Of a stretch of 64,000 nucleotides of DNA, positions 1 through 64,000 are shown one piece after another. A program made the translations under genes and the position numbers. How positions within the stretch are numbered: the stretch's first letter is position 1; each line of letters begins with the position of its first letter. The DNA is taken from assembly GCA_000004985.1 (NCBI GenBank), contig GG738895.1; one strand, 5' to 3'. The notes below the pieces were generated by a model. The model had not been told where the DNA came from, did not search any database, and saw only the letters and a program-made list of their open reading frames with translations. Source of the stretch: Naegleria gruberi (taxonomy: Eukaryota).

Positions 1-77
1 ACAGCTGTCCTGACCAATGGTTTAAAAAATCTCTTATTAACAAATCTTTCAGATTCCTATTGGTCATTGTAAAAAAA

Positions 78-1580
78 ATGTTTAAACAACTTGATCACGA
101 TTCCTTGGTCAATATTATTGGATTTCTTAACCTTTCTGATGTATTGGAAAATTTTGCCATCATCAATTCCGAAATAAATCAACTTTTTAATGATCGGTAT
201 GGATACTTGATCTCTTTGATCACAGATAGGATTTTATTCTCGGAAGAACATTTTCTAGCCTTGTTCAATTTTTTAGATAAGAATTTTCAAGTTGAATCAA
301 TACTAAATGAAGAGGAGAGGGAAGTTATTAATTGTACAGCTTTGAGTAGAATATGTGGGGAGGAAAATCATGATGAGAGGAAGGTGATTGAAAGAGTCTT
401 GTCAGAGCAGATTAATTGTGTCCAGATTGATAATTATTCCAAGATGAAAACATGTTGGAGTTGTTGTAAGAGGCTGAGCTATTTGAATATTCTGTTTATA
501 CCTAGGGATAGCGATAGAAACATTGAAGTGTGTTATTGCCCTGGTCATGAAAAATACATTCATTACAGTTTGGATAATTACGGAAAGATTATGAAATTGG
601 CTGACTCCTACGAATTTTCAAAGGATAGAATTTACAAATTTACTTTGCATTATAAGAATGGATTTAACGTAAAGAAAATATATTCGAAACCAAGAGAATC
701 ACATAGAAATCAAAAAGAAATAATTCTTAAAAACAAGGAATTGTATATTGAGCTTACAGGCCCGACTCTTTACGAGTATAATACTGTAACATTAATTCAT
801 CAAGAATCAATTAATAGTGACATTACCATTTCAATACCAAACATTCAAGATTCTGAACATTACAAGAACAGATGTTACTTGGTGAGGAGCGATTTATTTG
901 TCAGACCACTATATGACATTAATTCTTTCTTCCATGATATTTCAGCTCCCAACAAATGTGGAGATTTGAAAGTATCAAGAAAAGGAGATTCTATTTTATG
1001 GACAATCTCAAAGAAAAATATCAAACAATTAGTATTTCGTTTCATGATTACAAATGCTATGATTCTACCACTTTCGTTGCTCCTATTTGTATATTTAACG
1101 GATTATTCTATTGATTCTATATCAACTGATAATATTCAACTCCTTATGCTTTTTCTTGATTCAGTTTCATTAAGTTGCATTTCCCTTTTTGCTTCGGATT
1201 ATTTCACTAACAGATATCGTCGTGTATCAACGGAAAGCTTTAAATTTCTGGCCAAAATTGGTATTGGAAGTTTTTTCCTAAAACTAGTCATTTCATTCAT
1301 TTTTCCATTCCTTTCTCCAGTAGATACAGCAAGTCCATTTAGATTATCATTGCAATTCACAATCCCTTACATATTTTCTTTATTTACAACCATAGTCTCT
1401 TGTTCCTGTTTAGCTCAAACATCATTTTGGTACGCACGTTCCTGTGATTGGTTTTACAATTTGAGGAAGAAGGAATCAGCACTTGGTAGAGTTTTCAATA
1501 AGTGTCTATCTTGGATAACAAACCTCTCCTCCTTGAAAGGTGTAGACAATGACACAGAAGAACGTTGTGTAGTTAACTGA
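78..1580 (+). CDS. Hypothetical protein with an F-box-like N-terminus (LDHDSLVNIIGFLNLSDVLENF) and a C-terminal multi-pass hydrophobic region (about 4 TM helices). The ORF track starts at TTG 60; the first ATG is at 78.
   Basis: Continuous 500-aa ORF. The N-terminal hydrophobic-repeat pattern is typical of F-box proteins, and the C-terminal 150 aa contains several 20-aa hydrophobic stretches. No further similarity recognised. Confidence 0.45.
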   Translation: MFKQLDHDSLVNIIGFLNLSDVLENFAIINSEINQLFNDRYGYLISLITDRILFSEEHFLALFNFLDKNFQVESILNEEEREVINCTALSRICGEENHDERKVIERVLSEQINCVQIDNYSKMKTCWSCCKRLSYLNILFIPRDSDRNIEVCYCPGHEKYIHYSLDNYGKIMKLADSYEFSKDRIYKFTLHYKNGFNVKKIYSKPRESHRNQKEIILKNKELYIELTGPTLYEYNTVTLIHQESINSDITISIPNIQDSEHYKNRCYLVRSDLFVRPLYDINSFFHDISAPNKCGDLKVSRKGDSILWTISKKNIKQLVFRFMITNAMILPLSLLLFVYLTDYSIDSISTDNIQLLMLFLDSVSLSCISLFASDYFTNRYRRVSTESFKFLAKIGIGSFFLKLVISFIFPFLSPVDTASPFRLSLQFTIPYIFSLFTTIVSCSCLAQTSFWYARSCDWFYNLRKKESALGRVFNKCLSWITNLSSLKGVDNDTEERCVVN

Positions 1581-1611
1581 ACGAGTCAAGCTCAAATAAT
1601 AACTTAAAAAA

Positions 1612-2388
1612 ATGCAACAAGATCAAGAAGATGCCACAATAGTTTTCCTGCATGATTTCGCTTTCTATAACCAAAATTCTTCCTCGGAATACTTGGTCAA
1701 TCTCTTGAAGAAAAACCTGTCAAGGCCAAGGACAAGATTTAACATGAAAAAAGTTGACAGTTTCCAAGATTTGGAATTGAGAGAAGATTTACTACGAGGA
1801 GTGTATGGATATGGATTAAAACAATTATCAGAAATTCAAACTAAATGTATCATGCCAATAATATCATCCGAACCACCACTAGATGTTGTTTGCATTTCAA
1901 GCTCGGGGACTGGAAAGAAAACTGCATTCTCAATTGCTCTTCTCCAAAGAATAGACTTGGATCATCAAGCGTACTCTAAAGGAGCACCTCAAGCTCTAGT
2001 TATTACACCTACGAGAGAAATGAGTCAAGTCATTTCTAATCACATCAAGAAATTGGCTCATTATTTGGATGTCAAAGTATTACCTTTCCATGGAGGAGTT
2101 TCAACCAAAGAAACAATCCAAGCTCTAAATGAAATTCAACATGTAGTTGTTGGAACAAACAAATTGATGGACTTAATCAGGTTTAAAGTTTTGAATTTGA
2201 AATATTTGAAACTGATAATAATTGACAGAACAGGTTGTGATTGGCTCGACATGTATGATCAACAGATTTTGAGAATTATCAATGCATCAAACAAATTCAA
2301 CCTTCAAATATGTGTCTTTGGCGATTCGAGAAATATAGGATCGATTGAACAATATCTGAAAGATCCAATTTATTGTGAACTGGAGTAG
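1612..2388 (+). CDS. eIF4A-like DEAD-box helicase N-terminal (RecA1) domain-only protein with degenerate catalytic motifs. Probably a catalytically inactive pseudo-helicase.
   Basis: Clear colinearity with eIF4A domain 1. The phenylalanine upstream of the Q-motif, GVYGYG...IQ, the P-loop-like SSGTGKKTAF (in place of AQSGTGKT), an intact motif Ia PTREMS, GG and VVGT motifs are present. Motif II reads DRTG instead of DEAD and motif III reads FGDS instead of SAT. There is no RecA2 domain and no room for one before the next gene. A real ATG is at 1612. Confidence 0.6.
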   Translation: MQQDQEDATIVFLHDFAFYNQNSSSEYLVNLLKKNLSRPRTRFNMKKVDSFQDLELREDLLRGVYGYGLKQLSEIQTKCIMPIISSEPPLDVVCISSSGTGKKTAFSIALLQRIDLDHQAYSKGAPQALVITPTREMSQVISNHIKKLAHYLDVKVLPFHGGVSTKETIQALNEIQHVVVGTNKLMDLIRFKVLNLKYLKLIIIDRTGCDWLDMYDQQILRIINASNKFNLQICVFGDSRNIGSIEQYLKDPIYCELE

Positions 2389-2683
2389 AACTCGACAATC
2401 AGAGTATGTTGATTTGTATGCATCATGTCAACTCTGCTGCATATTCATTAAGCAATATTGGACCAAGTCAAGTGATATCTTCTCCAATTTTCAATTCCCT
2501 TGGTGAGTCTCAACTCTTCATTGATATTCAATGATTTTCCTTTTAATGGAAGATTATTTGAAGAGATTAATTACTAGAAATTAATTAGTCTGTTTGGAAA
2601 GTTAAGTTACAAAAATTACAGTAAATCTAGTTATTGGTTAAAGTTCTCAATAACGTATCATAATTAAATACTTTACAAAAAAA

Positions 2684-3775
2684 ATGGGAAACAATCAACA
2701 ACCCACATCCCAACCACCAGTTTTAAAAGATGGCGCTCTTCCGAGTGTTAGTACTCCATCATCAGCATGTTATGAACGCACATTAATGCAAGAATATTTT
2801 CCTAATAATTGTAAATTAATTCGAGTTTGTGATCATGATGAAGAAAATCGAAGGAAACAAGAGGAGAATTTGAAGAATTATCGGGAGAAATACTTGTCTC
2901 GATGTAATGGAATATTGGAGAAGATGTTACCTGAGGAAATTATTGTTGAAATTTTGTATTACTTGCCAATGAAGAGTTTGATCAAATTACAAATGGTTTC
3001 AAAGAATTTTCGCTTGTATTGGACTGAACTTCCTGGATTGTGGGATAAATTTTCAGATTATCCCAAAATGATGTATATTCCAATGGTATACGAAAGTATG
3101 AGAAGTAATTTTGGATATTATAATGAATTTAGACAAAAATTAATTAATTTACATGAAAAGCCAACACGAAATTTTGATTTTACTGGATATCAATACAAAG
3201 CCATCGTTTTGGGAGATAAAAAGTGTGGGAAAACCATTTTGCATAACAGAGTCTTCAAAGGCGAACCATTTTCTCAAGAATATGTCTATACGATCGGAGT
3301 AGATTTTTCTACCACAATTTCCAAACAAAACATATACATTCAATCTTGGGATACAGGTGGAGATGAAAGATTTAGAACAATTAATATCAATTTCTTTAGG
3401 GGTATGAAAGGCCACTTTTACTGCTTTGATTTGAATAATCACGAGTCATTTGAAGTAATGAAGGACATTTTTCAAGATTGGAAGAATGTATATCTCAAAG
3501 GTGAAGACCTTAGTTCATATTTTACTAAGATTTCATTCGCATTGGTGGGATTGAAATCAGATTTGGAACGCAAAGTATCAAGAGATGAAATTCATGAATT
3601 CTTGGAAAATATTGAACCACTGAAGGATAAGACTTTGCACACCAGTAGAGTCCAATACTTTGAGTTGAGTTCTAAAGAAGATTCAATTTCAGATTTACTT
3701 TTTCCATTTGTCTATAGTTATCATAATGTAATGGAAATACCAAGGCAATATTCAACAAGTATAAGTGAAATGTAA
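2684..3775 (+). CDS. F-box domain fused to a Ras/Rab-like small GTPase
   Basis: F-box consensus LPEEIIVEILYYLPMKSLIKLQMVSKNF at about aa 80-110. GTPase G1 P-loop GDKKCGKT, G3 WDTGGDERF (DTAGQE-like), G4 GLKSDL (NKxD-like) and G5 ELSSKE (ETSAK-like). Starts MGNNQ. A real ATG is at 2684. Confidence 0.65.
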   Translation: MGNNQQPTSQPPVLKDGALPSVSTPSSACYERTLMQEYFPNNCKLIRVCDHDEENRRKQEENLKNYREKYLSRCNGILEKMLPEEIIVEILYYLPMKSLIKLQMVSKNFRLYWTELPGLWDKFSDYPKMMYIPMVYESMRSNFGYYNEFRQKLINLHEKPTRNFDFTGYQYKAIVLGDKKCGKTILHNRVFKGEPFSQEYVYTIGVDFSTTISKQNIYIQSWDTGGDERFRTININFFRGMKGHFYCFDLNNHESFEVMKDIFQDWKNVYLKGEDLSSYFTKISFALVGLKSDLERKVSRDEIHEFLENIEPLKDKTLHTSRVQYFELSSKEDSISDLLFPFVYSYHNVMEIPRQYSTSISEM

Positions 3776-3924
3776 ACAAGATGAGATGTCAATAGTTTCG
3801 GTATTGAAATTATTTACAAATAAGAGAACTAAACCACAATACACTGAATAAGGAATATTCAAACACTTAGGGTCAAAAATCCGAGTTTTAATTAATATCA
3901 GCTTGAAAGATCATAATTGTTTTA

Positions 3925-6900
3925 TTAAATCATTAAGAACTGAACAAAGACCACTAAGCACAATACTTCAGTAACAAAATAGCTAGCATTAGCAACAGAA
4001 ACTCTATCCGATTTTCCAGGTGAACCCCTTCTTGATGGTTCTGGAATTGGTTGGGAAGTACTACTTTTTGGTTGTGGAATAGATGGTTGTGGATTAACAG
4101 GACTCTCTCCATTACAATTCATCTCATAAGCTCCAATATCTGGTGCCTTTCCATAATAAGGCATTCCAACATTAGTTCCCTTATCAATCAATGTAATGTT
4201 GCTGTCACATCTCAATCTAAAATCATTAGCCAAATAATCTTTGAAATAATTGGTGGCATTATTGTAATTATTTTCAAAAATGGTGTTTGGTCCAATAACT
4301 GGTTTCCAAATACCTTGGAAATAGCTCCCAACAATTGCAATATAATTGTAATCAGTTTCCCAATATGGAAGAAGATCAAACTTTGCACTAGAAGTTCCAA
4401 TATTCAAGTCAACCAACTGAATAGTATTGTCCAAGAAGGCATTATTCTTCATGGAAACACTTCTTGGATAGTAACTAATCATTGCCGAATCAAAAATTGC
4501 TTGGAATACCAATTCATCAAGAATGGATCTTGTCAACCCTCTTACTTCCTCAATAATTGAAAGACCAGCATTTGAATACGAGAAAGCACCTGTACTGGAG
4601 CTTAATAACCCTCTTTTTGTAACAGCAGTCCAATATGGATAAGCAAGACCATCTTGATCCAATTGAGGAAGAACATAATCTTTGTGAACTGACATGAAAT
4701 TAGTGTCATTAATCACATTGTTAATGAAATTGATAATTTCAGCCTTATCACCACTTGTTAAATCTGAAGCTGTAGAATAAGATCTAATTCTTGATACAAG
4801 AGTTTCATTTTTGGACCAAACTAATTTGTTTCCATTTTCGGTTGGGTTTACAATACTGTTAAAAAGAGTATTCCAATTTGAAGTGGTAGTACTATCTATC
4901 AAAGCACATCTGCTATTATCTGTCTTGACAGCAAATCTCAAAAATGATTGATAGAATTGATTATTATGCAGCACAACTCTAGCAGCATGATTGACACCAA
5001 CTGGACCTCCAATAAAGACATTTCGTCTGAAGATAACTAAACCATTTTGTTCCATCCACATGTTCTGATTACCAAGTTTGTTAATCAATACGTTATCTTC
5101 GAGAACAATGTTATTGATATTGGTAAATTGAATATTATCTGGATGTTGACGATATGAAGTTTGATGCTCAACTCGATTGTTTTTGATTAGAATATTCCAA
5201 TTACTATATGCCAATTGAGTTCCAGAACCAACCCAAATACCATTATTATAATTCTTGTAAATGTACATGTTCTTAATTTGTGAATCGTTCACCATACTTG
5301 CAAAGTTTACACCATTGTTGTGATTATAACTAATCTTGCCGCCATCAACATTAATATTAGTTGCATCTCTGAAACTAAATCCATTTTCACCATTTCCATA
5401 TGAAGAGCAGTTCAATAATTGAACACTATCAGTGAATTGACCAAAAAATCCCATTGAAGCATACTTTCTAAACATCATATCTTGAACAATTAAACCATCC
5501 CCGTAAACTATTGAAATGCCATTGGTCAAGGCAGATGCTTCAAGCATGACACCACTCACCTTAGGATCCTTATCAAGTGAAACTTGAATGATATTTCCTT
5601 CTGCGGTATATTGATTAGCACGAGAGAATGATCCAATATGATTGGCAATAGCATACGAATCTTTCAAGACTATTCCCATTGGAGTAGTAAGTCCTGGCGG
5701 AATGGCATTAATTCCAATAGTATTGGTAGTGGCATTGTAATAGATAATTGTTCGAGGTTGAATGGCATTTCCAAATTGATTGTAATGGTAGAAATCAGCA
5801 CCAACCCAGAAATTATCTGAAACAGGATTTCCTGCAGCATCATATTTGAACATGTCATCAACTTCCAAATAGACTATTCCATTTAAAGTGTATGAAACAT
5901 TCTTTGGAGTGAGATAATTAGTATGATCATATTCATCATCCAAATCATATGGAAGAGGTTTCATTGCCAAACTCAATTTCTCGCCATCTGCATAAATATA
6001 CGAAGTTGAAACTTGAAGTTGACCCTTATAGATGGAAATTGGTGTGGACATGACCTTTTCCAAATTTTTAGGATCAATAATTAATGAACCATCCAAAACT
6101 GCTGAATAAGTTTTGGAATTTCCAGAGGAAGGAGTTGGTGGATTCAAAGGTTTGATAGTAATTGGATGTTTGGAATGGGTTGGGCGATCAAAATAGATTG
6201 ATTCTCTATAGATACCATTTCCAACAATTAAGGTGTCATCTGGAAGTAACATGTATTGAGCTGCATTCAAAGTTGACCAAGCAGAAGATAGACCAAGACC
6301 ATCATTAGAATCGGATCCACTCAATTGATTAACATAGTAGGTCAATCCATTTCTGTTGTGCATTTGTTTACCTTGATAAACAGTAACAGATTGAGATCTC
6401 AAAGTTGCTCCTTTGGAATTTCCTGGATTTCTGTCATAAAAACCAAATTTCAAGATTTTAAACTTTTGAATAGCACTAGAATCGGTATCTGTTACAATGA
6501 CTTGATAATCATTAGCACTGGAACCCAATTTAGCCAACTGAATTGAAATTCCATTTGAAGACCATTCAGCATAAAGTTTGTAAGTGGAATAAAGCAATGG
6601 GACATGAATTAATGCTAATTTGGAGCTAGAATATAAGCGAACAGATTGACCATTCATAATTCTGGTAATGGACATGGTTGGATACAAACTAATCTTGTAA
6701 TAATTGTTTTGGTCAACCAGGAGAACAAAACCAAGATCATAGCTGGTAGATAGAAAACCAGTTTGCAAATTGCTTGAAAATGTAACACCATCAGTAGTGT
6801 CATACGGAGTGTCATAGGTGACAATCGAATCATTTTGATAAATTTGCAACAATTGACTAGCAATACCAACATTTCCTTTTTGGGTATTCCAACCAGCCAT

Positions 6901-7326
6901 GCCATTGCTAAAATTACTCTGCATCAACACCTTCAAACTATTTGGAGTAGGCAATGCAATAGATTGAATAGTAATCATGTGAGTAATGGTTATCTTTTTC
7001 CCATTCACATCATTATACGAAACGTTTCTCATCACCACAGTTTCGCCAATCGATTGTGTACTATAAACCAGAGCTGAATTATAATTATATAAACCAGTTT
7101 TCAATGGAGAACCATCTGCCATTGAATAAGCGATCTGAACTGAAGTTGAAGAATAGGAATCATTGAAATAGGTAATTCTTGGATTTAAAATTACTGAACC
7201 GAATTGATGCATGATAACTTTCTGGATGGGAGTAACGTAGAGTACATCCTGAACAGTTTGTGCATGTGTAACGGTATGAAAAACTGTCAGGAGGAGCAAA
7301 ATGACAAGTGGCAGTTTTGCTTTCAT
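3925..7326 (-). CDS. Large secreted or surface protein with a parallel beta-helix (pectin-lyase-fold-like) repeat region, a Pro/Ser-rich stalk and a hydrophobic GPI-anchor-like C-terminus
   Basis: 1133-aa uninterrupted ORF. N-terminal signal peptide MKAKLPLVILLLLTVFHTVTHA. Repeated Nxx(I/V)xxN/G-rich beta-helix-like units (e.g. NNGIWVGSGTQ, NIQFTNINNIVLEDNVLIN). Many NxS/T sites. C-terminus ...PQPKSSTSQPIPEPS...ASYFVTEVLCLVVFVQFLMI. Confidence 0.55.
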   Translation of the reverse strand: MKAKLPLVILLLLTVFHTVTHAQTVQDVLYVTPIQKVIMHQFGSVILNPRITYFNDSYSSTSVQIAYSMADGSPLKTGLYNYNSALVYSTQSIGETVVMRNVSYNDVNGKKITITHMITIQSIALPTPNSLKVLMQSNFSNGMAGWNTQKGNVGIASQLLQIYQNDSIVTYDTPYDTTDGVTFSSNLQTGFLSTSYDLGFVLLVDQNNYYKISLYPTMSITRIMNGQSVRLYSSSKLALIHVPLLYSTYKLYAEWSSNGISIQLAKLGSSANDYQVIVTDTDSSAIQKFKILKFGFYDRNPGNSKGATLRSQSVTVYQGKQMHNRNGLTYYVNQLSGSDSNDGLGLSSAWSTLNAAQYMLLPDDTLIVGNGIYRESIYFDRPTHSKHPITIKPLNPPTPSSGNSKTYSAVLDGSLIIDPKNLEKVMSTPISIYKGQLQVSTSYIYADGEKLSLAMKPLPYDLDDEYDHTNYLTPKNVSYTLNGIVYLEVDDMFKYDAAGNPVSDNFWVGADFYHYNQFGNAIQPRTIIYYNATTNTIGINAIPPGLTTPMGIVLKDSYAIANHIGSFSRANQYTAEGNIIQVSLDKDPKVSGVMLEASALTNGISIVYGDGLIVQDMMFRKYASMGFFGQFTDSVQLLNCSSYGNGENGFSFRDATNINVDGGKISYNHNNGVNFASMVNDSQIKNMYIYKNYNNGIWVGSGTQLAYSNWNILIKNNRVEHQTSYRQHPDNIQFTNINNIVLEDNVLINKLGNQNMWMEQNGLVIFRRNVFIGGPVGVNHAARVVLHNNQFYQSFLRFAVKTDNSRCALIDSTTTSNWNTLFNSIVNPTENGNKLVWSKNETLVSRIRSYSTASDLTSGDKAEIINFINNVINDTNFMSVHKDYVLPQLDQDGLAYPYWTAVTKRGLLSSSTGAFSYSNAGLSIIEEVRGLTRSILDELVFQAIFDSAMISYYPRSVSMKNNAFLDNTIQLVDLNIGTSSAKFDLLPYWETDYNYIAIVGSYFQGIWKPVIGPNTIFENNYNNATNYFKDYLANDFRLRCDSNITLIDKGTNVGMPYYGKAPDIGAYEMNCNGESPVNPQPSIPQPKSSTSQPIPEPSRRGSPGKSDRVSVANASYFVTEVLCLVVFVQFLMI

Positions 7327-7818
7327 TGTGTTTGTTTTTTTTTACTGTGGTGATTTCAATGATAGTTATCATAATTGACTATATTGATTGATTTGCGTAG
7401 TGAGTTTCGTAATTTGTGAACTAAAAGAGTCAACTCCTAGTCAACTGGCGTGTGAAAAGCTTAGAAATTTAAATCTCTCTAAAATTTTATTATTCTGCTG
7501 TCATTGCAATTGACTCTTTGATAAAGCAACAAAATTCAGATCTGGGCAATGGTTTTCCAGGAAAGGAACGGTGTGGCTGGGTTCGCAAAAATTATATCTC
7601 CATTCCATTGCGCCTCAATTACTTTTTTCCGAAAAAAGCGAAACACTGAACGCCACAATTTATACAAACAATTTCTTGAACATTCATTGGTCTCTTCATT
7701 GAATATTGTGAGAACAGTAATCTTAAAAACCTGTAAATGATTGAGGGAAGTAAGTGAATTGGCTTGAAAATGCAGAGATATGTCTATGTGAAAACTATTC
7801 TTTTAAGATAGATGTGAA

Positions 7819-7898
7819 GCAGGGGTTCCCGAGTGGTCAAAGGGGTAGACTCAAGTTCTACTGCGCAAGCTTCGTGGGTTCAAATCCCACCTTCTGCA
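7819..7898 (+). tRNA. tRNA-Leu (anticodon CAA) with long variable arm
   Basis: GCAGGGG acceptor stem, D-loop AGTGGTCAAA, anticodon loop CTCAAGT, long extra arm, T-loop GGTTCAAATCC. Followed by T-runs (ttttg, tttttcttt) consistent with Pol III termination. Confidence 0.85.
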
Positions 7899-8369
7899 AC
7901 TTTTGTTTCTTTTTCTTTAGTGATTATGACTTGAGCATAATATTGATATTAAATATTTGACATTGTATGTAGAATATAATATGAAAAGATGGTCGCTTTA
8001 TTTCAAGTATATAAAAAGTTAATCAGCAACGATTACAAGCACCTGAATCATCCTCCTTCCTAACAATCCTTGGAAACAGATAAGATGAGCTTAGAGATGA
8101 ACTCAATTTCCAAGTTCTTTAAATGGATGAGATTGAATCACTTATAACACAAATTTTATTAATTGTTGTTTCTTCACAAGTGTAACCTTTTGTTTGTTGA
8201 AACCTTTCTATTACAAATAGTTACTTTTGTCATTTAAGCAATGTAACATTTCAATTATTTCGAATAAATTAGTTTATTGTTATCTTTGACTTTCAACTCT
8301 TTACTTTTGAATAGCCAATCACTCGTATCTAAACATTCTCTTCTCAAAACTATATAGTACAAAACTCGT

Positions 8370-8855
8370 TTAAATCAAAAAGTCAAACTTTTGAAATACT
8401 GGATCAAAATTCGTTGAAAATGAAATACAACCATTAAAGTTTTCCTGTTTCGTACTCTTCACAACAGAGCAACACAAAATTTGGAAAGGTTTAGGTGAGC
8501 TCATATTTGAATCGTACAAGTTAGGAATGGAAGAAGTATCAATTTCAACAATTAGATTACTCGATTCTGGAATACAATGAAAACTCATCTTTTCCCACTG
8601 TGGAGTAAAGCTTGGAAATATGCTGTGTGTTCTACGTGATGAATCAATCACCATAATAATCATGTGTGTCTGTTGTGAGCTATTATTCTCAAAGAAGAGT
8701 CTCAGTTTTTCACCCCTCTTTAACAGATTACTCCTCTCACTTGATTCTCTCGACATTTTACAAGTGTGCATACATTGATAAGCTAGTGATTGTTCCATCG
8801 CCTCAGGTGAATATTGTCGGCTCAATAATTGATGTACTGTAACTTTAGTTGCCAT
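8370..8855 (-). CDS. Hypothetical protein (161 aa), no recognisable domain
   Basis: ORF with a real ATG at 8855. Lies in an otherwise gene-poor AT-rich stretch. Coding status uncertain. Confidence 0.3.
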   Translation of the reverse strand: MATKVTVHQLLSRQYSPEAMEQSLAYQCMHTCKMSRESSERSNLLKRGEKLRLFFENNSSQQTHMIIMVIDSSRRTHSIFPSFTPQWEKMSFHCIPESSNLIVEIDTSSIPNLYDSNMSSPKPFQILCCSVVKSTKQENFNGCISFSTNFDPVFQKFDFLI

Positions 8856-9735
8856 TCTTGTTGATGTTTTTATTGGTTGTGTGTTTTGTTCCTACTTCCC
8901 AATGAGATGTTGTTCTTTCTTTTTTTCCTAGATGTAAGTTGCGTCTTAAATGATTACGATGTGTGGTGGTTGCCAAACAACAATTAACATCAACAGTGAT
9001 GAAACTTGTACCAAGTTCATTGCTAATGGAAGTTCCTTGACTGTGCGAGAAGGAGTTCAGCATCATTTCAATGATGGGATGAAAATAATTTGGAGTGCTA
9101 CTTGCCGAAGTGATGTGACATGGATAGATGGTTCTGCCTTTGATGATGAACAACTCAATGTCGTTTAGTGTGTTTCAATCGTATTATGAAATGTTGTTTG
9201 GTTCATCATGCACACTGCAATCGATAAGGATTCACTGAATTGAAGAAAGGGTGAACCTTGATGAATTCAATGATAATCTAGATGAACATTTTCTGATGAA
9301 TTTTAAAATGATTATGAGATATTGACCTGTGTAACTTTACAGTACTTTATGTAACTTGACAAAGTTCATTAAATTTTTCAAATAAAACCTATATAATAAG
9401 AATGACAAGATTGATTTGGAAATGAATTTCTTCATTATTCCAAGTCATCTTATTCTTCATTAGTTCTTAATTGTTGATTCAAAGAAGTGAACTTGGTGAA
9501 ATAGAAAAATATTTTCAACAAATTTGTGAAATAAATTACAATTTCAATTTATCTTAGCTCTAATCTAGTTGGATTGTTGTTTGTATACTGTTAATAATAA
9601 TTATTTGAATAAATCTAAATATTTGTACAGAGGTATGTGGTGTGTTATGAATGATCATCATTAATATGGTCCAATTTGTTGTTGTATCATCCTCGTAATC
9701 CTTTCGGAAGAAGTGATCATCCACAATTTGTCCAA

Positions 9736-10140
9736 TTATTTCTTGTCATTCTTGAATCTGTGGTTACAACCCGTACAAATCAACCACAAATTCATACCAC
9801 CTTGATTTTCTTTAGTAATACCAAAACCTGTTTGTAGATAGACAACTTCACTGTGGCCACATTTTGGACAAGCACCAATACCAACAGTACCTCTTGGAAG
9901 AGTTGGATCTTTTGTTAATTCGTTCCAATCAATATTACTCCATTGAATATCCTTGGAAGCTTTAATATCGTTTTTATAAACAGTGTATTCATCTGTTGGA
10001 ACTCTTTCACTAAAATCGCAATGTCTACATTTATATTCGAGTGTTTTGAGTCTTCGGTTTTCTCTTGGATACAACATATTGTTGCATTCTGAGCAAAACT
10101 TCATACCCAATGATCTATCGTCTTCAAGATTGTCCTCCAT
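9736..10140 (-). CDS. RPB9: DNA-directed RNA polymerase II subunit RPB9 (two zinc ribbons)
   Basis: N-terminal Zn ribbon FCSECNNMLYPRE...CRHC. The conserved DPTLPR motif is followed by a C-terminal TFIIS-type Zn ribbon CPKCGH...CTGCNHRF. Size is about 134 aa. ATG at 10140. Confidence 0.8.
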   Translation of the reverse strand: MEDNLEDDRSLGMKFCSECNNMLYPRENRRLKTLEYKCRHCDFSERVPTDEYTVYKNDIKASKDIQWSNIDWNELTKDPTLPRGTVGIGACPKCGHSEVVYLQTGFGITKENQGGMNLWLICTGCNHRFKNDKK

Positions 10141-10541
10141 TTTTTTTTAATTAAAATTATTTTATTGTTGTGATAAAAATACACCTTGTTAATTAAACTG
10201 TCTTGTGAAAATAGTGAAGTAAAGGTTCAAGTTGTTGTGAAGGTGATGATCTACGAAACACAGAAGGTATTAATCATTCCGCTTGTTTGTTATTGATGGA
10301 GTCATGTTCTTATTGTTATGTGTTTGGTCCAAACATGAGATTCTTTCAGGCTGGCATTTTTTAGCTTGGGATTTGCCTGTAAAATATTCTTATTGTAAAA
10401 GAACCCTAGACTGGGTTGGCCAAAATTTGCGAAAGTTTGTCGAAAAAAAAATACAAAAAGTAAGTTAATGCCACACCTTCGTACTTATCGTTCTCCTTTC
10501 TACTTGTTTTAAAATGATAAAATTTATTGTTACACAACTAG

Positions 10542-10922
10542 ATGTCTCTTGTTTGGGAAATTACTAAGAACAACAGCTCTTTCTTGAAGAGAACCAAGCT
10601 CTATGATGGTGCTGCATTCAACACTGCTCCAACCAACCCATTGAACATTAACTCTGAAAAGTACACCAAGACTCAAGCTGTTTCCGTTGATGTTACTCCA
10701 AAGGGTAATTTGGTTATCAAGAAGTCCACTTTGGACTGTTCCGTCAGAAAGCCAAAGGAATTCGTCAAGAAGACCAAGGTCACCAAGGGACAAAAGTCAG
10801 TCACCAACTTTGCTAGAAACATTGTTGAAGCCACCGAATCTGAAGATTTCAGAGGTGACTTGAAGGCTGTTTTGGTTGCTCGTGCTGCCAAGTTGTTGAA
10901 GAACAGAAAGGCCAGAAAGTAA
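10542..10922 (+). CDS. RPL28: 60S ribosomal protein L28e
   Basis: MSLVWEITKNNSSFLKRTKLYDG...KGN..VIKKS...RKP... Basic C-terminus RAAKLLKNRKARK. Colinear with eukaryotic L28e. Divergently oriented to RPB9 with about 400 bp between the start codons. Confidence 0.85.
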   Translation: MSLVWEITKNNSSFLKRTKLYDGAAFNTAPTNPLNINSEKYTKTQAVSVDVTPKGNLVIKKSTLDCSVRKPKEFVKKTKVTKGQKSVTNFARNIVEATESEDFRGDLKAVLVARAAKLLKNRKARK

Positions 10923-11252
10923 ATTTGCTTTTTCCAATAAAAAAACATATAAATTATAACTGTCCAACATTCAACGATGATTCAGCAGAATATTTAAGCT
11001 TATCCATTCACTTTCTATTTCGGTAATCACACGTGTTAATCAAAATAAAAAATTGATTCTCCTTCCCAGGATTTTATTCAAATTGATTGTTAATAAATAA
11101 TTAATTATTTTCAAATTGATTGATTGAAATTGTTTTTCTATTTAAATCTGCAATCCATCATAGATACATTGTTCTTTTAATAAACCATTCAAAAAAAAAT
11201 AGTCCTTCTACTTTTGATCATCCTCTACATTCGTCATAATCCTAATAGTGCC

Positions 11253-13235
11253 ATGTCTGAATACATTGCTTCACTTGTTCAAAAGGGTTATGATCAAGGA
11301 AAAGCCCTCCTTGAAAATTATGGTGTAATCCAAAAACCTGTTCAACCAAATACTCATGATGCCATTCGTGACTTTATCACCAATCATCCATACATCACAA
11401 CAAGTATTGTTACCTCAACATTGTATAGCACTGCCAAGTTTGCGATCGGCCAATTAAAGAAGAGAGTTGCTGCTAATACCATCTTGGAAATTGATTTGGA
11501 AGATGTTGAATTTACTCCTCAACCTGTTGCACCATCATTGTCCCAAATTCTTTCTCCTGGTAAATTCAAGATGAATTATCTTACATTTATTCAAACTTTG
11601 AAAGCTGCCAATCAAAATCCAAAAATTTCTGGATTGATTTTATACTTACCAGGATCAAGTCATAATCCATTCGAAGGTTTAGCTTTGGCTCATATTTATG
11701 AAATGAGAAAGGCTTTATTCGAATTCAAAGGTCAAAAGATTGCTCATGCTGACATGTTCAATTCATCTATTTCTTATTATTTTGCTACTGCTTGTGATAA
11801 GATTTTCATGACTGATAATGGTCTTCTTATTTTGAATGGATTCCAATTACGTAATTTCTTCTTTAAACAATTGTTGGATAAGATTGAGGTCGAACCTTTT
11901 GTTGTAAAGAGAGCTGAATATAAATCAGCAATGAATCCATTCACCGAAGAAAAGTATACTGAACATCATCGTGAACAAGTGGAAACTCTTGCTAAGGAAT
12001 TATTCGATACCTTTGTCTCTGATATTGCTCAAACAAGAGAAAAGAATGCGGAAAGTGTTAGAGAATGGTTTGATATTGGAATTTTTGGACCTAAGGATTC
12101 CGTTGAACACAAAGTTATTGATGGTGTAAAATATAGAGATGAGTTGCTTGGTGTTATGGCACAATCCTTGTCAGTTGATTCTAAAAAGCTCAATTTGTTA
12201 TATCTTCAAAAGTATATTGAACAAAAGCTTGATGGTAGTCCTCTTGATAAAATCAATCCAAAGAAGAAGGATGACAATTTGGTTGCTGTCATTTATGCCA
12301 GTGGAGCTATTGTAAGAGGTAGACCATCCAACCCTAGAGATACCAACATGAATAGCAATGTCATTGTTGATGCAATCTATAAGGCCAGAAAGGATAAGGA
12401 AGTTAAGGTCATTCTCATCAGAGTTGACTCTCCTGGTGGTGAAGTCTCTGCTTCTGAAGTTATTAGAAGAGAAATTGAACTTGCTAGAACTGAAGATAAA
12501 AAGAAGGTAGTTATCTCTATGGGTGGTTTGGCTGCTAGTGGTGGTTATTGGATCAGTTTACCAGGTGATAAGATTGTTTGCAATCCTTTCACAATTACAG
12601 GTTCAATTGGTGTTATCATGGGTAAATTGTATTTGGGAGACTTTTTCTCAAAGAAACTTGGTGTTACCAATGATAGTGTATCAACAAGCAAGAATGCTGG
12701 TCTTTTATCACAATTTGAACGTGCTAATGATCAACAAATGGAAATATTTAATAATCTTGCTGATGATTTTTATGATTCATTCTTGGAAAAGGTTAGTGAA
12801 AGAAGAAATATTTCAAAGGATGATCTCAAGAATAATATTGCAAAGGGTAAAGTCTATCTTGGAAACTCTGCTAAGGCACTTAATTTGGTTGATAGTGTTG
12901 GCGATTTTTATGATGCCCTCCAAGTTGCTAAGGAACTTGCTGGTATGAAGAATGAACCTCACATTGTTGTCTTCCATCCAAAGAAGAAATCTGTAATAGA
13001 GTCCCTTCTCAACACTCAATCTCCATCTAATAGTAAGGAAAGAGCTCTCAAATCCAATGTTTCTATTTTCGAACCATTTACATCATTGTATCAATCAATT
13101 TGTGGATTCATGAAGCTCACTAATATTTTCATCAAGCACCAAAATATTATTGAAAAGTACGCAAAGGTTATTGAAAAGACCCAAGCAGTCAATGGACAAG
13201 TAAGATCAGAACTTGATATCAATGTGGAATTGTAA
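11253..13235 (+). CDS. sppA: Signal peptide peptidase A / protease IV (SppA, peptidase family S49), long two-domain form
   Basis: Tandem S49 domains. C-terminal domain signature VILIRVDSPGGEVSASEVIRREIE...VISMGGLAASGGYWISLPGDKIV...GSIGV. Intronless 660-aa ORF. The track starts at TTG 11214; the first ATG is at 11253. Confidence 0.75.
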   Translation: MSEYIASLVQKGYDQGKALLENYGVIQKPVQPNTHDAIRDFITNHPYITTSIVTSTLYSTAKFAIGQLKKRVAANTILEIDLEDVEFTPQPVAPSLSQILSPGKFKMNYLTFIQTLKAANQNPKISGLILYLPGSSHNPFEGLALAHIYEMRKALFEFKGQKIAHADMFNSSISYYFATACDKIFMTDNGLLILNGFQLRNFFFKQLLDKIEVEPFVVKRAEYKSAMNPFTEEKYTEHHREQVETLAKELFDTFVSDIAQTREKNAESVREWFDIGIFGPKDSVEHKVIDGVKYRDELLGVMAQSLSVDSKKLNLLYLQKYIEQKLDGSPLDKINPKKKDDNLVAVIYASGAIVRGRPSNPRDTNMNSNVIVDAIYKARKDKEVKVILIRVDSPGGEVSASEVIRREIELARTEDKKKVVISMGGLAASGGYWISLPGDKIVCNPFTITGSIGVIMGKLYLGDFFSKKLGVTNDSVSTSKNAGLLSQFERANDQQMEIFNNLADDFYDSFLEKVSERRNISKDDLKNNIAKGKVYLGNSAKALNLVDSVGDFYDALQVAKELAGMKNEPHIVVFHPKKKSVIESLLNTQSPSNSKERALKSNVSIFEPFTSLYQSICGFMKLTNIFIKHQNIIEKYAKVIEKTQAVNGQVRSELDINVEL

Positions 13236-13359
13236 ATAAATTTGCCAAAGAATACATAAGAAAAAAAGATGTTGTCAACACTCATTCTTAACTTAGCTGT
13301 TCATTGGTAAAGGAGGTCAACTAGAAATATAATAAGTATTGTTTCATAATGAATATGAA

Positions 13360-13430
13360 GCGTCGATGGTTTAGTGGTAGAATACGGCGTTGCCATCGCC
13401 GTGACCCGGGTTCAATTCCCGGTCGACGCA
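13360..13430 (+). tRNA. tRNA-Gly (anticodon GCC)
   Basis: GCGTCGA acceptor, TGGTTTAGTGGTAGAAT D-arm, anticodon loop TTGCCAT, T-arm GGGTTCAATTCCC. Downstream T-run ttttacttttttcc. Confidence 0.85.
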
Positions 13431-13765
13431 TCAGAAGATATCAATTTTTACTTTTTTCCCTTTGGATTCAAAATTTAAATTTTTTGCCGCGTGGGCTACC
13501 CATGTCTAGATAGTATATTCTCAAATATCACAGTTTCATCTATTATATTGGTCTAGATAATGCCCACAGTTTTGACCTCATTTTTTCCCTGAGGGTCCAA
13601 TTCTACTCAGACTAAATATAATCTAATATTCAAATAGACAATAGAGTTTAAGCAAAATTAACTTAGATCAACCCACACTTTACCATAAAAAATTGTAAAC
13701 AAAATTGGTAAATTAAAATTAATATTCTCTGGTGTTTGTTTTTGACCAAGTTGAAGATAAAGTTG

Positions 13766-14560
13766 TTACAAATCTTCTAATAATATTGGATCTCTCAAAT
13801 GTTTTTGAATGAACAATTTGGTATCTCGATTTCTTGCACATCCAAAAATACAAATCTGAAGATTTAACTTTTTGGCAATTTTCACAATTTCCTCAACATG
13901 AGCTTGAAAACCATAATTTTGTACATGACTCATCTCCTCAACAATTAACATTTTCAAATATTTCACATTCAGAATATTGCTCTCTATCAAATCTAACAAT
14001 TTCACTGGCGTTCCCACAACTACATGTTGAATTTCTTGCAGAGCTAGCTCTGCAGACCGCATTTGACCTCCATATATCCCAAATACTTTGACACTCATAA
14101 ATTTCGCAAAGGATGCTATAATATGAGAGAGACTTATCGCCATTTCCCTGGTCGGTACAATCACCAATGCTTGAGGGGCACCTTTCGAATATAAATCATG
14201 ATTCAGATCAATTCTTTCAAGAAGGGCAAGTGAAAACCCAACTGTTTTACCAGTTCCAATTTTAGATGTGGACACAACATCAACTGGTGGATAGGATGAA
14301 ATAATTGGCATGATCAACTTTTTTTGCAATTCTGTCATTTCTTTTTTACCATCACTATAAAAACCAGAAAGTAAATTCGCGCGTAAATTTAAATCTTCAA
14401 AAGTTTCAATCTTTTTCATGTTGAATTTTGGTCGTGGAATTGTGATTTGTTTTTTGAAAAGTTTGATCAAGTGTGAAAATTCCGAATTTATATTCGAATT
14501 GCTGTGTATGTCTGTTAGAAGGAGGCGTGTAACACTTTCGTATGTTTCTGCTTGGTTCAT
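13766..14560 (-). CDS. Paralog of the 1612-2388 gene: eIF4A-like DEAD-box RecA1-domain-only protein with degenerate motifs
   Basis: About 55% identity to the 1612-2388 product (shared RP..FNMKK, IMPIISS, GTGK, SKGAPQALVI, PTREM, LQEIQHVVVGT, KYLK, NLQIC). Motif II is VEEM instead of DEAD and motif III is FGCA instead of SAT. No C-terminal helicase domain. ATG at 14560. Confidence 0.6.
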   Translation of the reverse strand: MNQAETYESVTRLLLTDIHSNSNINSEFSHLIKLFKKQITIPRPKFNMKKIETFEDLNLRANLLSGFYSDGKKEMTELQKKLIMPIISSYPPVDVVSTSKIGTGKTVGFSLALLERIDLNHDLYSKGAPQALVIVPTREMAISLSHIIASFAKFMSVKVFGIYGGQMRSAELALQEIQHVVVGTPVKLLDLIESNILNVKYLKMLIVEEMSHVQNYGFQAHVEEIVKIAKKLNLQICIFGCARNRDTKLFIQKHLRDPILLEDL

Positions 14561-14596
14561 TTTTTTTTGAAAGATTTTGTTGAGGAAGAATCATTT

Positions 14597-15133
14597 ATGG
14601 AAATTTCTGCAGAATTAGTGCCAGGTATTTCACACAGTATCAAACTAAAGCTTGAGTATGCTAGCAATGCAGAAGATTTGAAAGATCTTTGGAGTTTCGT
14701 TAACAAGTTGATGAAACGAATTGATCAACTCGAGAAGAAACAACCACAACTTAAGAGAGTAAGAATTCCATTATTGGACAGGATTCAATTGAATAATTCA
14801 ACACCAACTTATCAAATTCCAATTCAAGTTCCCAAAAATTCTGTTTCTGTCATTTTGAGATGTAAAAGTTTTATTGGAAACTCTTCAGGACATTCGTATT
14901 TGACATTCGAAGCTCAACAACAAGCAAATTCCAATGGTATTCTCACCGTTGACAAATATCATTTCGATTGGTATTACAACAATACTGTGGAAGAATTTAT
15001 AATGCCTTGGAATGGTCAATCTGAGAATCAAACATTGGAAATTAGAGTTAAATCATCTCTCTCTGATGGGAATTACAATGGAGAAAATCAAAATTATTTT
15101 ACCATTTCCATTGAAGGTTTTATGGAATTTTAA
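14597..15133 (+). CDS. Hypothetical protein (about 179 aa)
   Basis: ORF with the first ATG at 14597 (the track starts at TTG 14552). No domain recognised. Confidence 0.3.
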   Translation: MEISAELVPGISHSIKLKLEYASNAEDLKDLWSFVNKLMKRIDQLEKKQPQLKRVRIPLLDRIQLNNSTPTYQIPIQVPKNSVSVILRCKSFIGNSSGHSYLTFEAQQQANSNGILTVDKYHFDWYYNNTVEEFIMPWNGQSENQTLEIRVKSSLSDGNYNGENQNYFTISIEGFMEF

Positions 15134-15460
15134 ATTAATAATGAAATTGAAAAAAGAAAAAGAGTGTTTCGAATGGAGAGAAATTGTATCTTTTTTCCAA
15201 CATTTAAATGAAATAGTCTCTTTATAATAATTGTTTGTAGATGTTGAATTGATTATTGTTACTGAGATTCCATTTGTGATGAAGAAAGATGTGCAGTTAC
15301 CTGTTAAAATACAATTGGAAACTAATTGAACTAAACGTGTTGAATAAGTCTTTCTTTTAATTATTCCATCAATCATCACAATGAAGAACATCCAATGACT
15401 CGTTCCACATCACATGGAAAGTGATCTATTAGATCTCGTTATTCGAAACGACAAAAAAAA

Positions 15461-17644
15461 ATGAAATCAACATCTCTATTGATATCTTTGGTTCTTTTTA
15501 TTTCCATCTGCATTTCCACACATGTCAATTGTGCATGGAACTTGCCACCACTCGGTTCTCCAAGAATACTCTTTGCAGATTCGTCCTACTTGACGAAACT
15601 AAAGTCTGACATGGCAAAGCCAACCAATTACGCCACTTCTTTCAAAAACTTTGTTAATAGTGGAATTTCTGGTGGCGGATCCGTCTATCTATTCGAAGCA
15701 TGGCACTCAGCTCTATTATTCATGGTCACAGGACAAGTTTCCTATTGTAACTATGCAGTTCAAAATATAGATTCCATTGTAGCTCAAGAAGAATCCATCA
15801 TTGCCAGTGGGAACATTCCATCCATTGCAGGAGATAGTTATCTTGATGTTGGATATGGTTTGCATAATATAATGACTGTCTATGATTGGTGTCGAGCACA
15901 AACAAGTCAATCTCAAAGAAATCGATGGACAAATTATGCCAATCAAGCAGTTTCTAATATTTGGAATTGCTCAACAGCGACATGGGGTGGTAAAGATGCT
16001 GCATGGTCATGTTGGTCGGTGGATAATCCAGGAAACAATTATTATTACTCCTTTTTGAGAGCAACCATGATGGTTGGGTTAGCCACATACGGAGAGAATG
16101 CAAGTGCTGATATGTGGTTGAGACAATTTAGAAATGTCAAGATTGGAAATCAATTAATTCCATATTTTAATGGAGAGCTCAAGACAGGTGGCAGTTTGGA
16201 AGGAACTGGGTATGGTATTTCACATAAGGAATTGTTTAATTTGTATATTTGGTGGCAATTGTCAACTGGTGAAAATATTGCTGACCTGACTTCACACACT
16301 TACAATTCGTTACAATGGATTTTGCATCAAATGGTTCCACAATTGGATGCATTGGCAAATATTGGCGATCAAGCACGTGATTCCTCTGCATCTTTCTATG
16401 ATTATCATCGTCATTACATTATTGCTCTTTGCTATTTATATCCAAAATCCAAATTAGCAAAATCAGCTAAAATTCTATTATCCAAATCGAGTGTTCCTCA
16501 AATGACAAGCGGTTTCAATACTTATATAGATTACATTTATGATATCAGTTCTATTGAAACAGTTCCACTCAATTCAACCTATATTACAACTTCATTCAGG
16601 GGAGATTCAACTGGAACTCTTGCCTTACGTTCAAGTTGGGATTCTGATGCAGTTTATGCTAATTTAGTTTGTGGACCACTTGTAGAATCTCATGCACATC
16701 AAGATCAGGGAAGTTTTATTCTATATCACAAGGGTTGGTTGGCATATGATCAGAATTTCAATAGTCATTCTGGAATTCAACAAATGAATCACTATCATAA
16801 TTTGGTTAGAATTGTTAGTGACAATGAGATTATTCTTCAATCTGGAGGATCTCCTTGTAATATGAGTGCACTTTCTGATAATTCTGTTTATTCCTATGCA
16901 CTTTCACTTGTTACTCCTCTATATGATAGTAATAATTACAATTCGAAAGGTTTAGTTACCAAAGTCGAAAGAGAATTTGTATTTATCAAACCAAGTACAT
17001 TTGTTGTTTTTGATAGAGTGGCAACAAAGACTAATTCCAAAGCTAAAAGAATACTTTCGCTTAATTTTATGGATAAACCAAGCTATTCCAATGGAAATTT
17101 GGTTTTTAATTCAAAGAGTTCCATTACTGTTAAAACTCTTTCTCCAACCTCAAATTTAAACGTTTCCATTATTGATTGGAAAACTGAAGATTCTGATAAC
17201 AATGCTGGATATAGAGTTGACTATTTGGATACTTCATCATTAGATTCCACTAACTTTTTACAAGTAATTTCAATCAACTCTTCTGTTGCCTCATCCATTA
17301 GGGATGATGTTAGTGGAAAAATAGGAGCAACAATTAGTTTGAATGATGGACGAAAGGTAACTGTTCGATTCAATACTGCCAGTACTGGTGGATCAATCGT
17401 GGTTATTTCCAATAAGCAAACAACATTGGTGAATGAGGATCTCACAACCAGTAAGCAAGCTCTTGGTGTGGGAGAGGTAATAGTTCCACTTTCATCACCT
17501 AAACCTGTTCCAATTTCTTCTGTGCAACCAGGTCAAAAATCAAGCAAAGCATTTACATCAACAAGAGTTAATTCTAGTCGGCCATCTCAAATGAGTAGTT
17601 TGTTCTTCATTATTGTAATAATTGGTTTCATTTTAATAAATTAA
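15461..17644 (+). CDS. Secreted polysaccharide-lyase-like protein (alginate lyase / heparinase II/III-like fold) with a Ser-rich stalk and a GPI-anchor-like hydrophobic C-terminus
   Basis: Signal peptide MKSTSLLISLVLFISICISTHVNC. The C-terminal half carries ESHAHQDQGSFILYHKGWLAYDQNF, which matches the H-x-H-x-D-x-GSF signature of the heparinase II/III-like domain. Intronless 727 aa. C-terminus SSRPSQMSSLFFIIVIIGFILIN. Confidence 0.5.
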   Translation: MKSTSLLISLVLFISICISTHVNCAWNLPPLGSPRILFADSSYLTKLKSDMAKPTNYATSFKNFVNSGISGGGSVYLFEAWHSALLFMVTGQVSYCNYAVQNIDSIVAQEESIIASGNIPSIAGDSYLDVGYGLHNIMTVYDWCRAQTSQSQRNRWTNYANQAVSNIWNCSTATWGGKDAAWSCWSVDNPGNNYYYSFLRATMMVGLATYGENASADMWLRQFRNVKIGNQLIPYFNGELKTGGSLEGTGYGISHKELFNLYIWWQLSTGENIADLTSHTYNSLQWILHQMVPQLDALANIGDQARDSSASFYDYHRHYIIALCYLYPKSKLAKSAKILLSKSSVPQMTSGFNTYIDYIYDISSIETVPLNSTYITTSFRGDSTGTLALRSSWDSDAVYANLVCGPLVESHAHQDQGSFILYHKGWLAYDQNFNSHSGIQQMNHYHNLVRIVSDNEIILQSGGSPCNMSALSDNSVYSYALSLVTPLYDSNNYNSKGLVTKVEREFVFIKPSTFVVFDRVATKTNSKAKRILSLNFMDKPSYSNGNLVFNSKSSITVKTLSPTSNLNVSIIDWKTEDSDNNAGYRVDYLDTSSLDSTNFLQVISINSSVASSIRDDVSGKIGATISLNDGRKVTVRFNTASTGGSIVVISNKQTTLVNEDLTTSKQALGVGEVIVPLSSPKPVPISSVQPGQKSSKAFTSTRVNSSRPSQMSSLFFIIVIIGFILIN

Positions 17645-17781
17645 CTATCATGATTGAATAATTTAGCTCAGTAGAGCTCACAGTTTTCAATTATTGCTTC
17701 AACAAGTAATAAAAAAATGAAAAACAAGAAAATTAGTATGTTCAAGTAGCTTTTATTGGTTTAATTAACATTAACACTTGA

Positions 17782-19883
17782 TTAATAGAGTCTGAGCTTA
17801 ATTTGAACAGATGTGCCTCCACCATTGTAATTCTTGACAACATTATGCTTGATTGAAGCATGTTGGCTCTTTGCTTTTTGACTCTTCTTTGCTTCTTCTT
17901 GTTGAACAAATTGCTTCAAATCTTGTTGAGTGACAGGTTTAACACCTTCAGCAATGTCACGTTCTTCCTCACGAGCCAATCTCTTCTTTTCACGTGCCAA
18001 TCTCAATGCTTCTCTTCTAACTTGCTTTTCAGTTGGAGCTTGAGAAGAATGGCTTTTAACTTCCTTCTGTCTTCTATTCTCTCTATCAATTCTCTTTTGA
18101 ACTCTTACGATTCTTCTTTCCTCTCTCAATAAGCTAATGTTATCTGCAGGTGTATTGTCAAGTACTTTAGCATCATCATCAATCAATGCTCTAGCACGAT
18201 GGATAGCAAGTGTTTTAGTACTGCTACCTCCACTTCCACCACTTGATCCACCACTAGATACAACACTGGATCCACCACCACTTGATCCACCACCGCTTGA
18301 TCCACCACTGGATGATTGAGATTCAGAATTTCTTCTGTTGTGTCTTTGAGCTACAATGTGTTGCTCCAAATCTCTTCTTTGATTTCTTGCAGCTGTCACT
18401 TTTTGTTGTTCACCTTGTGCAGTCATTGGTCCGGCTACTGCATTTCCATCATAAGCAACAAGCATGCCATTAGAAGAACACATCTTGAGGTTATAATCAA
18501 CTGCGTTTGGAGCTTGAGCACGGTTAATGGAACGACCAAGATTAAAGAGTGTTGGGAGAATGGTAGCGAATTGTTTCAATAACTCTGCATCACTAGAATC
18601 ATAATAAAATTGTGCCAAAGTTCTCAATTCAAAGATTACAAGTCTTTGACCACCAACAGTCAATGGGAATCTACCAAATGAATTGTCAAAAGTATCAGCA
18701 TTGACTTCAAATAAATCTCTTGGATTATTGTTGTCAAATAAATTAATCAAATAGTTAGTGGCAGAGAATGGGAATGGAGTTCCATTATCATATGTACGGG
18801 TAAAGTAAACATCTTGATCATTTTGTTTGGTACAAACTGTTGCTTGTGGTCCAATAGTTGCAGCAAGATATCTCTTATATGCGTTAATAACTAAATTGAC
18901 TGGGTTTTCAATTTTACCCAACTCAACTTGAGAAGAACCTTGTCCACCATCCTTTAAGAGTTGAACAATTTGAGTTCTCAAGAGAACTGGTCCAGTAATT
19001 GTCTTGGCAAAAGCACCCATTTCACAATTTTCTCTCTTACCAGAAATGAAATAGTTCAATAGGAAAAACATGACGAATTTGGAACGACCTGAAAGACCAC
19101 GTAATACATTATCCTGTTGATCAATAAATTTAACCAAATTATCCATTGATGCAGCAGAGTCTCTATTACCAAATTTATATCCTTGAGCTGCTTGTGATTT
19201 TGTGTTTAAGAAGGAAACAATTGCCTTAATTGAAGGCCATGCCTTATCAAGTGGGAATGAAAAGGTTGCCTGAAGATTTGGTCCAACACGAGTGAAAGCT
19301 GGTGGTGGTTGATTTGCATTTTGTGCTCCTTGTTTAACCTTTAGTTTAACTCCAAAAGCTTTGTAATATGGATGTACCATCTTATTTGGTTGATTTGTGG
19401 AAATCATATCAAGATATTCCTTGAATTTGCTTTGCATTTTACAAATTTCATTTCCATTATCGGCAAAACGAACTGGATCAGAAACAAATTCAACAATTGG
19501 AAATCTCACAAATTCATAGGTTGGATGGAGTTTTGGATTTTCCATGTCCATGCCTGGATATGGTGGTGGAACATCAAGCATGTTTCCCTATATAAAATAT
19601 ACAAGTTTAGAATAACATTAGTTTAACAATTATTAGAAAAATCATGCATGATCATCAAACATACCTTTGAAAATTCAACTCTTTGACCGTTTGCCTTTGT
19701 GTAACTAGCTTTATAATTGGCAATTGTGGCACCTTCGAATTCACAGGCACCAACTTCACTTTCAAAACCCACAGCTTGGGCGTTTACAATGGAAGTACTG
19801 GATAACATCAAACATGTCAGTGCCAGGATAGTCAATACAAGAGAGATGCTCTTGCATGTTGTAGGGAGAGCAAGTGTTGTCAT
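17782..19883 (-). CDS. Secreted hypothetical protein, two exons (19665-19883 and 17782-19587; 77-nt intron 19588-19664 GTATGT...TATAG). Contains a Gly/Ser linker and a highly basic coiled C-terminus.
   Basis: Exon 1 encodes signal peptide MTTLALPTTCKSISLVLTILALTCLMLSSTSIVNA and ends ...EFSK with a GTATGT donor. Exon 2 continues in frame (GNMLDVPPPYPG...). Internal SSGGSSGGGSSGGGSS tract followed by an Arg/Lys/Glu-rich tail. Confidence 0.55.
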
Positions 19884-20313
19884 TGTACTGAACGAAACAA
19901 TCAACTCTAATTTTTTTTTGATGTGAGTTTTTGCTTGTTGACATGTTTGACATTTATTGGAGCTGACCATAAAAACGGATAATGAATGCGATGTCATTGC
20001 ATGAACTACTAACATGTGCTGTCAGTGAAGAGAGTGTTTCCAATTCCCAGAACAAGGTTCATCCAATGTATTCTTTGCAATCATGTGCTTACAAACCCTC
20101 AACATCATTCATTAGATTACCTTCCTTTTACACAAAGATATATGTGTTATCAGATTGTTTATCAACAAGCTAAACTAATAGAAAAGCAAAAACCAACAAC
20201 ACACGATTGGAGATAATGCCTTAGGCTGAAATTTTCCGCGCAGATTCTTGATGAACAGACGCTAAATGAGCAAAGGATGCTGGTTCAGAAGAGAGGCAAA
20301 TTGTTCACCGTAA

Positions 20314-20386
20314 TCCCCCTTAGCTCAGTCGGTAGAGCGTCAGACTGTTAATCTGCAGGTCGGTGGTTCGAGCCCACCAGGGGGAG
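20314..20386 (+). tRNA. tRNA-Asn (anticodon GTT)
   Basis: Acceptor TCCCCCT/AGGGGGA, D-arm GCTCAGTCGGTAGAGC, anticodon loop CTGTTAA, T-arm GGTGGTTCGAGCCCACC. Followed by TTTTTT at 20391-20396. Confidence 0.85.
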
Positions 20387-20390
20387 ATCC

Positions 20391-20396
20391 TTTTTT
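20391..20396 (+). terminator. Pol III oligo-T terminator of tRNA-Asn
   Basis: TTTTTT run 4 nt after the tRNA 3' end. Confidence 0.6.
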
Positions 20397-20501
20397 GAAT
20401 TATGGTACAGTTGATTAGGATTTGGAAAAGCAAATCTTAATAACCATGAAACTAGATAAGGATATTTTTAGATAAGGATCGAATACGGGGTTTAATTACT
20501 A

Positions 20502-21413
20502 TCATTCTTCTGCTGTACAAATCTTTGTTGCACATTCTCCAAAGGATTTCAGGCTTTCCACATGTCCATCCCACGGAAGTAATGAAAGTAATTGGAGTGA
20601 TTGAGAGTCTACCAGAGATACCATTGGTACTATATTACTATTAACATATTCGAATTGAAAAGTCTGATGGTTCCTCGAAGGGGAGTAAACATTGAAATAG
20701 ACTGTTTTGTTTTGGATATAACATTCAATTCCAATGACATCTCCTTCAGTATTCACACTGTGCTCTGAGTATAATTTATAACTACTTGTAACTGTTGCAT
20801 TCGATTTGATACAATAGCCATATAGAATCCATTTATCATATAGTGATGAGACAGCATCCTCTTCAGCAAAACCTACAATTATTGCCCAGCCATTTGATAT
20901 CTTCCAATCATAAGCTGTAAGTACTATGGACCAATAATATATAGTATTCTCTTTTGAGATTTTAAAATCAACACTATGAGAATTCCAAAATCCTGTTGAA
21001 CCTGAAAAAACACTCCTATTACAGTGTGGTGATAATTTGTTAGAATTCTTGAAAACATATCTCTTTAAAAGAGTATATTGAGATTTCAATTTTCCATAAC
21101 ATTGTGCCTCATCCACTTTAACTGTTCCTATCAATTGCTTTTCTGTTTGGAACATTCCTTCTCTAAAATTCAAATATGCTAATCTAAATATTTCATTAAT
21201 TCTATTCACTTGGATTGGACTTTGTTCCAACTCATTGAATTTCTGACTCAAAATTTCTTCATCCATTATTTTCAATTTTGTTTCGATATAGTCCGGAATA
21301 GAAATTACCTGATGGACAATTTTACATGTCGATAGGAGTGAAATAACGGATCGATCATCGAGATGAGGTAAAATTTCAAATTGCACAACATTCGGATCCA
21401 AGAATTGAATCAT
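20502..21413 (-). CDS. F-box protein with a C-terminal SPRY/B30.2-like domain
   Basis: N-terminal F-box-like LDPNVVQFEILPHLDDRSVISLLSTCKIVHQVI. The C-terminal region (YYWSIVLTAYDWKISNGWAIIVGFAEEDAVS...YGY) resembles SPRY beta-sandwich spacing. The first ATG at 21413 is in frame with the TTG at 21446 reported by the track. Confidence 0.45.
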   Translation of the reverse strand: MIQFLDPNVVQFEILPHLDDRSVISLLSTCKIVHQVISIPDYIETKLKIMDEEILSQKFNELEQSPIQVNRINEIFRLAYLNFREGMFQTEKQLIGTVKVDEAQCYGKLKSQYTLLKRYVFKNSNKLSPHCNRSVFSGSTGFWNSHSVDFKISKENTIYYWSIVLTAYDWKISNGWAIIVGFAEEDAVSSLYDKWILYGYCIKSNATVTSSYKLYSEHSVNTEGDVIGIECYIQNKTVYFNVYSPSRNHQTFQFEYVNSNIVPMVSLVDSQSLQLLSLLPWDGHVESLKSFGECATKICTAEE

Positions 21414-21581
21414 TTTTTTTTTGAAAATTGTTTTTTCATAGATCAAAGTTCGTTTTTTGTTTTTTACAATGAACAGTTTTTTGTTATAATTTTTAAATAG
21501 TGAATGGAAAAATTACAACAATTTAAGGAGCTAGCCCAAATGTTTACAACATAACACAATAATTTGAAAGTTTTTAAAAAA

Positions 21582-23018
21582 ATGAAAAAAGTTAAAAAAG
21601 TTAAAAAAGTTAAAAAATCGAAAACTGTCAAGTCATTGGCAGTTGAAGATCAAGTGGTCATACAGGCTGGCCTGTTAGCACCGTTATCATCATCGGATGT
21701 TTTGTTTTATCAAATATTACCATGCTTTCCATTAAAATTGTTATTCGAAACAGCAAGATTAGTTTGTAAAGAATGGAATTTATTTATTGTGGGAAATCAT
21801 AATGATGCTGGTCATGTAAAAGAATATTTTACAGGTCGGTACTCTCTGATCATTCCCCGTGAAAAAGAAGAATCTCTGATGACTTGTATTCGTGCTGGAT
21901 ATTTCCGAAATATAATTCAAAAATTACATTTCAAAGCTTTTGATTCATTTTGTAATCCTTCTATTGTTAGAAACTCAGGAGTGATTGAAATGGTTCCACA
22001 AATTAGTTCAACTTTATTGGATGATTCTTTTCCAAATGTTGAGGAAATTATTATTGGAACTGTCAATTCAGATTCTTGTATTATAAGAGAGGGATTTTGT
22101 AAAAACAAACTGGAAAAGTTGAAATTGTTGAAGATGACCATGCAAAGGGACGTGTCAATTTCTGATATATTTTCATGTGATTTTATGCAAAATTTGACAT
22201 GCTTGAATTTGGATAACTGCTTTATTGATTATACAACAGTTTTACAAATTAGTGAATGTCCACTGAAGAACTTGGAGAAATTGTGCTTAGGATATAATTC
22301 AATAACTCAATTGGGAGCTCTTACATTGTCCAAAAGCAAACATCTTTCAAAATTAACATATTTAGATTTGACTTATAATGACATTGGTGATGAAGGGCTT
22401 AGACATCTTTGTGAAAGTGAAACACTGTGTAATATTTCAAATCTATTATTGGAATTTAATGTAATTTCAGAATTGGAGCCTCTTTTACAAAGCTCCAATA
22501 TGAAAAATCTAGCACATTTGAATTTGTATAGATGTAGTTTGAATTTAAAAAGCTTTATGTCATTGATATCTTGCCCTAATTTACCAAAACTTTCAGAAAT
22601 TAGTCTATACCATGCAGGTTTAACAGGAATGCAAGAATTAGAAACTTCTCACATCATAGTATCCAACTCAATCAATCGACTTGATCTATCCTCTTGCAGT
22701 TTAGATGATTTGGGATTTAGGTGTTTGTTAAATTCCCTCAAATACGACTCCATTACTGAACTAAATCTTAGGTACAATGAAATTGGAAATGAAGGATTGT
22801 TGTGCCTAGCTGAATGTCCCTTCCTGACCAATTTGAGGATACTCGACCTATCTGGAAATCCAATAGATGATGAAGGTGCCCTCTACCTGGCACAAAACGT
22901 TCAATTTCCAAATATTAAGGAATTAATTTTAGAGTTTACCAAAATGACCAAAAATGGCAGTGAAAAATTTTCAGAAATTATTTTACAACGATTCCCAAAT
23001 GTTAATTTAACTATTTAA
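21582..23018 (+). CDS. F-box / leucine-rich-repeat protein (ribonuclease-inhibitor-type LRRs)
   Basis: Lys-rich N-terminus (KKVKKVKKVKK). F-box-like LAPLSSSDVLFYQILPCFPLKLLFETARLVCKEWNLFIV, followed by RNI-like LRRs (LDLTYNDIGDEGLRHL, LNLRYNEIGNEGLLCL, LDLSGNPIDDEGALYL). ATG at 21582. Confidence 0.6.
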   Translation: MKKVKKVKKVKKSKTVKSLAVEDQVVIQAGLLAPLSSSDVLFYQILPCFPLKLLFETARLVCKEWNLFIVGNHNDAGHVKEYFTGRYSLIIPREKEESLMTCIRAGYFRNIIQKLHFKAFDSFCNPSIVRNSGVIEMVPQISSTLLDDSFPNVEEIIIGTVNSDSCIIREGFCKNKLEKLKLLKMTMQRDVSISDIFSCDFMQNLTCLNLDNCFIDYTTVLQISECPLKNLEKLCLGYNSITQLGALTLSKSKHLSKLTYLDLTYNDIGDEGLRHLCESETLCNISNLLLEFNVISELEPLLQSSNMKNLAHLNLYRCSLNLKSFMSLISCPNLPKLSEISLYHAGLTGMQELETSHIIVSNSINRLDLSSCSLDDLGFRCLLNSLKYDSITELNLRYNEIGNEGLLCLAECPFLTNLRILDLSGNPIDDEGALYLAQNVQFPNIKELILEFTKMTKNGSEKFSEIILQRFPNVNLTI

Positions 23019-23099
23019 AAATTTAGTGAGCTCATCTAAATGGAATTTATTTGTGCAAGCAATTCCATTCATTGGAAATCAAGTCAATTTTTCAAAGTT

Positions 23100-24207
23100 T
23101 CATTTTATTCTTGGTAATATTGTTAAAATTATATTTAAAAAGCCTTCAGTTTCAATATTGTTTGCATTGATATTGAGATCTGTTAACTGAGATAAGTGAC
23201 TCAATGATTTGGCACCTTCAGCACCAATATTATTTGTACTGATATTCAAAGTGGTCAATTTGCCTAGTTGACTGATATACATTGCTCCAGTGTTTCCAAT
23301 TTTAGAATAACTAATATTCAAGTCTGTTAATTGTGACATTTCGGATATAATTTTTGCCCCTTCATCTCCAATATAATTACAACTAATATTCAAATTATTT
23401 AAATTTTCCATTTGACTAATGAACTTGACTCCAACTACAGACAAATTTGGACAATTCGAAACATCAAGCTTTGTTAACTGTTTAATTTCACTAATTTTCT
23501 CTACAGATCTATCATTAAGATCAGAATATCTTACACGAAGTGATTTCAAAGTTTTTGATTGTGAAATAACATTCATCTGAAATGTTTCATCATTTTCTAA
23601 TGAAAATGCTGAATAACTCAAATCGAGTGAAATCAAATTTTTCATTCCAAATACAGAAAAAGATCCTGAATATCCAATACGATTGCTACATATATTCAAA
23701 CTAGTCAAGTTTGCCATTGTACTGATATGTTTAGCTCCTTCATCTCCAATTGAATTATAACTCAGATCAAGATTGGTCAATTGAGTCAAATTTTGAGAAA
23801 TTAATTGAGCTCCTTTCGTCCTAATTCTACAAACACTATTCCCAACAAGTTTCAATTCAACAATATTCCCAATAATTCCAGATTTAACAATATTTTCCAC
23901 AATTTTATCCTCAACCTCCAAATCAACAGAAAGTTTTGCCCTATTTTTGATTACTTCATGCCAATTACGAGAAATTAATAAACAACTTTGTATAATCATT
24001 GAAGAATCCAAAAAGGTAAGAATTTCATAACAAATATCATCAGGAAATACTTGATTTCGAAATTATTATATAAAAAATTACATAATTTTAGCAATTACAC
24101 TCACAATCAGGATTGGATTTCATTCCGATAGGTGCATCAATGGATTGTTTCATCTTTTTCCTATTAGAAAAATTATCATCATTTTCCCTTCTTTTTGTTT
24201 TTGACAT
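23100..24207 (-). CDS. F-box / RNI-type LRR protein, two exons (24105-24207 and 23100-24049; 55-nt intron 24050-24104 GTGAGT...AAG)
   Basis: The long ORF has no in-frame ATG before stop codons, yet it encodes a complete F-box (FPDDICYEILTFLDSSMIIQSCLLISRNWHEVI) only if extended upstream. An upstream mini-exon ATG(24207)...NPD with a GTGAGT donor restores the frame (phase 1). Downstream LRRs: LDLSYNSIGDEGAKHIS, LNISCNYIGDEGAKIIS, etc. The AAG acceptor is atypical, so the model is tentative. Confidence 0.45.
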
Positions 24208-24411
24208 TTTTTTAAATTTCAAATTAATTTGAAAATTGGAAAATCAAAACATTGTAAACGATTTAATTGGCGGACCATCTCACTTAATAATCAACTCAAA
24301 ACATCCACCTCCCCGACTGCTAATAAGCAGGGATGTTTAAGCGGACTATTGGTCCACCATTCGAATAGACATCAACAAGAATCGAATTTATGTAAACTCA
24401 TCAAAAAAAAA

Positions 24412-25143
24412 ATGCACGACTGTTGTAAGCAAGGACACATTCACACAGGTACTCCAACAGGTACACTCACTCAAATTTCCGGAAGAGAAACCTATGTGAA
24501 AAAACATTCGAATAGTAATGGAAAGGCCATTTTATTTATTCATGATGCTTTCGGATTGCCATTCATTAATAATCAACTCTTGGTTGATACCTTCTCTGAA
24601 GAAGCACAAGCTGATGTTTATTTACCTGATTTTTTCAATGGTGATGGTGTTCCAATTCAAGTCCTGTCAAACATGTCAAGTTTTGATTTTAATCCTTGGA
24701 GAGCTAGAAATGGACGTGATAAATTCCCAATTATTGAAAGTTATACAAGAGCACTGAAAGAACAGGAAGGAATTAAAAAACTTGTAGTAATTGGATTTTG
24801 TTGGGGTGGTTGGGGTTCCATTCAATTAGGTCAATTGGATGATTTGGTGGATGGAGTTGTTTTGGCTCATCCATCAATGCTTGAAATTCCATCTGATATT
24901 GAGGCATTGAAAAAGCCAAGTTTATTCATTTGTGCTGAGGTTGACCATGCATTCTCAGAGGAAGCACGTTTATTATCTCAATCAATTTTGGAAAATAAGG
25001 AAATGGATGCAACATTTAAATTGTGGAATGGAGTGAGACATGGATTTGCAGTTCGTTTTGATACGGAGGATAAGATTGCTGCTCAAGCTGCTGAACAAGC
25101 AAAGGATGAGGCAGTTAAATTCTTTAAGAGAATACTTCAATAA
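24412..25143 (+). CDS. Dienelactone hydrolase family protein (carboxymethylenebutenolidase-like alpha/beta hydrolase)
   Basis: Colinear with DLH: AILFIHDAFG, nucleophile motif GFCWGGWG (G-x-C-x-G-G), catalytic His in RHGFAVR. First ATG at 24412 (the track starts at TTG 24229). About 243 aa, intronless. Confidence 0.7.
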   Translation: MHDCCKQGHIHTGTPTGTLTQISGRETYVKKHSNSNGKAILFIHDAFGLPFINNQLLVDTFSEEAQADVYLPDFFNGDGVPIQVLSNMSSFDFNPWRARNGRDKFPIIESYTRALKEQEGIKKLVVIGFCWGGWGSIQLGQLDDLVDGVVLAHPSMLEIPSDIEALKKPSLFICAEVDHAFSEEARLLSQSILENKEMDATFKLWNGVRHGFAVRFDTEDKIAAQAAEQAKDEAVKFFKRILQ

Positions 25144-25322
25144 TTATTTAATACTTATTAGAAATTTATTATATGTAAAGTAACCATTGATATTTAAGTA
25201 TTTACGGAAATGCTTAATATTTGGACCCTTAACTACGGCATTGACAATAAATCAAAAACAAGATGAAATCATCATTGGTTGTGAAACACTTTATTAAGGG
25301 TAATTAAGCAAACGTTAACGTA

Positions 25323-25395
25323 GCCCGTCTAGCTCAGTCGGTAGAGCGCAAGGCTCTTAACCTTGTGGTCGTGGGTTCGACCCCCACGGTGGGCG
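25323..25395 (+). tRNA. tRNA-Lys (anticodon CTT)
   Basis: Acceptor GCCCGTC/GGTGGGC, D-arm AGCTCAGTCGGTAGAGC, anticodon loop CTCTTAA, T-arm GTGGGTTCGACCCCCAC. Followed by TTT..TTTT. Confidence 0.85.
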
Positions 25396-25695
25396 TTTCC
25401 TTTTAATTTTATTATCTTTGATTTTAGCCAATCAACTGAGGAAAAATCAACTCTTCATAAGGCCATCCTAATTCGAATCAGGTACATAGTTTGCACAAGA
25501 GAAAAAAGTATTATTTTAGAACATGACGGAACATCAAGAATTGTTGTAACACAACATATTAATTGTTTCCTGTTGGTATGGCTTGTCTGGTATCGTTTCT
25601 TGTGTCATATTAATCAGAAAAAACTACCAATATTTTCAGCATCAAATAATCAATTATCATCATCATGATGGAGGTAAAACAAGAAGAAGGTTGGT

Positions 25696-27141
25696 ATGTT
25701 CTCGAGAACAAGGGTTATTTTCAAAATAATAATAATAATAATAATTAATGAATTGCTAATAGAGAATATTATATTTTCGGATGATGTTTGTTTTGAAATT
25801 ATTTCCATGATTGATGATTCGTGGTTTATTTTGAATAATTGTTCTTTAATTTCAAAACAATGGTTTAATGTGATCAAGGATCGTTCAAAACTTGTTATTC
25901 AATTTAAAAAAAAATTAACAGAAAAAAGAGTTGAATTATTAATGAAAAGTCAATTCATGAACAGTATTGTAAATGTTAAGTTTTCTTTTGGGTTGCTTAA
26001 CTCTTCAGATAAACTTAAATTCATAAGTGAAATGAAACATTTAACATCACTTGATATTGCTGACAATCAAATTGGTGATGAGGGATCTAAATTCATAAGT
26101 GGAATGAAACATTTAACATCACTTAATATAGATCGCAATCAAATTGGTGTAGAAGGAGCCAAACTCATAAGTGGAATGAAATCATTAATATCACTTAGTA
26201 TTGGTGATAATCAAATTGGTGTAGAAGGAGCCAAACTCATAAGTGGAATGAAACATTTAACATCACTTGATATAAATCGCAATCAAATTGGTGTAGAAGG
26301 AGCCAAATCAATAAGTAGAATGAAACAATTAACATCACTTAATATATATTACAATCAAATTGGTGCTGAGGGAGCCAAATCAATAAGTGGAATGAAACAA
26401 TTAACATCACTTGATATTGGTGGAAATCAAATTGGTGTAGAAGAATCCAAATACATAAGTGAAATGAAACAATTAACATCACTTGATATATATAACAATC
26501 AAATTGGTGTAGAAGGAGCCAAATCAATAAGTGGAATGAAACAATTAACATCACTTAATATTGGTTTCAATCGAATTGGTGTAGAAGGATCCAAACTCAT
26601 AAGTGAAATGAAACAATTAACATCACTTAATATTGGTTCCAATGAAATTGGTGTAGAAGGGTCCAAATTCATACCTGAAATGAAACATTTAACATCACTT
26701 AATATATATTACAATGAAATTGGTGATGAAGGATCCAAATACATAAGTGAAATGAAACAATTAACATCACTTGATATATATTACAATGAAATTGGTGTGG
26801 AAGGAGCCAAATACATAAGTGAAATGAAACAATTAACATCACTTGGTATTAGTGATAATCAAATTGGTGTAGAAGGAGCCAAATTCATAAGTGAAATGAA
26901 ATTATTAACATCACTTGATATTGCTGACAATCAAATTGGTGATGAGGGATCTAAATTCATAAGTGAAATGAAATCATTAACATCGCTTAATGTTAATTCC
27001 AATCAAATTGGTGATGAGGGAGCCAAACTTATAAGTGGAATGAAACAATTAACATCACTTAAAATATATTACAATCAAATTGGTGAAACTTTATTAATGT
27101 CTGTTATATCAATAACAGCTGAGACCAAATCTTTAGACTAA
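25696..27141 (+). CDS. F-box / RNI-type LRR protein composed of about 15 tandem 24-aa repeats (LTSLDIxxNQIGVEGAKxISxMKQ)
   Basis: ATG at 25696. N-terminal F-box-like FSDDVCFEIISMIDDSWFILNNCSLISKQWFNVI. The remainder is a perfectly periodic 24-aa LRR array; adjacent units are nearly identical at the nucleotide level. Confidence 0.65.
   Translation: MFSRTRVIFKIIIIIIINELLIENIIFSDDVCFEIISMIDDSWFILNNCSLISKQWFNVIKDRSKLVIQFKKKLTEKRVELLMKSQFMNSIVNVKFSFGLLNSSDKLKFISEMKHLTSLDIADNQIGDEGSKFISGMKHLTSLNIDRNQIGVEGAKLISGMKSLISLSIGDNQIGVEGAKLISGMKHLTSLDINRNQIGVEGAKSISRMKQLTSLNIYYNQIGAEGAKSISGMKQLTSLDIGGNQIGVEESKYISEMKQLTSLDIYNNQIGVEGAKSISGMKQLTSLNIGFNRIGVEGSKLISEMKQLTSLNIGSNEIGVEGSKFIPEMKHLTSLNIYYNEIGDEGSKYISEMKQLTSLDIYYNEIGVEGAKYISEMKQLTSLGISDNQIGVEGAKFISEMKLLTSLDIADNQIGDEGSKFISEMKSLTSLNVNSNQIGDEGAKLISGMKQLTSLKIYYNQIGETLLMSVISITAETKSLD
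26030..27090 (+). repeat. Tandem array of about 15 copies of a 72-bp unit (coding LRR repeats), near-identical at the DNA level
   Basis: Unit ...aatgaaacaattaacatcacttgatat(a/t)..aatcaaattggtgtagaaggagccaaa(t/c)(c/t)(a/c)ataagtg(g/a)... repeated head-to-tail. Only a few substitutions per unit. Confidence 0.75.
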
Positions 27142-27287
27142 CTAAGATTCTTTGTAGGGATTTGGGTTTGTTGATATTAGGCACCGTACATTGTGTAAAG
27201 CTTCATTTATTTAACTACCTCAATATCTTAAAGTGTGGAGTATTGTGATTGAAACGTTGAAAGATGAGTTTACATAATTCAAACAAT

Positions 27288-28100
27288 TCACTTACAGATA
27301 TCTTCAAGATGGGATCTTGGAGAGAAGATCAGTGGATGCTTTTGCATGTCAATGTAGAGTAAGGAACGATTGGTGCTCATTTCTGGGAATTCCTTTTCCT
27401 CTAAGGAAAGTTTGAAATGTCTGACAGTGTTGACAATTGACATGCAAAGTTCTAAGGTTGCAATTCTACTACCTGGGCATTTTCTTGCCTTAATTCGCAA
27501 GTTATTTGAAGTAATTGATAGAAAACTTACACCAACACCAAATGGACTGTTTACAAATGAACTCTTCATTGCCAATGGTGAATTTCTTTCATGTCTTTCT
27601 GGAATGAATTCTTGAGCTCGTGGCACAAACTCTTCACTCAAACAAGCACGTCTTTGGAGTGCAATAACTGTTGTACCCTTTGGAATATTTTATCCTCCCA
27701 GTTCTGTATCGTTATTGAGTATTCTTGCCAAAATCCAAAGGGATTGAGGCGTAAAACTTCTTCCACAAAGTTTTTAGTGAGCTTTAGTTTCTTGAATTGC
27801 TCTGCATTTACTAATAGACCGTTCTCTGAAGTAACCTCGTCTAAATTTGGCTCTCCAAATACCTCTAATAGTAGTAAAGTTTTTTTTGGTAATCTGGATG
27901 ATGAGCTAATCTGTACATGACATGACTCATCATTGTCATTGTAATGTCCATTGCAGCTTGAAGGAATGAATTCATAACTGTTCATTCTTTGAACGTTCCA
28001 TTAGCAGTTCATACAATCTTGGCTTTTCGCTTGGGTTGACCTTAAACCTGTTCATTACATAATTTGTACATATTCGAATGATTTTTCACAGGTAAATTCC
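27288..28100 (-). pseudogene. Cytochrome P450 C-terminal relic (probable pseudogene or gene fragment)
   Basis: With a 42-nt intron (27489-27530, GTAAGT...AAG) the last exon gives a perfect heme loop PFGVG|ARKCPGSRIATLEL preceded by FIPERH and IPKGTTVI. The upstream K-helix EEVLRLNP lies in a different frame, and a 1-nt deletion in an A-run at about 27690 separates it from IPKGT. A J-helix-like NPSEKPRLYELLMERS sits in a third frame. No I-helix AGxDTT is found, and only about 330 nt remain before the next gene, too little for a full P450. Confidence 0.45.
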
Positions 28101-28320
28101 ATTCTCTTGTATTCTTTTGTTTTAAAATATTGATACATGGATGGTTTTGTCAATAATCTGGATCTTGTGTTGGTTCTAAGTATTTAATTAATCTTCTTAC
28201 ATTCAATTGACTCAGGAGTTACGACTTGATCTTGGAATTCTGGTTTCATGGCAATGTTAAACAATTGCCTCGTCTCTTGCCATGGTTCCTCATATAGCAT
28301 TTTGCAAAGCAAATGGATGT

Positions 28321-29418
28321 TTATAGCATGGTTTTTAGAGTGGCAACAGCATAGAGGAATGGAAAGAGAAGGTCATCATCAGAGCACTCTTCTTTGGAGC
28401 TTAATTCAAAATATTGAACTTTGGTTGTGTGAATTGTTTTTTGTTGAGGCTCTGGCTCGACCATTTTTAGAAAATTGTAAATTTCAAGTCTTGTTACTTG
28501 ATGATCGAGATCTGATTTCAATCCGAGTAAGAGGAAACATCTATCATTGATATTGTAATCTGAAATATCTTTGACTGTCATTTCGTGATAAATTTCAATC
28601 ATTTCCTCAAATGATTTATGACTATTCAAATCAAAACAATACACAAAAACATTAGCTCTCGAATAAACAGATTTGAATAGCGATAGATATGTTTGATTTC
28701 CACATGTATCCCAAATCTTGAATGCAAATTCCGTCCCACTTCCATAAAGGTAATGCTTGTCAATTACTGGGAAAGTTATTGAGGGTGTATAATTTTCCGA
28801 AAATGGTAATTGATTAAAAGCTCTATCAATCAAAGTGGATTTACCACACCCTGATGACCCAACAAATATGTATTGGGCACATTGAGGCAATTCAACATCC
28901 TCATCTATTACAAATCTCTTCAGCAAGACATTTTTAACATTTTCATAACTTTCCATATCAGAAAACATGTACAACATTGGACTTTTTCTCCTCAAATCCT
29001 TCCACAGAACTTCAAATCTGGTCCAATACATTAAAAATCTCTTTGAAACTCGTTGCATTCTCCCTATACTTTCCATATCCAAAAATTGTAAAATGTGTAA
29101 AATTATTTCATGAGGAAAATTCGTCAACCAACCATCCTTCTCCTCACCCTGATTGAAATACTCATCATTGCCTCCATATCCTCTCCTAATTCCATTAAAA
29201 ATTCCTATCGGAAGCAATTCTACATCCGAAACAATAGTAGAAAGAATAGATTTCCTCTTGAATCCTCTTGGTAATTCCAACACGGGAAAATGTAGGGATT
29301 TTCCTGTAGAATAAAGTAAATTTTCAGATTGTTCACGGGAGGGGATTTTATTTTCATCTCTTGCTTGGTGATTCAGAGATGATGATGAGGGCGTCTCTGT
29401 TGATGTTTGTTGTCCCAT
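28321..29418 (-). CDS. F-box domain fused to a Ras/Rab-like small GTPase (paralog of the 2684-3775 gene)
   Basis: F-box FPHEIILHILQFLDMESIGRMQRVSKRF. GTPase P-loop GSSGCGKST, G3 WDTCGNQTY, G4 GLKSDL, G5 ELSSKE. N-terminus MGQQTS fits an N-myristoylation pattern. Shares the C-terminal LLFPF(V/L)Y motif with the paralog. ATG at 29418. Confidence 0.65.
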   Translation of the reverse strand: MGQQTSTETPSSSSLNHQARDENKIPSREQSENLLYSTGKSLHFPVLELPRGFKRKSILSTIVSDVELLPIGIFNGIRRGYGGNDEYFNQGEEKDGWLTNFPHEIILHILQFLDMESIGRMQRVSKRFLMYWTRFEVLWKDLRRKSPMLYMFSDMESYENVKNVLLKRFVIDEDVELPQCAQYIFVGSSGCGKSTLIDRAFNQLPFSENYTPSITFPVIDKHYLYGSGTEFAFKIWDTCGNQTYLSLFKSVYSRANVFVYCFDLNSHKSFEEMIEIYHEMTVKDISDYNINDRCFLLLGLKSDLDHQVTRLEIYNFLKMVEPEPQQKTIHTTKVQYFELSSKEECSDDDLLFPFLYAVATLKTML

Positions 29419-29521
29419 TTTTTTATGTTGATTGGTTTACAAAATATGAAATAGTTATGATTGTAATAGTCCAGAAAAGATTTTCAATCACAATATCGAT
29501 TATTGAATTTATTGGTACAAT

Positions 29522-30382
29522 TTATCGTTGATCTACAGTTGCTCTTTGAATCAACATGATATCATCCTCATCATCTTCCATTCCTTCATCATCCAAATCC
29601 TGATTACTAATCAATACATATTTTGATTCAACAATAGGTGTTGCACCAATATGAGCTTCATGAGATTTACCCTCAATTGATGTGGAACTTTCTTCCTTAT
29701 TTCTGAAAATGTGAATCAAATAACTACCAATAATATACATTGGAATGCAACCTAAAATACATAATCCACACGAAACACCCAAGAATGCAGCTCCCATTTG
29801 CAATAATCCACTCTTTGTTGCATCATTTTGGTCATTAACACTTGATTTAATGGTTGGATTTGAAATTTGAACAATTAATGCAAGACTCACTGAACCCAAT
29901 CCAATCAATAACAAACTACTCAATCCAATCCAAAAACACAAATGCAATGAACAATACAAATTATAAGTTCTCTGTTTTTGAAACCAGTGACGAAGTAAAA
30001 TGTGTTGATCTTCATTCATTTGTGGATTGCTCTTCAACATTTCACGTCTCTGTTTCAAAGTTCTTTCCTGTGAGAAGAGCATGAGAGAAAATACGAAACA
30101 AGCAATTCCACAAAAAGTTAGAGAACCAGCTGTAGATGTTACATCATTTTGATTCGGAGAAGAAACGGGACGAAATAGTTTGTGATTCTAATAAAAATAA
30201 TTGATCATCTACGAACCTGTTAAATGTTGAGTAACGACAAACGCAAGCGGTCCACTTCTTGTTATTGAATAATTCTCCAAAGTCATTTCCAATGCAAAGT
30301 TCGTCACTCCGATACCAAACATTAATAAACCAGCCAACAACAAGAAGATTTTGGTTGCTAAAAACAAGTATCGTCTTCTCAT
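29522..30382 (-). CDS. Small four-TM membrane protein, two exons (30217-30382 and 29522-30129; 87-nt intron 30130-30216)
   Basis: Exon 1 MRRRYLFLATKIFLLLAGLLMFGIGVTNFALE...QHLT ends with a GTTCGT donor (phase 1). The acceptor ...CATCTACAG joins in frame to AGSLTFCGIACFVF... Four hydrophobic helices and an acidic C-tail (DDEGMEDDEDD). Confidence 0.5.
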
Positions 30383-31092
30383 TTTTTCTTATGTAATTAT
30401 TGAAATTGGTTTGACAAGTGATGCCTCCACTGAAATCCCAACTCAACTGTAGTGTGTCATTATTCTTAATATTTTGAACATATTTCAAGCGCCAAAATCG
30501 AACCATTAAGCAATTAAAAAGTTCATCAACGCGCTAAGGAATCTTCGCAAACCGCAGATAAAAAATTATCCAAACACATTTTCTCTCAAATAAGGAATTT
30601 TTTCGAGTTTTTGCCAAACAAGTAGAGTTTGATTCAAGTTGGAAGTTGTGATAACCTGTAGTCTAACATTCATTTCCCGCATTTTTTCAACTCGACAGAA
30701 GAACAGTGTTGTTCCTTTCATGACTTTGTTACTCACACAATTTTCCTTCTGAAAAAGTTCAAATTATTAATGCTAGGAGTAACGACACTCAACCTAGATA
30801 ACAAATAACCTTCTCCTTTATATATTATCCAATATGCTCAATGACCTTTTTCCAAGCCAATATTGTTGTCGTTGGAAGATGAGACAAATACCAGTGCGCT
30901 TTGCGAAAAAGTCATCACACAGTGGTTTTGAAAATCGAATCTTTTTCCACTCACAAAAAAAACAACACAAACCCGAAAATACCACTTGGTTGCTTCATAC
31001 AATATTCATTGCTGCTGCTTCAGTTTTGTTGATATTTGAATCAATCACTCTTTGTTGTTTATTTTAATAACTATACTATTGTACTATAAACT

Positions 31093-32251
31093 ATGGCCCC
31101 TACAAAGGAAAATAATTGGGCAGGCGTTGATCCAAGCCTTCTCAACCAAAAAGATTACTTGTGGACCAAGACTGATGAACCTCATTGGAATAGAAAGAAG
31201 GAATTGTTGAAGAAGTATCCACAAATCAAGGAACTCTACAGTATTGATCCAATGACCAAGTGGAAGATTCTCCTCCTTGTTCTTATCCAATTTGCCACTT
31301 GTTATTATGTAGTAACTGCTAAACCTGCTTGGTACATTGTCCTTGCTTGTATGTGGGTTATTGGTGGTACTTGTAACACTAGTTTGACTGTTGGTATCCA
31401 CGAATTGACTCATGGTATGTTTGATCATTATTCTTTATTGTTAAATTTTAAAAATCATATGCATAATTATTCAATTTAATTATCTAATCTTTCAGGTGTT
31501 GGATTTGAAACTTTGGAATACAATTACATGATGGCAATTTTTGGTAACCTTCCACTTGCTGTTCCTTTTGCCATGTCCTTCAAACGTTACCATCATGAAC
31601 ACCACGTTTATCAAGGAGTTTTGGGTCTTGATACCGACATCGGAACCCCTATAGAAGCAAAATTCTTCAACACTCGTTACACTAAATTCCTCCACGTTCT
31701 CTTCATGGTCTTTTTCTATGCTTTGAGACCATTGTTCCTCCTCCCAAAAATTCCAAACAAGTGGGAATTAATTAACCAAGCTGTTATTTTCTCATTCGTC
31801 GGTGTTGTAACCTATTTCTTCGGTTGGATGTCTATCATCTATTTCTTGGGCTCTGACTTTTTCGGATTGGGTTTGCACCCATTGGCTGGTCACTTTATTT
31901 CTGAAGTAAGTTTTTCATCATGATGATAGTAATATTTACAACAATTATTAGCACTTTGTGACAAGACCAGGACAAGAAACATACAGTTATTATGGTATTG
32001 GTAACTTGTTCATGTTCAATGTTGGTTATCACAATGAACATCACGATTTCCCAAAGATTCCAGGTTGCAATCTTCCAAAGTTGAAGGAAATTGCTCCTGA
32101 ATATTATAACAATTTGAAGGTTACTGAATCTTGGACTTATGCTCTCTGGGAATATATTACAACTGATGGTTATACTCCATTCAACAGAGTTGCCAGAACC
32201 CACGAAGATCACAAGAATGCTAGAAAGAATGACTCCAAGAAGGATCAATAA
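31093..32251 (+). CDS. DEGS1: Sphingolipid delta4-desaturase (dihydroceramide desaturase, DEGS/DES1 family), three exons: 31093-31414, 31496-31905, 31952-32251
   Basis: Histidine boxes HELTHG (exon 1/2 junction), HHEHH and HNEHHDFP. Characteristic ETYSYYG, FNVGYHNEHHDFP, IPGxxLP and EYY motifs. Introns: 31415-31495 (GTATGT...TTTCAG) and 31906-31951 (GTAAGT...ATTAG), both restoring a colinear DEGS reading frame. Confidence 0.85.
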
Positions 32252-32390
32252 TTTAATTCATCACACAGTTTTATTGTCACATTTTGAGAGGGTTGAATAA
32301 AACTTGCAGCCAATTTACTTTTTAACCATATAGTACTTCTCGTTATCTTTAAATAAAGAAATAATGTACCTATTTTGATAACTCAAAAAA

Positions 32391-33842
32391 ATGCACAATA
32401 GAAAACAAGGAGAATCACATGATATCTTTCATGACAATCTCTCATCCTCTTCACCACCAACAAATATTAGTAAATCTGCTCATCCCTCCGAAATATTAGA
32501 GAATCAAGTAGACAATTCATCAGCTAAATTTAATTTACATGGCGAAACTGATTTGAATACAACAAGCAAAACAACTAGTTGCTGCTTTTGTTGTTCGTGT
32601 TCTCCCTTCGGGATGAGAATGATTCGAGCGGCTTCATTGATGGGATTACTTTTACTAATAATTGCCTTCTTTGTGTGGGCTTTACCCTTGTTGCGATTGG
32701 TTTATTGGAATTCGAAACACTTCTCTCAGACTGGATTGAGAATATTAGAGGCAAATTCAAAAATTAGTCCTCTGGAGGAACGAAATCTTGTAGAAAAAGT
32801 GGAAAAGGAGAGTGGAATTCATTTAATTAATAGGAAAGGATTGGAATTATTTGGATTGGAATCATCTGAAATTCTGAAAGATTTCTCAGTATTGTATCAA
32901 TTGAAAATTGTCATGCAAGAGAGAAGGATTGGGGATAAGCTATTTCCAATTATTGATGACATTATTGAGAATTTCTATAAAAAATTATTGATTAGACCAA
33001 GTACCATCACCAGATCCATTCATCAAACTTACAAGACAAAGGATTTAAATTTAATGCCAGAGCACTGGAAGGATTCTCCAGAAAGGTGGGTCCAATACAA
33101 AGACTTGTATGTCAATGATTATTTGGATGATAAGATTGATCCAGATTTGAGAAGGGAGGTTTCTGTTACATATAATTACAATTTATGGATTGATGAGGAG
33201 ATGGATCAATTTGTTCAATCAAGTGATTGGAAGTCAGTCTCAGAATTTAATGAGAATTATTATGACTCATTCTTTAAGAGCATTCCAATGAAAATTCAAA
33301 AGATTGATGCTATTAGATATTGTTGGCTTTCTAGAATTGGAGGTATATACAGTGATTTAGATGTTAGACCGATAAGGGATATTGAAGAGCTATTAAGATA
33401 TTTGGAACTCTACCATATCATTGAAGCATTCAAACAAAAGAATTCTAATCAAGTTTTAACATTGAAGGAAAAGTTCCACAAAATGGTTCAATACCTCAAA
33501 GATTCATTAGAAACAGGATCCAATGAATCAAAATTTGAGCCAGAATGGCAGAGTATTCAGATAGAGTTTCAGAGAATTGCAAAAATGAAACCAAAATTTT
33601 CAGCAGTAGTTCCAAAAACATATCCATTCGGAATTTCTAATGATTTTTTGATTGGGGCACGCAATTCTGAATTCTTCCAATTTGTGGTTCAGAGATCAGT
33701 GGCTGAGTTTTCTAGATGGAAGTTATTAAGCTACATTCCAATAGCTAGATATGCCTATGTTATGTTAACAGGAGGTCCACTTTTCCTCTCAGAATGTTAC
33801 AGACAGTTCACGTTAGAAAAGGCAAAGAAATGTAAGTATTGA
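32391..33842 (+). CDS. Type II membrane glycosyltransferase, GT32-like (DXD sugar-binding region; OCH1 / inositol-phosphoceramide mannosyltransferase-like)
   Basis: N-terminal signal-anchor LMGLLLLIIAFFVWALPLL. Motif KIDAIRYCWLSRIGGIYSDLDV matches the GT32 'Gly_transf_sug' region (SDxxRxxxLxxxGGxYxDxD). ATG at 32391. Only 139 bp downstream of the desaturase, same strand. Confidence 0.5.
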   Translation: MHNRKQGESHDIFHDNLSSSSPPTNISKSAHPSEILENQVDNSSAKFNLHGETDLNTTSKTTSCCFCCSCSPFGMRMIRAASLMGLLLLIIAFFVWALPLLRLVYWNSKHFSQTGLRILEANSKISPLEERNLVEKVEKESGIHLINRKGLELFGLESSEILKDFSVLYQLKIVMQERRIGDKLFPIIDDIIENFYKKLLIRPSTITRSIHQTYKTKDLNLMPEHWKDSPERWVQYKDLYVNDYLDDKIDPDLRREVSVTYNYNLWIDEEMDQFVQSSDWKSVSEFNENYYDSFFKSIPMKIQKIDAIRYCWLSRIGGIYSDLDVRPIRDIEELLRYLELYHIIEAFKQKNSNQVLTLKEKFHKMVQYLKDSLETGSNESKFEPEWQSIQIEFQRIAKMKPKFSAVVPKTYPFGISNDFLIGARNSEFFQFVVQRSVAEFSRWKLLSYIPIARYAYVMLTGGPLFLSECYRQFTLEKAKKCKY

Positions 33843-34454
33843 AATGATTGCTGCAACCTCATATTTGAATAATTAAATAATAGATCAAAGAGACGGAATT
33901 GAGATAACTGGAAATGTTGCACTTATGGATTTATCAATTTATGGATCGCAACAATCATCATTTCTTGCCCATACTAAAGGCAATTCATGGCATACTTTTG
34001 AGGCACAATTTATTCTTGATTTTTGGCAGCAATTAAAGGGAACAAGCTATTCAAAATTGGGATTATATACATTAACATTAATTTTCTCAGTTATTGGACT
34101 CATTTTATTAATTAAATATATTTTCATGAGGGCAAGACAAATGAAGAGGAATGAGGAAAACGTTTGATTTATTTAATGGATGATAGTTATAGGTTTTCGT
34201 ATGAGGTCATAAGCTGTTGATGGTTTTAAGAACAACGTTCTCTTAATGAACAAGATCAAGGTTACAAATGATACACCCAAGCACAGCTCAATAATGAAAA
34301 ATTACAGAAAATACAATCCTTTAGATTCACCACTACCACTCAATTGATAAAATCCGATTTTAAGATCCTTAATTGAAATTAAACCAATAATAACGATCAG
34401 TAGAGTATGTTGAGGCATTACGCCCTATAACCATGATATTTCTCAAATTCAGAT

Positions 34455-34572
34455 GGCTACGGCCATATCACGATGAGTGCACCTCATCCCGTCCGATTTG
34501 AGAAGTTAAGCATCGTCGAGCCACATCAGTACTGAGGTTGGAGACAACTTGGGAACCTGTGGTGCTGTAGTC
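34455..34572 (+). rRNA. 5S ribosomal RNA gene
   Basis: GGCTACGGCCATATCAC...CCCGTCCGATTTGAGAAGTTAAGC...GTCGAGCC...AGTACTGAGGTTGGAGACAACTTGGGAACCTGTGGTGCTGTAGTC is colinear with eukaryotic 5S consensus (box A/IE/C regions). Terminal helix pairs. Followed by TTTTT at 34573-34577. Confidence 0.85.
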
Positions 34573-34577
34573 TTTTT
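34573..34577 (+). terminator. Pol III oligo-T terminator of the 5S rRNA gene
   Basis: TTTTT immediately after the 5S 3' end. Confidence 0.6.
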
Positions 34578-35448
34578 GTTTTAATTAGTTGTTCACGTAA
34601 TTTTCTATTACTAACATCGAGAAGTCATACCAGATGAGCAAGGCAATTTCCAGATTCAAATTGATTTCTTGATCACTGAATTGTCCTTCAAGGTAAGTTT
34701 GAAGAAAGCAAAGTGTGCAATTTCAAACAAATCTTAAAATATTTCTAGATGTATGGCTTTTGAAACCTGAATTATAATCGTTGTTTGTTTTTTTATGATA
34801 CAGTTGTACAGGAACCAAAACACAAATCGAAAAAAATGTTATATTTCAACTTTTAAATAATTCAGAATTGAAATAGATGAAGTTTCAATTTCGATTTGAT
34901 TAAGAAAATATCAAACCAAAATTTAGATCAAGCAATTCAACATGGCAAATGTTCAATAAATACGAGGTTGATCAACCGAATCAGTTTCTTCAAACAAAAC
35001 CTGAACCAACAAGATTCTGTCTTCGTTGCCTTCACTGTTCATACAGTCAAAGACTGTAGCGGGATTGTCGCCATATTCCTGGCAGGCTTCCCGTCTAATC
35101 TACCAATTGAAATATTACTTTGATTTGAACATCATTTCGTATGAAAAAATTATACAGACATTGATTAAGAAATAAAGTTAAAGTAAACTCACAATCAAAA
35201 CCCAATCTTTGCAATGAATCCTCGATCCATGGGAAGTCAGATTTTGTTCATTGGTGGGAGATTTGAAGAGGCAATTCAATATTGAACAATATTTTTAAGG
35301 AAAATGGGAGTGTCAAATCTTTGATTATTTTCTCGGTGGTTTTAAGATATGAAACTTTGAAAATTGCTATTTAGCTAGATTACATATCATTGCTCCAAGT
35401 GATGAAAAAAAGTAAAACTCAAATGTTGGAGATAGAGGCAAAATTAAT

Positions 35449-35519
35449 CTCGAGTGCCGGGAATTGAACCCGGGTCGCCAGAGTGACAGTCTGGAATGCT
35501 ACCACTATACCACACCCGA
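35449..35519 (-). tRNA. tRNA-Asp (anticodon GTC)
   Basis: Reverse complement reads TCGGGTGTGGTATAGTGGTAGCATTCCAGACTGTCACTCTGGCGACCCGGGTTCAATTCCCGGCACTCGAG. Acceptor pairs, anticodon loop CTGTCAC. T-run (AATTTTG) downstream on the minus strand. Confidence 0.85.
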
Positions 35520-35636
35520 TTACATTAGAAATCTTATGATCCCTTAACTCGCCTTAGTATAACGTCCTCACGGGCATTGGTTGATAAAGCATAACAATTA
35601 GATGTCAGGCAGAAAATTGTGGTTTATTCTAATGAG

Positions 35637-37322
35637 TTATTTCCAAGTCAATTTTTGATATTTAAGGGATAATTGTTCAATTCTCTGTTCTAACTGAGTG
35701 ATTTGTGACCAGTAGATGTATGGATTTGACTCTGGATTGTCAGTAATCCAATCTAACAAGCTTTGATACTCTAGCATACAAATGTCAAAAGCTGCTTTCT
35801 TATTTTCAGATTGTTCGATTAGAGATTCATGAGCTAACAACCATGCATATCTCAAATCTATATCAGAATTAGGTTCCTTAACATATGGTTCCATTCTTCT
35901 TATGGCCTCTTGTGCTTTTCCTGAGAGTCTTAGAGAATTGGCCATTACAATGATGCATTCCCTTAATTGGTATTCTGTCAAAACAAAGTTGACAGCCAAT
36001 AATTTTTCAATATTGAATAATGCAGTGCCATAATCTTCCAACAAGATGTGAACTTTTGCCTTATTGATCAAATTAACAATATTGTGTTGGGGAATTTTGC
36101 TGCCCTTTTCAGATAATTCTAAATATTTCTTCGATTCCTCAATGAATTCAACAAATTCGGAGCTCGAATTTCTAGTACTTTGAACAAGAGAAGCAGCATG
36201 CAACAACACACTACCTTTCAAAATAAAATAATCAGAAAAACAAAGTGGAAAGTTATCACTGTTCCTATTTCTCAGATTATCAAAAATTTCAGTAATTCTT
36301 TCGATATTCCTCTTGGTTTCCTCCATATTGTCGGGATACAAGTTATGGGTGCACTCTTTCAATATGAAACCTTTCGCATACACGTTGTTTTGGTCTAGCT
36401 CAATTGCCTTTTTGAGCAGAGTTTCGGCTTGTGTGTAATTACCTTCAACAATATCAATGACAGCCCTTACTAGTTCAATACATGAATTAATCTTGATATC
36501 CATTCCAGTCTCCAAATCAAACAGAGTATCATCCTTATTCAATAAACTCCATTCATTATGCTTTTGACAAATATTCTTCATGAGAATGGTCTCTTCCCTG
36601 CTTAATAGCTTCATTGCAAGTCCATAATTTGCAAAATAGAAAACTGATTCGAACAATTCTTTTTCCAAAGTCTCATCAACTGCATTATCAATTTCTTTCT
36701 TAAATTCAATAATTTCTAAATTCAATGAAACATATTCAGTCAAATATTTCTTTAACAAGTGACAAGAATAGAGATTGGAAGCATATTCTTTCAGAAGTGG
36801 ATTAGTTTTAAACGCATTAAATACATAATCAAACAACCATTCTTCATTATCTTTCAAAATATCACTTTTCAATTGTTTTTTAATCGTATCAATCAGGAAA
36901 CTTGGAATTCCATAAAAAATTCCCTCTTTTGTTTCCTTATTTTTAATTAATAATGATAAAAATTCATCTGTTGCATTGTTAGTTTGTTTTCCTTTCACAA
37001 TATTTTCAATTTCCAATTTGATTTGTTTTTTGTAATCTAATAAAGACTTGGTTGACTTGAACGGATTTTCATTTTGATTGAATTCTTGTCCAATTAAACC
37101 TCCATTAATTTGCTTGTCTTTGATATTTTCTAAACCACCCGAACAAATACGAAACCTATTTTCCAACTCCAACTTATTCGAATCTTCATTTCTATGAAAA
37201 AGTGCAATGTGAAATTGCTCATTGTAACATCCCAGTTTTGCCAATGCTACAAAATAGTTAACTCGTGTTGATTGCACTTTAAATAAGTTTCGTCTCTGAA
37301 GGAGCGTTCTTCTAATGAACAT
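35637..37322 (-). CDS. Hypothetical alpha-helical repeat (TPR-like) protein, 561 aa
   Basis: Intronless ORF with ATG at 37322. Helical-repeat composition (e.g. AETLLKKAIELDQNNVYAKGFIL). No specific family recognised. Confidence 0.45.
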   Translation of the reverse strand: MFIRRTLLQRRNLFKVQSTRVNYFVALAKLGCYNEQFHIALFHRNEDSNKLELENRFRICSGGLENIKDKQINGGLIGQEFNQNENPFKSTKSLLDYKKQIKLEIENIVKGKQTNNATDEFLSLLIKNKETKEGIFYGIPSFLIDTIKKQLKSDILKDNEEWLFDYVFNAFKTNPLLKEYASNLYSCHLLKKYLTEYVSLNLEIIEFKKEIDNAVDETLEKELFESVFYFANYGLAMKLLSREETILMKNICQKHNEWSLLNKDDTLFDLETGMDIKINSCIELVRAVIDIVEGNYTQAETLLKKAIELDQNNVYAKGFILKECTHNLYPDNMEETKRNIERITEIFDNLRNRNSDNFPLCFSDYFILKGSVLLHAASLVQSTRNSSSEFVEFIEESKKYLELSEKGSKIPQHNIVNLINKAKVHILLEDYGTALFNIEKLLAVNFVLTEYQLRECIIVMANSLRLSGKAQEAIRRMEPYVKEPNSDIDLRYAWLLAHESLIEQSENKKAAFDICMLEYQSLLDWITDNPESNPYIYWSQITQLEQRIEQLSLKYQKLTWK

Positions 37323-37732
37323 TTTTTTTTCTGTTTATTTTTCAATTCTCTAGTTCCACACAACTTCCAAACTTTCTTTACAAAAAATCAATCCACTATT
37401 AACCAACTAAATTTTTGTTAAAAATGGAAATTAGACCTATGCAGGCGTCTGAAGATTAACTTCACACATGATTTTAAGCAATTTGGAAACAACTTTTGTT
37501 TTAAAGTGAAACAATACAAGAATAAATCTTAAAACAAATCTTTTGATAATTTGGAAGCTGAAGATTAAGCCAACTTTGAAATCTTTTCAAATAACATCAA
37601 GTCTTTATTCAATAATTACCTGAGCCTTAAAATTTTCATCTCACCATCTATCAAACCAAACCCTAATTTCCATAATAGTCCAATCAACATGCCAAATTTC
37701 ATTTAAAAAAAAATACCCTGACAACCATTTTA

Positions 37733-39370
37733 ATGTCTTTGCTATCATCATATGAAACATCACCAAACATCACTACAGGTCAATCAATTTGTGATAAAAG
37801 ATTGCTAGAATTAGGTCAACTGAGCAGAGAAGGATACAATGCCACAATTACTAACAATATTTGTCCAGATAGTATTTTCACTCCGATATTTGCAAGTGGA
37901 ATTTTGATATTTTATATTGTTCTGGTTTGTTTTGGGGTGTTTGGAGTTTATTGGAAGAGAAATAGTGGACATGTCAAGGCACGTCATGCGACATTTATGA
38001 TTTTGACAATTGTTGCTAGTTTTATGTGTGTTTTGTTGACGTGTTTGAGATATATTGTGGGGAGGAAGGTGATGCCTTGTTTTTTGTATAGTATCTCTAT
38101 ATTTATTACGCCACCTGCCATTTGTCTGCCAACTGTTTTGAGATATGTCAGAACTTTCTTCTTGTATCGATTGAATTTGAAGAAAGCAGCAAATGTGAGA
38201 GCTAGCAAAGAGTTTTATATTCAAAAGAATACTGAACTAGAGAAGGAAGAAGTCAAAAGTCCAACTCGAGATGTCCAAGTTGATTTGACATTTAACAATG
38301 AAGAAAATAATAAGGAAAATAATGAATTGAATAAGGCTCAATCAGAACAAGAATTGAATATTACATCGAATAGTTCTGTGGAAAAGAGTGATATTGATTC
38401 GAATTCGGAAGGTTTAGACCAAGCTTACTTGGACTATTCTGAATCGGCCATGTTTTCCAAAAGTTTCAAAATTCTTAACTTTATTTTGAGTAACAAGTTT
38501 ATTGTACTGGTTTATATTCTCGCATTTGGATTTCATTTGGCTGTTTGGGCTATCTTTGGAGGTGTGGATGAGATTTTATGGAACACTTCAGGGAAACGAA
38601 TCTTCCTGTGGAGTGTGAGCATGTTTCAGTTTGATACTGGATGTGTAACAACTACGAATGGAGTAATTTTGATGGTTAGTGAGGCAGCTTTCTACATCAT
38701 TCTAGAGTTTGTCTTTTTTATTTTATTGTTTTTTGTGGATAGAGATACGTGGTCAATTAAGATTGAAGCAATTGTGATGATTATCATTCAGATTATATTG
38801 GCAGCTTCATTTCTTATAAGTGGACAAATTGAAGTGATTAGATTTTTCACAGATTACATAGTTCCATATGGATTTGCTGCATTATTGTATCCAATTTTGG
38901 AAATTTTAATTTCAGTCATTCTTCCAGTAATTTATGCCATCAGACAAGATAGAAAATCAATCACTCATGAAGGAAATCAAATGGAAATCCTCCTCAGAAA
39001 TAGAGAGACATTCTGGCTCATATTGGACTATGCAAGACGAAGTTATTGCCCCGAGAATATTCTTGCATATAAGGATATTGAGAATTTCAAAAAAATTTCA
39101 AAAAAGAATAGAAAGCAAGTTGCCCTCAAGATTATCAACACCTACTTGGTGCATGACTCTCCTCTGGAGCTTAACATTCCAAATGCCTCGACGAGATATC
39201 ATGAAATTAATACGTTTCTTACAGGACTAGTTGATGACAATGTGCCTTTAGATCTCTTTGATGATATCAAACTAGCTTGTCTGACAAATATGACAGACAT
39301 CTTTGAACGATTGAAATCTAGTAATTTGGAATTCAAACAAAAAGTTGAATCATTGAACAAAGGACAATAA
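37733..39370 (+). CDS. Seven-transmembrane protein with a C-terminal RGS (regulator of G-protein signalling) domain
   Basis: About 7 hydrophobic helices between aa 50 and 400. The C-terminal approximately 120 aa (FWLILDYARRSYCPENILAYKDIENFKKIS...ALKIINTYLVHDSPLELNIP...TRYHEINTFL...DLFDDIKLACLTNMTDIFERLKSS) follows the RGS helical pattern (FxxFLxxExxxENLxFWxxxxxFK...A..IYxxYL...SxxEVNI...). ATG at 37733. Confidence 0.6.
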   Translation: MSLLSSYETSPNITTGQSICDKRLLELGQLSREGYNATITNNICPDSIFTPIFASGILIFYIVLVCFGVFGVYWKRNSGHVKARHATFMILTIVASFMCVLLTCLRYIVGRKVMPCFLYSISIFITPPAICLPTVLRYVRTFFLYRLNLKKAANVRASKEFYIQKNTELEKEEVKSPTRDVQVDLTFNNEENNKENNELNKAQSEQELNITSNSSVEKSDIDSNSEGLDQAYLDYSESAMFSKSFKILNFILSNKFIVLVYILAFGFHLAVWAIFGGVDEILWNTSGKRIFLWSVSMFQFDTGCVTTTNGVILMVSEAAFYIILEFVFFILLFFVDRDTWSIKIEAIVMIIIQIILAASFLISGQIEVIRFFTDYIVPYGFAALLYPILEILISVILPVIYAIRQDRKSITHEGNQMEILLRNRETFWLILDYARRSYCPENILAYKDIENFKKISKKNRKQVALKIINTYLVHDSPLELNIPNASTRYHEINTFLTGLVDDNVPLDLFDDIKLACLTNMTDIFERLKSSNLEFKQKVESLNKGQ

Positions 39371-40032
39371 TCCTTTTGTTTTAAAATTAGTTGAATAATC
39401 TTTCGATATGTCATTGAAACTTACATGGATATTAATTGATAATGCGATGAATTTCCCGATCTCAATAGATTATTCAAACAATAATTTTAAAAAGAAAAGT
39501 TGGTTATTATTTACATTACACAATCTTGAGATATCTATAAACAACTGTCACGGTTGAGAAAATACCCATTCCAATAACGGCAATTTCAAATGGAGTTAAA
39601 ATTTTCTTAATATTTCTCAAATTATTGCAAGCAATCAAAAAGAGAGCTCTAAAGCTTCCATCATCAACTAGTTTAGGCTTTCTCCTTTCCTTTCCCCATT
39701 GGGAGTTTGTTGTTTCCACTGGCAAATTGTCTGCCTTCTTTTTAAAGAAAAATGTTCGTTTCTGTGGTTGTTGAATTGTGTTGTGTCTTGTGGTTGCAGC
39801 CAACTTGGAACTGTTTCTACTCTTCAGAGGACTATGTAATACTCCATGTATGAATGATGGGTGGGTAAATTTATGGGTGATTAAGGAAGAAGTAACAGCA
39901 GTGCACATTGTGTTTGGTCGTTTGATCATTTTTTTGTGTTTGACTTGTGTGGTTTTTTACTAAGTTTCGGCGAATCATGCACAAACATCCTTATTTGGGC
40001 TGGAAACAAGTTGAAAAGTGGCATAATAATAT

Positions 40033-40891
40033 TTATTGAATCCAGACAGAAGCAAGATATTGGAGAATGTCTAAAAATTCCTTATCACAACTGATAATGA
40101 TTGAAAGTGCCTTATCACTGTGGATGTGAAGTCTGGAAGCCATTTTCATTGCTCGGACTTCAAGTTTTTCTCTTTGTTGCTCATCAAGTTTGATTCCGAC
40201 AATTTGAGTATTCTTCTTTAAAGCTTCAGTGTATTGGTTACTGATTTCTATTAATTGTGAATAAAGGAAAAGTAAATAGTCACGAAGTAAAGTGGCCACA
40301 TGTTTAGCATCCTTAGAGTTTGAATCAGTATCTTTCCATTGAATTGGAAGAATTCCAGAATTATTAGAATCCATCAAGTGTTTAGAAAGGATCAAGATCT
40401 AGTGTTGTGTTACTACATTTCACAAAGATGAAATAATACATACATGATTAGAAGCCAGTGAGGCCAATTTAGCAAGAGATCTATAACATTCTGCCTTGCT
40501 CTTTTCCAATAAAATTGTTGAGGTTTGAAGCATTTCACTCACCTCTGTTGTAGAAGCAAGAACATCTTCCAAATTATTGTAGGCATTCTTAGAAAGCTCC
40601 ACAGAACTATTTGTCATTTCTATAACTTCCTTTCCAACTGGAAGATTAGCAATATATTGATAACTTGATTTCTTTTCTTCAACTTCCTTTGTACTAAATT
40701 GGGTTGATTCTATCATAATTTCTCTCAATTCTCTTAAAATTTCTAATAAAATTATTTTGATACTGTTCTAAACATAATAAAAACATACTTTCAATCTTTT
40801 CACGTTCTTGGTCAGTTCTTTCTTCCATATATTTCTCTAATTCTTGATTACAATTCTTGGCAAGAGCAGCAATTTCTTGAAGATGTTTCAA
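40033..40891 (-). other. Three short same-strand ORFs (40694-40891, 40420-40728, 40033-40395) encoding helical, charged peptides. Possibly unresolved exons of the 40964-41536 gene or of a separate gene.
   Basis: All three have TTG pseudo-starts in the ORF track and no in-frame ATG at their 5' ends. Their frames differ by 1 nt at the overlaps and no convincing short intron was found. Confidence 0.2.
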
Positions 40892-40963
40892 ACCTTCATA
40901 TTCAATAAATAATTCTTTAAAATTGACAAAAATGTGAATTCCATCATCAGACTACCAAATACA

Positions 40964-41536
40964 TTAGAATATTAAAATCGCACAAAAACCCACCTCCTCA
41001 GCATCATATAAAATCTTGCTAGCCTCTTCCAAAGTGTTTAGCACAGTTTTTCCGAATTGAGTTGCCAAGCCTTTCACAAATTTTAATTCAACAGTCTCAT
41101 CAACCAATTGTGATGTTTCTGCATAGACTGTACTTGTCACCCCTGAAATTGTACTAAAGAATGATTTGATTGTGCTTTCGGCATTCTTGAAAGAAGTTTC
41201 AATGGTTTTTTCTGTTTGTTCAATGAGAGAGGAAGTATTAGCCTCACCTCCATTATCATTAATTTCACCATTTTCTTCTTCAACTTGTTTTTCTTCGGTT
41301 GTTGTAGGAGTTGTTGATTCATCACCTTCTTCTTCTTCTACGAGCTTTTGTAATTGTTGTCCAAATTGATTGGTCTGTTGATTCATCACTCTCACAACAT
41401 TTCCTATTGTTGAACTCCACGATCCCCACCATGAGCCTTGATCCGATGATGATGATGCTTCTTCTTGTTGATCAGCTTCGACGGTGTTATCAGCTACTTG
41501 TTGATCAGTTGATTCATTGTTTGGTTGTTGACTCAT
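40964..41536 (-). CDS. Hypothetical acidic Ser/Thr/Glu-rich protein (190 aa) with a hydrophobic C-terminal tail. May continue into downstream exons.
   Basis: ATG at 41536 (MSQQPNNESTDQQ...). Low-complexity acidic N-terminus, a predicted helical middle and C-terminus ...EEVGFCAILIF. A GTGGGT donor near the 3' end could splice to the 40694-40891 ORF (phase 1), but the junction is weak. Confidence 0.4.
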   Translation of the reverse strand: MSQQPNNESTDQQVADNTVEADQQEEASSSSDQGSWWGSWSSTIGNVVRVMNQQTNQFGQQLQKLVEEEEGDESTTPTTTEEKQVEEENGEINDNGGEANTSSLIEQTEKTIETSFKNAESTIKSFFSTISGVTSTVYAETSQLVDETVELKFVKGLATQFGKTVLNTLEEASKILYDAEEVGFCAILIF

Positions 41537-41665
41537 TTTTTCTTTATGGATTTTGTGAGCAGGTTTAAATTGAGTTTATTTGAGGTTGGTTTGGTAACTT
41601 TAATGGAAAAAAAGCCTTCCGATTAATTATATTATTGAAATATGATGATACGTTAATATTTACAT

Positions 41666-43233
41666 TTATTTTCTGTTTCGCAAAATTCTTGAGGCTTTTG
41701 GCATTTCTCTAAGATCTAATTGATTATTGATTGTATCTTGGAAAGAGGAATACTTTTCAAGAATTAAAGAAATGAATTTGGTAATGTTTGATTCATCAGA
41801 TTCAGAACACTTTTGTGCAATATCAATAATTGTAACAGCTGTATGCTTCTTACATTTCTCTGACATGTCTATGAAATCCAAGAATATTTGGAGAATATCT
41901 GACTTGACAGTAGCACTCAAATGAGAGTCATTATAGAGAGCATATAATGCCTTCAAGTTTTGTTGTTCCTTAGAAAGGAGTTCAATCATGCATGATTCAT
42001 TAATAAATGTTAAAATACAACTGACTGCTCTAGTAATCACTGGTAAAGTTCTATTGGATTCTGAGGCTTGCAATCCTTCATAAACAATTGATTCAATTAT
42101 TGCAGACAAAAAGTAAATATCAGCACCTTCGTTTGAATTAAGTGAATAATCTGGATTACCAGTCAAATAACGATAACATCTCATATATGGATGTTTGTAA
42201 AGATTATTGGCAGTAATTCTAAGATCTGGATCTGGTTCTACCATCTTTCTAATAAGATCCTTCAATGAAGAAAGTTTGATACGTTCAAACATTCCAGGAA
42301 TTTTGTCTCTTTCTCTCAAAACAGCTCTATAGAAAGCTTCATGTTGTTGTTGGCAAGTTAATTCAAAAACACACAAGCCCATACTATAAATATCACAACT
42401 GTAGGCATATGGTCTTTGAAGAGCAATTTCTGGAGCAACATAGAGTGGTGTTCCGCAAATTGTGTATGTTACAGCTCCCTTACTATTGAGCATTTTGGCA
42501 AGACCAAAATCACATAATCTCAATGTATCATCCTCTCCGAGAAGCATATTAGATGGCTATATTGTTATTATTATTATTGGGTGTGTAAATTATCATATTT
42601 ACATAATAGCAAACATACCTTAATATCTCTGTGAATAATACCTTCTTCATGACAATACATCAAAGCACTACAAAGTTGAGTGTACCACGAAAGAACTCTC
42701 CAAACATTAATATTAACATGTTGATCCTTTTCAATAATATCTCCAATAGTACCTTTTTGGCAGTATTCTGTTACTACACCAACACAACTCTTATCCATTT
42801 GATCTTTGAGAGGAAATTCCTCGATGAAAAGCATAATATTTGGATGTTTCAAGTTTTTAAGTATCTTAATTTCTCTATCGATAGCTTCTGCGGCTTCTCT
42901 ATCTGTAGTTTTTGGAAGCTCTAACACTTTCAATGCAAGATTATTGCTTCCCTTTTTAACAAGATAGACTTCACCATAACTACCCTTTCCGATTAAGTTC
43001 AAAATTTGATAGCCATGATATACACTATCTATCGATAACATTACACCCAAGTCCACAAATGGATCTCCAACCTTGGGACTTCTTTGTGGCTTTGTTATTG
43101 GTTGTTTTTGATTTGCTGTTGTTGTTGTTGTTGGAGCGCTATTATTTTGTGGACGTTCATAGGCATCATCATCTTCGTCTTCACGCAAGAGAAATTTAGT
43201 GATTGAATTTTCTGAACGGGAGGCATTACCCAT
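41666..43233 (-). CDS. Ser/Thr protein kinase (NEK/CAMK-like catalytic domain) with a long C-terminal regulatory region, two exons (42619-43233 and 41666-42556; 62-nt intron GTATGT...ATATAG)
   Basis: N-terminus MGNASRS. Kinase motifs GKGSYGEVYLVKK, ALKVL, HRDIK|PSNMLL (the intron splits HRDIK / PSN), DFGLAK, GTPLYVAPE. Intron boundaries are anchored on the ORF-track coordinates (my hand count in this stretch differs by 1 nt). Confidence 0.75.
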
Positions 43234-43746
43234 TTTCTTTGATGAATATGAATATTATTATTAATATAAAATTATTATAATTATCAATATTTGGAATTGA
43301 TGATGAATGTGTATTGATGATGAGAAAATATTTAATTATTCTCAGAATATTAATTCTCAGAGTACAAAATTGTTAAAATGTAATTTAACTCGTGTATTAT
43401 ATGTACAGCAGACTCTCTTTTTTACAATGTTATTTCCTTGTGTTTTCAAAAGACGATAACACGAAGAAGTGTTAGAAGGTTACAATAAAAGCGAAAATGC
43501 TAAAAATACAATGTTGAAAATTTTTTTGAGATTGATGATCATGATTTGTTGTGCTTTTTCAAATGTTCTCCATTCCGTGTGAATTTGATTTGTTTTGGAA
43601 GGCTGGAATGTGGGGTGGTCTTTGTCATCGTATTAAAATAAATTTCTTATTGGAAGGTAATGTGATGAGCTAGAGTTAGAATGGTTGTGTGGAATCTTGA
43701 AATATCTACCGTAGTTTTTTTTAATTCTCCAAAATATTTTATTGAT

Positions 43747-45986
43747 CTATTTCTTGACCTTAACGGAAGAACTTTGAGTGATGCTATCAAATGTTGGAAT
43801 GTTTCCTTGAAGACCAAACATTTGCAAAGGCAAACAACCCATATTTGCATCACTTGGAAGGTAAACAACTTGAGAAACACTCTTCATGGCTTGAATAACC
43901 ATGTCATGGTGTTTTGTCAAGAGAGCTTCTTGTTTACCAAATTCAGTGGAGCTCAAATATTCAGCTCTCTTCTTTTCAGCAAGGGCTTTAATTTCAATAG
44001 CTTTGGCTTCAGCTTCTGCTTCAATGGTGAGAGCTTCAGCTTTGGCTTTGGCAAGAGTCTTGATTTCAATAGCCTTGGTTTCAGCTAGAATGATAGTGGC
44101 ACTATTCTTGGCTTCAGTTTCAGTCTTTAATTTGAAAGCTTCGGCTGTAGCTTTGATAGAGTTGATGGAATTCAATCTTTCTTGACCAGCCAATTCAATT
44201 TCTCTTTGAGCCTCCAAGTTTGCAAGTTTAGTAGATGTTTCTGCGGTAATAATAGCTTGCTTGGAAATATTGTTGGCCAGCTCTTGATTCATAATTTGGA
44301 AGTCTTCAATACGAATATTATCAATCAAAATACCGTATTGCTTTTTGAATGAATCATGAATCTTGGAAAGAAATTCATCATGCAAGTTCTCAAAGAATTG
44401 AGGAGCAGAGGGAGGTCCATTTTCATTATGTGTTTGTTGTGTATCACCTTTGAGATCGCTTGCTGAAATAGTCTTGCTTTGAGCTAATTGATTCAATGCA
44501 GTGGATCTAACAATGGATTGGAGGGCAGCAATTGAGTTATCCTTGATAAGCTTAATTGTAGCACTTTCATTTCCGATAGTGAGCAAAGTTAACTTTGGAT
44601 CAGCAATTCTAAATGAAACAGCAGCTCTAATACCAACTTCAACAAAGTCACGGGTATCACATCTTAAGAATGGTTCCTTTGACTTGACATCTTCGATCAA
44701 TGGAATAGACATCAATTTAGTTGACATGTAGGACTCAAAAACTCTATCCAACTCATCAAAAACAAAGGTTCCAGGTCCAAGAATGTCCAGCTTACCTGCT
44801 TTGTAGGTTACACCAACTTCACCTTCATAGACAACAATACGCATTGTACTACCCAATACAATCAATTTGGTTTTGACAGGGACACATTTCTCAAAGTTAA
44901 AATCTATGCTATCAATTTCATAAACTCCTGGCTCTTGAATCAAGATTGGAGATTGTTTCCACCAACCTAATCCAATCTCACCAAGGTTAACTCTAAATCT
45001 TGTGATTGGTGGATGTGAAATCAAATTGTCAGTGGCAGATTTCAATCCAGAGAAGGTAACATTTTGATCATTGAATGTGTATAAACCTTCAGGCAAAAGA
45101 CATTGCTTGGTTCCAATAGAAGTAAGACCAATTTGACCCTTTCCTACTCTAATAATCTTAATGGTTTCATGTTGAATGAATGGTTCGTTCATTGCACACA
45201 ATCCAGAGTATGTGAACAAGGCAGAGTCAATGACATAATTACCAGGTGTCAAAAGCTTTGGAACGTTTGCTTCAATGACCTTAGCATAGTGACCTTGTGG
45301 AATTCTCAGAATGTTAATAGTTCCATGCTTGATATTTTCCTTATTCATTTCAATAGAACCACCATAATGGAATAATCTAGTATTTCTAACATGCAAGCCT
45401 TCAGCAAGAAGTAATGGTTTACCATTCAATGTAGCAAGTCCAAAATAACCTTTTTTAACTCTAATAATTTTAAGAGTTTCGTGTTCAATTTCATCACTAT
45501 TATAAATTTATAGTAAGAGAATGATAATTCAAATACTTACCTTGCAATATTATATGTAGTAGACCAGTGAGCACGAGGATTAATATTAAGATAACGACCT
45601 GGTCCAACAATTTCAACACAACCATTGTGCATAACCACTCTAATGTTACCTTGATCAATAACCTTATTACCAAGAGTTGATTTGATCACAGAAACACCCT
45701 TTTCATTAACCAAATTACAAATTTGATTAATAATCTCATCATTACTTGTTCCATTAACATTGGGTTTGACAAGTAAATTTTCCAATGATTCACAACCCAA
45801 CTCTAAACGGTTGGTAATTATGTTTCCATTTGCATGATCAAATTTGTATGGAGAAAGATCAATCTTTTCTCTGTACAAGCTTTTAGCAAGTTCATTCAAT
45901 GTTTCGTTTTTCGGATTTAGATTTACAATTGTTGCTTCTACGTTATTAACCAAATTATTATCACTGTTAGGAGAGTTTGGAATCAT
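43747..45986 (-). CDS. MVP: Major vault protein (MVP), two exons (45541-45986 and 43747-45496; 44-nt intron 45497-45540 GTAAGT...AATAG)
   Basis: Repeated MVP N-terminal repeat units (INILRIPQGHYAKVIEANVPKLLTPGNYVI; IKIIRVGKGQIGL...; ITRFRVNLGEIGL...; compare mammalian IRIPPYHYIHVLD...VEVGPKTYI). SPFH/band-7-like shoulder domain (DFVEVGIRAAVSFRIADPKLTLL). Long cap-helix coiled coil with EA-rich heptads (TIEAEAEAKAIEIKALAEKKRAEY). Exon 1 ends ...NIA with a GTAAGT donor (phase 2) and rejoins in frame. ATG at 45986. Confidence 0.75.
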
Positions 45987-46794
45987 CAAACAGGAGTGTA
46001 GGTGCTAACAAAGATGAGGCTTTTACGAGAGAGAAGGAAGGTGCTTTAGAGGCTTTTTGTTTTGATGAGCAAGATTGTTGGCTTGTCTCTTTATGGTATC
46101 GGATGGTACTGGCTTGGTAGAATGTTTAATAATAAAACTTTTGGTTCTATGAATGATCTTCTAATTGGGATTTACAATGTTGTGATGAATCAGTAAAGAG
46201 TGATTAAATGAACAATTTTGGTGATGGTAGTGGGAACTCGTAATTACATTTTTTTTAAAAAAATGTAATTTTAAAAGTAAAATTAGAATTTGCTATTATT
46301 AAGGAGACAAGCTCATTTAGAGTTTGTAGTAGATTCCTGATCAAATTGATTGATCAAAAATTAGTGGGGAAAGATTTTCTGACGATTGCTTGGTGCCATT
46401 TCTTGAAATATTGGAAAAACAAGAAAATGAATCTTTATGTTTGTACTCATCAACTCTCACGTTGGAGGAGGAGGATCTGAAATGGACTCTACAGCTGACG
46501 TCTTAATACTTATTATTAAACTTCAACTATTGGACAAGGAGTGACACAAAGGAACAATCACAAAAAATTGTTTTTATTTAAGGGAACAGGAGGTTCAATC
46601 CGAGGATCCTTAGCGGAATAATTAAGGAGTAGCAACAATTTCCACAACTTTCCGCTGCGCCTACTATAATTACAAGAATTAAAAAAACAACCTTAATAAA
46701 CCATTTATCAACTCAAAGAGAAACCGTTTGCATCAGAGGATGGAGGAAGGTCGTTTATTTTGTGCCAACTCTAAATGAGTGAGTATTCTTCAGA

Positions 46795-47796
46795 ATGTTT
46801 CTCGCTGTGATGATACTTCTCTCCATATCGATAGCCATTGAAGGAGACACTAGTGTTCACGATAATAAGGAAATTGTGTTCTATCCATTGAGAACCCATC
46901 AACAATTTGATATCCAGAATATTCCGACCTATTTTCTGGAATCTGCCTATTTTAAGGCCTATTTTGAACTCTATTATAGTGAGGATGATTTTGATTTAAT
47001 AGGAACTCATCAATTCCTTTCTGAACAAACACAAGTGAGTGAATATCCTTCCATTATTAAGAAAAACAAGCTGTTATTTCAATATGGTCTAACATGGGAT
47101 TTGACTAAGGCTCACATGAAACCAAACACTCAAAAGAATCAAACAGTTACTCTCAAATTCTATCCTCAATTCAAGTACAACATTGATCCTTACTCTGTTA
47201 GAGCCTTTTTGATAAAGCAAAGTGAAAATTTGGGAATTCAGACTCAATTCACTCCACTCTTTCCCGCTTCAGATGTTGAATCACCAACATTAGGTCCTTG
47301 GGAATGTACTTTATCTCTTCGAAATTATAACTTTGATTTGCCATTGCAATTGACAATATTTGCTTACTCAGCAGCGAGTATTGGTTATGTACCTGGAGAG
47401 GTTGTGCCAATTTACTATCCAAGGGGTGTTTCATTCTTCATGAAAGGTACATCAAATCTCAGATTAGATGTCATGTATGCTAATGCAACTGTGATAGATC
47501 CGTATGAAAGAGAGAGAGCTCCCACACTTAGTGTTAGTAGCTACAGAAAAACAGTTAACGCCCCAAGTGGTTATTTAGTGTTTACACAATTCTTTGTAAA
47601 GGAAGATTCGAATAATATCCTTGATATGGAAGAAACAAGATTATTTACCTTCAATTCAGCTCTATATGTTGGTAGTTTTACTATTGACCCCTTTTCTTTG
47701 AAGTGTGCATACGCAACCAAAGATTCAAACTTCCAAACTCTAGTTATTGATCCAACATCCTCTGTTACAATTGGCTGCCTATTCACTCACTTGTAA
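46795..47796 (+). CDS. First domain (with signal peptide) of a secreted/membrane protein built from three homologous 300-330-aa domains
   Basis: ATG at 46795, signal peptide MFLAVMILLSISIAIEG. Shares the conserved (D)PYS(V/L/Y)R.F motif and overall pattern with the 47747-48706 and 49342-50433 ORFs. Confidence 0.5.
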   Translation: MFLAVMILLSISIAIEGDTSVHDNKEIVFYPLRTHQQFDIQNIPTYFLESAYFKAYFELYYSEDDFDLIGTHQFLSEQTQVSEYPSIIKKNKLLFQYGLTWDLTKAHMKPNTQKNQTVTLKFYPQFKYNIDPYSVRAFLIKQSENLGIQTQFTPLFPASDVESPTLGPWECTLSLRNYNFDLPLQLTIFAYSAASIGYVPGEVVPIYYPRGVSFFMKGTSNLRLDVMYANATVIDPYERERAPTLSVSSYRKTVNAPSGYLVFTQFFVKEDSNNILDMEETRLFTFNSALYVGSFTIDPFSLKCAYATKDSNFQTLVIDPTSSVTIGCLFTHL

Positions 47797-48706
47797 TCAA
47801 GTAATACCAGATTCAGAATACGTTTTTGCACTTGTTGGTAGTGATGTGCCAAGAGATGAATGTCAGCTCTCTAGCTCATGTCCAATTCGTTCCTCCAGAA
47901 TTCAATCATATTCTGCATGGAAGATGCAATTACTTGTTTCCTTTGATAAAAACACCCAACTTCAAGGATCTATTTCAGTAAGCACTGGATCTTTAATAGA
48001 TTTCCCAGGCGCAACATTCTCTCCTACCAATCAGGGACCACTTACTCTTCTTGGTATTGTTTATTTCAATTTACAAAAAACAACCATCAAGAAACAACTA
48101 AATAATACAGACGAATTAAGGAATTCAATTATTGTAAGGGCTTTTACAAATCTAAGGGCACAACAAATGGAAGATGCCATGGTTCCTTATTCTCTTAGAT
48201 TATTCAAGTACAATTCGACCCAAAATTTGTTTGAATTAATTTCACAAGATGTTCCATTGGACTCTATTTCGAGTTTTTCTTTCGATTTGGAACAATTATT
48301 GGCCTCAAAAAGTCAGAAATTCACAATAGGATTGTGTACTTATAAGGGTACAAAAGGTGTAGTTGGAGATTTGGTTTATGCTCACTACCCGAGAATTGTT
48401 AATTTTTACCTTAACAACTTTGTAATCTTGTCAATTTACTTTAAAGCAGTTTTCACAACAGCAATCATGTACGAAAAGAGACCTTACTTTACAATTAATA
48501 ATTATGTTCCAAAAAATGTCAAGGGATTGAATGATTTTGTAATTTTACACAGTTTCATGCAACAAAATGGAAATGGATTGGAAACGATTGGATACGATGA
48601 TGGAAGAAAGTTTACCTTTCCAATAGATTCAATCTCAGGAGCATTTGTAGATACATCTGGTAGATCAGTAACTTTTAAATTTGAACATGTCAGATGTGTC
48701 TATTGA
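47747..48706 (+). CDS. Second homologous domain. Overlaps the end of domain 1 in the +1 frame (apparent frameshift) and has no start codon of its own.
   Basis: PYSLRLFKYNSTQNLFELISQDVPL aligns with PYSVRAFLIKQSENLGIQTQFTPL of domain 1. The frame opens only 6 nt before the domain 1 stop. No intron of plausible length explains the frame change. Confidence 0.4.
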   Translation: MIQHPLLQLAAYSLTCNQVIPDSEYVFALVGSDVPRDECQLSSSCPIRSSRIQSYSAWKMQLLVSFDKNTQLQGSISVSTGSLIDFPGATFSPTNQGPLTLLGIVYFNLQKTTIKKQLNNTDELRNSIIVRAFTNLRAQQMEDAMVPYSLRLFKYNSTQNLFELISQDVPLDSISSFSFDLEQLLASKSQKFTIGLCTYKGTKGVVGDLVYAHYPRIVNFYLNNFVILSIYFKAVFTTAIMYEKRPYFTINNYVPKNVKGLNDFVILHSFMQQNGNGLETIGYDDGRKFTFPIDSISGAFVDTSGRSVTFKFEHVRCVY

Positions 48707-49341
48707 GCCTTGTCCGAAAACGCTTTTTTTTCGAATTTTTGAAAAAGTAAACACTCACGCTTCTTTTTCGCTTTCTCTCATCACATTTTGTTTTTTGTGT
48801 GAGCGCTGAAACAAGAGGGATTCTTTTTTGTGCGAAAGCGATTTGGATATTCTTGCCAAAACAATGGCGAGTGTTTCTTCCTTTCAACTGCAAGAAGTAA
48901 AATATTTTTATGAGAAGAGAATTTCTTTCTGGTTGGTTTCGAAAGCACTTTCGAAATTAAAAAGTCTCCATCTTAAACAAACTAGTTTTCAACAACCACA
49001 ATAACACTGATCCTAAAACTTTAGGATTAAGTAGAAGGATGTATAGAGGTTACATCCATGGAATATTTCTTCTCTGGTCTCATTATCCATCAAGTATTAA
49101 TATGTTTTCGATTTAAAATTACAATAACAATTTTCGAATTCACCTTTCTTTAACTCATAAACAACAAACAGGCCATAAATAAATGTGAGAGCTTGTTTAA
49201 CCACTTTAACTTGTTTGCGTTTCATCGTGAACATGTCCACTCACACTTGTCATTTCGATTTAAAAATTACACAACAAAAGGAGAAAAGAATCCCGGCACA
49301 AGTTTTCGAGGAGCGAAAGAAGAAAAGGCTTTTGTGAACGT

Positions 49342-50433
49342 GTGCGTTTGTTTTCGATTTTCGGGCTTTCTCACATTTTCGAAAAAAAACAGGGTTTCGA
49401 CAAGGCTCATTTATTCAAAGAAACAAACTTTGAAAAATTGGAAATTAGTCAAGGTATCACTACGCTTGACAAAAACCAATTTGTAATTGATTGCTTTGAG
49501 GATGTAAGAGATGAAACTTTTGTTTTCATGTTAATTGCCAAACCATTTATTGGAATAGTTCAAAATAATACCGCATTTGGTAATGAATATCCTGTGACAA
49601 GCACGAACACTGATTCATTCACAAGCAATATTCTCCCTTCAGATTCAATCAAGATATCTTTCAATCCGAATGGTAAATCAACAGGTAGTTATGTTTTCAA
49701 ATCAGATAAGAGAAAATATTCAGATTATCAACTTCCAACACTTCAACAGCAGCCACTCTCATTACTTGGTATGTTTATTCTAAATGGGACGAACGTAAAG
49801 CTTGGTGCCAATTATTTGGATCGCCAAGTTGACATTGTTTATGAGAAGAAGACAATGGAAAGAAACTTTGATCCATATTCGTATAGATTCTTCTCTGTTG
49901 ATGATGAAAATCAAGAATTTAAGTTATTGAATTGTGAAGATGTTCCCTCTCAAGATGAATGGAAATATTCGATTGATTTGAGCAAACAACAAAATAGACA
50001 AGTTAAATTTGCAGTATTTGGATTTAATAATATAATTGGTGAAATGAATCGTGAATATTCTATTCATTACAATAGAATGCTAAAGTTTGCTCTCTCTGAT
50101 TTGAATAGTGGACTGGAAATTTCATTTTCATCTGAATTATTTCCACAAATCAATAATGGAGTGAAATTCATTTTGAAAGAGAAACAAGATGCAACTCAAT
50201 TTAATAATTTCATGAATGTGATGAGATTTACAATTGTTCAAACAGTTAGATCAGATATATTGAGTGAAAGAAAATTCCAATACAATAACAAATTGAGTGA
50301 TATGGAAGGAAATAAGATTTCAAATTTAACAAGATTACAATGTGTTTACATTACCAACTCAGGAATAATTTATGGAACAAGTTTAGTTACCATTGAATCA
50401 AATAATCAATATACTTTACATGTAATGAAATAA
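49342..50433 (+). CDS. Third homologous domain (PYSYRFFSVDDENQEF...). Probably an exon joined to domain 2 across a spacer of about 690 nt.
   Basis: No in-frame ATG at its 5' end. A CAG acceptor at about 49396-49398 would join in frame to a GT site at the end of domain 2 (…KFEH|GFDKAHLF…). Confidence 0.4.
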   Translation: MRLFSIFGLSHIFEKKQGFDKAHLFKETNFEKLEISQGITTLDKNQFVIDCFEDVRDETFVFMLIAKPFIGIVQNNTAFGNEYPVTSTNTDSFTSNILPSDSIKISFNPNGKSTGSYVFKSDKRKYSDYQLPTLQQQPLSLLGMFILNGTNVKLGANYLDRQVDIVYEKKTMERNFDPYSYRFFSVDDENQEFKLLNCEDVPSQDEWKYSIDLSKQQNRQVKFAVFGFNNIIGEMNREYSIHYNRMLKFALSDLNSGLEISFSSELFPQINNGVKFILKEKQDATQFNNFMNVMRFTIVQTVRSDILSERKFQYNNKLSDMEGNKISNLTRLQCVYITNSGIIYGTSLVTIESNNQYTLHVMK

Positions 50434-50439
50434 TATTAC

Positions 50440-50795
50440 ATGAAGAATATGATTTACAAATTGTTGAACCATCTCCAATCATTCCTCCTTCACCTCCTCA
50501 ACCAGAACACTCAATCAAACCAGATCACTCAATTAGTCCACAACCGAAACCACAACCATCACTTATTGATCCAAAACCACAAGAATCAATTAAATTGCAA
50601 CCTGTATCTTCTATAAAACCATCTCAAAGTTCAGGTATAACAAAGGATGATATTGGAAATGGATCAAAAAAAGATGAAGCAATACTCATTCTTGGTATTT
50701 GTCTTGCAATAATTACCTTATTAGCAATAGGTTCCTTACTTGTGGCCATTGTACAGTCAATGAGGTTGAAAGGCAAGTTTGCAGTCATCCTATAA
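50440..50795 (+). CDS. Probable terminal exon encoding a Pro-rich stalk, a single TM helix and a short basic tail (type I membrane anchor)
   Basis: An open frame without ATG encodes EPSPIIPPSPPQPEHSIKPDHSISPQPKPQPSLIDPKPQES...AILILGICLAIITLLAIGSLLVAIVQSMRLKGKF. Its frame differs from domain 3, so the connection is unresolved. Confidence 0.35.
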
Positions 50796-51049
50796 ATCAT
50801 CTAAAAATCAAGAAATGAAAGATCCAATGTTATGGAATATAAGTTGAATAAATTATATTAGTTGATAATGTCAATTCATCAACAGATTTTGTTTATCAAG
50901 ATTTTAAATGTTGAATTGAAAATTACAATGAAATATATTCACTATTAATAGTTGATAAATGGAGGTTCAAATAGTATTTGAAGATAATTCACAACCCAAT
51001 TTGTCCAAGTAATGGGATATGTTAGCAACACCGAAACTAGACGAAAAAA

Positions 51050-52699
51050 ATGTTAAAAAGTGGATTGTTACTTTTCACTTGTTTGTTTGTGGTTATCACT
51101 AGAGTTGAGCAAGTGTTAGCATCGACCAATGTTCAAATTGCCCACTCCCTGAACATTCCTTCAGTTTGGCAACAATTACCACTTTCCGATAATTTATCTG
51201 AAAGGGTTGTTTTAACATTTGCATTAAAAAATAGAAATGTTGAATGGTTGCAAAGAATATTCGAAAATGTGAATAATCCAATGCATAGAGATTATGAAAA
51301 ATACCTCACCATGAAACAAGTTTCCGATATAACTTCTCCTCAACAAACTAATCTCGTCATTGAATACTTGAACTCAATTCCTGACTGTTCTATATTGAAC
51401 ATTTCCAAACACGGCAATTTAATAACAGTGAAAATAAGTTTACAATCTGTAAATTTACATTTAAATGCCAAAATGAAACCATTCGTCCACAAGGAAACCA
51501 AAGAAATAATTTTCCGCTCCCTGAATGGTTTCTCTCTTCCATTGGAAATTAGTAAGATTGTGAAAACTGTTTTTGGAATTCATCATTTTCCACATGGAAA
51601 TGCAAAAAAGAAATTCACTGCTGCTCAATCTTCACATCCAATAACTCCGAAGGAAATTTGGAATAGATACAATGTCAGTTTACCAACAAGTATCAATGGA
51701 CAAAGTTCTCAGGCGATTGCTTCTCTTTTGGGACAGTTCTATAATTCAAATGATTTGAGTCAATTCCAACACATGTACAACTTGACACAAATGCAACCAA
51801 TTGTAAATGGAGATAATAATAATGGAAAACCAGGAATGGAAGCTTCTTTAGATATTCAATATATTATGGGAATTGCACAGGGAATTAATACTACAATTAA
51901 TAGTATTGCATCCAATAATATTGAAGATCCATTTGTGCAGTGGATTTCAGTAATTCAATCACAAGGAGATTCAAGTGCATGGATTCATTCAATTTCGTAT
52001 GGAGCTGTCGAGAAGGATATTCCAGCAGATGTAAAGGAAACTGTCGATCAGGAATTCCAAAAAATTGGATCAACAGGAAGAACTATATTTGTTAGTTCTG
52101 GAGATAATGGAGTCAGATGCAGTGATTATGGTGATAGATTTGAACCAGAATGGCCAACTAGTAGTCCTTTTGTTGTCTCTGTTGGAGCTACAGAATTTAA
52201 AATTAAGGGAGGAAAAATCTCAGAAATTGGAGCTGATTTCACGGGAGGTGGATTTTCAGATGCCTACAAAAGACCAAGTTATCAAGATGAAGCAGTTACT
52301 AATTATTTGAATCAAGAATCATTCCCAGATAGATCGTATTTCAATCAGAATGGTAGAATGTTTCCAGATATGACCTTAATTGGAAAAGGTTTTCAAGTAA
52401 TTCTTTCAGGAAAGGTTCAATCAGTTGATGGAACAAGTGCCAGTACACCAAGTGTAGCTGCTCTATTTTCTCTTCTCAATAATATTCGTTTCCTACAAAA
52501 TAAGAAACCAATCGGATTCCTTAATCCATGGCTCTATCAAATAGCTCCAAAAACACCAAATGCTTTCTATGATATCACAGAGGGTTATAATTCATTCGAT
52601 CCATGTCCTGGATTCTTTGCAACCAAATCATTTGATCCAGTGAGTGGTATTGGCGTACCAAACTTTGCAATTCTAAAGGATTTAATCTTGACAAAATAG
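51050..52699 (+). CDS. Sedolisin / tripeptidyl-peptidase I-like serine-carboxyl peptidase (family S53) with N-terminal propeptide and signal peptide
   Basis: Signal peptide MLKSGLLLFTCLFVVITRVEQVLA. Pro-kumamolisin-like activation domain, then catalytic domain with SGDNG and the catalytic Ser motif GTSASTPSVAALFSLLN. Intronless 549 aa. ATG at 51050. Confidence 0.75.
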   Translation: MLKSGLLLFTCLFVVITRVEQVLASTNVQIAHSLNIPSVWQQLPLSDNLSERVVLTFALKNRNVEWLQRIFENVNNPMHRDYEKYLTMKQVSDITSPQQTNLVIEYLNSIPDCSILNISKHGNLITVKISLQSVNLHLNAKMKPFVHKETKEIIFRSLNGFSLPLEISKIVKTVFGIHHFPHGNAKKKFTAAQSSHPITPKEIWNRYNVSLPTSINGQSSQAIASLLGQFYNSNDLSQFQHMYNLTQMQPIVNGDNNNGKPGMEASLDIQYIMGIAQGINTTINSIASNNIEDPFVQWISVIQSQGDSSAWIHSISYGAVEKDIPADVKETVDQEFQKIGSTGRTIFVSSGDNGVRCSDYGDRFEPEWPTSSPFVVSVGATEFKIKGGKISEIGADFTGGGFSDAYKRPSYQDEAVTNYLNQESFPDRSYFNQNGRMFPDMTLIGKGFQVILSGKVQSVDGTSASTPSVAALFSLLNNIRFLQNKKPIGFLNPWLYQIAPKTPNAFYDITEGYNSFDPCPGFFATKSFDPVSGIGVPNFAILKDLILTK

Positions 52700-53113
52700 A
52701 GAATTCCACTACTGTAGGGTCCTGAAGAAATAAAAAGAATTACACCAGCTCATCAACTGACATGGGAATTCCACATCAACACATTACCTGCAACATGCCC
52801 TAATATCTTTGGAAACATCCTCAGAAAATTGGAAGGGCTATGCATTAGGTCTGAATAATTTTGGTAGAAACCAACGTAATTCCAATAGATAGGTTGTATT
52901 TCCAAAGCAATAGCAACAATCTCTAAAAGAATGAATATTGAATTGTGGTTAAGAAAGTTTTAAATTTAATAACCAGCCAAGACCAAGTTTCAATCCTAGA
53001 AATGCTCTGTTCAAAAAAACCTCCATCATTTTAAGAACTAGGAATATGGCAAGATACTGAGAAAATATTTAGGTTTTGTATCAGTTTTTGGTTAGTCAAT
53101 AAACTGCATCCAT

Positions 53114-53665
53114 CTACAGCCAAGTTCTTTCACCCTTAGAAGTCAACAAATTCATTCTATTTCTGTAACCAGTCTCTGGTTTTGGAGGTTTATAAATTGG
53201 TTGAGGAATGCCATTATTGTAGTTGGCACAATTATTGAAAATATTTTTCTTCGTTTTAAATTCGTGGAGGGATTTCATTTGAGCTCTGTATAATTGTTTT
53301 TGAATGGAATTTGGAGAAGTATTCACAGAAGGAGCTTCAACAATCGAATAATTATTTTCCACTCTAATTTTAGGATAATTCATAGAGAAGTCCATTCTAT
53401 CGATCGGTAAATTATTTTCCACATTGTGCACATCCTTTTTCTTATTGAATTGACTTTTTCTTCTTAATCTCCCACATTTCTTCTTTTCTCTATTTTCTTG
53501 ATTCGGATAGATTCTCCAATCTAACCGAGAAAAATACATGGGTGGTTCATCTGGATCAGAATTTAATTTAATTTTAATTTTAATATCGGCGTAAGAAATA
53601 TTTGATGACGGAACAAAGGTGGTTTGTTGTCTAACCTTGCCAGCTCTACTAATGTTGGTTGCCAT
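53114..53665 (-). CDS. Hypothetical basic protein (183 aa)
   Basis: ATG at 53665. Lys/Arg/Asn-rich, no domain recognised. Only about 55 bp from the stop of the upstream same-strand gene. Confidence 0.35.
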   Translation of the reverse strand: MATNISRAGKVRQQTTFVPSSNISYADIKIKIKLNSDPDEPPMYFSRLDWRIYPNQENREKKKCGRLRRKSQFNKKKDVHNVENNLPIDRMDFSMNYPKIRVENNYSIVEAPSVNTSPNSIQKQLYRAQMKSLHEFKTKKNIFNNCANYNNGIPQPIYKPPKPETGYRNRMNLLTSKGERTWL

Positions 53666-53719
53666 TTTTTTTTAAATTTGTTGTAAACTTATGTTTTGGT
53701 AAAAAGCATGGATATTGAA

Positions 53720-55576
53720 CTAGTGCATGCTAGAGGTGAATATAAAATGTCCATTGGCATGGTAGATGAAATTTGAGTGATTTTTCATTTCTTGGAACGA
53801 AACTTGTTGAGTTTGAATGAAATCTGAAGGGAGGAGTATTTTGGAGCATAGTTGAGGAAGAATTGGAGTGAAGAGAGTTTGAATTTGGTTTGGAGTGCGG
53901 AATTTGAAAGCAATCAAATCACAACAGCTAATTAAAATCAAGTCATCGTTCAAGATCTTGAAGGAATAGGTGTAATCCTTCACGTTGAGATATTCGTGGA
54001 CCAGTTGTCCATCATTGAGAGTCTGATGCATAAAGTTTTGAATCTTTAGATAAAGGTGCTGAGATGAGGTTGAATCTTGTTCATTCATCTTCAAGACACC
54101 AATATCTGAAGAGTTCCAATATGACGATCCAATCAAGTCTTTCGAATAATCAAAGAATAATTTTCTGTGCTCTTCAGATGAAAATTCCAATTTTTCAATT
54201 GTTGAGTGTTGAAGGGATTCTAAAGAAAGTGAGGAATCCAGATGAGTTTTGAGGAATATTGGTGGACAACAAGCTACTCTTTCTCTCTTCATATCTATGA
54301 GCATTGAGTTGCATTGTTGGTGAAATGAGCTCATCTCCTTTGAGATGTCAATTGTCTTGAAAATATTGTAAGTATTCTCAATAATTTCTACATTTAGATT
54401 GGTCAAGAGTTTGTTCGAAATCATGTCTCTGTATTCATTGAGAACTTTGAAACAGGTTTCCAGGTTAGAAAGCATATTTTCCATCTCTCTATACATTAAA
54501 GGTTGTGTTCGATTGTCCCTATCAACTACCATTCGTTTAGAATATAATTCTATATTCTCCAGTTGTGCATCTGTTTGCACCATTTGGAATGCAATAGATT
54601 TTACAATGTGGAGAAAATCTCCTTCCTCGCCTGCTGTTTTAAAATCTTGTTCAGAGTTGCTTGATTTCTTGTTTGTGGACCCTGCCTTGAAATGTGATTC
54701 GAACATGTTTTGAATTAATTGAGGTAAATCCACATTTCTTTGCTTTTTTCTAAGCATTTTGTAATTTTGCATTAAATTATCCCATTTAAGGTTTTTCACT
54801 TCAAACCATTTCCTGAATAGCTCCTCATTAAAGTCCTTCTCCAATAATTTCTTTTCTCTAAATTCTCTTTCCCATAAAATACATTGTTTACAAATTTTTG
54901 AATAATCAATTAGTTTCACACTTTCAACTCGTTTTCTAAAATCCAAAGATTTCAAATTTGATTTCATATCGTCATGATACAAATCAGTTAAATCCTCATC
55001 CATACACCCATGAACAATTCCAAAATTATCCAACAGCTCACTAACCAATTCATGATCCTCAACTCCCAAAAACTCAATCAACACAGCTCTTTGTCTAATC
55101 TTTGCCTTGTGAATTCTCATCACTCGTCCAACCATTGACAATATCTGTCTGACACCTCTCACCATCTTTAACACAATATTTCTCTGAACAAAATCCTTCA
55201 CAGGACACTCATATTTTTGTTCATGATATCCATACGTTAATTTAATTTGATTATTGATGGCATCAGCAGTTCCTTTAAAACAATCAATGACAATTCCCTT
55301 CTCACTATCAATGACTATTAAATTCCGATTCTCTTCCAATTTATTCTCCACACAGAAATCGAAACAAACTTTCTGTGAGGGAAGTTTTCTCTTGTAGGCT
55401 GGTGTTGTTTTATTGGTGGTGGTGATTGGAATCCAGTAGATTACATCTCTATCGATAGAATCAGTGGAGCCATGAACAACCCATGGAAGCTTTCTCAACT
55501 CTTCCAGTGTCCAATCATTGGTTGTGAGTGAATCTTCAACTACTGGTCCGATATCATTCAATTGATTTTCCATCAT
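53720..55576 (-). CDS. Hypothetical 618-aa protein
   Basis: First ATG at 55576 (the track starts at TTG 55666). Contains VVHGSTDSIDRDVIYWIP followed by hydrophobic-acidic strands (LIVIDSE, IVIDCF), which loosely recalls a GS...DxD nucleotidyltransferase-type signature, but the spacing is atypical. Function unknown. Confidence 0.4.
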   Translation of the reverse strand: MMENQLNDIGPVVEDSLTTNDWTLEELRKLPWVVHGSTDSIDRDVIYWIPITTTNKTTPAYKRKLPSQKVCFDFCVENKLEENRNLIVIDSEKGIVIDCFKGTADAINNQIKLTYGYHEQKYECPVKDFVQRNIVLKMVRGVRQILSMVGRVMRIHKAKIRQRAVLIEFLGVEDHELVSELLDNFGIVHGCMDEDLTDLYHDDMKSNLKSLDFRKRVESVKLIDYSKICKQCILWEREFREKKLLEKDFNEELFRKWFEVKNLKWDNLMQNYKMLRKKQRNVDLPQLIQNMFESHFKAGSTNKKSSNSEQDFKTAGEEGDFLHIVKSIAFQMVQTDAQLENIELYSKRMVVDRDNRTQPLMYREMENMLSNLETCFKVLNEYRDMISNKLLTNLNVEIIENTYNIFKTIDISKEMSSFHQQCNSMLIDMKRERVACCPPIFLKTHLDSSLSLESLQHSTIEKLEFSSEEHRKLFFDYSKDLIGSSYWNSSDIGVLKMNEQDSTSSQHLYLKIQNFMHQTLNDGQLVHEYLNVKDYTYSFKILNDDLILISCCDLIAFKFRTPNQIQTLFTPILPQLCSKILLPSDFIQTQQVSFQEMKNHSNFIYHANGHFIFTSSMH

Positions 55577-55902
55577 TTTGTTTACCAAAGTGTAATGTGA
55601 TGGTAATTTTTTGTGTTTGGTGAATTTATAAAATTGCACCCAAAGTTCATGCTGAATTTGTTTCAAATTTGCATTTACTTAACAATTTTACAATCAGCAT
55701 TTTGTTATTAAATTAATAATTATAAGAATATTACTCCGAATCATAAATTAATAATAATAGTAAATTTAATTATTAAAAAAAATCATCAAAAATCCCAAAG
55801 AACACATTTTCATCATCTGTTATAATCAAAATAATCAAATTGCAAATATATTAAATTAATAACTTAACGGAATACAAAGTAGTAGCAATATTAGATAAGA
55901 AA

Positions 55903-58818
55903 ATGGGAGCAAAAGTTAAAATTCAAGTAAAAAGCTGTAGAAATTTACCAATCATGGATAGGAGTAGTGGATTAACAGATGCCTATGTTGTTGTTAAATG
56001 TGGTAGTGAATATCAATTTAAAACACCTGTCTGTAGGAAAACTTTAAATCCATCATGGAATATTGACGCTTTTAGATTTGAAGTGCCGAATAATGATTAT
56101 TTACAGGAAAATGTAATTGAATTTAAAATTATTGATTATGATGTAGTTACACAGGATGATGTAATCGGAACAGTTATTGTTGATACTAATTTATTAGCCT
56201 TGAATCAGGTAAATCAATTTAGTGGTTGGTTGCCAATTTTTGACTCATTTAGAGGAGTTTGTGGAGAATTGAATATTCATATCAAGATTGATTTCATTCA
56301 AAATATTAATCCATACCGAGACAGTTGTCCAGAAGTTCAATTCTTTTCATGTCCAAGTATTTATCCACTCATGGAATATACTCAATATTCTATAAGAATT
56401 AGTGATTTTGTTGAGGAATTATTAATCGATGACGATCCAGAATATGATTCGTTCAAGGATTTATTGAGAAGCAGTCGAAGTTCAAACGATCAGAGACAAT
56501 TACTTCTCTATCAATTATCTGGTAGATTAAAAAGAAGAATGGGAAAGAAAGTCCAAGAAGCTAATGACAACATTATATTTGGATATGAGGAATGTTTTGA
56601 TTTGGAAAATGATATTATTATTGTGAGAGGTTTGGGAACTAGATGCAAATTATCAACAAAAAGACTAGTTGAAGAAATTCCACAAATAGCTCTACCAGGC
56701 ACACCTCCAATGAATATCATTCCACTCACTGATTTTGCATCTTCGCCACTGGCTGCTGCTTCTGTTGATTCTCCAACCAATACATTCAATGGACAAAGTG
56801 ATGTGAAATTAATTACCATCAAGACACTTGACTCACAACATATCAAATACATGGCAGGTATTGTTCAAGCAAGATCTGTCAAATTACTCTCACCAGATAT
56901 GAAACTAAGTGATATGCAAAAAGAAAGAGACGGATGGTGGAATGAATTAAGAGCAGAAATCAAGGAAAATGCCAGATCACTCGGTTGTACTCATGTGATT
57001 GGCTATTCTGAACAATATGAATTATTTTCCAAGGGATCAGTTTGTATCCTTTGTGCAGAAGGAACAGCAGCTGTGCTCAATCCTCAATTTGAGAATTACA
57101 ATATTAGAAACTTGTCTGATGATCAAGAAGAAAAGGAAGTTGACAAGCATATTGAAGATAGATACTGTAGAATGTTCCACCTTCCTAAGAATAGTCCATT
57201 CTTTAGAGCTGGTGCTTCTGTGTGTCCATTACGTGGTGATGGTTATGTTCCAAATATGTTTATTTCAACTTGTGAAATTCCAAACATTATAGAACAAAGA
57301 TTTTCATTACAACAAAAGCACTTTATTGAAGCCAGAATTTGTAGAACCAAGAAGAAGAAATTTGGAGAAAGCAATGCTTATAGTATTAGTAATGTTCTAC
57401 CTTTCGTGGTTCACGATCTTCACAAGCAATTTGTGCACAAAATGAATTTGTGTCACTGTAATGCTGCTTTCAGTGTTTCCTATAATCTTGCTATTAATGA
57501 CAATTTCATTATTTTAACATGTAGAGGAACTGGTCTGTGCATTGATGCCCTCCCAAGAAATGAAAAGATGAGCTTTATTCTCCCAGATGAGAAAGACAAT
57601 ACTGACCAAATAAGACTCTTGACAGATTATAGTGATTACTATGTAAGTTGAATATTATACCAGTGTATCTAATTTTCAAAGTCTATATTATTGGACAATT
57701 CTATTGAAGAAAGACATGAAGAAGCCGAAACTGAAGAAAATGTAGATTCTCCAAGAGGAAAGGATTTGAATGATAGTATATCTTCTGGTTCTGAAAATGA
57801 GGAACTTATTGAAAGTGGAAGTGCTGGATTTGCTCTTGAAATGGCAGATGAACAGGATGAAGATTTCATCAACTCACTTGTGGAACCTCTTTTACCTTGT
57901 GGAATTCATTTTACAACATTGAAACATATTTCAGAACTTGCATCCAAATCAATGTCTCATCTTCAGTACATCTTCTTAGAAAAGTCATTCCCTCTCAAGA
58001 CTGATAATGTTAAAAAGCAACAACAGTACATTGCTTCACTTTTCAGAGAGTTGTACATTACCCTGTCTTTCAAATTATTACTGCTTTCCAATGAAGAATT
58101 GAATCAAAGTGTTTATGTGATGGGTATTTCTGAAAAACTCAGATTGGAAGATTCAAACGATTTGATTATTACCTTGCAAGCTATGCCAGCTTTGGTCACT
58201 TCACACCAACTCAAAGCCAATCCACAACTTGAACAAATGAAGGCCAATCTACCACAACTCCTTCCACCACTACCACACCCACAGTCCATTACCACTAATA
58301 TTGATATTGGAAGTCCAAGAAAGAGAGACACTTCACCACTCAATAGAGGCACTTCACAAAATCTCACTTCAAGCTTTGAAACTCCTGAAATGCTTTTCAA
58401 TATGGATATTGACCAAAAATCAGAAACACCTTCGGTAATACCTGAAGAACGTGATATCGATAAGGAATGGATGGAAGAGCAGTATGTTGTCATTACACCA
58501 ATGTACTTTATTCCTGGAGCCAAAATTGAAAAGGTAGTCGGTGCTATTACACAACACCTTGTTAGAGAGTCCACCAATGTAGTCCAATTCAGTTCCTTCC
58601 AACAGGAATGCATCATGGAAGCAACTTCCATCATTAGAGCACACACTAAGGCCATCGACTGCAATGCCCTCATTAATTATTCTGTCAAATTCCATGCTGT
58701 GTTAGATAATCCATCTAAGAAGCAAGCTTACATCATGCTGACAATTTCTGGTGATGCTTGTAAGGTTTCCTACTCTTCCTCCTCAGGCCTTCAAAGATTA
58801 ACAGAATTATCCAAATAA
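55903..58818 (+). CDS. C2-domain protein (C2CD5-like architecture), two exons (55903-57642 and 57682-58818; 39-nt intron GTAAGT...CAAAG)
   Basis: N-terminal C2 domain (KVKIQVKSCRNLPIMDRSSGLTDAYVVVKCG...TLNPSWN...FEV...IEFKIIDYDV..DDVIGTV). Exon 1 ends ...DYY with a GTAAGT donor; exon 2 begins in frame SILLDNSIEERHEE. The C-terminal region (VITPMYFIPGAKIEKVVGAITQHLV...; also GCTHVIGYSEQ in exon 1) resembles YbjQ/DUF74-like modules. Confidence 0.6.
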
Positions 58819-58990
58819 TAATATTATCATAATACTGTATAGACCATTCCCACAAATTATCCAAAGTGTGCGCCTCAGAGAACTCTCCAAGAATATATAG
58901 AGATAGGTGCTGCACTGTGCAAAACACGGAACAATTTATTTGCCTCCACAACGTTCATGAAAAACAAATAAAAACGCACAAACACAATCA

Positions 58991-60058
58991 ATGAACAGTC
59001 ATCATCATCATAATCACCAACACAAACCATTTAATGGTGCAATATTAATCTTCTTCATCACCACATTGTTCAGCTTAATAGCATTCGGATACTGTTCAAC
59101 CTTAATAGAAAACTCAGCAAGGGATGTAAACATTGCCTCGGCAATATCCATTGATGTAAAGAAGGAAACACGGGACAAGTTATATGGAAAGAATCACATC
59201 CTCTACATTGCCTCATTCAATGTGAGTTCCAACAACAATGATCAGGTAACAGTGACTACATCCTTGATATCCACCAATGGAGACACTTCACTTCCGATCC
59301 AAATTGAAGTTTGGCAAATTGATGATACCTATGGCTACATTTCCAACATTACACTGGTGTCAACAATGAAGGAACAAATTCTGCTCGAATATAACGGAAA
59401 ATCAGTTCAGCAATATTATGTGAGAGTGAGATCGTTCTATGTGAAATCGACTTCCTTTGGAGAATTTTCAATCTCTTTCACAATGGAAAAGAAATTAGAT
59501 TATGGATTGATTTTTGGATTGGCAATTGGTATTCCATGTGGAATTTTATTACTTTTTATTGTGTTGGGAGCTGTTGGACATGTTAAAATTCAGAAAATGA
59601 GATTGGAAAATTATGATAGGGAACGTCAAGCTAGTGCACCAAAAAACGTAAAACTCAAACCAAATGTCAAAAGTAATTTTGAACAACCTGAATATGAAGT
59701 TGAACCTTTACCAATTTTATCAAATTTACCTCAATTTCCAAAAGTTAAAGAAGAACCACCAAAACATCAAACAATTTCCTCAGAGGATCTCATTAAATTT
59801 GAAGGACAATCCATGGTCGGAGATGAAGCAATTTCTGAAATTTCAGTGGTTGATGAAGAAGATGTCAGAGTTTCCATGCCTAGAGTTCCCCTTCCTAAAT
59901 ATATTGAACCACGAGATGCTGTTTCAGATAAGATTCCTCAAGTAGAACCAACTCCATCTTCCACTCCTCCACCTTGTGTCGAAAGTGAAATTCAACCAGT
60001 TCCTTCTGAAGACGAAGTGAATTTTGATATTTCAGTTCCACTTCCAGATAAAATTTAG
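58991..60058 (+). CDS. Hypothetical type I membrane protein (His-rich N-terminus, signal/anchor, extracellular domain, single TM, Pro/Glu-rich cytoplasmic tail)
   Basis: ATG at 58991. Hydrophobic helices at aa 17-37 and 170-195. Tail rich in P/E/K/V. Confidence 0.5.
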   Translation: MNSHHHHNHQHKPFNGAILIFFITTLFSLIAFGYCSTLIENSARDVNIASAISIDVKKETRDKLYGKNHILYIASFNVSSNNNDQVTVTTSLISTNGDTSLPIQIEVWQIDDTYGYISNITLVSTMKEQILLEYNGKSVQQYYVRVRSFYVKSTSFGEFSISFTMEKKLDYGLIFGLAIGIPCGILLLFIVLGAVGHVKIQKMRLENYDRERQASAPKNVKLKPNVKSNFEQPEYEVEPLPILSNLPQFPKVKEEPPKHQTISSEDLIKFEGQSMVGDEAISEISVVDEEDVRVSMPRVPLPKYIEPRDAVSDKIPQVEPTPSSTPPPCVESEIQPVPSEDEVNFDISVPLPDKI

Positions 60059-60082
60059 TGAGATTTGTAAATTTAAATTGAG

Positions 60083-61908
60083 CTAATTGAGTTTCTTTAA
60101 TTTCAAATAAATATCCCTGCTTGGTTTCATTGTCACATCGGCTACTTCTCCAATTTCTCCCTCAGTTGCACATTCCAATTCAAAACTAGTGATTACTTGA
60201 TGTAAGATGCTTAATATTTCAATTTCTGCAAATCTCTTTCCAATGCATTGTCTCTTACCAGCAGAGAATGGACAAAAGATAAATTTGTTTTCCTTTAACA
60301 TGTCAATAACCTCTGGTCTGTCAAAACGTTCAGGAACAAATTCCATTGAATCATTTCCCCAATAATCTGGATCAGTTTGTGAAATGCAAAACTTCATTTC
60401 TATAGTGACTCCTTTTGGAACCATTTTACCAGCAATTTCAACTTTTTGCATGGAAAATCTGCTATTGGTTGGAGCAGGTCCTTTCAATCTCAAAGTTTCA
60501 GAGACAACATTTCTGGCATATGTCAACTTGTCCATATCCATATAAAGTGAAAAATCAATTCCTGATTCTCCAACTTGTTCTCTAAATTCATTTCTGAGTT
60601 TTTCTTGTCTTTCTTTATCCTTTGATAAAAGATAAAACATCCAAATTTGTACATTTTGTGACGTATCCCAACCTGCTAGCAAAAAGGCATGAGAATTGGC
60701 TAAATAATTCCATTAGAAAATTGACAATTTCCTCAATAACTTACCAACAATTTCATCCTTTGTGAATCCATATTTCGTATAAGTGTCATCAGTTTGTCTA
60801 TCATCCTCTCTCTTTGAAAGTAACATTTGTGAAATCAAATTGCTCTTGAAAATTTCACCGCTTTCACTTTCCAATTTAATTTCATTTTCTCTTTTCTCAA
60901 CAATGTTAAACAAGATATTTGGCCATTCCTTGAAAACCATCTTGTACTTTTCTGGGAAGAAGATTTTAGTGAATGCCTCAATGTGTTTCCTCTTGAATAA
61001 TAATCCAGCAGATAGTACTTGAAAGATTGTTTTTGTAATGAGTGGCATTCTTTCATTTTCATTTCCAATTGCATCCAAATCTGCCATTCCAAATCCAGCT
61101 CTTCCAATAACATCCTATTATCATTTCGAATATTTTTAAATAATGGTCAACTCTGTTTTTCATTGTAAACTTGAAAACTTACAATGGCGACTCTATTAAT
61201 CCAATTATTAATAATGATAGTATCACTTTTATCCCTATTCTCCCACATCTTCTCAACCAATCTCTTGGCAATATATGAAATATGATCTCTCAATACAAGT
61301 GACAGAACTTCATCAGAGAAACTTGGCTTGGTCAATTGACGATGTCTCTTCCATCCATCTCCATAATCAGTAAATAAATTCTTTACATGATGAGGAATAT
61401 TCATATTATTAAACAATGGATGTTTACGGAAATATTTATCTTTTGTAACCAAAATCTCTTTATAATTATCAGGATGACTATTCTCAAACGAAAATTATCA
61501 AATTTTGTGCAAAATTGTAAAATATATGAAATTATTTTCCTCCTTGACTCATTCCACAATCAAAAACACTTACACTGCAAAACAAACAGTATTAGTTCCA
61601 ATAGTAATTCTCCAAATATTTTCCTTTCCAAACTTTTTAGCATTCCTAGCTTGTAAACGAGGTGAAAATAAAAAGTCCTGCTCTGGATTGAATAATCGGA
61701 GGGTAAAGTAAGAGTAGAATGAATAGCCAGGGATGTGTTTTACTCGTTGAATTTCTTTAAAGTGTTGGTAATAGGCATAGAGATGATAGATCACAAATAA
61801 TATTAAAAGTACATAAATAAAATTCCATAACCACGCATGAGATGAAGCAGTAGTGTGGTTGATGTTAGACAGTAAACCATCAATTGTGTTGTGCTGGCTT
61901 ATGGACAT
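60083..61908 (-). CDS. Cytochrome P450 monooxygenase, four exons: 61574-61908, 61183-61477, 60745-61114, 60083-60675
   Basis: Exon 1: N-terminal membrane anchor plus Pro hinge (KHIPGYSF) and FGKENIWRITIGTNTV. Exon 3/4 junction gives I-helix ...DEIVAGWDTS. Exon 4 carries ExxR (ETLRL), FVPERF and the heme loop FCPFSAGKRQCIGKRFA. Introns 61478-61573 (GTAAGT...AATAG), 61115-61182 (GTAAGT...AATAG) and 60676-60744 (GTAAGT...GCTAG). Summed CDS is 1593 nt (530 aa). Confidence 0.8.
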
Positions 61909-62134
61909 TTTTTATGACTGTTTGAATTTAAAGGTCGGTGGCATTGGAAACATGCAAGTTTAATAAAGAAAATAATTGATTGTCCTATAGAAAAACATGT
62001 CCCCTCTCCTCTGATTGCCCTCTTTCAAGCCACTTTCCAACAAAATTCTTCACCAATAAATAATTCTTCACAAGTGCAAAATCAATTTTTCTTCAAAAAT
62101 TCGTTTTCAAAATTAAAAATAAAATTGAAAAAAA

Positions 62135-64000
62135 ATGTTGAACAATAATAATGGAGAGGGTGATAGTTCCATGCCTAATGTAACATCATCATCATCGGAT
62201 TCGAGAGCTGATATGATGATGACACAGGAGGATGAAGGTGTTGATATTGGAGAAATTGCAAAGAAATTTAATCCAGCACAGGATGGTGATGTAGAAATGG
62301 GAGAAGCCTCTTCGTCATCTTCCGATGGTGATGAAGTTGTAAAGAGATTTGAAGTTTATTTATCACATAAATTGTCTGATAAACTTTACTTGCTACAATA
62401 TCCACTTCGTCCAAAGAATAATAATTATAATTTTCAACAATTGAAGGAAGTTAGATTTAAACCGAATCACAACAAGATGGAAATGGATTTTGAAGTGAAT
62501 ACAAGAAGCGAACATTATAATACAGATTCTGGTCAAGAATATTCTACATTTTCCCTTTCATCAACTAGTGTTCCTGTCAAGGCAAATTATGCTGTTGGTA
62601 TTCTTAGAGGAAATCAATTGCATCTTACTCCTTTGTGGAACATGTTACAATTACGTCCTGGTTTCCAACATATTAATGATGGTTATTCAACTGGAAAGAG
62701 TAAAGTTGTAAGAAAAAAGAAGGGAGAAGAAGGAGAGGAAAATGGTGATAAAAAGAATGAAGCTGTACCAAATGCTTCTCAAGGAGGTGGTATGAACTTT
62801 AGATTACAATCGGATAGAAAGGCATTGGAAAGATCATATCAATTTATGAAGGATCAAGAAAATAATGAAAAATCCATTAACTTGGCTCTCTATTCACCTC
62901 AAGACTCTAGACAACATATTGAATCACTCTTTGAACAAAGAGATGATCCTGTTAGATTTAATGTACCACCAACTGCCTATCTTAAACAATTGGTTCAATA
63001 TAGAGAAGAAGATCAATCAGCTATGGCTCAAGGTTCTTTGGGAGCAATCAAGAAAATCAAATTGGGAGAAAGACAAGTTTACTATGCCTTGTATCTTGCT
63101 AAAATTCTTCCATTCTCAAAGATTAGAGAGCTTTCAACACGTATAAAGAGTGATGAAGAAATGCTCAATGCTCTCCAGCGATATGGTGTATTTGTGGATG
63201 GTAGATGGGTTCTCAAATCAGAATTCAATGAAAAGATTATCAAATTGAAAGACTTGGATAAGAATCCTTGGACTTGTCTTAAATATCCAAAAACAGCAGC
63301 CTTTAGAGAATATTTACTTTACCTCTTCCAAACAGAAAAGAAAGTTATCAGAAAAAAGTTTGTTGAAAAGACTGGCATTGAAGCTGATAGGGCCAAACAA
63401 TTACTCGAAGAAGTTGCTGTATTAAAGAAGGTATCTCAAGACGCAGATGAAGATGATGAATTGGCTGCCTACTGGGTTCTTAAATATGACGTGGATCAAG
63501 AATTCATTGACGAGTTTAGATCATTTGCTGGTTTGACAGTCAAGCAAATGTGGACAAAGAGAGAATTGGAAATTAATAACTTGACTAATTCTAACTTTAG
63601 AGATTTATCAATTCTCTTACATGATGTTCCAAAATCAAATGCAAGAGGTGTGGGAGGTGCTACACCAAACAGATTTGTTGCTTCTGTGGAAAGTGAATTG
63701 AAATTGTTCATTACCAATACCCTTCTTGAAAATGGTGTCTGTAGTGATGTCTTACTCAAGAAGAAGAAGAATGAAAACCCATCTAAGTACATTAATAATG
63801 CTAAGGAAGAAGATTTCTTAAAAATTTTGGATGAAGTTTCTATTGAATTTAATAATGCTAGAATTATGAAGTACAGATCTGATTACTCAGAGAAGGAAAA
63901 CAAATATAGAGAGGCCATTGTAAAGGCATTTAAAGAGAACAAATATTGTCTTTCAAAGCCAAACGTTAAGGAGGTCATTAAGAATGCTTTCAATGAAGAT
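62135..64000 (+). CDS. RPC5: DNA-directed RNA polymerase III subunit RPC5 (Rpc37/POLR3E-like), 5' part; the gene runs off the window end
   Basis: ATG at 62135, open to position 64000 (622 codons, absent from the ORF track because no stop lies within the window). Contains the RPC5 hallmark ...VYLSHKLSDKLYLLQYPLRP... and the downstream LHLTPLWNMLQLRPGF motif colinear with POLR3E (LYLFQYPVRP...LHLTPLHGILQLRPSF). Confidence 0.65.
   Translation, partial: MLNNNNGEGDSSMPNVTSSSSDSRADMMMTQEDEGVDIGEIAKKFNPAQDGDVEMGEASSSSSDGDEVVKRFEVYLSHKLSDKLYLLQYPLRPKNNNYNFQQLKEVRFKPNHNKMEMDFEVNTRSEHYNTDSGQEYSTFSLSSTSVPVKANYAVGILRGNQLHLTPLWNMLQLRPGFQHINDGYSTGKSKVVRKKKGEEGEENGDKKNEAVPNASQGGGMNFRLQSDRKALERSYQFMKDQENNEKSINLALYSPQDSRQHIESLFEQRDDPVRFNVPPTAYLKQLVQYREEDQSAMAQGSLGAIKKIKLGERQVYYALYLAKILPFSKIRELSTRIKSDEEMLNALQRYGVFVDGRWVLKSEFNEKIIKLKDLDKNPWTCLKYPKTAAFREYLLYLFQTEKKVIRKKFVEKTGIEADRAKQLLEEVAVLKKVSQDADEDDELAAYWVLKYDVDQEFIDEFRSFAGLTVKQMWTKRELEINNLTNSNFRDLSILLHDVPKSNARGVGGATPNRFVASVESELKLFITNTLLENGVCSDVLLKKKKNENPSKYINNAKEEDFLKILDEVSIEFNNARIMKYRSDYSEKENKYREAIVKAFKENKYCLSKPNVKEVIKNAFNED

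What the first reader, a model, noticed from the sequence alone, without database searches (positions are those of the whole stretch)
46795..50795. Large secreted/membrane gene made of three diverged homologous domains, with an apparent +1 frameshift, a spacer of about 690 nt and a Pro-rich stalk plus TM exon
Three 300-330-aa segments share motifs, e.g. (D)PYS(V/L/Y)R.F followed by hydrophobic and acidic patterns. This indicates internal triplication of a novel extracellular domain, with a signal peptide only on the first and a stalk plus TM anchor only after the third. Domain 1 and domain 2 overlap in different frames with no plausible intron, so this is a frameshift, pseudogenisation or sequencing error. 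Domains 2 and 3 are separated by about 690 nt, far longer than any other intron here. The terminal stalk/TM exon is in yet another frame. The family itself has no recognisable homologs that I can name.
Basis: seen in the sequence. Interest (0 to 1): 0.5.

Follow-up and report, generated by a model that had tools for sequence, protein, structure and literature searches.

The report
Transposon-split, frameshifted Naegleria surface-protein pseudogene
This stretch of the Naegleria gruberi genome is one old gene for a three-module cell-surface protein, broken by a 704-base mobile-element insertion and two small deletions and currently annotated as three separate genes; it is an ordinary decaying gene, and its main value is as an annotation correction.

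Summary
Three ~300-aa homologous units, a signal peptide before the first and a Pro-rich stalk plus one TM helix after the third lie in four reading-frame pieces at 46795-50795. The window is Naegleria gruberi NEG-M. GenBank annotates the pieces as three 'predicted proteins', NAEGRDRAFT_72164/72165/72166.

- **Spacer:** it is not an intron. It is a 704-bp insertion (48705-49408) with 43-44-nt terminal inverted repeats and a 3-bp ATT target-site duplication. It is about 60-fold enriched in TTTCGA. Removing it rejoins units 2 and 3 in frame (…RCVY-L-FKETNF…).
- **Intact paralog:** the repaired 1097-aa protein aligns colinearly in a single HSP (E 3e-51) with NAEGRDRAFT_69472 (1183 aa), which lies on another scaffold.
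- **Related strain:** a metagenome contig (~97% identical) has the same insertion. It reads through the unit1/unit2 junction, so NEG-M carries a 2-bp AC deletion there. That contig has its own TGG>TGA nonsense codon.
- **Constraint:** pN/pS is 0.44, against 0 for the neighbouring sedolisin gene.

Best reading: a transposon-disrupted, decaying pseudogene of a small Naegleria-type orphan family of type I membrane proteins. The unit fold is only weakly assigned, as a ZU5/GAIN-like beta-sandwich. Interest is low to moderate.

The parts
46795..46845 (+). Start codon and predicted signal peptide (MFLAVMILLSISIAIEG)
   Evidence: translation. It is the only hydrophobic N-terminus among the pieces. The paralog P0012 and the relative P0013 also start with a signal-like segment. 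The cleavage site is inferred, not computed.
46846..47766 (+). Unit 1 (frame 1), ending ...FSLKCAY plus linker ...IDPTSSV; annotated as NAEGRDRAFT_72164 / D2VT40
47766..47770 (+). Lesion J1: 2-bp (AC) deletion relative to the related strain (GTTACAATT here, GTTACACAATT in L002). It moves the frame from 1 to 2 and creates the TAA at 47794-47796.
   Evidence: L002 reads ...TSSVTQLAAYSLTCNQ... in one frame.
47771..48704 (+). Unit 2 (frame 2), ending ...FEHVRCVY. Only its C-terminal 179 aa are annotated (NAEGRDRAFT_72165 / D2VT41).
   Evidence: It is the reciprocal best match of unit 2 of the paralog (103 bits).
48702..48704 (.). Left copy of the 3-bp target-site duplication, ATT. T48704 plus the first two bases (GA) of the insert form ORF2's TGA stop.
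48705..49408 (.). 704-bp non-autonomous TIR element (MITE-like insertion). The TIRs are 48705-48747 and 49366-49408. It contains 10 TTTCGA motifs and has no long ORF.
   Evidence: -: 44-nt inverted repeat, 77% complementary.
- the first 15 nt, GAGCCTTGTCCGAAA, are perfect in L002.
- TTTCGA at 14.2/kb against 0.24/kb in the rest of the window, and CpG about 3-fold enriched.
- excision restores the frame.
- the paralog is continuous across the site.
49409..49411 (.). Right copy of the target-site duplication, ATT
49412..50412 (+). Unit 3 (frame 1), LFKETNF...LTRLQCVY plus linker ...SLVTIESNNQY. It is annotated from an internal Met as NAEGRDRAFT_72166 / D2VT42.
   Evidence: It is the reciprocal best match of paralog unit 3 (70.5 bits).
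50413..50417 (+). Lesion J3: inferred 1-nt deletion (for example one T of ACTTTT), shifting the frame from 1 to 0. The frame-1 TAA at 50431-50433 follows.
   Evidence: three-frame translation. The frame-0 peptide YFTCNEIILHEEYDLQIV is homologous to the linker element YSLTCNQVIPDSEYVFALV that follows the other units. It could not be checked in a second strain.
50415..50465 (+). Terminal linker element (FTCNEIILHEEYDLQIV), frame 0
50466..50633 (+). Pro-rich stalk (EPSPIIPPSPPQPEHSIKPDHSISPQPKPQPSLIDPKPQ...)
   Evidence: It aligns with the Pro-rich stretch of P0012.
50679..50753 (+). Single transmembrane helix (AILILGICLAIITLLAIGSLLVAIV)
   Evidence: It is the only 19-residue window with Kyte-Doolittle mean above 1.8 (peak 2.9).
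50754..50795 (+). Short basic cytoplasmic tail (QSMRLKGKFAVIL) and TAA stop

Best explanation
The region is the remnant of a single intronless Naegleria gruberi gene for a type I membrane protein of about 1100 aa. Its layout is: signal peptide, three diverged ~300-aa beta-rich ectodomain units, Pro-rich stalk, one TM helix and a short tail.

- **Order of events (inferred):** a 704-bp non-autonomous DNA transposon with terminal inverted repeats inserted three codons after the end of unit 2. It duplicated ATT, and its first bases created an in-frame TGA. This happened before NEG-M and a ~97%-identical relative separated.
- **After the insertion:** each lineage picked up its own lesions. NEG-M has a 2-bp deletion at the unit1/unit2 linker and a 1-nt deletion at the unit3/stalk linker. 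The relative has a TGG>TGA nonsense codon in unit 2.
- **Present state:** the locus is a young pseudogene. An intact paralog, NAEGRDRAFT_69472, presumably carries the family's function. The three GenBank gene models here are fragments of one dead gene.
- **Shown:** the homology, the frames, the TIR/TSD, the in-frame excision, the colinearity with the paralog and the strain comparison.
- **Inferred:** that the insert is a transposon family member, that the indels are real rather than assembly errors, that no functional product is made, and that the intact protein is a surface adhesion or ligand-binding molecule.
For: - **Organism and annotation:** neighbouring ORFs are identical to N. gruberi NEG-M proteins. 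ORF1, part of ORF2 and part of ORF3 are NAEGRDRAFT_72164/72165/72166.
- **One gene:**
  - The repaired 1097-aa protein aligns with NAEGRDRAFT_69472 in one HSP (query 102-1029, E 3e-51) across all three junctions.
  - Units 2 and 3 are reciprocal best matches of paralog units 2 and 3.
  - In contig L002, unit 1 runs into unit 2 in one ORF.
- **Insertion:**
  - It has a 44-nt TIR, with the first 15 nt perfect in L002.
  - It is flanked by an ATT duplication, and excision gives CVY-L-FKETNF in frame.
  - That restores the C-x-Y end motif and matches the paralog's CVYVLKSEN.
  - TTTCGA is about 60-fold enriched inside it.
- **Decay:**
  - The lesions are lineage-specific.
  - There are 13 nonsynonymous and 8 synonymous differences (pN/pS 0.44), against 0 and 10 in the adjacent sedolisin.
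- **Not an intron:** the local intron is 50 nt and runs GTAAGT...TAG. Only a poor GTCTAT donor would be in frame across the insert.
Against: - No second copy of the 704-bp element was found in the 64-kb window, in JGI metagenomes or in IMG/VR. Its repetitive, mobile nature is therefore inferred from structure only, because the rest of the N. gruberi genome could not be searched.
- No orthologous empty site was found; the related strain is also filled.
- The J1 and J3 indels in NEG-M could be assembly errors, because reads were not available.
- All ORF pieces are still fully open, and pN/pS of 0.44 is below 1 (not significantly), so some residual constraint or expression of unit 1 as a secreted fragment is not excluded.
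- All three lesions fall in inter-unit linkers, which is unexplained.
Confidence: 0.8

Rival explanations
1. The gene is functional. The two small frameshifts are errors of the draft assembly, and the 704-bp element is removed from the transcript as a transposon-derived intron (an 'introner'-type event).
For: All four pieces remain free of in-frame stops over about 1090 codons. A GT(48698)...AG(49404) interval of 707 nt, or GT(48698)...AG(49392) of 695 nt, would be in frame (my reading). pN/pS is 0.44, below 1. The insertion is retained in two strains.
Against: The only in-frame donor is GTCTAT, whereas the local intron uses GTAAGT and is 50 nt long. Splicing there would destroy the conserved C-x-Y motif (RC|AH instead of RCVY). 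The element's ends carry no splice signals. The related strain has an independent nonsense codon in unit 2, so the gene is broken there regardless of splicing. Two assembly indel errors within 3.3 kb would be unusual.
Confidence: 0.07
2. There are three independent genes, as currently annotated (NAEGRDRAFT_72164, 72165, 72166), each encoding a single-unit protein.
For: This is the GenBank/JGI annotation. A single-unit family member exists (P0013, 524 aa). ORF1 by itself has a start codon, a signal peptide and a stop codon.
Against: Models 72165 and 72166 start at internal Met residues in the middle of a unit and lack a signal peptide. Units 1 and 2 form one ORF in the related strain. The stalk and TM are left unannotated. 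A truncated secreted unit-1 protein remains possible as a by-product.
Confidence: 0.06
3. Programmed ribosomal frameshifting joins the pieces during translation.
For: Both frameshifts lie at equivalent positions of the repeat unit, in the linker between two conserved Cys residues.
Against: The two shifts go in opposite directions (frame 1 to 2 and frame 1 to 0). J1 is simply a 2-bp deletion that is absent from the related strain, which is in frame there. No shared slippery motif is present. The paralog needs no frameshift.
Confidence: 0.01

Closest known systems
NAEGRDRAFT_69472 (XP_002675378.1, UniProt D2VKQ1), N. gruberi 'predicted protein', 1183 aa
   Same: It has a signal peptide, three homologous units in the same order, the same C-x-[YF] ... 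[YF]-x-L-x-C ... D-x-E-[YF]-x-F-x-L-[VI] linkers, a Pro-rich stalk and a single TM. It is colinear with the repaired window protein (E 3e-51, 25% identity).
   Different: It is intact as one ORF product. It has an extra ~110-aa beta-rich domain between stalk and TM and a longer cytoplasmic tail. Its unit 3 lacks the DPYSxR motif. It is uncharacterised, so it gives no functional information.
Miniature inverted-repeat transposable elements (non-autonomous class II DNA transposons) inserted in coding exons
   Same: It is short (704 bp), has no transposase ORF, has terminal inverted repeats and a short target-site duplication, and contains internal repeated short motifs (TTTCGA). The insertion creates a premature stop.
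   Different: A multi-copy family and an autonomous partner were not demonstrated. The ATT duplication does not fit the TWA target of PIF/Harbinger (Tourist-type) elements or the TA of Tc1/mariner (Stowaway-type) elements; these target preferences are from my own knowledge. The superfamily is therefore unassigned.
ZU5 domains (ankyrin, UNC5, FIIND of NLRP1/CARD8) and subdomain B of GAIN domains of adhesion GPCRs
   Different: The model is of mediocre quality (pLDDT 63.5, pTM 0.61). Foldseek finds nothing significant. There is no sequence similarity to PDB chains or to Pfam families. No conserved HL(S/T) or HFS autoproteolysis motif is present among the seven units. This is a resemblance of fold class at most, not membership.

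Membership tests
Non-autonomous TIR (class II) transposon / MITE | Terminal inverted repeats at both ends | tested here: met
   Arms at 48704-48747 and 49366-49409, 44 nt and 77% complementary. The first 15 nt are perfect in strain L002.
Non-autonomous TIR (class II) transposon / MITE | Target-site duplication directly flanking the TIRs | tested here: met
   ATT at 48702-48704 and at 49409-49411. Removing the element plus one ATT restores the reading frame and the conserved CVY motif.
Non-autonomous TIR (class II) transposon / MITE | Small size and no transposase gene | tested here: met
   The element is 704 bp. Only short ORFs of 50-97 aa overlap it. No Rfam hit.
Non-autonomous TIR (class II) transposon / MITE | Several copies in the genome | tested here: inconclusive
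   No other copy in the 64-kb window, in JGI metagenomes or in IMG/VR.
Non-autonomous TIR (class II) transposon / MITE | An empty (uninterrupted) site exists | tested here: inconclusive
   The paralogous site in NAEGRDRAFT_69472 is continuous at protein level (CVYVLKSEN). The only orthologous sequence found (L002) also carries the element.
PIF/Harbinger (Tourist-like) MITE | 3-bp TSD of the form TWA (TTA/TAA); this rule is from my own knowledge | tested here: not met
   The TSD is ATT. No shift of the boundaries gives TTA or TAA on both sides (my reading).
Unitary/duplicated pseudogene | Disabling lesions in a sequence otherwise homologous to an intact gene | tested here: met
   A 2-bp deletion, an insertion with an in-frame TGA and a 1-nt deletion. 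The paralog is intact.
Unitary/duplicated pseudogene | Independent lesions in related lineages / relaxed constraint | tested here: met
   L002 lacks the J1 deletion but has TGG>TGA at window 47918-47920. pN/pS is 0.44 (13 N, 8 S) against 0 N, 10 S in the neighbouring gene. The counts are small, so pN/pS is not distinguishable from 1.
Unitary/duplicated pseudogene | No functional transcript or protein | not testable with these tools
   No RNA-seq or proteome data are accessible. No paper mentions these locus tags.
Spliceosomal intron (for the 704-bp spacer) | Canonical GT...AG boundaries that restore the frame, with size typical of the genome | tested here: not met
   The only in-frame donor is GTCTAT, and the conserved Tyr codon would be lost. 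The local intron at 45490-45539 (minus strand) is 50 nt and runs GTAAGT...TAG.
ZU5 / GAIN-B autoproteolytic beta-sandwich | Fold similarity | tested here: inconclusive
ZU5 / GAIN-B autoproteolytic beta-sandwich | Conserved cleavage motif (HL-S/T in GPS, HFS/SFS in ZU5-type); the motifs are from my own knowledge | tested here: not met
   The invariant columns among the seven units are only G, Y, P, F and C. There is no conserved His-Leu/Phe-Ser/Thr.

The most novel reading that the evidence does not exclude
The 704-bp TIR element could be a transposon-derived intron ('introner'-like) that is spliced out of the transcript. In that case a surface-protein gene in a heterolobosean would have gained an intron by DNA-transposon insertion and would still be expressed in some strains. 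The NEG-M indels would then be assembly errors or a lab-strain loss.
Probability: 0.04. Interest if true: 0.6.

Novelty: new member of a known kind. Interest (0 to 1): 0.25.

Why it matters
The main value is as an annotation correction. Three N. gruberi 'predicted proteins' (NAEGRDRAFT_72164/72165/72166, UniProt D2VT40/41/42) are fragments of one transposon-disrupted pseudogene and should not be counted as genes or as orphan families.

The analysis also does three smaller things:
- It defines a small lineage-restricted family of multi-unit type I surface proteins. The intact member is NAEGRDRAFT_69472, and there is a single-unit relative in a metagenome.
- It gives a clean, datable example of a MITE-like element with a 3-bp ATT duplication in Naegleria, a genus whose mobile elements are little described.
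- It shows how fast a gene decays after insertion, since two strains carry independent secondary lesions.

None of this challenges current understanding.

Tried and rejected
- **Word-indexed protein searches:** the search with the repaired 1097-aa protein returned nothing. With the 7-unit profile it returned only self fragments. With the C-terminal 254 aa it returned only P0009. The tool missed even identical sequences and the paralog, so these negatives are not evidence of absence. The exhaustive profile search is the valid one.
- **Pfam:** no family for the three units, P0012 or P0013.
- **PDB by sequence:** nothing.
- **Rfam on 46000-51100:** nothing.
- **JGI metagenomes:** no relative of the protein and no copy of the TIR. 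IMG/VR has no copy of the TIR.
- **Exact-product look-ups:** ORF1, P0012 and the tail ORF found no contig. J3 could therefore not be checked in a second strain, and the paralog's DNA could not be read.
- **Structure prediction:** AlphaFold on unit 3 with a 3-sequence alignment failed (pLDDT 28). The afdb50 library was unavailable.
- **Tiny introns at J1 or J3, rejected:** the candidate GTAAT...AG stretches are 18-24 nt and multiples of three, so they neither fit a spliceosome nor fix the frame (my reading).
- **TA (Tc1/mariner) and TWA (Harbinger) target-site readings, rejected:** both require mismatched termini.
- **Literature searches:** nothing specific on Naegleria MITEs or TIR transposons, or on these locus tags.
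Full report
**1. Where we are.**
- The window is 33% G+C and gene-dense, with scattered tRNA genes and eukaryotic domains such as RGS, C2 and LRR_6.
- Five of ten ORFs looked up are letter-for-letter identical to Naegleria gruberi NEG-M proteins on a 333,733-bp scaffold. For example, the sedolisin at 51050-52699 is XP_002672763 / NAEGRDRAFT_72167.
- A genuine intron next door, at 45490-45539 on the minus strand, is 50 nt long with GTAAGT...TAG boundaries.

**2. The observation.** The region contains four open pieces:
- ORF1, 46795-47796, frame 1, 333 aa, with the signal-like start MFLAVMILLSISIAIEG.
- ORF2, 47747-48706, frame 2, 319 aa.
- ORF3, 49342-50433, frame 1, 363 aa.
- A frame-0 stretch, 50406-50795, encoding a Pro-rich stalk, one strongly hydrophobic 25-residue helix and a short basic tail.

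The three large pieces are homologous at about 24% identity (BLASTP E 4e-5, 4e-10 and 0.005). They share DPYSxRxF, DVP, YPRxVxF, RxFxF and a terminal C-x-[YF]. With a stop-codon frequency of 0.074, an open run of 319 codons has a chance probability of about 2.5e-11.

**3. The 'spacer' is an insertion, not an intron.**
- The stretch between ORF2 and the homologous part of ORF3 is bounded by inverted repeats: TGAGCCTTGTCCGAAAACGCTTTTTTTTCGAA... at 48704-48747 and its complement at 49366-49409 (44 nt, 77%).
- Immediately outside the GAGCC termini, the trinucleotide ATT occurs on both sides (48702-48704 and 49409-49411).
- ORF2's stop codon TGA is made of the flanking T plus the first two bases of the repeat.
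- Deleting 48705-49411, which is the 704-bp element plus one ATT, joins ORF2 and ORF3 in frame as ...FKFEHVRCVY-L-FKETNFEKLEISQG.... This recreates the C-x-Y motif that ends every unit.
- The insert is compositionally foreign. It holds ten TTTCGA motifs (14.2 per kb, against 0.24 per kb in the rest of the window) and has three-fold more CpG.
- It has no long ORF and matches no Rfam family.
- A splicing alternative exists only with a poor donor, GTCTAT at 48698. It would remove the conserved Tyr, and it is unlike the local 50-nt GTAAGT intron.

**4. It was one gene.** An exhaustive profile search of 1.84 billion representative proteins with the three units found only five proteins:
- Three are the GenBank models for this very locus: NAEGRDRAFT_72164 equals ORF1, 72165 is the last 179 aa of ORF2, and 72166 is the last 301 aa of ORF3.
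- The fourth is NAEGRDRAFT_69472 (D2VKQ1, 1183 aa, on another scaffold). It has a signal peptide, three units, a Pro-rich stalk, an extra domain, a TM helix and a tail.
- The fifth is a 524-aa metagenomic protein (P0013) with a signal peptide, one unit, the same extra domain and a TM helix. Its contig has 41% G+C, so it comes from another organism.

The repaired 1097-aa window protein aligns with NAEGRDRAFT_69472 in a single HSP from residue 102 to 1029 (E 3e-51), straight through both frameshift points and the insertion site. At the site, CVYLFKETN--FEKLEIS...FVIDCFEDVRDETFVFMLIAKPF lines up with CVYVLKSENSQYSIIELS...YQLDCSEDVRDDEFVFMLVGKQF. Units 2 and 3 are reciprocal best matches of the paralog's units 2 and 3 (103 and 70.5 bits). 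The triplication therefore predates the duplication that produced the two genes.

**5. A second strain dates the lesions.** A metagenome (ENA ERZ929261) contains a close relative of NEG-M. Contig L001 matches 50958-53052 at 98.8%, and contig L002 matches 47291-50022 at about 97%. L002 shows the following:
- It carries the same insertion at the same site with the same ATT flanks. Its right terminus has one more G, which makes the first 15 nt of the repeats perfect. The insertion is therefore older than the split.
- At the unit1/unit2 junction it reads GTTACACAATT where NEG-M has GTTACAATT. The translation ...CAYATKDSNFQTLVIDPTSSVTQLAAYSLTCNQVIPDSEYV... runs from unit 1 into unit 2 in one frame.
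- It has its own nonsense mutation, TGG>TGA, at window 47918-47920.
- Inside the element the two strains differ by a ~62-bp inversion and by 6-, 1- and 12-bp indels.

Over 670 comparable codons there are 13 nonsynonymous and 8 synonymous differences (pN/pS 0.44). The neighbouring sedolisin has 0 and 10. Independent disabling mutations plus relaxed constraint are the signature of a pseudogene.

**6. The third junction.**
- ORF3's frame ends ...SLVTIESNNQYTLHVMK*. Frame 0 reads ...YFTCNEIILHEEYDLQIVEPSP... from 50406.
- FTCNEIILHEEYDLQIV is the same linker element that follows units 1 and 2 (YSLTCNQVIPDSEYVFALV and FVIDCFEDVRDETFVFML) and the unit of P0013. It is therefore coding sequence reached by a frameshift, not a separate exon.
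- One missing nucleotide within 50413-50417, for example one T of a T run, restores ...NNQYTFTCNE....
- No contig of the related strain covering this point could be retrieved. Whether this lesion is private to NEG-M is unknown.

**7. What the protein was.**
- No Pfam family and no PDB sequence relative was found.
- AlphaFold with only the three window units failed (pLDDT 28).
- With seven units it gave an all-beta model of moderate quality (pLDDT 63.5, pTM 0.61, residues ~40-250 mostly above 70).
- Foldseek finds nothing significant, and no autoproteolysis motif is conserved.
- I therefore describe the unit only as a beta-sandwich ectodomain, possibly ZU5/GAIN-like.
- The architecture is a signal peptide, repeated beta-rich units each closed by a Cys...Cys linker, eight N-x-S/T sites, a Pro-rich stalk, a single TM helix and a short tail. 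By inference this is a surface adhesion or ligand-binding protein. That functional statement is weak.

**8. Verdict.** The finding is real and the single-gene, triplicated-domain idea is right.
- The odd features are the scars of pseudogenisation: a MITE-like insertion and two small deletions. They are not exotic gene structure.
- **Transposon:** its superfamily is unassigned. The 3-bp ATT duplication does not fit Harbinger's TWA or mariner's TA (my knowledge of those rules). Its copy number is untested because the rest of the genome was out of reach.
- **Unexplained:** all three lesions sit in the short inter-unit linkers, which has a chance of about 0.001-0.003 if placement were uniform. The related strain's different pattern suggests coincidence.
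- **Scores:** interest is low to moderate, and novelty is a new member of known kinds.

Noticed in passing
window 48884-48945 versus L002 1603-1664: Inside the inserted element, a ~62-bp segment is inverted between NEG-M and the related strain (98% identical in reverse orientation). It is flanked by short imperfect inverted repeats around TTTCGAAAG. The two copies also differ by 6-, 1- and 12-bp indels.
   Followed up: partly
window 47766-47770, 48705, 50413-50417: All three lesions of the gene fall in the short linker between the unit-final C-x-Y and the next x-L-x-C element. This linker is about 10-14% of the length, so the chance is about 0.001-0.003 if placement were uniform. No mechanism was found. 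The related strain's nonsense codon lies outside the linker.
   Followed up: partly
window 46795-50433 (GenBank models NAEGRDRAFT_72164, 72165, 72166): The public annotation splits the locus into three 'predicted proteins'. Two of them start at internal methionines. The stalk/TM part (50415-50795) is not annotated at all.
   Followed up: yes
window 51050-52699 and L001: The neighbouring sedolisin (Pro-kumamolisin activation domain plus S8/S53 peptidase; NAEGRDRAFT_72167) is under strong purifying selection between the two strains. It has 10 synonymous and 0 nonsynonymous differences, and indels occur only in the flanking non-coding DNA.
   Followed up: yes
window 43747-45989, minus strand: An SPFH/Band-7 domain gene is split by a 50-nt GTAAGT...TAG intron at 45490-45539. 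Its N-terminal part contains several repeats of a ~45-aa motif (…G.Y.I….F.YSG…). I used it only as a local intron reference.
   Followed up: partly
L003 (ENA ERZ27315067, contig k141_1396414, 2166 bp), gene 302-1876: A single-unit member of the same family (P0013, 524 aa) has an extra ~110-aa beta-rich domain before the TM, shared with NAEGRDRAFT_69472. It lies on a 41% G+C contig, so the family extends beyond N. gruberi to an unidentified organism.
   Followed up: partly
tool behaviour: The word-indexed protein search and the exact-product contig look-up both missed sequences that are demonstrably in the collection, namely ORF1 (which is P0010) and P0012. Their negative results for AT-rich, low-complexity eukaryotic queries should not be read as absence.
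   Followed up: yes
window 7819-7898, 13360-13430, 20314-20386, 25323-25395, 35449-35519: Five dispersed tRNA genes (Leu-CAA, Gly-GCC, Asn-GTT, Lys-CTT, Asp-GTC) lie between protein-coding genes. None is near the finding.
   Followed up: no
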